Positions 1 through 35,567 of a stretch of 35,567 bases of DNA are shown here, in pieces. Within the stretch, counting starts at the first letter, position 1; every line of letters begins with the position of its first letter. The stretch is from Candidatus Thalassarchaeaceae archaeon (GTDB lineage: Archaea > Thermoplasmatota > Poseidoniia > Poseidoniales > Thalassarchaeaceae), in contig JASLKH010000095.1 of NCBI GenBank assembly GCA_030747675.1, forward strand, positions 1-35,567, written 5' to 3'. The notes below the pieces were generated by a model that made no database searches, was not told the DNA's origin, and saw only the letters and a program-made list of their open reading frames with translations. A program made the position numbers and the translations under genes.

Positions 1-2
1 GT

Positions 3-974
3 TTGATGGCTAAAATGTCGGGGAATCTTTCACTTTCTCGTTTGCATTTGTCACGAGCGTTGCATTCAGCAACATTAGTTGACGATGTGGGCGCTGAAAT
101 GAGAGCAATGCATCAACTGGGCCTCCTTGCTTTGGCAACTGATGATTGGTCTAGGGCAGCCTCTTTGTTTGAAACCTCGGATAGACAAGCTCAACTCATT
201 GGCGCACATCGTCTCCCTCACCTTGTTTCTGCGGCGATTTCGCGCCACCTTAATGGTGATCAAGTAGCGGCTTCAACTCACATCAAAGCAGCCTATCCTC
301 TTGTTCAAAATAATAAGGCAGAGTCTACAGATATGTTAACGAGTATTGGTAATGCCTTATTGACAGTGGATTGCCCTGGTTTGGCAATTGAGGTGCTAGA
401 TGAAGCAATGGAATGTGCTATTGAATCGGACCAAACAGGTCGCTTGGAGATGTTGGCAGATCATCTATTACTTGCCAATACTGCGATGAATAATCGCGAG
501 CAAGGTCAGTTTGATGGTTTGCGCCAATTGCTTGATGGACTAAATGATCTCCATGAAGATGCAGTTGAAGAATTTGAAGCGAAAATAGTTGAAATTGATG
601 AGCGCACTGCAGAACTCTCGAAACCATTGGATGAAACTTGGACTGAATGGCAAGATGCCTCACGTCTTATTCCGGATGGCCAACCATTGACAGTATTACG
701 AATCGATGAAGATGATGATGGGAGGGCCTTGATAATCACTCATCATTCTAAACTAGGAGCACTTGGACTATGGCTTCCAGAAGGTGGAATTCAAGCCGCA
801 CCAGGTAATTTGATTCAAATCCAGAGTAGTAAAGTCAAGGTTGCTAGCCCTCCAAATTCACTTCGTGATATGCACAACATCAGGGGTTTGGTTGCAATTG
901 AAAACCCCGACATGCTTACATTTTCTGTACGAACAGAAGAGATAGTCGATGAGGAAGATGAAACTATTGATTGA
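3..974 (+). CDS. Hypothetical protein with TPR-like helical N-terminal part and beta-rich C-terminal domain; probably 5'-truncated by the window edge
   Basis: The frame is open from the window start. Ala/Leu-rich helical repeats (e.g. LTSIGNALLTVDCPGLAIEVLDEAMECA) precede a beta-strand-rich segment and an acidic tail. Confidence 0.6.
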   Translation: MMAKMSGNLSLSRLHLSRALHSATLVDDVGAEMRAMHQLGLLALATDDWSRAASLFETSDRQAQLIGAHRLPHLVSAAISRHLNGDQVAASTHIKAAYPLVQNNKAESTDMLTSIGNALLTVDCPGLAIEVLDEAMECAIESDQTGRLEMLADHLLLANTAMNNREQGQFDGLRQLLDGLNDLHEDAVEEFEAKIVEIDERTAELSKPLDETWTEWQDASRLIPDGQPLTVLRIDEDDDGRALIITHHSKLGALGLWLPEGGIQAAPGNLIQIQSSKVKVASPPNSLRDMHNIRGLVAIENPDMLTFSVRTEEIVDEEDETID

Positions 975-977
975 CAT

Positions 978-1556
978 TCACTCATTTGCTGAATACGATG
1001 AAATAGAATTTAGCACATCCAAATCCTGAACCTCATCGATATTCACATGCAACCATTCATCAGCCACTTCAAATCGCTCTGGCGTACATAGATTGCGAAG
1101 AGGCGTATCAGGCTGAGAGCATCGGATACGCGCAATATCTTCTGGCATGAGAAGTAAAGGATGCCCTCCTCGTCCATCTTTGCTTGGGCAAGAACAAATT
1201 TCCATCGTTAGGAGTTGATTCAAAGTGGAATTACTAAACCCTGGTCTGTCAACAGGAACAACTAGCAGACGAAACGCCCCTTCGCCTCCCTTTGTATCAA
1301 GAATTTGCTTTAATCCACATTGAAGTGAACCAGTTCTTCCCGCTTCTGGGTTTGGATTGATGACGATAGTCCGTTCGGGAAGCGCAGTCATGATGTCAAC
1401 AACAATATCAGAACGTGTTACTATTACTGGTTCCAGATTCTTCGCTTCAAGGCGTTCTACAATATACTCTATGAGTGTCTTTTGACCAATTTTGACAAGC
1501 GCCTTGGGTTGCCCTAGTCGAGAACTGGCCCCTGCGGCCAGAACAATACATCTCAC
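978..1556 (-). CDS. Nucleotidyltransferase, MobA/MocA-like (probable molybdenum cofactor cytidylyl/guanylyltransferase)
   Basis: N-terminal IVLAAGASSRLGQPKALV motif; PVDRP metal-binding motif; GGHP motif. Confidence 0.8.
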   Translation of the reverse strand: MRCIVLAAGASSRLGQPKALVKIGQKTLIEYIVERLEAKNLEPVIVTRSDIVVDIMTALPERTIVINPNPEAGRTGSLQCGLKQILDTKGGEGAFRLLVVPVDRPGFSNSTLNQLLTMEICSCPSKDGRGGHPLLLMPEDIARIRCSQPDTPLRNLCTPERFEVADEWLHVNIDEVQDLDVLNSISSYSANE

Positions 1557-1565
1557 AAGTTCACC

Positions 1566-2714
1566 TCAAAGGTCCCGAGTCATTTCACGTCCGATGATCA
1601 TTCGTTGAACTTGAGATGACCCTTCGTAAATTTGCATAACTTTCGCAGCACGCATTAATCGTGCTACTGGATACTCTTCTGAATATCCGTAGCCACCGAA
1701 AATTTGTACCGCATCAGTGGTAACTTCCATTGCTGCATCAGCAGCAAATCGCTTTGCATGGGCAGCACTTTCGGTGTTGCGAATACCTTGATCGGACTCC
1801 CATGCAGTTTTCCAAGTCAATGCTCGACTCGCTTCAATTTTCGTTTTCATATCGGCGAGCATAAATTGGATTGCTTGATGCTGGTGCAATTTTTTACCAA
1901 ATGTTTCCCGCTCGTTTGAATATTGTAGTGCATGTTCGAATGCAGCCCGACTAATCCCTGTCGCATGAGCGGCAATATTGGGTCTCGACAAATCAAATGC
2001 TTTCATTGCATTGAACCAACCGTTGCCTTCAACACCCCCAACTAAATTTGCTGCTGGGACCCTTACATTTTCGAAATTAATTGCACGGGTATCAGATGCT
2101 CTTTGGCCCATGTTTCTTTCTTTCTTTCCTAATGACATACCATCTAGCCCAGATTCAACAATGAATGCACTCATCCCCTTGTATCCTGCATCTTTGTTGG
2201 TGTAGGCCAGAACAAAGAACCAATCGGCCTTACCTGCGCCAGTAATCCACATTTTAGAACCATTGATGATGTAATCATCACCGTCTTTTACTGCAGTAGT
2301 TGTAATGCTAGCAACATCAGAACCAGCACCTGGCTCAGTCACTGCATATGCTGCAATTCTAGGTGCTTCAATAAGTCGTCCGAGGTACTTTTCTTTCTGT
2401 TCTTCAGTACCACCAGTAATGATTGGAGCAGCCGTCAATCCGTTACTATAGGCTGCAGTAGCGAATCCTGGGTCGCCCCATGCGAATTCCTCCTGTACCA
2501 AGACTTCTACCATTGTCCCCATGCCCATTCCACCGTATTCTTCAGGGACATGTAAATTCATCAATCCCAAATCATGAGCGGCTTCAATTGCCTCCATTGG
2601 GAATTCACTTGTCGCATCCCAATGTTCAGCCATAGGACGGATATTTTCTTGTGCAAATTCATGAGCCAGTTCTCGTAGCATCTCTTGCTCTTCGGAGAGT
2701 TTGAAGTCCACCAT
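1566..2714 (-). CDS. Acyl-CoA dehydrogenase
   Basis: YAVTEPGAGSD, INGSKMWIT, ERETFGKKL, AVQIFGGYGY and C-terminal IYEGSSQVQR with the catalytic Glu. Confidence 0.97.
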   Translation of the reverse strand: MVDFKLSEEQEMLRELAHEFAQENIRPMAEHWDATSEFPMEAIEAAHDLGLMNLHVPEEYGGMGMGTMVEVLVQEEFAWGDPGFATAAYSNGLTAAPIITGGTEEQKEKYLGRLIEAPRIAAYAVTEPGAGSDVASITTTAVKDGDDYIINGSKMWITGAGKADWFFVLAYTNKDAGYKGMSAFIVESGLDGMSLGKKERNMGQRASDTRAINFENVRVPAANLVGGVEGNGWFNAMKAFDLSRPNIAAHATGISRAAFEHALQYSNERETFGKKLHQHQAIQFMLADMKTKIEASRALTWKTAWESDQGIRNTESAAHAKRFAADAAMEVTTDAVQIFGGYGYSEEYPVARLMRAAKVMQIYEGSSQVQRMIIGREMTRDL

Positions 2715-2745
2715 GTCACGTCCACCTGTTTTCTGGTCTTAGCAT

Positions 2746-5361
2746 TCACCCACACAGATTTCGCAGATGTTGTACAACAAGATTTGCTGTGGGAATTGTA
2801 TGATCCTCTAGTGGTGGTGCAAATGGAACAGGTGTATCTAGAGCCCCAATCACGGCTGGTGGGGCTTCCAACGTCCAGAATGCTTCTTCTTGTATGCGGC
2901 TGCTAACTGTGTGACCCAATGCCCCAGTATACTGTGCCTCTTGCAAAACCATCAATCGACCTGTGCGTTTGACACTATCAACACAGGTTTTTGCATCAAA
3001 TGGAGCGAGAGTACGTAAATCAACAATTTCAATTTCCTTTCCTTCTGCGGCCAATGTTTCTGCTGCTTTGAGAGCAACGTGTACCATTGCTCCCCATGTG
3101 ACTAGTGTTGCATCAGAACCACCACGGACAATATTTGCCTTTCCAATTTTGTAAGTCCCACCGGATTTGATTACTTGTTGAACCGAATCTGTATCGACTT
3201 GCATGTGAATTCTGTCTCCCCAACCAGTAATTCCTCCCCGGAGACCATACATCCCAAGGTGTTCTAAGTATACCACGGGATCTTGTAAAGAGGAGGCCTC
3301 AACGAGTAAGTCAAAGGCATCCTGAGGATTGCTTGGGAAACAGATTACAAGACCTGGATCATTGAGGAACCAAGATTCAATCATATTCGCATGAAATGGC
3401 CCACTACGTGTTTTTGCTCCCAGTGGTATTCTGACAACTAACGGAACATCTGCACCCCATCGCCAGCGCAGTTGAGCCGCGTTATTGATTAGAGGATTCA
3501 TTGCAAGAGCTGCGAAACCACCGAATTGAATTTCTGCGATGGGTCGCATTCCACCCAAAGCTGCACCAGTGGCTGCGTGAATGATGGCGGCTTCAGAAAG
3601 TGGCATATCGAGTAAAAGATCACCATGTCCAGCATTCTTGAGAGGTATTGTCATCCCAAATGCTCCAGCAACTTCCATATCTTCTCCCATGAATATTGTT
3701 GATGACCCATAACGTTCGGCGATATTGACCAACCCATTCTGAATCGCACGGCTGTAGGACCATGCATTTGCATCATCCGAGAATTGCAGAGTTATTTCCC
3801 CAGGTGGAACCGGTGCATCACTTGGTGTTGAATCTTGGGTTTTCATTCGTTGAAGTTGCATTTCATGAGTATCAGCATCATGGAAACTAGTGATTCCTTT
3901 GGTGACTGTATGCGGTTCTGGCCAATCCATGGCCTCCATTTCAGCACGCCCAGCATCGACGTATGCTTGTTCTTCTTCCTCCATTCTTCCAAGTACTTGT
4001 TCTTCTACCCCCAATTTCAGAAGTAAAGAACGATGGTTTGGCACTGGATCCTTTTCTTCCCAATAAGCGAGCATCCCTTTGTTTGCATAACCAGGGGGGT
4101 TCCCACTAGGTGAACCAAGGTACAAATCATCATGATGATGTGCATGTCCACATCCACGCATAGTTTCAACATGGATTAGCACTGGTCCTCCACCTTCCAT
4201 TGCGAATTCTCTTGCAGACGCGATTGAAGCATGAAAGAGAGTTGGGTTTGAACCATCAATTGTCCAAGAGGGGATACCCATTGCTGCACCTTTGTCCCCC
4301 CATGTTTCAGATGCAGATTGCCCTACTGTGAAGGTATCAAGAGCAATTTGGTTATTTTGAATCATGAAGGCTATTGGTAGTCCACGAGCTCCGGCGAAAT
4401 TCATGGCTTCCCAAAACTCTCCTGACGAACTGCATCCTTCTCCCACAGGTGCAAATTGGAATCTTTTCATTTCCAACCGCTTACTGGCCAAAGCAAAACC
4501 TGTGGCAGTAGCACTGGCAATTGGTAATGGCGCAGTAGGAGGTAATACGCCGAGTTCCATATTGCCAATATGCAAATCTCGTCCTCCTGACCCGGGATTT
4601 CCACCATCCATGTATGAATCAGCCTTCCCCATCTGGGCAGCAAATAATTCAGTTGGTGTTTGGCCCATTGCTAAAGCGAGACCAATGTCTCGAATCATTG
4701 GAGCAACAATATCGCCAGTATGCATTTCTCCACTTGGCTTATCTTTTGCAAGTTGCAAAGCGGTTGCGCAAGCAACAATACCTTCCTGCCATGTTGAACG
4801 AAACCCCTTCCCTCCAAATTTTCCACCATCAGGAGTTTCGATACCATTTGTGAAAAGATCCTTCAGATGACTATCAAGAGCACGTGTACGAGTCATCCAC
4901 CTCTGCCAATCCATTCGTTGATCAATGGTGACTGCAGCTGCGTGAGCAATTCTACGGAGACAAAGGCGCACATCAATTAGCAAGCGTTTGGCCCGCCGAG
5001 ATAGGTGAAGTGCCCCAGTTCTTCTCGGGATTATCTCTTTTTCATCTATTTTCAATTCTGTTGAGCGCTTTGAAAGATTTTCTTCCAACAGGCTAGCAAA
5101 TGATTCACTGAAAAGGTGGAAACTAGGCCCATCCCATTCGGAGCCCTCAGATTCAGTTGTAATTTCATCAAAGAGCCACCCAATGAGACGAAGATGGCCA
5201 TCATGGCGCTCGGCTATGAATCGAATTAATTCTGATTTCACCATGTCTCTTTGAATGGGTTTGGAAAAATCAAGGTGAACCCTTGGTTTCCAATTCTCGC
5301 CCCAAAGATTTGGGAGATCAGTCTGGCCCAACCTAAGTCCTCCGGACTGTTGGTTTAGCAT
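2746..5361 (-). CDS. Fused 2-oxoacid dehydrogenase E1 alpha+beta (TPP-dependent; likely branched-chain) with an extra N-terminal domain
   Basis: TPP motif GEG-x(n)-QNN; beta part with MGED, DMPLSEAAI, EIQFGGF, GPFHA and IVDLRTLAPFD. It lies directly upstream of the acyl-CoA dehydrogenase. Confidence 0.92.
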   Translation of the reverse strand: MLNQQSGGLRLGQTDLPNLWGENWKPRVHLDFSKPIQRDMVKSELIRFIAERHDGHLRLIGWLFDEITTESEGSEWDGPSFHLFSESFASLLEENLSKRSTELKIDEKEIIPRRTGALHLSRRAKRLLIDVRLCLRRIAHAAAVTIDQRMDWQRWMTRTRALDSHLKDLFTNGIETPDGGKFGGKGFRSTWQEGIVACATALQLAKDKPSGEMHTGDIVAPMIRDIGLALAMGQTPTELFAAQMGKADSYMDGGNPGSGGRDLHIGNMELGVLPPTAPLPIASATATGFALASKRLEMKRFQFAPVGEGCSSSGEFWEAMNFAGARGLPIAFMIQNNQIALDTFTVGQSASETWGDKGAAMGIPSWTIDGSNPTLFHASIASAREFAMEGGGPVLIHVETMRGCGHAHHHDDLYLGSPSGNPPGYANKGMLAYWEEKDPVPNHRSLLLKLGVEEQVLGRMEEEEQAYVDAGRAEMEAMDWPEPHTVTKGITSFHDADTHEMQLQRMKTQDSTPSDAPVPPGEITLQFSDDANAWSYSRAIQNGLVNIAERYGSSTIFMGEDMEVAGAFGMTIPLKNAGHGDLLLDMPLSEAAIIHAATGAALGGMRPIAEIQFGGFAALAMNPLINNAAQLRWRWGADVPLVVRIPLGAKTRSGPFHANMIESWFLNDPGLVICFPSNPQDAFDLLVEASSLQDPVVYLEHLGMYGLRGGITGWGDRIHMQVDTDSVQQVIKSGGTYKIGKANIVRGGSDATLVTWGAMVHVALKAAETLAAEGKEIEIVDLRTLAPFDAKTCVDSVKRTGRLMVLQEAQYTGALGHTVSSRIQEEAFWTLEAPPAVIGALDTPVPFAPPLEDHTIPTANLVVQHLRNLCG

Positions 5362-5387
5362 ACGGCCTAAAACGATGCGGCAAGTTT

Positions 5388-5406
5388 CGGCGCCCTACGG
5401 GCGCCG
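5388..5406. repeat. Perfect 8-bp inverted repeat CGGCGCCC-TAC-GGGCGCCG
   Basis: Read directly; it abuts the stop codon of 5407..6186. Terminator or processing role is unproven. Confidence 0.7.
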
Positions 5407-6186
5407 TCACTCTTCTTCTTCAATCACTTCGGAAAGTGCCTTCATAGTGACTTTGGTGACAACAATTGTTGCGACAATTGTTGCCACTAACCCGATGATT
5501 AAAGTCATCATCCCAGTAGTAGATGCAGTAAAATTGTCAAATCCTCCCTCGCGAAGGGCAATTTCCCCTATTGCATATCCATAGTAGGCGTAGGCTAAGC
5601 AGAACACCATGCTCGAACAGTTGGAAATGACGAAAGTTCTGAGAGTAACTGGTCCTGCTCCCAGAATATAATTTAACCATTCATCTGGAAGAATAGGTGA
5701 TAACCTAACCAAAATTGAGATTCGCATACTCTCTTCACCAATTGCATATTCGATATTCCTCATTTTAGGATCACTAGCAACTGCTGCTGAAATAGCATCT
5801 CTGAACAACCATCTTCCAAAGAGAAATGCAAAAATCCCACCGATCATGGAACCTGCAAAGTTGATGATGACAGCCCAGTGAAAAGGAAAAATTGCCCCTG
5901 CGAAAATTTTGATGAATGGTGTAGGCATTAAGAGAACAACGGCTAACGAAAGTCCGAGGATAAATGCGATAATTCCCCACGAACCTGCACGATCAACTAA
6001 CTCCATCACAGCATTGTGATTCTTAAACAATAAAACGGCACATGCCAAGCATATTGCAATGAAAATTAGACCTAGTCCTACTCGCCAAACATAGAGGTTT
6101 GGTTGATTTTTCTTCATACGTTGGAGGTGTTCCCTCCTTTCGATCAAACCCAAATCTTTAGCAGGTGTTATTCGAGGCAATTTCAT
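5407..6186 (-). CDS. TVP38/TMEM64 (VTT/DedA family) membrane protein
   Basis: Multiple TM segments with LMPTPFIKIFAGAIF and ILVRLSPILP motifs. The start overlaps the upstream stop (ATGA) and follows a GAGGAGG SD. Confidence 0.9.
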   Translation of the reverse strand: MKLPRITPAKDLGLIERREHLQRMKKNQPNLYVWRVGLGLIFIAICLACAVLLFKNHNAVMELVDRAGSWGIIAFILGLSLAVVLLMPTPFIKIFAGAIFPFHWAVIINFAGSMIGGIFAFLFGRWLFRDAISAAVASDPKMRNIEYAIGEESMRISILVRLSPILPDEWLNYILGAGPVTLRTFVISNCSSMVFCLAYAYYGYAIGEIALREGGFDNFTASTTGMMTLIIGLVATIVATIVVTKVTMKALSEVIEEEE

Positions 6187-7184
6187 TCCTCCTCATCGGG
6201 AACATCTGGGAGGGCTTCTAAGCAATCAACAACCATTTGTTGAGCATCTTCCAGTTGTGTAGAATACATTGCGAGATGTTCTCTAACGGGAATTCCCATG
6301 TCCCAAAACAAATCCCGAATTATTTCGAGAGAAAGTTTGGTCATTTTCAAAGTATTTGGGTCTAAAGGAACCATGCCATTGAATTCAGTTAGAATTGCTA
6401 CTTTTTCAGGAGGGTCTAGTAATCGTTCAAGTTGTTCATCGAGCTCACCTTGTATTTTGTCAGCGCGGCTATCCATTGCATCAATCAGGCGACTTCTTCT
6501 CTCCGCCTTTTTTTCTGCAACAATTTTTTCTCTTTCATCATCATCAATATCATCATCGACTTCTACTTCAATTTCGGCTCCAAGAATCAATTCGTCAAAT
6601 GCAAGTCGGAGTAGTCGTTCAAGAACCGCTGCTTCAACATCAGGGGGTGCATCCATTCTAGAAAGTACATTTTCGACAAATTCGGTATCTATCGAATCAT
6701 CTCCAAGCAATTCTTTCAAAATGGGTAGTGACCACGAGGGGTCACCTGGGGTAACACTCACTTCGAAAAATCCGGAACCAGTTCCTGTGCGGATTACAGC
6801 AGGCGGCTCGACAAAAAGTTTCTTTGCATGCTTATCCAATTGAGTAAGTAATTTTGTCATATCAACTGGTTTGGATAACACTTCACTTACACCTGCTTTC
6901 GCTGCTGAAACGAGATACTCTTCACCTGTATTTTGAGATAGAATTACGATTCGACATTTTAGAGCAAATTCAGGGTCAGATGAAAGACGACTTGCAGCAT
7001 CAATTGCATCGCCCGTTTTCCATTCAGCATCGATTAGAACCACGTCAGGCATTGTTGCAAGAGCAGTTGCTTCGCATTGACGCAGCGTCCCCGCCCTTGT
7101 GACTGAATATTCCTCACGCTCAAGAGTACCAGCAAGGAGGTTACGGCGCCCCTCCTTTTCGTCTGCAACAATAATTGATGCCAT
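6183..7184 (-). CDS. Response-regulator receiver (REC) domain protein with an acidic C-terminal domain of unknown function
   Basis: IIVADE acidic pocket, VVLID phospho-acceptor Asp, ILS and SKPVD. Start taken at ATG 7184 (MASII) rather than 7256. Confidence 0.85.
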   Translation of the reverse strand: MASIIVADEKEGRRNLLAGTLEREEYSVTRAGTLRQCEATALATMPDVVLIDAEWKTGDAIDAASRLSSDPEFALKCRIVILSQNTGEEYLVSAAKAGVSEVLSKPVDMTKLLTQLDKHAKKLFVEPPAVIRTGTGSGFFEVSVTPGDPSWSLPILKELLGDDSIDTEFVENVLSRMDAPPDVEAAVLERLLRLAFDELILGAEIEVEVDDDIDDDEREKIVAEKKAERRSRLIDAMDSRADKIQGELDEQLERLLDPPEKVAILTEFNGMVPLDPNTLKMTKLSLEIIRDLFWDMGIPVREHLAMYSTQLEDAQQMVVDCLEALPDVPDEEE

Positions 7185-7187
7185 GGG

Positions 7188-7204
7188 AACGGCCTTCGGC
7201 CGTT
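7188..7204. repeat. Perfect 7-bp inverted repeat AACGGCC-TTC-GGCCGTT
   Basis: Read directly; 3 nt upstream of the REC gene start codon. Confidence 0.7.
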
Positions 7205-7256
7205 TCCGACGTCCTTTGAATGTGGCCCTTACTTTGCAACTCAAAATGCGATTCAT

Positions 7257-8381
7257 TCAGTACTTTGGAATGGCCGAATCAACTTCTTCATGCCATGCAT
7301 GTACCCCTCCTTCAAGGTTGAACATTCTATTGGCTTCAAATCCAAATTGGGTTAGTGCATAGGCCGCCATTGCAGAGCGGAGCCCTGATCTACAATAGAA
7401 TAGAATATCTCTATCTTTGGGTAAATCTGCTGCTCTCATCAATATTTCATCATGCGGTATGAGGGCATCTGTATCTGGCAATGATACAATAGACGCTTCA
7501 ATTTCATTGCGAACATCAAGAAATAACGGGTCCCAACCCTTAGCCTTGCGTGAAACATAATCAGTCGGCGAAATCCCAGAGAAGGGGGCATCCATTTTTT
7601 TGATTCCACAGAATCCTTCATAGTCAATTAATTCTGTAACTTCATCTCTATTTTCATTGGCTTCAAATGTCAATATTCTCGAAGTCATTTCCAAGGCGTC
7701 ATAGACTAGAAGCCGTCCTCTGAGTGGTTTTCCAATTCCGATTAAAATTTTAGCAACCTCTGTTGCTTGTATAGAACCAATGACCCCAGGTAAAACACCG
7801 AGTACGCCCCCATCTTCACACGAAGGCACTGCCTCTGGAGGAGGCGGTACTGGAAACAAATCACGATATGTTGGTCCCCCGTTTAGGTTGAACACACTCA
7901 CTTGCCCTTCAAAGCGGTAAATACTTCCATAGACCCATGGGATTCCTAGTATTTCACAAGCATCGTTAACAAGATATCTTGTCGGAATGTTATCGGTTCC
8001 ATCTAGGACTATATCGTGTCCTTTGATGTAATCTAGTGCATTTTCTGAAGTCAAACGTTCATGATGTACAGTAACGTCGATTGAAGGGTTTAGATTTAGC
8101 ATTCTTTCCTTAGCTGAACTCGCCTTTGATGTGCCGATATTATCGTCTCGATGTAGAATTTGTCGTTGTAAATTTGATCGTTCAATTACATCATCGTCAA
8201 TGATTGTGATATGGCCAACACCTGCTGCAGCGAGATAGAACAATGCGGGAGAACCTAGCCCTCCGGCTCCAACACAAAAAACACGAGCAGCCTTGAGTTT
8301 AGTTTGCCCTTCTGGCCCTACTTGGGGCAGAACGAGGTGGCGCGCATAACGCGCTCTATCTGCATCGGTAAGGTCTGACAT
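7257..8381 (-). CDS. moeB: MoeB/ThiF adenylyltransferase fused to rhodanese (MoeZ/UbaA-like)
   Basis: RYARHL, VGAGGLGS, DDDVIERSNLQRQ, PSCEDGGVLG (active Cys) and rhodanese loop YCRSGLRS. Likely start ATG 8381. Confidence 0.93.
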   Translation of the reverse strand: MSDLTDADRARYARHLVLPQVGPEGQTKLKAARVFCVGAGGLGSPALFYLAAAGVGHITIIDDDVIERSNLQRQILHRDDNIGTSKASSAKERMLNLNPSIDVTVHHERLTSENALDYIKGHDIVLDGTDNIPTRYLVNDACEILGIPWVYGSIYRFEGQVSVFNLNGGPTYRDLFPVPPPPEAVPSCEDGGVLGVLPGVIGSIQATEVAKILIGIGKPLRGRLLVYDALEMTSRILTFEANENRDEVTELIDYEGFCGIKKMDAPFSGISPTDYVSRKAKGWDPLFLDVRNEIEASIVSLPDTDALIPHDEILMRAADLPKDRDILFYCRSGLRSAMAAYALTQFGFEANRMFNLEGGVHAWHEEVDSAIPKY

Positions 8382-8426
8382 GACACGCTGTGTGACTTCA
8401 CGCACTTGAGCGCTGCGCCACCAAAT

Positions 8427-9359
8427 TCAGTGGACGTTTTCTTCTAACCACCGTTCAGCATCGATTGCTGCTGCACATCCTTGACCTGCAGCAGTAATGG
8501 CTTGTTTGTATCGTGTATCAACGACATCACCAGCAGCAAATACACCAGGGACATTGGTCATAGTATGCTCTGTGTGGATTAAATAACCCTCATCATCAGT
8601 ATCAACTTGTCCACCAAGGAAACCAGTAATGGGGGTATGTCCAATCGCAATGAATGCACCCGTACAGGATATTCCGTGCTCGCTTCCGTCTCTAGGGTCT
8701 TCAAGAATTGCGCCTGTTAATCCATTATCATCAGACAACCATTTCTTGACTTGCCTGAATGTCTGGATTTCGATTTTGGGATGGTTCGCAGCCCGCTCGT
8801 ACATTACTTTCGAAGCACGGAACACATCTCGTCGATGGATGAGAGTCACCTTGGAAGCAAATCTAGTTAGGAACGTTGCTTCTTCCATAGCAGAATCTCC
8901 ACCACCTACAACTATGATTTCTTCATCTCGGAAGAAGGCACCATCACAAGTTGCACAGGTCGAAATTCCTCGGCCCTTTTGTGCATCTTCCCCTTCTACA
9001 CCGAGCCAGATGGCTTCTGCGCCAGTACAAATAATCACAGAATGAGCAAAGAATTCTTCCCCTTCAGTTTCAATTTTGTATGGTTGTTGACTGAAATCAA
9101 CACTGCCAACATTTCGATCTTGTACCTCTAGGCCAAACCTTTCGGCTTGTGTTCGTAGGTCCATCATCATCTCAGGTCCACCTATTCCTTTTGGATATCC
9201 AGGGAAGTTCTCAATATCGCTAGTAAGCATTAACTGTCCACCCGACATGTAGCCTCCAAACATTAGAGGGTTCAGCATTGCACGGGCAGTGTAAAGGCCA
9301 GCGGTATATCCAGCAGGGCCTGAACCAATGATAATCACGTTGCGCACATCTTGGCTCAT
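8427..9359 (-). CDS. trxB: Thioredoxin-disulfide reductase
   Basis: IIGSGPAGYTAG, CATCDG redox motif, VGGGDSAMEEA and FAAGD. Likely start ATG 9359 (MSQDV). Confidence 0.97.
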   Translation of the reverse strand: MSQDVRNVIIIGSGPAGYTAGLYTARAMLNPLMFGGYMSGGQLMLTSDIENFPGYPKGIGGPEMMMDLRTQAERFGLEVQDRNVGSVDFSQQPYKIETEGEEFFAHSVIICTGAEAIWLGVEGEDAQKGRGISTCATCDGAFFRDEEIIVVGGGDSAMEEATFLTRFASKVTLIHRRDVFRASKVMYERAANHPKIEIQTFRQVKKWLSDDNGLTGAILEDPRDGSEHGISCTGAFIAIGHTPITGFLGGQVDTDDEGYLIHTEHTMTNVPGVFAAGDVVDTRYKQAITAAGQGCAAAIDAERWLEENVH

Positions 9360-9425
9360 AGGATGTTGGCAAGAACGACATCTCTTCAACCTTCACTGAG
9401 CGCCCCCAGAACGGAGCGGAAGTAA

Positions 9426-9971
9426 ATGGATGTCATTTCACACTGGTTCATGGGTTCAGGAGTAACCCAGGGGCGAGCAAAATTTTGGGTAGCAGGTTCA
9501 ATGGGTGTGTTGCCAGATTTACTGGTTTTCGTTCCAAACACAATCATTTTGTTATTGAGTGGAAGTTCACGACCGGATGTTGATGATTCAACTGTTACAG
9601 GGGACTTTGGATGGTATGCATGGGAAGCTTACCAAATCACTCATAGTTTGTTTTGGATTACCATCGGTTTTCTTTTCACTTGGTGGTATTTTGAGAAAAA
9701 AGGAGTCAATCAATACTTTTTCACTAATTCCAGTCTATCAGCACGAGATGCTTCTTTTTGGTTATGGCTTCCATGGTTGTTGCATATACTGAACGATATC
9801 CCAACTCATACTAAGCAATTTTTCCCGACACCTTTTGTCGCCCCAATTAGTGATATCACCTTCGATGGAGTTCGGTGGTCAACTCCTTGGGTTTGGTTCA
9901 CAAACCTGGCCATTATTTTGGTAATATGGGGAGTAGTATTTTATCAAAAGAAAAATGTCCATAATTCATAG
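9426..9971 (+). CDS. Membrane-bound metal-dependent hydrolase (YdjM/LexA-binding family-like)
   Basis: MDVISH, GVLPDL, THS and LHILNDIPTH motifs in a hydrophobic protein. Confidence 0.75.
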   Translation: MDVISHWFMGSGVTQGRAKFWVAGSMGVLPDLLVFVPNTIILLLSGSSRPDVDDSTVTGDFGWYAWEAYQITHSLFWITIGFLFTWWYFEKKGVNQYFFTNSSLSARDASFWLWLPWLLHILNDIPTHTKQFFPTPFVAPISDITFDGVRWSTPWVWFTNLAIILVIWGVVFYQKKNVHNS

Positions 9972-9986
9972 AGCAGGGGTAGTAAT

Positions 9987-10346
9987 ATGGGAAAGATAAA
10001 TTTGAAAGAAAAGTTGGATAAATTTTCAGATCATTGGTCGCCCAAGGTGATTGCTGAAATGAATGATTACCAATTCAAATTAGTTAAAATAAAGGGCGAC
10101 TTTGTGTGGCATAATCATACAGATACAGACGAGGTTTTCATCGTGCTTGAAGGCTCAATGAAAATTGAATTTGAGAATGAAACAATTGAGTTGGATGAAG
10201 GTGAAATGTATGTGGTTAGAAAAGGGGTTGAACACAAACCATATGCAGAAAATGAGTGCAAGGTTATGCTCGTAGAGCCACGTGGGGTTGTAAACACCGG
10301 GGACATAAAAGGTAATCTCACAGCATCAAATGATGTATGGGTTTAA
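9987..10346 (+). CDS. Cupin domain protein
   Basis: FVWHNHTDTDEVF and GVEHKP metal-binding cupin motifs. Confidence 0.9.
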   Translation: MGKINLKEKLDKFSDHWSPKVIAEMNDYQFKLVKIKGDFVWHNHTDTDEVFIVLEGSMKIEFENETIELDEGEMYVVRKGVEHKPYAENECKVMLVEPRGVVNTGDIKGNLTASNDVWV

Positions 10347-10404
10347 TCTCCATTAAGCCCATGGTAGGCATTAGAATTATATCTACAATTAAAGTAGAAT
10401 CATT

Positions 10405-10794
10405 ATGCCTGAAGATGAAGGTTCTCCACTTGTAATTGCAGCAAGTCTTCTTTTACTAGTCAGCATCGTTTTTTGGATTGTGGGCTTTTTAATCTCAACA
10501 GGTAATTTAGGGGATTATAACCAAACATCAGGGCCGATGGCTGTCTCAGATGCATGTTGTACAGGATTGTGGGTAATGGGTGTGGGTTTGATTAGTTGCA
10601 GCATCGGTAGTGGATTATTAATTTCAGGAGGTGTGTTCGAGGGGGTAAAAGCAAGCCCAGTAGTTTTACATCAAAATCCAGCAATTCCTAAGGCTACCTC
10701 GATCACTGTAAAACCGGTACTCCCTAAGGCTGTGAAAATTGAGCAATCTACGGATACTTCTACTGAAGAAGAATCGATATTTTTAGAAGATTAA
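10405..10794 (+). CDS. Small hypothetical membrane protein (2 TM)
   Basis: Two hydrophobic segments and an acidic tail; it fills the gap before ribH and overlaps the ribH stop by 4 nt. Confidence 0.6.
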   Translation: MPEDEGSPLVIAASLLLLVSIVFWIVGFLISTGNLGDYNQTSGPMAVSDACCTGLWVMGVGLISCSIGSGLLISGGVFEGVKASPVVLHQNPAIPKATSITVKPVLPKAVKIEQSTDTSTEEESIFLED

Positions 10795-11189
10795 GACATT
10801 GAAGAAATGGCAGCTATTGCTGCTCTCGCGTGCGGCTCTAATCTGGGGCTAATGTGTTCGGTTTCGGCCCCCGGTCCGATGATTCCGAGGCCAACAGGTT
10901 TGTTCCAAGTGAGTTGTAAGTCGATAATACTCTTAATCACAGCCTGGCCCATAGCAAGTCCATGTTGTGTTTGACCTTTTTCGATAATACCAAGGCATGC
11001 GGCACCAGATATATTCTCTCTGGACAATAATCTATCCAGAGCGAGAGGGACTTCCATTGCACCTGGTACCCATACAATCTCAACAATTTCTAACCCTTTC
11101 ATTTTCGCTTCATCAGATGCCCAATCCAACATTTTGGTAACTTCAACTTTGTGAAAAGACCCACAAACAATTGCTATATTCAAAATCAC
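10791..11189 (-). CDS. ribH: 6,7-dimethyl-8-ribityllumazine synthase (archaeal type)
   Basis: VPGAMEVPLA, LGIIEKGQTQH and KPVGLGIIGPG; last gene of the rib operon. Confidence 0.88.
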   Translation of the reverse strand: MILNIAIVCGSFHKVEVTKMLDWASDEAKMKGLEIVEIVWVPGAMEVPLALDRLLSRENISGAACLGIIEKGQTQHGLAMGQAVIKSIIDLQLTWNKPVGLGIIGPGAETEHISPRLEPHARAAIAAISSMS

Positions 11190-11782
11190 ACTTCCTTACT
11201 CGCCATCACACGTTTGACAGTCTCGACAACCGTTTGAGTCATTGCATCTATTTCGATATTTACTGAAGAGCCTGAGGTCTTCGAACCCAAAGTGGTCAAT
11301 CGCAAAGTTTCCGGAATGATGTGGACCTCAAACCCACCTTCTCCGTCGGTTTTCCCAACTGTTAGAGATATACCATCAACAGCGATGTATCCTTTTTCAT
11401 GAATGAATTCTGCAATGTGAAGGGGTGCTATTATCTTGTAATCCTGATTTACAACAGATTTTATTTGAGCGGTAGATATAATGTGGCCAGAGAGAATATG
11501 CCCTCCTAGTTCGTCCCCCATGCGCATTGCCCGTTCCACATTAACATCTGAACCGACATTTAATTCTCCGAGAGTCGTCCTTTTGAGAGTCTCAGGAATG
11601 AGATCAAAAGTAACCTCGTTCTTTATTGATGTAGCTGTGAGACAAACACCATCAATTGAAACCGAACCACCTATTTCCAATCCCTCCTTGGATGGAATTT
11701 CGATACCAAGAGTAGTGATATTCCCTTTTCTTTCGAGGCTCTGTATTCTTCCACGACCTTGCACTATACCAGTGAACATCAT
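11186..11782 (-). CDS. ribC: Riboflavin synthase, bacterial/eukaryotic alpha-chain type
   Basis: MFTGIV N-terminus, SIDGVCLT, VNVERA, AVDGISLTV and IIPETL. Confidence 0.95.
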   Translation of the reverse strand: MMFTGIVQGRGRIQSLERKGNITTLGIEIPSKEGLEIGGSVSIDGVCLTATSIKNEVTFDLIPETLKRTTLGELNVGSDVNVERAMRMGDELGGHILSGHIISTAQIKSVVNQDYKIIAPLHIAEFIHEKGYIAVDGISLTVGKTDGEGGFEVHIIPETLRLTTLGSKTSGSSVNIEIDAMTQTVVETVKRVMASKEV

Positions 11783-12252
11783 TGTTCACCTCCTAAGTTC
11801 CCCATCCTCTTCTGTGCCCATTGGAGTGTCAGAATTTTGTCGATGATCTTTCGAGTGCCATCTAGGTCTTCAGACAATCCCCCTACACGGACTAATTTGA
11901 TATGTTCAAATCCTCTTTCATCAAGCCCAACTCGAATAGCTGCTTCAGCATGTTCTTGGTCGTACCCCAACGCAATGATGTCTGGTTCCACCAATGGTAA
12001 GATTTCATACATTGGCAGTGAGGGTGGATTCCCAATAATTGCATGGTCAACGGGCTTTAGCCCCGCCACCATTCTTTTTCTCAAGTCATGACTTGTTACC
12101 GGTTCGTGTTTTCGCATTCGAACTGTGTCATCGTGCGCCACAACAACGGTCAGATGCTCTCCGAGTTTTTTTGCTTCTTCTAGGTAATGCAAATGCCCAG
12201 CGTGCAATAAATCAAAAACACCAACAGCCATTATTCGAGCCATGTGGTTCAC
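11779..12252 (-). CDS. ribL: Archaeal FAD synthase (cytidylyltransferase family)
   Basis: GVFDLLHAGH (HxGH), VVVAHD and ALGYDQ; located in the rib operon. Confidence 0.85.
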   Translation of the reverse strand: MNHMARIMAVGVFDLLHAGHLHYLEEAKKLGEHLTVVVAHDDTVRMRKHEPVTSHDLRKRMVAGLKPVDHAIIGNPPSLPMYEILPLVEPDIIALGYDQEHAEAAIRVGLDERGFEHIKLVRVGGLSEDLDGTRKIIDKILTLQWAQKRMGNLGGEQ

Positions 12253-12959
12253 TCCAACTCCATAGCATTCATTATGTCGTCGCCAGTTAGCATTGGGATA
12301 TTATTTTTCTTTGCATAAGCACGTGCATCTTCGACAGATAAGGCCCTGTCGCCATTTGGTTGCAACATTTCTGCACCGATGGTGCAAGGTGCTAGTCCGG
12401 CAAGTCTTGCAATTGCAACAGCCAGTTCGGTATGCCCTTGTCGTGATGATAGTCCCCCTGGGGATTCTCTGCATAGGGGAATGTGCCCCGGCGTTCTGAA
12501 TTCTTCCCCTAGGGCAATAATTGCCAACCCTGAATCTTTTCCTAGCATTTCTCCGGCTAATTCTCCGAACCTGCGCGTAGTCAGTGCTCGATCATGATCG
12601 GTAATTCCAGTGTACGTGTCCCTATGATTCAAGGAAAGCGTGAATGCAGATTTTGAATCATATTGCAAATCGTTGGTAATAAGTGCTCCAAGTACAGGGT
12701 TTTCTTTTACCAGAGCTGGGTGTGTGTGAATATCCTGTAACCAAGGTAAGCCAAATTTTTCTCCTATATCATTTCCAATTGCAAGAAAAAGAAGTCCTCC
12801 ACAATCTTGCCTCAAGCGTCGCATAATAGCTGGTGTGGCTGCTGCCGCAGGCCATAATAAATCAGTTTCACATTCTCGGAAATCCGAATCAAAAACCATC
12901 ACTGGATCTCCACGAGAAAAAGCCTCAATGGCAAGAGATAGTTGCTCAGAAGGTCGCAT
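12249..12959 (-). CDS. ribB: 3,4-dihydroxy-2-butanone 4-phosphate synthase (archaeal type)
   Basis: DSDFRECETD, TGITDHDRALT, FRTPGH, RQGHTE and AEML. Likely start ATG 12959. Confidence 0.93.
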   Translation of the reverse strand: MRPSEQLSLAIEAFSRGDPVMVFDSDFRECETDLLWPAAAATPAIMRRLRQDCGGLLFLAIGNDIGEKFGLPWLQDIHTHPALVKENPVLGALITNDLQYDSKSAFTLSLNHRDTYTGITDHDRALTTRRFGELAGEMLGKDSGLAIIALGEEFRTPGHIPLCRESPGGLSSRQGHTELAVAIARLAGLAPCTIGAEMLQPNGDRALSVEDARAYAKKNNIPMLTGDDIMNAMELE

Positions 12960-13146
12960 ATTGCTCACTCTGCCTCAACCCCCGGAGGGGCTTTTGAACC
13001 CCGTTCTTTTCGGTAATTGATGGTCGGTTGTATTACTACGTTTCACTCTCTAAATCGGGGGCGATATGCCCCCTCTTTATTGTTCAATGAGGTTTTCCAA
13101 TATGCCCGAAAATTGAAGCCATGTGGCCGCTCGTAGTTATTTGAAT

Positions 13147-15078
13147 ATGCCACGTCGTAGCCAAGTTCACCCGATAATAGTGCTCCTAATGTTCTGTTTG
13201 AGCAGCATTCCTGCTTCAGCGGACACCGGCGACACCTTGCCTGCGTTTGATGAAGTTACAATTGGTTCTGGTTTCGAATTTATTGATTCAGGTCCAACGA
13301 CCATTTGGTCGTCATATGGCCCAGGTGTGGCGTGGGGAGATTATGATGAGGATGGTGATCAGGATGTGTTTATTACAGCACGATTCGATCATTTAGGTCA
13401 AGAAACTGCAGAATTGTTGGGGTATTCACACTTTTCTGAGATTCCATCCAATTCTTCTGATTTTATTGCATTGGATGAGAATGCAACAGGCACAACTCAC
13501 TTGATGAGAAATAATGGTGATGGGACTTTCACAGATGTTTCGGAAAGCAGCGGTATTTCAACTGATAACTCAACAACACTTGGTGCTACATGGGCCGATT
13601 ATGATGGTGATGGTGATGTTGATTTGTATCTGTCAAATTATGGACATGCAGACTTAGAAAATCCCTATGGCACCGGTGCTGCCAATCAGATGTACAGAAA
13701 TGTGAATGGAACATTCGTTGATGTTACGATTGAATCTAATCTTGGCAACCCTGGTCATTCCTCAGCATCGGTTTGGGCAGATTATGATCACGATGGAGAT
13801 TTAGATTGTTATTCAATGAATTTCGGAATGATTGATGAATATACTAATCAAGCTAGAACAGAGAGTAATATCTTGTATCGAAATGAGGGCGATTCAAATG
13901 GTGATGGAATTCCCGAATTCAGTGACGAAACGAAAGAGGCTGGCGGAGTATATGGTCAAAAAGAATCTGCAGGGGCTGATTTCGAGACGTTTATCGGTCC
14001 AGCATTAACAATTCAATTAACCGGCCCCGTGAATCCAAGCGCCCAGATGTCATTCCCTGCAGGAATACGAGAAGAACCCACAGGGTCGGGAATGTCATGG
14101 GCTGCTGTTTGGTTCGATGCTGATGGAGATGGTTGGGAAGATTTGTATATTGCAAGTGATTTTGGTACTTCACCATTGTATCGTAATAATCAGGATGGAA
14201 GTTTTGAAATTGTTACAGCAGAATCTGGTTTGAATAAGCAAGGGACAGGAATGGGTGCACATGCCGCTGATATTGATAATGATGGTGATTTAGACCTATG
14301 CCAATCGAATTTCGGGCCGAATTTTTTATGGAATAATATGGGTGATGGCACTTTTTCAGAGGATTCTGAGATCTTAGGTTTACACACTAACACATTGGTG
14401 AATTGGGATTGTCATTTCTTTGATTTTGATTTGGATGGAGACCTGGATTTGTGGTTTGGTGTTGGCCGAATTAATCTTTACATTTCTAGCCAGTATAATT
14501 CCCTTTACCGAAATGATGGAGATACCAATGGTGATGGCTACATTGAATTCACAGATGTAGCTGCAGAGATTGGTTTGTCTGAAGATGACAAAACTATGGG
14601 TGTTGCTCTTGCTGATTATGACAATGATGGCGATTTAGATTTGTTACTCGCTCATGCCGACCGTTCTCCCCGTTTGTGGAGAAATAACGCTGTTGAATCC
14701 GGGGGTGGACAATGGATCAAAGTCCAATTGCATGGTGCTGGAGCATCATTGGGTGGCTCCAACTCGAATGGAGTAGGTTGTTTAGTCACTATTACTTTGG
14801 AAGATGGAAGTATATTGAATCAGCACGCGTATGCAGGTGATGGTTTCCTCGGTAATGGGGATCCTAGCGTATTTTTTGGTCTAGGAAATCAAAGTATATC
14901 TGAAATCTCAGTGACATGGTCGACTGGACACATCCAGTCACTTTCGAATATTACTGAGAATTCAGTTATTGACATTTTCGAGATTGTTCCTGATGAGCCA
15001 TCTTCGAATAATTTCTCAATGTTCTTCAATATCATTATGGTACTGTCAGTTGCCTTTTTGCTATACAATCGCCTGTGA
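13147..15078 (+). CDS. CRTAC1-family surface protein: seven FG-GAP-like repeats, ASPIC/UnbV domain, C-terminal TM anchor
   Basis: Signal peptide; seven DxDxDGDxD repeats (e.g. GDYDEDGDQDVF, ADYDNDGDLDLL); SNSNGVG...FFGLG...VTWSTG; hydrophobic C-terminus. Likely start ATG 13147. Confidence 0.9.
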   Translation: MPRRSQVHPIIVLLMFCLSSIPASADTGDTLPAFDEVTIGSGFEFIDSGPTTIWSSYGPGVAWGDYDEDGDQDVFITARFDHLGQETAELLGYSHFSEIPSNSSDFIALDENATGTTHLMRNNGDGTFTDVSESSGISTDNSTTLGATWADYDGDGDVDLYLSNYGHADLENPYGTGAANQMYRNVNGTFVDVTIESNLGNPGHSSASVWADYDHDGDLDCYSMNFGMIDEYTNQARTESNILYRNEGDSNGDGIPEFSDETKEAGGVYGQKESAGADFETFIGPALTIQLTGPVNPSAQMSFPAGIREEPTGSGMSWAAVWFDADGDGWEDLYIASDFGTSPLYRNNQDGSFEIVTAESGLNKQGTGMGAHAADIDNDGDLDLCQSNFGPNFLWNNMGDGTFSEDSEILGLHTNTLVNWDCHFFDFDLDGDLDLWFGVGRINLYISSQYNSLYRNDGDTNGDGYIEFTDVAAEIGLSEDDKTMGVALADYDNDGDLDLLLAHADRSPRLWRNNAVESGGGQWIKVQLHGAGASLGGSNSNGVGCLVTITLEDGSILNQHAYAGDGFLGNGDPSVFFGLGNQSISEISVTWSTGHIQSLSNITENSVIDIFEIVPDEPSSNNFSMFFNIIMVLSVAFLLYNRL

Positions 15079-16947
15079 TTATTCTTCTTCATCGGAGAAG
15101 GTTTTGCTTCCAATCCAAGTCATAGTTAGTAGGCCTCCAACACCAATTATAATCAAGCCCAAAATGAGAGATGATATTTCAACTGATTCTTCTGTTTCCG
15201 TTTCAGATATTTCTAGGTTCAAATGTTGGCACTCCATTTTTGAGACATCATGCTCGGCGAAGAATACATCACACTGAATGTTCTCAATTTCAGTATTCCG
15301 AAGAATGATATCAGCCAAACTTGTTGTTTTCAACTCAATTCGAACATCATCGAGTTCGATATCATTCTCATAGTATAGCGGATCACCATCCCTTAATCTT
15401 AGGAATTGGTCCCGAATAAGAGCATCCATGGTTTCACCAATAGCAGAATCCACTAAATGGTCTTCTGCTAGCATTCCAATAAGTGGGTCGATGTGACCAG
15501 GGTCATCGTTTCCATAGGCATTTGAAAGGCGATTGAATATTTCTGAATTACTAGTGATATTGGAGAAATTTGTGATATCTTCTAAGCCAAGATGTTCACG
15601 TATTGTGCCATAGTCAGCCAAACCATGGTCACGCCCTCGTTGGATGTCTATTGCACAAAGATCAGTTCCTCCAGCACCTGGGATTCCGAATAATTGATTA
15701 CGTAAATTATCACCATAATACACATCATTAGCGGGTTGTGTACTCATCGCCATACCTCGAATCAGAGGAGATATTCCTCCTTGCTCTGTAATGGGCTTAG
15801 TGGTCCAAAAACCTTCAGCTAAAGTCATGTGGCCAGCCGGAGTTCGATCCTCATTCGCTCGTAGAAATGTGTCCCCAATTTGACTATGACCCATTCTAAA
15901 ACCAACAGTTGCAAATGCATTTGTCACAGTTGAATTAATACTCGCATTATATTCAGAATAGGGTTCCAAAGTCACTCCTAAACTGGGCAAGAATTCTTCG
16001 TAGGTAATTGCTTGAATCTGTGCGGCAATTAGTTTTCTAGCACGTTGGTATATTTGTTCATCACTCCAGCCGGGGTTTCTTTCCCCGATTTCTTCAGCTA
16101 ATCGGTTATGCTCGCGTAAGAACAGTACATGAATGGCCATGAGGGCTATGTGTTCGTTCGCTCTTGAGTCACCAGCAACAAACCGGACATCTGCGCTAAA
16201 TCCAGCAAAAGACATTCCTGGTGCAGATGAATCATCACTATCGGCAATCGGAAGTAAATCCCCTTCCTCCCAATCACTTACTTTCATTTTACCATCTGAG
16301 AAAGTTCGAAGCCAATCAGAGCGGTTTTGATCTGACCCATATACTACACTTCCATCAATCCATGTTGTAATTGAATTGGGGTGCTCTCGGCCGATAACTG
16401 TTCCATTTTCATTGGTTTGGTTCTCATATAGCGACCGGAATACAAGTAATTTTCCAGGGGAGGGAAACTCCAGGTCGTCTTCAGGAATGTCGATATCAGC
16501 ATGTTCTGGAATTCCTGCTTCCCCAACACGACCGTTTTGGGTGAGGGTGAAATCGATTTCATGTGTGATAAATTGCCCCCAAAGCCAGTTGAAATCAGAC
16601 AAACCCCTTTCATCTGAAATGAATTGCTTCTCATCACAAATTTCATTGCTAATCATACGTGGATTTGGGAGGTCCGATAATCCCATCCAATTTGCTCCTT
16701 GATCATGTGTCGCTGGCGCAAGTCTCCCAAGTAAACTCCCCGCCGAACCTCGCATAGGTTCAGATTCGATTAAACCAATCCCATCCACAGGATATTTTGA
16801 TTCAGGAATTGTTTCACCAGCGACATACGTATCTGTAGTTTCAGCCTTAACAATGGCTGAAGCACTGGCAGGAGATATAATGATGAAAACCATGGCTATT
16901 GCTCCAAAGAGCGATATTGGGAACCCGGCAACACTCACTCTTCGCAT
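15079..16947 (-). CDS. Heme peroxidase of the peroxidase-cyclooxygenase (animal-type) superfamily, secreted, C-terminally membrane-anchored
   Basis: WGQFITHE (distal Gln/His), TTWIDGSVVYGS, GDSRANE (distal Arg/Glu), LREHNRLA, FRMGHSQ (proximal His) and IQRGRDHGL. Likely start ATG 16947. Confidence 0.92.
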   Translation of the reverse strand: MRRVSVAGFPISLFGAIAMVFIIISPASASAIVKAETTDTYVAGETIPESKYPVDGIGLIESEPMRGSAGSLLGRLAPATHDQGANWMGLSDLPNPRMISNEICDEKQFISDERGLSDFNWLWGQFITHEIDFTLTQNGRVGEAGIPEHADIDIPEDDLEFPSPGKLLVFRSLYENQTNENGTVIGREHPNSITTWIDGSVVYGSDQNRSDWLRTFSDGKMKVSDWEEGDLLPIADSDDSSAPGMSFAGFSADVRFVAGDSRANEHIALMAIHVLFLREHNRLAEEIGERNPGWSDEQIYQRARKLIAAQIQAITYEEFLPSLGVTLEPYSEYNASINSTVTNAFATVGFRMGHSQIGDTFLRANEDRTPAGHMTLAEGFWTTKPITEQGGISPLIRGMAMSTQPANDVYYGDNLRNQLFGIPGAGGTDLCAIDIQRGRDHGLADYGTIREHLGLEDITNFSNITSNSEIFNRLSNAYGNDDPGHIDPLIGMLAEDHLVDSAIGETMDALIRDQFLRLRDGDPLYYENDIELDDVRIELKTTSLADIILRNTEIENIQCDVFFAEHDVSKMECQHLNLEISETETEESVEISSLILGLIIIGVGGLLTMTWIGSKTFSDEEE

Positions 16948-17113
16948 CAATAGGACCTGATTGTGATTCACAAATAAATGGTTAGTTCGTTTCCATAGAT
17001 TCAAGGCGAATGAGTGTTACACAACTTGTGCTCCAGCAGAGAAATGGTCAGAGTCCACACTCAAACCCTTTTCAAAGTGAGAGCGTTTCGGCCGGAAGGC
17101 CGGAGGGACATAT

Positions 17114-18283
17114 ATGCCATTGAAACTAGGACCTGCCGGAGTTCCCCTTTCATGTAAAGGGCGAACAATTGTTGAAGGAATGGATGATATCACGGCTCTA
17201 GGGTTAGAAACCATGGAGATTCAAACTGTCCGTACAGTTGCTCCACATCACTTTGACCAATATTGGCAGGCAGGGATACTTTCTTGGAAAACAGATTTCG
17301 AAATGAACCTCCATGGTCCGTATTATGCTGAATTACTTGGAGATCGTCGAGAATTAAACAGAACTCTTTCAAAAATGGAAGCAAGTTTACAGGCGGCGAA
17401 GGTCATTAATGCAAGACACATCACATATCATGTGGGTCCATATGGTGATTTTAGTCGAGGAAAAGATGCTAATGAACACGTTGCCAATGTAATGGCAGGA
17501 GTTGTTGATCGTTGTGCCCAAATTTGGAACAACAAGGATGAGGAGGAAGATTATGCAGCCTTCCCCTGGGTTTTGGAGAACAGCCCTACTCTGATTGGTG
17601 TTGAAACCAGTGGGCGTCAGGAACTCTGGGGTTCATTGGAAGAGGTATTGGAAGTTACTAATCATGTTGAAGGAACAGTTCCAGTATTGAATCTTGCACA
17701 CATTCATGCACGGGGACATGGGCGACTACGAACGTCCGAGGATTTTGGTGAATTATTTGATCAAGTTCGTGAAACAATTGGTGGGAAGACATTCTATTGC
17801 CACTTCAGTGGCATTGAACATCGAATGGGTAACGCATTACATTATACTCAGATAAAGAAATCAGATTTGAAATTTGAACCATTAGCTGAATTCCTTGCTG
17901 AAGACGGAGACTGGTTAGATATCACCATGATTTCAGATTCACCTTTGTTAGAACATGATGCAATGTTCATGCTCCAGCAATGCGAGCGTGCAAAACACCG
18001 ACTATTCGAGAAGCGTGCTCGTGATGATCGTCGTAACAAACTTGCAATAGCTCAAGGAATTGATCCTGAGGAGCTCGCGGCACGTGAAGCAGAAGAACGT
18101 GCAAAGCGACTTGCTGCTGAAGGGAAGTCAGAAGAGCCTGCTAAAAAGCCTGAAGCGAAAGTCGAGAAAGTCGAAGAGAAAACTAAGAAAGAAACTGCCA
18201 AATCTACAAAGAAAGCAGCAACTAAGAAGAAGGATGAGCCAATGGATTTCTCCTCTGAAGACGACGACGATGATCTCTTTTGA
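17114..18283 (+). CDS. Endonuclease IV-like (AP endonuclease family 2) TIM-barrel protein with long charged C-terminal tail
   Basis: Metal-ligand motifs LHGPYY, TYHVG, GVETSG, NLAHIHAR and CHFSG..HY. Confidence 0.8.
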   Translation: MPLKLGPAGVPLSCKGRTIVEGMDDITALGLETMEIQTVRTVAPHHFDQYWQAGILSWKTDFEMNLHGPYYAELLGDRRELNRTLSKMEASLQAAKVINARHITYHVGPYGDFSRGKDANEHVANVMAGVVDRCAQIWNNKDEEEDYAAFPWVLENSPTLIGVETSGRQELWGSLEEVLEVTNHVEGTVPVLNLAHIHARGHGRLRTSEDFGELFDQVRETIGGKTFYCHFSGIEHRMGNALHYTQIKKSDLKFEPLAEFLAEDGDWLDITMISDSPLLEHDAMFMLQQCERAKHRLFEKRARDDRRNKLAIAQGIDPEELAAREAEERAKRLAAEGKSEEPAKKPEAKVEKVEEKTKKETAKSTKKAATKKKDEPMDFSSEDDDDDLF

Positions 18284-18342
18284 TTGCTATTGCTTCCTTC
18301 CGAAAGTGTTGATAACACAGGGCCGGTGGCCCGGTCACCCAT

Positions 18343-18418
18343 GCGGTGGTAACTCAGCTGGGAGAGTGCCAGACTGAAGATCTGGAAGTCGCCGGTTCAA
18401 GCCCGGCCCACCGCACCA
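18343..18418 (+). tRNA. tRNA-Phe (GAA), intronless, CCA encoded
   Basis: Acceptor stem GCGGTGG/CCACCGC; anticodon arm CCAGA-CTGAAGA-TCTGG (GAA at 18376-18378); T-loop GGTTCAA; discriminator A followed by CCA. Confidence 0.98.
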
Positions 18419-19303
18419 TCATTCCTTTTTCCCAAAGCGAATGGCAACTGCTAGAATTACCAGAAGCGTGACTGGTAAATTTGCCGCGGGCAAAATATTC
18501 GAGACACTACCTGCCTCTTCAGCCGGATGAACTTTGATTCCAGATACTGAAAATTGTTGATTTATAGTTCCTTCACTGTGTATTGAAAAATCACTAGTCA
18601 CAGTTAATTGGAAGTTGAAATGGGCTATTTCGCCATTCAAATTAGAGGGGGATTCAACAATCACATGGATTCTTTCTGGCGGAGCCATACTATCAATTTC
18701 TATCGAAGTAATTGGAAGATAAATTCCCCAATCACTCATTGCTAAATATCCAGAATCAGTAGATATCAAGAATTTATCTCTAGCATTTCCATCATTATAA
18801 ATTTTGAATTCAAGAGTATAATTCTGATTAGTTTCCATTTCAACAATTGGCGTATCAGTCTCCACTCTAAAGCTACTATATTGTGCAATTATAACAAGAA
18901 CACTAACACTTCTGGATTCACATGTTAGACAAGGGACTCCATTGGCAGTAGTTACAGTGGCTGAAATCGTTGCTTGCCGAGCCCCCTCAGGCATTGCAAT
19001 ATCTCCTCGAAAGAGCACTTCAAATGTTACAGAATCACCGGCAGGAACTGTAATTGAATCGGGTGCAGAGTATGCCAAGCCTGAAGCAGTTACTTGAATA
19101 TCAACATCCTCAAGATACACCGTAGGATTTTCAGCAGTGCAGTAGGCAGTAGTGATTCTGGTGGCTTCAGGGTATACATGCATTGGAGATGGTTGTTCGC
19201 AAGTGACATTGACATCGGGATTAAATTGACCTTCTGCTGGAGGTGAAAATTGCACTATGGTTGTAAAGAAGAGCAGTGAAAATAATACAACTGCTATTCG
19301 CAT
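18419..19303 (-). CDS. Secreted surface protein with Ig-like beta domains and C-terminal anchor (resembles the MGII choice-of-anchor T family)
   Basis: Signal peptide, YCTAENP motif, beta-rich body and a C-terminal hydrophobic helix followed by basic residues. The family name is from recall. Confidence 0.65.
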   Translation of the reverse strand: MRIAVVLFSLLFFTTIVQFSPPAEGQFNPDVNVTCEQPSPMHVYPEATRITTAYCTAENPTVYLEDVDIQVTASGLAYSAPDSITVPAGDSVTFEVLFRGDIAMPEGARQATISATVTTANGVPCLTCESRSVSVLVIIAQYSSFRVETDTPIVEMETNQNYTLEFKIYNDGNARDKFLISTDSGYLAMSDWGIYLPITSIEIDSMAPPERIHVIVESPSNLNGEIAHFNFQLTVTSDFSIHSEGTINQQFSVSGIKVHPAEEAGSVSNILPAANLPVTLLVILAVAIRFGKKE

Positions 19304-19343
19304 GCTTGATGCTAACTTTAATGTGTCAAAACCTTTGGCCCTG

Positions 19344-20168
19344 TTACTTCACATTTTCAAGAGCATCTTGTTGAATTGCATACAATCTTGCTAATCCAGA
19401 TTCAGCCATATCCATGAGATTATTCAATTGTTCTCTTGAATACGTGGCCTCTTCACCAGTTGCTTGAATTTCTACTAAGTTTCCATCTGAGGTACCAATG
19501 ACATTCATGTCTACATCAGCGTTTGAATCAAGGATGTAATCTAAATCCAGGTACACATCTTCACCCAATAGGCCGACACTAATTGCGGCAACATTAGTGG
19601 GCATAACTGCACCTTCATGTGCGGTCATTTCTTCAGCACTCAATTGACGAGCAGCCCATTCTTTTCCTGCATCGGCGGGCTTTCGATCTGCAACTGGTAA
19701 GCACAACCCTTGTTCAATTAGCCTACGCACTCCAAGTCGCAATGCAATCATTGCTGCAGTAATAGATGCACAACGTGTCCCTCCATCTGCATTCAAGATG
19801 TCACAATCTATCGTTAGGCTATGTGGACCTAGTTCTTCCAAATTGATTCCTGCACGTAAACTTCGAGCAACTAGACGCTCAATTTCGTATGTTCTCCCTT
19901 TCGCCCCTCTTCGTTCACGTTGGAAACGAGAATCAGTGGAGCCTGGCAGGAGGCTATATTCTGCATTGACCCATCCTTTGGTAGCGTCACGTGGAAACCA
20001 GCGCGGTAGATTACGTGCACGCGTGCAGCATGCTAGAACCACAGTGTCACCTTGTTTGTAGAGAACGCTTGCTAAAGCATTGGGAGTGAAGTTGAGTTCG
20101 ATTTCAACATCTCTCATCTCATTTTTTTCTCGTGTGAGTTTCAACTCGGCTTCTTTGAACTTGGCCAT
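19344..20168 (-). CDS. rph: Ribonuclease PH, bacterial type
   Basis: GWVNAEYSLLPGST, GRTYEIERLVARSLR, DCDILNADGGTRCASIT, DLDYILDSNADVDMNV and EIQATGEE. Confidence 0.9.
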   Translation of the reverse strand: MAKFKEAELKLTREKNEMRDVEIELNFTPNALASVLYKQGDTVVLACCTRARNLPRWFPRDATKGWVNAEYSLLPGSTDSRFQRERRGAKGRTYEIERLVARSLRAGINLEELGPHSLTIDCDILNADGGTRCASITAAMIALRLGVRRLIEQGLCLPVADRKPADAGKEWAARQLSAEEMTAHEGAVMPTNVAAISVGLLGEDVYLDLDYILDSNADVDMNVIGTSDGNLVEIQATGEEATYSREQLNNLMDMAESGLARLYAIQQDALENVK

Positions 20169-20186
20169 GGTCTGCCGACCGGGGCT

Positions 20187-20741
20187 TCATCTTTGAATCG
20201 TGCGGCGGGCATGTGGTGGCCTCCAAGCCGCCCATGGGCCCTCAGTAGTCTCAATGTAAGGCCCTCCAATCAAATCAACGCAGTATGGAACTGCAGCCCA
20301 AATCTCATCGATTGTTTCGCGAATTGATCTTGGTGAACCTGGCAAATTGAGAATCAATGTTGAATCTCTTACTCCAGCAGTTTGCCTTGATAGGATTGCT
20401 GTAGGTACGTGCCGTAAAGAGATAGCACGCATTTTCTCCCCAAAGCCTGGTAGAATTTTTTGGCAAACAACTTCAGTCGCTTCAGGAGTTACATCTCGGG
20501 GAGCTGGCCCAGTTCCTCCAGTTGTAATAATAACGGCGCATCCTAAATTACATAATTCAATCAGAGAATTTTCTATCACACTTTGTTCATCCTTCACGAT
20601 TTTTCTTTCAATCCGAAATACTGAATCAATAGCCTCTTGCAGAAAACTTTCGATGGCCGGTCCGCTAATATCCTCATAAGTTCCTTCACTGGCACGATCG
20701 GATGCGGTGAGCACACCGAAGATTATCTCATCATTGGCCAC
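20187..20741 (-). CDS. mog: Molybdopterin adenylyltransferase
   Basis: LTASDRAS, TTGGTGPAPRDVTPEAT, AILSRQ, NLPGSP and VPYCVDLIGGPYIET. GTG start. Confidence 0.92.
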   Translation of the reverse strand: MANDEIIFGVLTASDRASEGTYEDISGPAIESFLQEAIDSVFRIERKIVKDEQSVIENSLIELCNLGCAVIITTGGTGPAPRDVTPEATEVVCQKILPGFGEKMRAISLRHVPTAILSRQTAGVRDSTLILNLPGSPRSIRETIDEIWAAVPYCVDLIGGPYIETTEGPWAAWRPPHARRTIQR

Positions 20742-20772
20742 GGTGCTGCGAGAGAATGCCCACTAAGAAGCC

Positions 20773-21747
20773 TCACTCTTCCTCATTTTCCGTTGAAAGT
20801 GCTTCCCGAGCAATCGTTCTTCTCATTTTCCGCTCATCACGCGGTAGTGGATTTCTTGATTCGATTTCATTTGAGCGGACCGATCCGGGCACCTTCCCAT
20901 TGAGGATGAATCCCTTTGCATCATGGAATTCAGTAGCTGTAAGCCACCCGTCACGACGCATATCTGCAAGTCTTTCTAGCCGTTCAATCATTTGTATTGT
21001 ATCGATATTCGATACATCATCCATTTTCTGATTTTTCCGACCTCTAGCCCATATCAATTGCGACAACGTCGCAGTTAGTAAACCGTATAGAGCAATACCT
21101 GTGAACATCAGAAAAATTGCTACTACTCTACCTCCTGTTGTTACAGGTGCATAGTCACCGTAACCAACTGTAGTTGCTGTTGTAATCGCCCACCACATAG
21201 ATTGCGGAAGCGTTGTGATACAAGTTTCTCCACAAGCGTCGGCTGTTGCTTGTTGTTCGAAAAGAAATGCGATGAAACCACCTGCAAAACCAATTGCAGT
21301 GACTACGAAAAGAAGGTGTTGAATCTGTCTTTGGACAGGAGAATCTTCACTTGTTTCGTGAAGCCCGAGAAGGTTTGTGGCCAAAGAATAAACCTTTGTC
21401 AGATGCACTAATCTAAGAAGAACAATAACACTAATTTGGGGTATTGCTGCTAGAATAACTGGCGTTAATCCAAGAACTCCCCAACTTTGGGCGCGCCACC
21501 ATTCAGAACGATCATCGGTGGTGGAAAGATCAGTTGCTAATTCAGCAATAAAGAAGCCGACAATTAGCAAGTCAAGAATAGAGATAATCCAGAATAATGT
21601 GGGATTGGTATTGACGAGGTCTTCTTGAATAACAAAGATGACGATTCCAATTGAAATAAGAGAGAATATGAGTTCAAGGTTTTCAACACGAACCCAGTTT
21701 GACCACCAGAAGGTTTTGTCCTCGGTGACAACATCATCCTCGGACAT
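20773..21747 (-). CDS. Potassium channel (6-TM, Kv-like) with C-terminal SHOCT-like domain
   Basis: Pore helix and filter WWAITTATTVGYGDYAP; four preceding TM segments; LERLADMRRDGWLTATEF. Confidence 0.92.
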   Translation of the reverse strand: MSEDDVVTEDKTFWWSNWVRVENLELIFSLISIGIVIFVIQEDLVNTNPTLFWIISILDLLIVGFFIAELATDLSTTDDRSEWWRAQSWGVLGLTPVILAAIPQISVIVLLRLVHLTKVYSLATNLLGLHETSEDSPVQRQIQHLLFVVTAIGFAGGFIAFLFEQQATADACGETCITTLPQSMWWAITTATTVGYGDYAPVTTGGRVVAIFLMFTGIALYGLLTATLSQLIWARGRKNQKMDDVSNIDTIQMIERLERLADMRRDGWLTATEFHDAKGFILNGKVPGSVRSNEIESRNPLPRDERKMRRTIAREALSTENEEE

Positions 21748-21821
21748 GAATTGGTCAACGAAAAGGAGGAGTTCTTGAGTGTTCGGTGTCCCTTAGAGGT
21801 TGGGTGCCGATTATTCAGAAT

Positions 21822-22898
21822 TCATGCATCGTCGAGAGATTCCTCATCAACGACTTCTTCTTCTTCAGGATCAAGTGATGTATGTTCCTCTTGAGATCTT
21901 TTCCACCTACTTTTTGAGCAGAGTACGATGTTAGCAATTGGGTCGCCAGTCCGGACGAGAGGATTGACCGCTAAACCTATGATAATTCCAGTTCTAGGGC
22001 TTACAACAGTCTGTGTACTAGCTCCAAAGGGGTCAGTTACATGTGCGATAACGTCTCCTTTTGTGACATGGTCTCCAGGAGACACCATTGAGTGCAATAG
22101 CCCCCCTCCTTCTGCTCGAGCCCATTTTGAACGTCTTACAAGCATCCGTACTGCTGGCATACGAGTATCTCTTGTAATCATGCCAATGCCTGACATCACA
22201 TTGAGTACCCCTTCAATTCCTGAATGTACTGCTTCAAGTTCAAATCGATGAGCACTACCTGCCTCCAGAAGGATGGCCGGTGTACCTGCATTTGTTGCTT
22301 CTTTACGGAGAGACCCTTCAGGTCCTTTTGAGTGTAGAATAATACGGGTTCCGAAAGACCTAGCCAGAGTCATTGCTTCAGAGTTATCAAAATCTGCGCG
22401 AATATGTGGCAGATTCGTTCTTGATTGTGGAGCCGAATGCAAGTCGATTAGGTAATCTGAATTTTTCACTACACTTGCAAATAATTCATGAGCGATGCGT
22501 TGAGATTGATTACCGCCTACTTTACCAGGAAATAGTCGATTAATATCTCTGTTATCTGGTGCTTCCCGCTGTTGTAACAACATGCCTTCTATGTTTACGA
22601 CTGGTACACAAATCAGCGTACCAGACATTTCTGAGAGCGAGATAAAATCATCATCGGTCCCTGCAATATGGTCGTCTCCATGAATTAGGTGGTGAACAAC
22701 AGATACCCCGTTCAATTCGTCACCATGAACACCTGCTACCAGTGCTAAAACAGGACCTGGTTTTTCCCCATTCATAATGTATACAGGTATATTACGGTCA
22801 TTTCCAGCAGGTCCTTCTCCCAATTCCAATTGTGTCTTTACACGCCCTCCCGGTTCAACTTCAACTCCTAAAAAATTAAAATTTCCCCGGCCGGTCAT
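21822..22898 (-). CDS. Succinylglutamate desuccinylase/aspartoacylase family (M14-like) hydrolase
   Basis: GVHGDELNG, DINRLFPG, IDLHSA and LEAG; C-terminal biotinyl-like repeat. Confidence 0.9.
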   Translation of the reverse strand: MTGRGNFNFLGVEVEPGGRVKTQLELGEGPAGNDRNIPVYIMNGEKPGPVLALVAGVHGDELNGVSVVHHLIHGDDHIAGTDDDFISLSEMSGTLICVPVVNIEGMLLQQREAPDNRDINRLFPGKVGGNQSQRIAHELFASVVKNSDYLIDLHSAPQSRTNLPHIRADFDNSEAMTLARSFGTRIILHSKGPEGSLRKEATNAGTPAILLEAGSAHRFELEAVHSGIEGVLNVMSGIGMITRDTRMPAVRMLVRRSKWARAEGGGLLHSMVSPGDHVTKGDVIAHVTDPFGASTQTVVSPRTGIIIGLAVNPLVRTGDPIANIVLCSKSRWKRSQEEHTSLDPEEEEVVDEESLDDA

Positions 22899-23014
22899 GA
22901 ACTGCCGAAGTGAATCTACGTAACAATTTCTCTGTTCAATGATTCTTTCTTATTTTACTTCACAAGGGTTCAAGAACCGTCGAGTAAAGGCACAAACTCC
23001 GGAGGTGATGGAGT

Positions 23015-23107
23015 GCCGCGTCTTCCCCAAATAGCACGAGTGGCCATCGTCTTTCGTTTCAATTGTTTGATTACAATCGGAACGAGATGCGCTCGTGCGG
23101 ACGCGGT
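23015..23107 (+). ncRNA. Candidate structured RNA or cis-regulatory leader upstream of the RPA operon
   Basis: Manual pairing gives about 25 bp in the hairpin 23034-23098, closed by an 8-bp stem 23015-23022/23100-23107. G-U pairs favour the + strand. Confidence 0.4.
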
Positions 23108-23133
23108 CTTTTGACCCCCAGGAGTTGCTCAAA

Positions 23134-24837
23134 ATGCCTAACCCAGAAGAGTTTGAAGAAGAAGTAAATGCGGTAAAAGAAGCCGTACCAGATGCAGATG
23201 AGAAAGCGATTGCCGATGAATTTCGGCGATATCGAGACGAATTTCTAATACCTCCAAAGGAGGCCCTTCGTAGTGTACTCAAGAAATTCCAGACAGAAGC
23301 CGGAATGGAAGTCACCTCACCATCAAATCTACCAAATAATCGACCAGCAGCAAAATCGGTTGATCGTTTCGAACAACTGGGTTCCGATGATTCAAATGTG
23401 ACTATAGAAGTACAAATTGTCACATATACTCCTCGAATTCAAATGGTAAGGGGAGAAGAGCGACAAATTGCATTTGGTTGGATTGAAGACAATCCTTGGG
23501 AAGATGGTGGAAATAGGACTCGATGGGACTTCAAAGATTGGGGGAACCATGCTGAGTCACTTGCACCAGGTTCTGTGGTCCGACTAGAGGGTGTTTCAGT
23601 AAATGAATGGAATGGTAAAAGATCAATCAATATCAATCAATCAAGTCGAGTTGCTGTATTGCGTGCAAGTGAGCGTGCAGTGGTTATGGCGCCTTCCGAA
23701 CCAACTCCAATTTCTCAAGTTTTAGATATGGATGGTTTTGCCACAGTCGTTGCTAGGGTTATCTCTGTTAGGCAACAGTCAATTACAAGAAAAGATGGAA
23801 CGACAGGGGAACTAATCAAGGGCCGAATTGCCGATGATTCCGGCACCATGGGATTCGCTTGTTGGAGTGAGTTTGATCACCCTGTTGGTACTTTATTAAA
23901 AATTGAAAATGCTGCGATACGTCGTTTTAGGGAAACACCTGAATTGAATATCGGAGAGCGAACCAAAGTAGAAGTATTTCATGATGGTAATTTCGCTTCT
24001 CTTGATGAGTTAGAAACATCATCTGTAGCCCAAATTGAAGATTTCCGTGATGGAGCTGTTGATGTCAATACAGTAATTCAACTTACATCTTGGGATGAGC
24101 GCAGGTTCACAAATCAATCTGGTGAAGAAAAGTCGGTATGGGGTGGTGACGTAGTTGACCCAACAGGTTCTTGCCGTCTAACTGCATGGACAGAACTACC
24201 GATTGATGTGAAATCATTACCTATTGCGATTAAATTGAAAAATGCCAGAATTCGAAGTTGGCAGGGTTCTCCAGACTTAGTTGTAGATCGTCCTGATCAA
24301 GTTGAAATTCTCAAGAAAATCCCATGGGATACAATTGACCCTTCCGAGCACACAATTGAAGTTACATTTTCAGAGTTAATGAGCGGTGGTTCGCGAAAGG
24401 GAGTCACTAGTGAAGCAACAGTAGTTGCAGTCCAGACAGGTTCAGGCATAATTCATCGATGTCCAGAATGCAAGAAGGCCATGCGTGATGGTGCTTGTAG
24501 AGACCACGGGGCACAAGCAGGTGTTGAAGACTTACGACTTCGCCTTGTTCTCGATGATGGAATACACAATGGGGCCCTAATCATTGCTCGTGAAGCCGCT
24601 GAAAAATTTCTCGGCCAATCAATGGATGATGTATCAGAGTCCTTCAAAATAGATGGTGGTGAAACATTTCACAATGAGTTACGTGCTAAATTAATTGGAC
24701 GTCGTTATCGATTCAATGGGCGAGCAATGATTGATAATCAAGGTGCTTTAATTATGGCAGATACATTTGAAGAATCAGACCAGGATGTGACCGAATTGGC
24801 GCAGAATGTCAGGGAAACTTGGGGGGTATTTGTTTGA
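23134..24837 (+). CDS. rpa: Replication protein A (multi-OB-fold ssDNA-binding protein with Zn finger)
   Basis: Repeated OB motifs (GRIADDSG, VVDPTG, LVLDDG) and CPEC-x9-CRDH. Likely start ATG 23134, after a GGAG SD. Confidence 0.85.
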   Translation: MPNPEEFEEEVNAVKEAVPDADEKAIADEFRRYRDEFLIPPKEALRSVLKKFQTEAGMEVTSPSNLPNNRPAAKSVDRFEQLGSDDSNVTIEVQIVTYTPRIQMVRGEERQIAFGWIEDNPWEDGGNRTRWDFKDWGNHAESLAPGSVVRLEGVSVNEWNGKRSININQSSRVAVLRASERAVVMAPSEPTPISQVLDMDGFATVVARVISVRQQSITRKDGTTGELIKGRIADDSGTMGFACWSEFDHPVGTLLKIENAAIRRFRETPELNIGERTKVEVFHDGNFASLDELETSSVAQIEDFRDGAVDVNTVIQLTSWDERRFTNQSGEEKSVWGGDVVDPTGSCRLTAWTELPIDVKSLPIAIKLKNARIRSWQGSPDLVVDRPDQVEILKKIPWDTIDPSEHTIEVTFSELMSGGSRKGVTSEATVVAVQTGSGIIHRCPECKKAMRDGACRDHGAQAGVEDLRLRLVLDDGIHNGALIIAREAAEKFLGQSMDDVSESFKIDGGETFHNELRAKLIGRRYRFNGRAMIDNQGALIMADTFEESDQDVTELAQNVRETWGVFV

Positions 24838-25790
24838 CTGAACCACGCCGTAATCGAAGGCAATCAGCCATTAGATTATTTGCTCAAGAATACAATGAAT
24901 CAAGTTTGCCTGATGGCGGTCAAGGGGAATTTGACCCTAGATTCATTGTTACAAAATTGGGAGCCCGGGTCAACCGTATGATGGCTGCTGGAGTAATTGA
25001 ACGCTTAGAACGTCGGGATACAGAAAGGGGGCCAATGTTTTCTGGACGTATACGGGATCCAACTGGTATGCACAGTTGGAGTGTGGGTTCATTCAAACCA
25101 GAGTTACATACTGATTTGGAAGAATTATTGGCAAGATTCGAAGGAGGAGATAGATTCCTAATGGCTTGTATTGGTAAATCAAGTCATTTTGCTAGAGAAG
25201 ACGGAGGTATATTCTGTCGAATGCAGATGGAAGAATTTGCTATTATCGATCGAGATACTTATGCACATTGGTTGGTTGAAACATCACACCACACCATGCG
25301 GCGTATCGATGCACAGAGTAAAGCACAATCAGCCGATGGTAGTTCGGCAGCAGAATTACGTAATGCTGGAGTTCCTAATGACCTTGTCGAAGGTTTAGAA
25401 CTTGCTCTAGATCACTACGGAGAATGGGATCCAGAGGGTTACAAAGTGGGCGTTCTCCAGGCCCTTAGTGCCGCAGAGGGAAGGATGGTATCATTTGAAG
25501 AGCATGAAGCAATGGATTCTTCTTCTGAACAAGAGAAAATCGTCGATGAAAAACCTGCAACACCCACAGTCGATGCTGAACCAAGTAATACTGCCGATAT
25601 AGAATCAATTGTCCTTGAAATAATCAAAGGAAATACAAATGAGCGCGGAATAGATCACGACTCAATAGTAAAGCAATGTGCTCTCAAAGGCATCACTGAT
25701 GAATCTAGCATAGAAGATGCAATTGATTGCCTTCGAGATGACAAATGTGAGATTATGGAGCCTAATTTTGGTTGGTTCTTGCCAATTTAG
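24834..25790 (+). CDS. RPA-associated / RPA32-like protein (OB fold plus C-terminal winged helix)
   Basis: RRQSAIRLFAQE...TKLGARVNR...RIRDPTG pattern. The TTG start overlaps the rpa stop (TTGA), after a GGGGGT SD. Confidence 0.75.
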   Translation: MTEPRRNRRQSAIRLFAQEYNESSLPDGGQGEFDPRFIVTKLGARVNRMMAAGVIERLERRDTERGPMFSGRIRDPTGMHSWSVGSFKPELHTDLEELLARFEGGDRFLMACIGKSSHFAREDGGIFCRMQMEEFAIIDRDTYAHWLVETSHHTMRRIDAQSKAQSADGSSAAELRNAGVPNDLVEGLELALDHYGEWDPEGYKVGVLQALSAAEGRMVSFEEHEAMDSSSEQEKIVDEKPATPTVDAEPSNTADIESIVLEIIKGNTNERGIDHDSIVKQCALKGITDESSIEDAIDCLRDDKCEIMEPNFGWFLPI

Positions 25791-25864
25791 AGTAGACTAA
25801 TTGGATGTCGTTGACCCGCTACCTTGAAGGTCATTCTTCTAGCATGGGGTATTGAGGCGCCCAC

Positions 25865-26209
25865 ATGGCTCAGGCTGGAACAGTTTTCATTCGCGGTTTT
25901 GAGGGGGACTGGTTACAGTTTGTGGACTGCAAAATAACTGTTGATATTCGCCGTCGAATTACTCGCGAAGTGAAGCGCGGAGGTGAAGGAGATGATTTAC
26001 AAGACGAGGGTGCTGAATCAGCAGTTTACACTCTTGAAGGCAACATCGGCGTTTCAGGTTATCGAGAAGTACTAGCAATTTTTCGCTCTGGTGAAGTTTG
26101 GTTGTTAGATCCTTTCACTCAAGACGAAATTAAAGTTGCATTCCAAAGCTTGCATTATGAAGGCGACAATGGTACTTATTCCTTTGAGTTAATTGAGGAT
26201 GTGATTTAA
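25865..26209 (+). CDS. Hypothetical 114-aa beta-rich protein resembling the phage DNA-circularisation N-terminal (Mu gpN) / tail-tube-initiator fold
   Basis: RRITREVKRGGEGDDLQDEG..YTLEG, LLDPF..IKV and SFELIED resemble the recalled family pattern. GAGG SD; the stop overlaps the next ATG (TAATG). The CDS is well supported; the family call is moderate. Confidence 0.55.
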   Translation: MAQAGTVFIRGFEGDWLQFVDCKITVDIRRRITREVKRGGEGDDLQDEGAESAVYTLEGNIGVSGYREVLAIFRSGEVWLLDPFTQDEIKVAFQSLHYEGDNGTYSFELIEDVI

Positions 26210-26793
26210 TGGCCTCTGAGCGTGAGGAATCTTCAGATCTCCTTTACGCTATGAGGGCAATTATGGTTATGATGAATTCGGGCATTGGTCTTGAAGCAGC
26301 CCTTCAGATGATTGGAAGAGGTGGATATGGTGTCATATCAAAGGATTTCCAAGGTATTCTTGAAAATTTGCAGCGGGGAGCCAGACTGGAAGACGAATTT
26401 GGAAGACTCTCAACCTCTGTAAAGAGCAAGGCATACAAGCGACTTTTGGGTACGTTGAGATCGAATGTATCGAGTGACACAGACCTCGTGCGTGCATTGC
26501 AGCAACAAGCAGATCGAGAGGAGGAAGAGCGTAATGAGAAACTTAAGGGCTACATCGAGACTGTAAGTGGATTACCTACGATGTTACTGACTTTGGGCAT
26601 TCTGTCACCAATTATCTTCGGGATTCCAGCAATGTTGCCAATTATTGCGCCCGACATTTTGAATAGTGGCCTAGCTGGAATGGGCTCTATTGCTCAGGCA
26701 GCGGCATGTTTTGGTCCGGCTTTATTTTTCACAACTATCTTGATCGGCCTAGTTGGCTATCGCGCACATTCTAAAGACCCGGGGGTAATTTAA
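26209..26793 (+). CDS. Type II secretion system F-domain platform protein (TadC/FlaJ-like)
   Basis: MNSGIGLEAALQMI..GYG.IS.DF helical T2SSF pattern and C-terminal TM helices. Confidence 0.8.
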   Translation: MASEREESSDLLYAMRAIMVMMNSGIGLEAALQMIGRGGYGVISKDFQGILENLQRGARLEDEFGRLSTSVKSKAYKRLLGTLRSNVSSDTDLVRALQQQADREEEERNEKLKGYIETVSGLPTMLLTLGILSPIIFGIPAMLPIIAPDILNSGLAGMGSIAQAAACFGPALFFTTILIGLVGYRAHSKDPGVI

Positions 26794-26794
26794 T

Positions 26795-27541
26795 TTGGAT
26801 TTTCTCTGGCAAATTTACGATTTAGCATCAAATAGTTTATTCTTGGTTTTGATGCTACCACTCGCCTTACCCTGTGCTGCTGGAGCGATTCCAGGACTAA
26901 TTGATCGTTTAAGGCGCAGAAATTTGGAGCAAGCATTACCTGAAGTTTTGGAATCAATATCATCCAGTATTGGGGCAGGTCTTGGCTTACAACAGGCATT
27001 AACTGACATATCTCAGAAAAGAGATGATGAAACCGGAAAATTGCTCAAAAAGGCAATTCAACGCTCTCACGCCACTACTTTTGATGCTGCTCTAGTTGAA
27101 TATGCATTGAATAGTAGGAGTACATTGATTCAACGAGTCATTAACCTCCTGACTACGGCGATTGAACAAGATGCACCCTTACAAGAAGTTACCAACTCGA
27201 TGTCAATAGAATATGATCGCTTGAATAAATTGATTAATCTACGAGAAAAAGAAATGATGGGGCAATCAAGCCTTTTGTTAATGCTCATGTGTCTTCTCCT
27301 ACCCGGAATAATGGGTGCGATGTTTGCCTTATTCGGTTTAGCATCAATTGGGTCCTATTGGGGCCATATTCACGGCGTGATGTTGCCATATTTGATGGCA
27401 TCAGCCGCCCTCACAGTCGTCATCTCTGGTCGTATGTTGGGTAGAACCAAGCAAGCATTGTGGTGGATTCCATTTTGGTCAGTCTTATCTGCTATGCTTT
27501 ATCTTGGTCTATTCGAAGGAATTCAGGGTTCGATGATGTAA
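26795..27541 (+). CDS. Type II secretion system F-domain platform protein (TadB/FlaJ-like)
   Basis: LEQALPEVLESISSSIGAGLGLQQAL; several TM helices; TTG start after a GGGGGT SD. Confidence 0.85.
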   Translation: MDFLWQIYDLASNSLFLVLMLPLALPCAAGAIPGLIDRLRRRNLEQALPEVLESISSSIGAGLGLQQALTDISQKRDDETGKLLKKAIQRSHATTFDAALVEYALNSRSTLIQRVINLLTTAIEQDAPLQEVTNSMSIEYDRLNKLINLREKEMMGQSSLLLMLMCLLLPGIMGAMFALFGLASIGSYWGHIHGVMLPYLMASAALTVVISGRMLGRTKQALWWIPFWSVLSAMLYLGLFEGIQGSMM

Positions 27542-27552
27542 GGTGATTGAAA

Positions 27553-28800
27553 ATGGCAGATGATGTGTTAACTCGATATGGTGTTGTTGAAATTTACATG
27601 GAACCCGGGCACCCTAGTCCAATGTACCATTATGGGGGGCATGTAGAACAGAACCCATATGGGGCCCTTGCGGCCTTATTTGCTGACGATCAGTTGGAGG
27701 AAGTGATGTACAACGGCGGCGCCCAGTGCGTGAAAATCGCTCATCGCGACCATGGTATTTGTCGAACAAATATTTGGGTGGATGATCAAGAAGGAATTGA
27801 GATCGCCAAAAATATTGCTGCTTTGACTAATGTGCCGCTGGGTGACGGACCAGGTTTAGTCCCGATATTTGATGGACGCCTTCCCGATGGTTCTCGAGTT
27901 AATGGCACACTCCCACCAATTTCACCAGATGGACCTACACTGACAGTCAGGAAATTCAGGGAAGATCCGATTACTATCATTGATTTGGTGAGATGGGGCA
28001 CAATTAACAGTCGACTTGCAGCAATGATGTGGGTTTGGGTAGAAGGACTTGATGCACGACCTGCCAACTTTGTTATTGCAGGTGGTACAGGTTCTGGAAA
28101 AACGACCACTTTGAACTGCCTTGGCATGTTCATACCTTGGGACAAACGCCTTTTGACTGTTGAAGATACAGCTGAACTGCAGGTTTATCACGACCATTGG
28201 TTGCGTATGGAAACAAGGCAAGAACGTCCCGATGGTACACTAGAAGTCACGATGGATGATTGTTTGAAATCCAGTCTACGTATGCGTCCAGACCGAATTA
28301 TAGTTGGTGAAGTGCGTGGCCCTGAAGCATCAACACTCTTGACTGCAATGAACACCGGTCACGACGGGTCATGTGGAAGTCTGCATTCTAATACTGCTGC
28401 AGAAACAGTCACTAGATTGTGTAGTGCACCAATGAATGTCCCACCGATTATGTTGACAGGACTTGATCTCATTATCATGCAGAGCCGAGTTCACCATGGT
28501 GGGCAAACTGCACGACGAATTACTGAGGTAGCCGAAATATCAGGAATGGAAGGGGACAAACCGCGATTGAATCCCATATGGAAATATGATGCATCGAAGG
28601 ATATGATTGTTGAAACAGGTGTGCCAAGCAAATTCCGAGAAACACTTTGTGACGTAGCAGGTATAAGACCTGCTGATTACGAAGCCGCTATACAAGTTAG
28701 AGAACAAATCATCCTTGATTTATTGAACAAGGGAGTTCGTGGTATTGAGCAGGTAACAAAGGTGTTTCAATCATACTACTCTTCAAATCGAAGAAGTTGA
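27553..28800 (+). CDS. CpaF/VirB11/FlaI-family secretion ATPase
   Basis: Walker A GGTGSGKTT, Asp box TVEDTAEL, LRMRPDRIIVGEVRG (Walker B), MNTGHDG and LHSN. AGGTGA SD before ATG 27553. Confidence 0.95.
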   Translation: MADDVLTRYGVVEIYMEPGHPSPMYHYGGHVEQNPYGALAALFADDQLEEVMYNGGAQCVKIAHRDHGICRTNIWVDDQEGIEIAKNIAALTNVPLGDGPGLVPIFDGRLPDGSRVNGTLPPISPDGPTLTVRKFREDPITIIDLVRWGTINSRLAAMMWVWVEGLDARPANFVIAGGTGSGKTTTLNCLGMFIPWDKRLLTVEDTAELQVYHDHWLRMETRQERPDGTLEVTMDDCLKSSLRMRPDRIIVGEVRGPEASTLLTAMNTGHDGSCGSLHSNTAAETVTRLCSAPMNVPPIMLTGLDLIIMQSRVHHGGQTARRITEVAEISGMEGDKPRLNPIWKYDASKDMIVETGVPSKFRETLCDVAGIRPADYEAAIQVREQIILDLLNKGVRGIEQVTKVFQSYYSSNRRS

Positions 28801-30570
28801 TTATTCGCTGGCTTCAGCGTCAAAACCTTTGGATAATCGCCCTAGTAATTCATCAGCCTTGTCAAGTTTTGTTTTAACCCTACTCACTGTTGAAATTTCA
28901 TTGGCTTGTTCGGCTACAGAAGCAGGAACTCCATGTGCTACTGAATCTGCAGTGGGTGCTGGCCTCCCCATGTCTTCTAAGAGACCACGAAGTGAATCAA
29001 CAACATCCGAAACTTTGTCTGGATCAAGCGAGAGTGCTGAAGGAAGCCCAGGGATGTCTTCGCTACCAATGTATCCCATCGCGGCGGCTAGAACACCCGC
29101 TGAAGAAATTGCTCTGGGACGAACTTCGGGGTGGCCCACATCCCATCCACGCCTCTCAAGGAAGCGAATAAGCAGTGCATGTTCAACTGGGCCAAATTGC
29201 CCATCTGACCTTCTGACAAGTGTTTCGACAATGCGTTCAAATGCTTCAATTTGCTCCTCAAATCGTTGTAAAGTCCGCATCGCATCCGCTGAAACATCTT
29301 GTGTTCCACGATATAGTACTTCCATTGCTCGATGACGACGTGCAGTCACAGGGTCCATTTCATCTTCGGATGCTCTTAGGCTAATTTGCAAATCAAATAG
29401 GCCATGGACACGACCGCTAATCCCTGGCAATTCCATGTCAAGACCTTCTTCCGCAGCCATGGCTTCAAATCGAACTCGTGCGAGGGCAATGTCTGATTCC
29501 TCTGAGTCAAGAATATCCTCTAAGGAATCTAGCAACTTTGCCCGGCACTCTTCGAGGCGACGCAATGCTTTCCGTTCTCTCCAAGAACCAGGGACTTGTC
29601 CACTTGCACTTGTTTCTTGATCACGTCTTCCTGCCATTGCTGTCAGTTCAGATAGAATGCGTTCGCGTACTGCTGCATGTGTGACACGAAATCCTTGTGC
29701 ACCCAAATCTTCAATGAATGCAGTAACATCATTTGCATCGTGTTCACGTCCAATGAGGAGAAACTCTCGGATGTGACAGTGTAATTCTGCCATTCTAGAA
29801 TCAAGTTCGATAAGTGCGGCTCCAGTGCCTTCGTCAATTGTAGATTTACCGAGTGGTAGAACATTTGCGGTTTCAGGTTCAACGATACCTTCTACTTCTT
29901 CAGGAGGTTCTTCTTCTGCTTCTGCAAGAACGTCATTCAATGCATCTACATCGACAGAATCAATTGATTCTTGAATCATTGCTGCAAGTTCCGCAGCTTC
30001 ATTTTCAGGTGGTGTAACAACCTCTTGGATTGAGACCTCAATCACCTCAGGGGTCTCATCAGGTGGAGGTGAAGGTGCCATTTGTTGGAATTTTTTTGGT
30101 GATTTTTTCCCACGTTTGAGACTTTTCTTTACTTTGCCCCATCCCCCATCATGAAGTGCAAGAACGCCGGCTACTCTGGAGAATAATTGTTGCTTACTTC
30201 CCGAACGCTGTAGTTCTAATGCCTTGCACAATTCATGCAATTCATCTCTGGTCGCTTCTGAAATTGTTTCGGGATTCAATTTTTTGGGATCGTGATTCAA
30301 ATGTAGCCATAAACGCTGCCGTTTCAACTTAATTGAGCCCGAGCGTTTAATTCCGAAGTACCCAAGTAATTCACCCAAGTCATTGTTTGGGATTTCTTGC
30401 AGAGATTCCCAGGATAAATCAACATCAGATAAAACTAATTTTTCTATGAGACGAGCGCGCAACTGCTCTACATTTCCTGCTTTGGAAATTTCATTTGATA
30501 TTGCTATTTCTCGAAGTTCATCGAGTTTTGCGGAATAGAACCCGAATAGCATATCCTCGTCGACATTCAT
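28801..30570 (-). CDS. Hypothetical protein with three tandem SAP/HeH-like motifs, basic patch, Pro/Glu linker and helical C-terminal region
   Basis: Three EL..L....L..SG.K..L..R repeats at about aa 12-44, 57-90 and 103-136. Confidence 0.7.
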   Translation of the reverse strand: MNVDEDMLFGFYSAKLDELREIAISNEISKAGNVEQLRARLIEKLVLSDVDLSWESLQEIPNNDLGELLGYFGIKRSGSIKLKRQRLWLHLNHDPKKLNPETISEATRDELHELCKALELQRSGSKQQLFSRVAGVLALHDGGWGKVKKSLKRGKKSPKKFQQMAPSPPPDETPEVIEVSIQEVVTPPENEAAELAAMIQESIDSVDVDALNDVLAEAEEEPPEEVEGIVEPETANVLPLGKSTIDEGTGAALIELDSRMAELHCHIREFLLIGREHDANDVTAFIEDLGAQGFRVTHAAVRERILSELTAMAGRRDQETSASGQVPGSWRERKALRRLEECRAKLLDSLEDILDSEESDIALARVRFEAMAAEEGLDMELPGISGRVHGLFDLQISLRASEDEMDPVTARRHRAMEVLYRGTQDVSADAMRTLQRFEEQIEAFERIVETLVRRSDGQFGPVEHALLIRFLERRGWDVGHPEVRPRAISSAGVLAAAMGYIGSEDIPGLPSALSLDPDKVSDVVDSLRGLLEDMGRPAPTADSVAHGVPASVAEQANEISTVSRVKTKLDKADELLGRLSKGFDAEASE

Positions 30571-30623
30571 GTGCGCTCATGTCCCTTGCGCATTGGCGCG
30601 ACTGTATATGTTACGCTTCTACA

Positions 30624-30640
30624 ACGGCCCTAAGGGCCGT
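30624..30640. repeat. Perfect 7-bp inverted repeat ACGGCCC-TAA-GGGCCGT
   Basis: Read directly; 26 nt downstream of the stop of 30667..31776. Confidence 0.7.
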
Positions 30641-30666
30641 CTTCGGACCTTGTGTGAATTTGCGGA

Positions 30667-31776
30667 CTAGATGTCAAAGAATGGTGGGCGATATGGCCCC
30701 AACCGGGGGTCTTCCAAGTTCTCAGCAGTTGTTGCATTAAGCATAGTTTCCCAATCATTTGCCATGAAACGGATAGAAATCTCGGCTTGGTCCTTTTTGA
30801 TTAGTCTCTCAAGTAGCAAAGTTCGAGTCCCAGTTTTGTCCATAGTTTCGATTAAGATTTCAATTAATGATTCATATTTCACAGGTTGTTCGTTAATTTT
30901 TGGAATTTGAATTTCCCCTTCCGCATCAAGGAGTGACGTGGATCTCATCAAATCCTTTTCTGATTCAGCTTGTTTGAGTAATGAACCAATTTGGCGATAT
31001 CTAACGATTAATCCAATACGATCATGTATTTCTTTCCCTATTGAATTCAACAAAATCCGTTCATATTCCCAGGCGATTTTTGCTTCCTCGTCACCAATTA
31101 AATCAGCAATATAGGAAGGAAAACCATTTCGTGAAACTAGTAGAGTTAATCCTTGCAATGGTGAAGGTAGAAATCTTACAGTTTCCCCTTCCCTTGGATC
31201 CACCATTAGTTTGTGTCTTCGTGTATCAATTTTTGTTTCATCAAACAAGTGCCTTCTAAGTGTATAGCCGTTGATGGTCCCTGATGACCTCAAATCCTCT
31301 AGCCAAGTTGCCATTTCCAATCCTTCTTCTTCAGATGGAATTGGCATCCCAACAGTATCTGCGAAGGCTACAGGGGACATTACCCTGTAGTCTGCTCTAT
31401 AGCGTCTCAATTGTCGCCTCTTGAGTTTATTTGGAGACAAAATTATTGATTTATATGGGATGTGAGAAGGCCGATCAGATGCGACTAGAATGTGACTTTC
31501 TTCACGTCTTGGAAGAGATGTAGCTACAGGCATCTCCTTTCTTTCTTCAGAGTTATGATTATACCATTTTATGGCTTCAATTGCGACAAGGTCGCACTCG
31601 TGTTCGGATAGAGATTTTTCGGCATCGCCAATTGAATTAGAATATGTGATTTCAATTTCAAATCCTTCCAACCGATTAGATTCTAACCACTTTTCCACAT
31701 GAGGGCGAGTGGGTGCATCTTTAGTTTGAACTACGAGAAGACGAATTTTTTCGGGTCCTGCTTCCGCTTCCGTCAT
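30667..31776 (-). CDS. Divergent HemC (porphobilinogen deaminase)-fold protein lacking the catalytic residues
   Basis: Colinear remnants: SIGD, CDLVAIEAIK, LPRREESHILV, SPNKLKRRQL..YRADY, FLPSPLQG and YERILLNSIG....IG. Confidence 0.65.
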   Translation of the reverse strand: MTEAEAGPEKIRLLVVQTKDAPTRPHVEKWLESNRLEGFEIEITYSNSIGDAEKSLSEHECDLVAIEAIKWYNHNSEERKEMPVATSLPRREESHILVASDRPSHIPYKSIILSPNKLKRRQLRRYRADYRVMSPVAFADTVGMPIPSEEEGLEMATWLEDLRSSGTINGYTLRRHLFDETKIDTRRHKLMVDPREGETVRFLPSPLQGLTLLVSRNGFPSYIADLIGDEEAKIAWEYERILLNSIGKEIHDRIGLIVRYRQIGSLLKQAESEKDLMRSTSLLDAEGEIQIPKINEQPVKYESLIEILIETMDKTGTRTLLLERLIKKDQAEISIRFMANDWETMLNATTAENLEDPRLGPYRPPFFDI

Positions 31777-31861
31777 AATCTCGCCTCAGGGCGAACACGC
31801 ATCGTGTCCGGCTCGTGGCGGCAGCCACCTGTTGATATATCCACCCCTCTTCGAAGGCATC

Positions 31862-32842
31862 ATGGAAGGGTCTGACGTGACTACGTCTCTTCTCCTAGAA
31901 CGGAGAATGGCAGTTGAAGATGCCCTTAATTCATTGGTTGATAAATCATTGAAAGGACCTACCAGTGCGGCGTTTGAATTGATTCAAGAAGTCCTTTTAT
32001 CAGGAGGGAAACGGATTCGTCCAGTTCTAACTTTACTTGCTTACGAATTGGCTGGAGGCCAAGACCTTAGTGAAGTCATGGATTTTGCGATTGCGACAGA
32101 ACTTATCCACACTGCAACTTTGATTCACGATGATGTCTATGATGGTGCTAAGTTCCGTCGTGGTGTTCAAACAATTCATGAGAAGCATGGTTTGGATCGA
32201 GCAATTATAGGTGGCGATTTCCTTTTCGTTCTTGGTTTTGGTTTCGGTGGCCGATATGATGAAACTATTGTTAGGGTTATGACTGAAACATGTACTTTGA
32301 TTGCGGCTGGCGAAATTAAGCAACTCCAACATATTGGTGATCTTTCAACGTCTCCAGAAGATTACTATGAAATCATTAGAGGGAAAACAGCAGGCCCATT
32401 TTCTTCTGCATGCGAATGTGCGGCTCGAATTGCGGGTGCGAGTATGGACCAAGTTATTGCCATGCGTGATTTTGGAATGGAACTCGGTATTGCTTTCCAG
32501 TTGGTTGATGACTTACTTGATTTGACGGGAGATGAAAGAATGGGTAAGCCAAGAGGAACTGATGTCCATGAGGGTAAAATGACTCTCCCGTTGATTCATT
32601 CTTTGACATTGTTGCATGGAGATGGCCGCCGTCAACTTGCAGAAGTTTTGGAGAATTTCCGCGAGGATCGTTGGGATGAATTGGAGTCATTGATTGAACA
32701 ATCTAACTCGTTCAATTATTGCCGTTTGTTGATTCAAAATCACCTCGAAAGAGCTTTAGAGCATTTATCTATCTTTGAAGAGAATGAAATTAGAGATGTG
32801 CTTGGTGACATCACTCGGCAGGTGATGATGCGCAATGACTGA
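31862..32842 (+). CDS. Polyprenyl diphosphate synthase (IspB-like, medium/long chain)
   Basis: GGKRIRP, HTATLIHDDVYD (FARM), GKTA, FQLVDDLLD (SARM) and EGKMTLP. Start at ATG 31862 or TTG 31832. Confidence 0.92.
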   Translation: MEGSDVTTSLLLERRMAVEDALNSLVDKSLKGPTSAAFELIQEVLLSGGKRIRPVLTLLAYELAGGQDLSEVMDFAIATELIHTATLIHDDVYDGAKFRRGVQTIHEKHGLDRAIIGGDFLFVLGFGFGGRYDETIVRVMTETCTLIAAGEIKQLQHIGDLSTSPEDYYEIIRGKTAGPFSSACECAARIAGASMDQVIAMRDFGMELGIAFQLVDDLLDLTGDERMGKPRGTDVHEGKMTLPLIHSLTLLHGDGRRQLAEVLENFREDRWDELESLIEQSNSFNYCRLLIQNHLERALEHLSIFEENEIRDVLGDITRQVMMRND

Positions 32843-33935
32843 CTCATTCCATCACGATGTCATTGTCATAGGCGGCGGCCCAGCAGGAAGTACAGTTGCT
32901 CGGTATGCTGCGGCTGGAGGGGCAGATGTATTGGTTATAGATGGGAGGGATCCAATTGGAACGCCATTGCAGTGCGGCGAGTTAGTACCTAGCAATGATG
33001 AGATGCGCCGCCTTTGTCCAGATGTCCCAGACATGGATGATTTATTCAAAACGCCTCAGTCTGCAGTCTCAAGAATTTCAACAGAAATGCACCTAGTTCC
33101 CCCTTCCGGAAACCCTCTTAAATTTCCTTTTGAGGGTTATGTACTCAATCGAGTTGCTCATGATGAAGCGTTAGTGGAACTGGCTAAAGAAAACGGAGCA
33201 AAGTATCTGGTTGATTCCCATGTATCGCGAGTTGAAGGGGAAACGGTATATCTTCGAAACGGCTCATCTTACACTGCTAAAATAATCGTAGGTGCAGGAG
33301 GTCACAACGATCCGCTTCGGCGCGATTTTTGGGATGAGTCCTCGACAAAAATACCAGTCAAATTCGTCTTGATGGACGGTGAATTTGGTGATGCAGTTGA
33401 ACTCCATTTTGGTTCTATGGCACCAGGTGGTTATGCCTGGATGTTTCCTAAATCGAGTGGGGCGAATATTGGACTTGGTATTCAACGCAGTTTCGCTAAA
33501 GGTCGCAGTCTCAATAAATATGCAGAGGATTTTATTTCTAAGTATGAAGGTGAAGTATCATTTCGTGGAGCCGGATCACTACCGATGTCAGGCTCAATTC
33601 GTACATTTGTCAAAGGTAATTACCTGTTAGTTGGAGATTCTGCTGGGATGGTATTGCCATCTAATGGTGCAGGCATCACTATAGCAATGATAGGTGGACG
33701 AATTGCTGGTCAAGTTATTTCGGAAAATCTTCAAAACGGAACAGCATTGGATGAATATGAAAAACGTTGGAAAAAGCAGATGGGTAAGGTTATGCGAAAT
33801 TCAAAGCGAGCGTTTAGATTTGGAAGTCTCATGTTTAGATTGCCTAATTGGATGTTGAATGCGCTGTTCAATCGCCTCACTAAGGGCATTATTTGGCGCG
33901 CAGTGACCTGTAGGCGAATGTTTTGGATAATTTGA
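32835..33935 (+). CDS. Geranylgeranyl reductase family FAD-dependent prenyl reductase
   Basis: IGGGPAGS, CGE, PGGYAWMFPK, ANIGLG and VGDSAG...PSNGAGI; overlaps the upstream gene by 8 nt. Confidence 0.92.
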   Translation: MTDSFHHDVIVIGGGPAGSTVARYAAAGGADVLVIDGRDPIGTPLQCGELVPSNDEMRRLCPDVPDMDDLFKTPQSAVSRISTEMHLVPPSGNPLKFPFEGYVLNRVAHDEALVELAKENGAKYLVDSHVSRVEGETVYLRNGSSYTAKIIVGAGGHNDPLRRDFWDESSTKIPVKFVLMDGEFGDAVELHFGSMAPGGYAWMFPKSSGANIGLGIQRSFAKGRSLNKYAEDFISKYEGEVSFRGAGSLPMSGSIRTFVKGNYLLVGDSAGMVLPSNGAGITIAMIGGRIAGQVISENLQNGTALDEYEKRWKKQMGKVMRNSKRAFRFGSLMFRLPNWMLNALFNRLTKGIIWRAVTCRRMFWII

Positions 33936-33977
33936 ATTCATGCGACTGTTTTCATACTTTGACCTTTTGGCCTCCTT

Positions 33978-34223
33978 GTGGATTGGGCACACTACTCACT
34001 TGCGCTAATCGCAGGATTCGCTCTGACACGTTTGGCCACAGAGAAGCTGAAGGTCCGTCTCAAGGGCGGTGGGTTCTGGGTGCACCATTGGATTCTTGCA
34101 GCGGTTGCGATGGTTGGGATCTACTTTACTGGCATCGAACACCCTGCCGTTTGGGGTGGATTAACTGGTGTCGCCCTTGAAGGCCTACGAAGGAAAAATT
34201 GGGGCCTAAAGCACAAAAAATGA
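33978..34223 (+). CDS. Small hypothetical membrane protein (81 aa)
   Basis: Hydrophobic segments and a WVHHWIL motif; GTG start; co-oriented with the prenyl genes. Confidence 0.6.
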   Translation: MDWAHYSLALIAGFALTRLATEKLKVRLKGGGFWVHHWILAAVAMVGIYFTGIEHPAVWGGLTGVALEGLRRKNWGLKHKK

Positions 34224-34227
34224 AAGG

Positions 34228-34244
34228 TTCCTCCTACGGAGGAA
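34228..34244. promoter_or_regulatory. Perfect hairpin TTCCTCC-TAC-GGAGGAA with a GGAGG Shine-Dalgarno in its 3' arm
   Basis: Read directly; the SD at 34238-34242 lies 7 nt before ATG 34250. Confidence 0.55.
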
Positions 34245-34275
34245 ACATTATGGCTGCAAAGTTATCACTTGGGCC

Positions 34276-35567
34276 ATGACCTCAACGACCGTCAACCGAA
34301 CCTTGCCGCTGGCCACCATATTGGTTGCGCTCACCATGTTCCTCGGTAGCGTGCCTAGCGTGGATATAGCAGCGCTAGCTTCTTACTCAGATACCGAAAA
34401 GGTTCAGACTGAAACATTTTACTTTGATGAAACGATTTACCATGAATCTGAGAACGAATTATTTGCATCACACAGGACATTGTTCACGACTCCGAGTATA
34501 CCTGGAAATGCTCCCTGGTATAATGCAGATGAGGCGACTTGCCTCGTAATCAAAGGATATGCACCGGTTTGGGATTGCAGAGATTTGGATGGTAGCCCTG
34601 GAGGTGCGCAAGGGCATTATCTTGAACACGATAAATACTCTTTCAATGTCGCAATGGTTTACCAATATAAAATCGAATATTCTGGTTCGGTTGAAATAGA
34701 GACTAGGACAACTTGGTCTTATGGCAGTGCTCCACAGACGACGATGACCGTTACCGATTCATCAGAAACCATGATTGTATCTGCAAAGGCATCATTACGA
34801 TTGAATCTATATCGACATTATGTTGGACCTAATGGCCATGATTATCAACTTCGCAATGAACTTCCATTCGACTATCCTGCCCTATCAACAAGCGATATTG
34901 ATGGGAGTGGAAACTCTGTTACAATAGGAGGTCAACGCTTCTACAAATGGGATCAATACAGTGTAGTTGATTCGGAATATAATCAGCAAGATGAATTGGG
35001 TTCAAAGCATACTTTAGCGGGCTCAAAAACTGTGGCGGAAATCGATTTGCTTGAATTGGCAGCAAATCGTGCCCCGAGTACGACGATTCGTTCTATCGCC
35101 ACTGCATTCAGTTATTTTCTTGAAATTAGTTTCCAAATAAACTTAAATTTGAAAACTGAAATGACCAATTACGCACAACTTTTCCTTGGCATGTCTTCAG
35201 TTCAATCAATAAGAAATAGTTTCAATCATCCAAGTCAGAAAGCCGCATATAATTGCGCATTAACTAGTTCAAATTATTGTATCAAGATGGTTTCTGGACA
35301 AGGTACTCAAATAAATGGATTTTTAGGATTTTATCATCAAATAAAAACCTCAGAATCCTATAGTGCGGATATTGTAATAGGTCCAGCAGATTCATGGGAA
35401 GCGCAATTATTGTGGTCTTTCTTCACAAATCAAGACGAATGGTCAAGAACACTCTCAGAGGGCCATTTCGCGACAGCAAGCACGGGATATCAGTTCACCG
35501 AAACATCTGAAACAATATCTATTGATTTGTCAGGATATGTACCTGCACCACCAAATAACGCCCCTAC
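34276..35567 (+). CDS. Large secreted/surface protein, 3'-partial, absent from the supplied ORF track
   Basis: Manually translated, stop-free from ATG 34276 to the window end (430 full codons). Begins MTSTTVNRTLPLATILVALTMFLGSVPSV (signal peptide) and ends ...YVPAPPNNAP. Confidence 0.85.
   Translation, partial: MTSTTVNRTLPLATILVALTMFLGSVPSVDIAALASYSDTEKVQTETFYFDETIYHESENELFASHRTLFTTPSIPGNAPWYNADEATCLVIKGYAPVWDCRDLDGSPGGAQGHYLEHDKYSFNVAMVYQYKIEYSGSVEIETRTTWSYGSAPQTTMTVTDSSETMIVSAKASLRLNLYRHYVGPNGHDYQLRNELPFDYPALSTSDIDGSGNSVTIGGQRFYKWDQYSVVDSEYNQQDELGSKHTLAGSKTVAEIDLLELAANRAPSTTIRSIATAFSYFLEISFQINLNLKTEMTNYAQLFLGMSSVQSIRNSFNHPSQKAAYNCALTSSNYCIKMVSGQGTQINGFLGFYHQIKTSESYSADIVIGPADSWEAQLLWSFFTNQDEWSRTLSEGHFATASTGYQFTETSETISIDLSGYVPAPPNNAP

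Follow-up and report, generated by a model that had tools for sequence, protein, structure and literature searches.

TT114, as we call it here, is the gene that opens a Tad-like type IV filament operon in Poseidoniales (marine Group II archaea). It encodes a protein of 114 amino acids whose predicted fold is that of phage tail-tube and tube-initiator proteins and which would be a lineage-specific accessory of the operon's motor. TT114, the two platform genes, and the ATPase gene that follow it are inherited or lost as one block. Uncultured Poseidoniales are among the most abundant archaea of surface seawater, and the gene was studied in a stretch of 35,567 nucleotides from a Candidatus Thalassarchaeaceae archaeon, hereafter the window, whose genome is 78% complete. 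We describe the cassette, the evidence for the predicted fold, and the distribution of the gene with and without its neighbors, and then weigh what the protein may do.

TT114 occupies positions 25865..26209 of the forward strand, has an ATG start, and is followed on the same strand by F1 (26209..26793, 194 aa), F2 (26795..27541, 248 aa), and an ATPase gene (27547..28800, 417 aa). The TAA stop of TT114 lies, as read from the sequence, within a TAATG that also supplies the ATG of F1; the stop of F1 and the start of F2 are separated by a 1-nt gap, and the ATPase starts either at a TTG at 27547, 5 nt after F2, or at an ATG at 27553, which leaves a gap of 11 nt. F1 and F2 resemble TadB and TadC and form the first and second halves of a split platform: F1 carries one T2SSF domain (Pfam E 3.3e-13, residues 16-137) followed by hydrophobic segments, and F2 carries one T2SSF domain (Pfam E 3.7e-6) and weakly matches the C-terminal halves of UpsF and ArlJ/FlaJ in NCBIfam. 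The ATPase, a member of the FlaI/TadA family of secretion ATPases, matched Pfam T2SSE (PF00437) at E 1.1e-39; its nearest NCBIfam models were archaellum FlaI (252.8 bits against a cut-off of 550, profile positions 147-518) and the TadA family (212.7 bits against a cut-off of 373), both scores standing well below the equivalog cut-offs. Its N-terminus is short, with about 145 residues missing relative to the FlaI model, and its orthologues are 72-93% identical across the order. An earlier note on this DNA had described a 114-aa open reading frame heading a four-gene operon, with a TAATG overlap, two T2SSF genes, and a VirB11/CpaF ATPase behind them, and the ORF listing and the Pfam matches agree with that description.

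Upstream of TT114 and on the same strand lie a gene for an RPA-like OB/zinc protein of 580 aa and a gene for its 323-aa partner (p323), and a convergent SAP-domain gene stands just past the ATPase. The operon holds no pilin, TadZ, or other accessory gene. No phage family was recognized among the window ORFs scanned, as the note had also remarked, and the neighbors are cellular genes. These are compact genomes, in which tight spacing joins unrelated genes too.

The TT114 gene is real and conserved. A large protein collection yielded 17 close homologues (49-84% identity, mean column identity 70%), and an exhaustive phmmer search returned 53 cluster representatives, all of them inside this small family; two long phmmer matches (P0044 and P0066) look spurious. 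In profile searches across the class, 188 of 301 genomes had the family, scored on a genome sample in which many genomes are incomplete, with 140 of 141 genomes positive in family f2, 46 of 113 in f1 (the family of the window), and none of 45 in f4 and f5. A scan of genome contigs with alignment A6 returned three loci, all already known, and no fused or longer forms were found, which is weak evidence on that point. At least one public database copy, a close homologue from a Candidatus Thalassarchaeaceae archaeon (NCBI), is annotated only as a hypothetical protein.

Comparisons with named families at the level of sequence returned nothing for this protein. TT114 had no match in Pfam (E<=1), PHROG, NCBIfam, or PADLOC; distant members of the family reached only E 0.12-0.33 against the PHROGs, and ten distant homologues matched no Pfam family even at E<=10. 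A profile search of PDB sequences with TT114 gave only a chance match (E 1.3), and a pattern scan of IMG/VR viral contigs with alignment A1 returned no confirmed relative. At 12.9 kDa and with a pI of 4.4, the protein is small, acidic, and soluble; it carries neither a signal peptide nor a class III signal, and with a maximum KD19 of 0.66 it lacks any membrane segment. Its most conserved segment is an acidic hairpin, R30-S52.

The fold was examined with two AlphaFold2 models. Model 1 was built on a 24-row alignment of Poseidoniales sequences (A3; pLDDT 85.3) and has nine strands and one helix, in keeping with the earlier description of a beta-rich protein. Model 2 was built on alignment A5, which contains only 11 distant homologues from outside Poseidoniales (pLDDT 92.4), as a check that the result does not hinge on one alignment; it contains a long beta-hairpin formed by strands 9-27 and 36-52. 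When model 1 was compared with the PDB by Foldseek, the best 50 matches were all tail tube, initiator, or contractile injection system (CIS) proteins (best E 1.7e-5, TMq about 0.7), among them the monocin and diffocin tubes, the baseplate hubs of Milano, 7-7-1, and Mu, CIS tube initiators, lambda gpV, and the GTA tube. VIA-align, an aligner independent of Foldseek that was run against a library of 48,161 representative chains, placed only tail, CIS, Hcp, or Dit proteins among the best 34 matches of model 1 (Z 11.1-8.0). Across the predicted models, 103-113 residues were aligned by VIA at an rmsd of 2.5-3.6 and with Z up to 11.1. Model 1 also gave 149 matches at E<=1e-3 in BFVD, with DUF6046 and 'DNA circulation, N-terminal' on top, and the nearest named clusters in the ESM Atlas were again DUF6046 and DNA_circ_N (PF07157), at TM 0.74-0.77.

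Model 2 led to the same proteins. Its best four Foldseek matches were Milano 8fqc_U1 (E 1.2e-5), the Mu chains 9ki1_0 (E 3.2e-5) and 9ki1_u, and 7-7-1 9rku_A1, chain 9ki1_0 being the Mu DNA circularization protein N, and its VIA matches included the Hcp1 part of the fusion 4ksr_A. The N-domains of the Milano and 7-7-1 baseplate hubs, which are tube initiators, and of Mu gp43, a DNA_circ_N protein (PF07157), were the best structural matches for both models: Milano 8fqc_U1 was aligned over residues 10-127 at Z 10.1 with model 1 and, over residues 12-127, at Z 10.8 with model 2, and Mu 9ki1_0 was aligned over residues 23-141 at Z 8.5 with model 1 and at Z 9.8 with model 2, the latter over 103 aligned residues. 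Two models, two aligners, and three libraries thus agree, and the conclusion that TT114 has a tail-tube or tube-initiator fold holds at the level of structure prediction; among proteins of that fold, the predicted structure is closest to the N-terminal domains of Mu gp43/N and of the Milano hub protein. The Foldseek comparison proposed in the earlier note as a check returned tail-tube family proteins nearly exclusively, including the DNA_circ_N protein 9ki1_0, and the tail-tube or Hcp-like fold with a DNA_circ_N-like character that the note had guessed at is borne out in this predicted sense. A shared fold does not show function.

The narrower claim in that note, that the layout of the sequence matches DNA_circ_N proteins of the Mu gpN kind, stands in part. 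The structural side of the match is that to 9ki1_0 (Z 9.8, Foldseek E 3.2e-5), but on the sequence side there is no Pfam match, and hhalign probabilities were 0.1-4.4%: with alignment A4 (the N-terminal 140 residues of Mu gpN homologues) as the reference, the Poseidoniales alignment A3 scored E 0.4 (probability 0.1%) and the distant members in A5 scored E 0.009 (probability 4.4%), neither of which is significant. Membership of TT114 in DNA_circ_N is therefore not supported by sequence comparison. The A5-A4 alignment is nonetheless in structural register, running from a DLGRK-type hairpin end through the helix to a PDFG-type turn, and we take this in-register motif as a hint of common origin and no demonstration of it.

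The association of TT114 with the motor genes extends well beyond the window. The order RPA-like gene, p323, TT114, F1, F2, ATPase was found in 45 loci from three Poseidoniales families (f1, f2, and f3), with TT114 identities of 45-85% across these loci. Five f1 genomes that are 91-97% complete have no TT114, and the ATPase was not found in them; the same five retain the RPA-like gene and p323 (47-52% identity), with the convergent SAP-domain gene next to them. Since RPA-p323 adjoin the SAP gene in these cassette-less genomes, TT114, F1, F2, and the ATPase behave as one insertion/deletion unit between p323 and SAP. Within f1 the cassette ATPase occurs only in six genera (g1, g2, g3, g8, g10, and g11), all of which have TT114, and in f2 the cassette ATPase is found in 139 of 141 genomes and TT114 in 140 of 141. 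Among the genomes sampled, TT114 heads a Tad-like operon in almost every one from Poseidoniaceae and in roughly one in four from Thalassarchaeaceae.

This linkage has clear limits, both in related motors and in relatives of TT114 itself. In the sister families f4 and f5, an orthologous ATPase (about 50% identity) was found in 34 of 45 genomes and the TT114 family in 0 of 45; the four f4/f5 loci that were read hold an F1-F2-ATPase operon in which the place of TT114 is empty, one of them with a second copy of F1. These operons without TT114 indicate that the protein is no core part of this type of motor. A maximum-likelihood tree divides the TT114 family into three groups, namely the cassette copies, a 'free' paralogue with members in f1 and f2, and a non-Poseidoniales clade, and because the free group spans both families, the duplication predates the split of f1 and f2. 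The window genome has such a paralogue (contig C61, 46% identity to TT114), which follows a gene for a TSP3-repeat protein of at least 736 aa, and one paralogue in another genome (G010) lies between two large surface proteins; the neighbors of free paralogues are otherwise varied and mostly unrelated. Genera of f1 without the cassette ATPase keep a free-type relative (L115-L118). In two genomes of these genera (G014 and G133), no FlaI/TadA-like ATPase was detected at E<=1e-20, which implies that the basic activity of the family needs no motor.

Outside Poseidoniales the family is rare: of about 300 genomes from the phylum only 8 have it, and T2SSF or ATPase neighbors are absent from all eight homologues. 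For five of the eight, the gene immediately upstream on the same strand encodes a surface protein of 860-1260 aa with a signal peptide, a C-terminal membrane anchor, and domains of the S8/CARDB, PKD/NosD, or Big_13 kinds; these large neighbors share no domain among themselves except in one orthologous pair. The linkage across marine Group II genomes that the earlier note had anticipated is therefore found among the orthologues, with F1-F2-ATPase in 45 loci and block-wise presence and loss, but it does not extend to the paralogues or to the distant homologues. Homologues unlinked to T2SSF and ATPase genes, which the note had named as a finding that would speak against its claim, do exist, and the cassettes of the sister orders likewise lack TT114.

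Because the window encodes no pilin, the remainder of the genome was searched for filament components. The archaellum is encoded at a separate locus (contig C56), with an archaellin and a FlaI of 575 aa, and a second pilus-like locus with pilin-like genes lies on contig C47; further T2SSE fragments and loci are present elsewhere. A genome-wide scan for class III signal peptides was crude and noisy, and only the C47 locus was used from it. A Pilin_N gene was found on contig C59 (36.3 bits, above the cut-off), in a genome that holds other T2SSE loci too. In G006, a single-contig genome, the orthologue of this gene is located some 6 kb downstream of the cassette, and this pilin was found in 3 of 5 cassette-bearing and 0 of 5 cassette-less f1 genomes, a partial correlation. 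The only match to prepilin peptidase (Peptidase_A24), in this genome of 78% completeness, was one of 24 bits on contig C97, below the cut-off and with two internal stops. Open frames of 4,500-4,670 residues with a pilin-like N-terminus also turned up in the pilin search; their products are possible giant adhesins that a type IV-like motor would handle.

The reading that we put forward, tentatively and with somewhat less than even confidence, is that TT114 acts as a lineage-specific cytoplasmic accessory of the Tad-like motor, probably as a ring, which would dock on the ATPase or under the platform. Many members of the tail-tube fold form hexameric or pseudo-hexameric rings. In this scenario, an ancestor of Poseidoniales would have placed one copy of TT114 ahead of an older three-gene motor operon, consisting of the split TadB/TadC-like platform and the FlaI/TadA-like ATPase, where its translation is coupled to that of F1. 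The protein would stay in the cytoplasm and may form a six-fold ring, as many solved members of the fold do, and such a ring might stack coaxially on the hexameric ATPase or under the platform. A cytoplasmic ring is favored since many solved members of the fold build six-fold rings and the partner ATPase is hexameric. Once docked, the ring could stabilize the motor, position it, or gate it, and would then be nature's equivalent of the 'assistant hexamer' engineered from Hcp1; we speculate that the added scaffold could offset the roughly 145 N-terminal residues that are missing from the ATPase. The motor itself would assemble type IV pilin-like substrates encoded elsewhere in the genome. A more specific version, in which TT114 is a domesticated phage tube-initiator domain that forms a six-fold ring and serves as a physical, stoichiometric subunit of a motor that may put out pilins or giant pilin-headed adhesins, we regard as doubtful.

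The alternative that deserves the most attention is that the family has a job independent of any motor, for example as a cytoplasmic chaperone, adaptor, or regulator connected with large surface proteins, and that the cassette copy is co-expressed with the motor genes because both act for the cell surface and is not a physical subunit of their product. We judge this unlikely, and yet several of the limits of the linkage speak for it: the position of five of the eight non-Poseidoniales homologues downstream of large surface protein genes, the paralogues beside the TSP3-repeat protein in the window genome and between surface proteins in G010, the retention of free paralogues where the cassette ATPase is missing, and the sister-order cassettes without TT114. 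The large neighbors, however, have no common domain beyond the one orthologous pair, and most free paralogues have unrelated neighbors; large surface proteins are, moreover, common in these genomes, so that some chance adjacency is expected. What binds the cassette copy to the motor genes is the TAATG coupling together with block-wise gain and loss.

Other readings detach the cassette copy from the cytoplasm, from the motor, or from both. The earlier note had suggested a domesticated tail tube working as an envelope conduit or as an extruded tube driven by the type IV-like motor, and the tail-tube fold, the conservation of the acidic hairpin R30-S52 above all other segments, and the long beta-hairpin of model 2 would suit such a role; the absence of any signal peptide, class III signal, or membrane segment and the lack of a sheath or baseplate gene among those searched make it unlikely, and with a protein of only 114 aa, no phage genes among the window ORFs scanned, and the same motor running without TT114 in the sister orders, we give this reading very little credence. 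A search of the 78%-complete window genome for Phage_sheath_1 and Baseplate_J, with positive controls in three genomes, found neither family. Nearly as improbable is an antiviral decoy, in which a host copy of a viral tube-initiator domain poisons tail assembly in head-tailed archaeal viruses and the position in the cassette is incidental: a viral structural fold in a cellular gene and free paralogues in variable contexts would fit, but TT114 has no PADLOC match and no homologue in the IMG/VR pattern scan, its neighbors are housekeeping genes, and its inheritance looks vertical, with two old clades, unlike the patchy occurrence of defense islands. The proximity of the RPA-like gene raises the further idea that the upstream genes encode an RPA complex with TT114 as its third, RPA14-like subunit, unconnected with the motor. 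It does follow the 580-aa RPA-like protein and p323 on the same strand at every cassette locus, but its predicted fold is other than OB, the structural matches include no RPA chain, and RPA and p323 are kept in genomes without TT114, which is lost with F1, F2, and the ATPase; the fold and the insertion/deletion of the cassette largely refute this idea, and we consider it scarcely tenable. A role in DNA uptake, suggested by the RPA and SAP neighbors, was set aside, as these neighbors stay adjacent without the cassette.

Type IV filaments and phage-tail-like machines are treated as separate lineages of machinery, and a natural case in which the two are joined was not found in the literature searched. 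No paper that connects proteins of the tail-tube fold with type IV pilus systems of archaea turned up, and a full-text search combining archaea, type IV pili, and tail tube returned nothing relevant. The terms tail, Hcp, and marine group II are absent from a census of archaeal type IV pili (PMC4858521). Among adhesion traits, a survey of marine Group II genomes discussed only the flagellar operon, thrombospondin, and flotillin genes; particle attachment is regarded as shaping the ecology of these archaea (PMC6461757). If TT114 is a ring subunit of the motor, it would represent a new class of accessory for such machines and a parallel in nature to the 'assistant hexamer' made with Hcp1. Otherwise, the family would still add to the tail-tube fold a new branch of cellular proteins, in Thermoplasmatota, that may be connected with large surface proteins.

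Among known systems, the monocin MttP and diffocin tubes, lambda gpV and gpM, the GTA tube, and Hcp of type VI secretion systems (T6SS) share with the TT114 models the same beta-sandwich with one helix (TMq 0.65-0.74, Z 8-10). Most tube proteins are longer than TT114, which, unlike these tail-tube and Hcp systems, is accompanied here by no sheath, baseplate, tape measure, or T6SS genes. The phage hub proteins to which its predicted structure is closest have 394-495 aa, whereas TT114 is a bare domain of 114 aa without their C-terminal part of about 350 aa, and it differs from Mu gp43 and the Milano hub in being cellular, conserved across an archaeal order, and free of nearby tail genes. Accessory rings around or under a FlaI-type hexamer are also built by FlaH/ArlH and FlaX/ArlX of the archaellum, a likeness to TT114 that is by inference only; their folds are unrelated to that of TT114. 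The bacterial Tad core (TadA/CpaF, TadB, and TadC) and archaeal type IV pilus-like systems resemble the cassette in their FlaI/TadA-family ATPase and two platform genes with a single T2SSF domain each, but the cassette operon is without pilin and TadZ and has an extra first gene of predicted phage tail fold. Two TadC-like genes have also been described for Thermoproteales clade 4B (Makarova et al. 2016, PMC4858521). An engineered precedent exists for the arrangement proposed here: fusion of the Hcp1 ring to the type II secretion ATPase EpsE gave a stable hexamer with raised ATPase activity that was functional in vivo, and hexameric PilB was purified by the same fusion strategy (PMC5061722). 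In EpsE-Hcp1 and PilB-Hcp1 (PDB 4KSR), a ring of the same fold as that predicted for TT114 sits beside a T2SSE-family ATPase through an artificial covalent fusion, whereas in the Poseidoniales cassette the two proteins are the products of separate genes and would meet by a contact that we propose.

The cassette of the window comprises TT114 (the predicted tail-tube-fold protein of 114 aa), the single-domain T2SSF platform proteins F1 and F2, and a FlaI/TadA-like ATPase, and it is flanked upstream by a forward-strand pair of genes (window 23095-25790) encoding an RPA-like protein of 580 aa and p323, a protein of 323 aa, which overlap by 19 nt. The RPA-like protein contains an Ssb-like OB domain and a Cys-rich zinc motif, and its gene had one match only within the window's genome; p323, for which no Pfam family was matched, may be its unrecognised RPA2-like partner. 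Both genes were retained at all Poseidoniales loci examined, whether the cassette was present or absent. The downstream boundary of the cassette is formed by a reverse-strand gene for a 589-aa SAP-domain protein (28801-30570), convergent to the ATPase gene, and in cassette-less genomes p323 immediately adjoins this SAP-domain gene. The sister-order families f4 and f5 carry F1-F2-ATPase operons from which TT114 is absent (L111-L114; at L114, G049:C183, positions 750-4090), one of them with a tandem duplicate of F1 (two copies), and in f4 two further genes, for a conserved membrane protein (235 aa) and for a protein of 900 aa, lie upstream of F1.

Relatives of TT114 were also found beside large surface proteins. 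The window's own genome encodes a 120-aa paralogue with 46% identity to TT114 (G000:C61:12878-13198, reverse strand; locus L009, 8861-9223), which had no T2SSF or ATPase gene nearby and whose gene follows, after ~28 nt, one that encodes a large protein with TSP3 repeats (at least 736 aa long), the contig ending within that larger gene. A two-gene arrangement of a large anchored surface-protein gene immediately followed by a TT114-family gene (~103 aa) recurs at four loci of non-Poseidoniales Thermoplasmatota (L069, L071, L072, and L073), where the surface proteins bear S8 subtilase and CARDB, PKD/NosD beta-helix, or Big_13 domains. On a contig of GCA_036138275.1 (L010, 1633-5960), a divergent family member is preceded by two tandem paralogous protein pairs without a Pfam family (452/444 aa, 32% identity; 249/271 aa, 35% identity), close to a 1,384-aa S8 peptidase.

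Elsewhere in the window, a 651-aa FG-GAP/ASPIC-UnbV repeat protein (13123-15078, forward strand), probably a surface protein, adjoins the reverse-strand gene of a 641-aa animal haem peroxidase-like protein (15079-17004; Pfam An_peroxidase, E 2.2e-129), a family uncommon in archaea. The same genome holds a second type IV pilus-like locus (G000:C47:1-4400), in which the end of a T2SSE gene is followed by several small proteins with pilin-like N-termini; an ORF spanning 3897-4331 is one example, its product having a G/Q cleavage-like site. Giant open frames of 4,518-4,669 residues at L106 (G024:C9), L107 (G002:C12), and L108 (G004:C3) are possible pilin-headed adhesins of Thalassarchaeaceae; their N-termini share 44-47% sequence identity with the conserved archaeal pilin class III signal/N-terminal helix.
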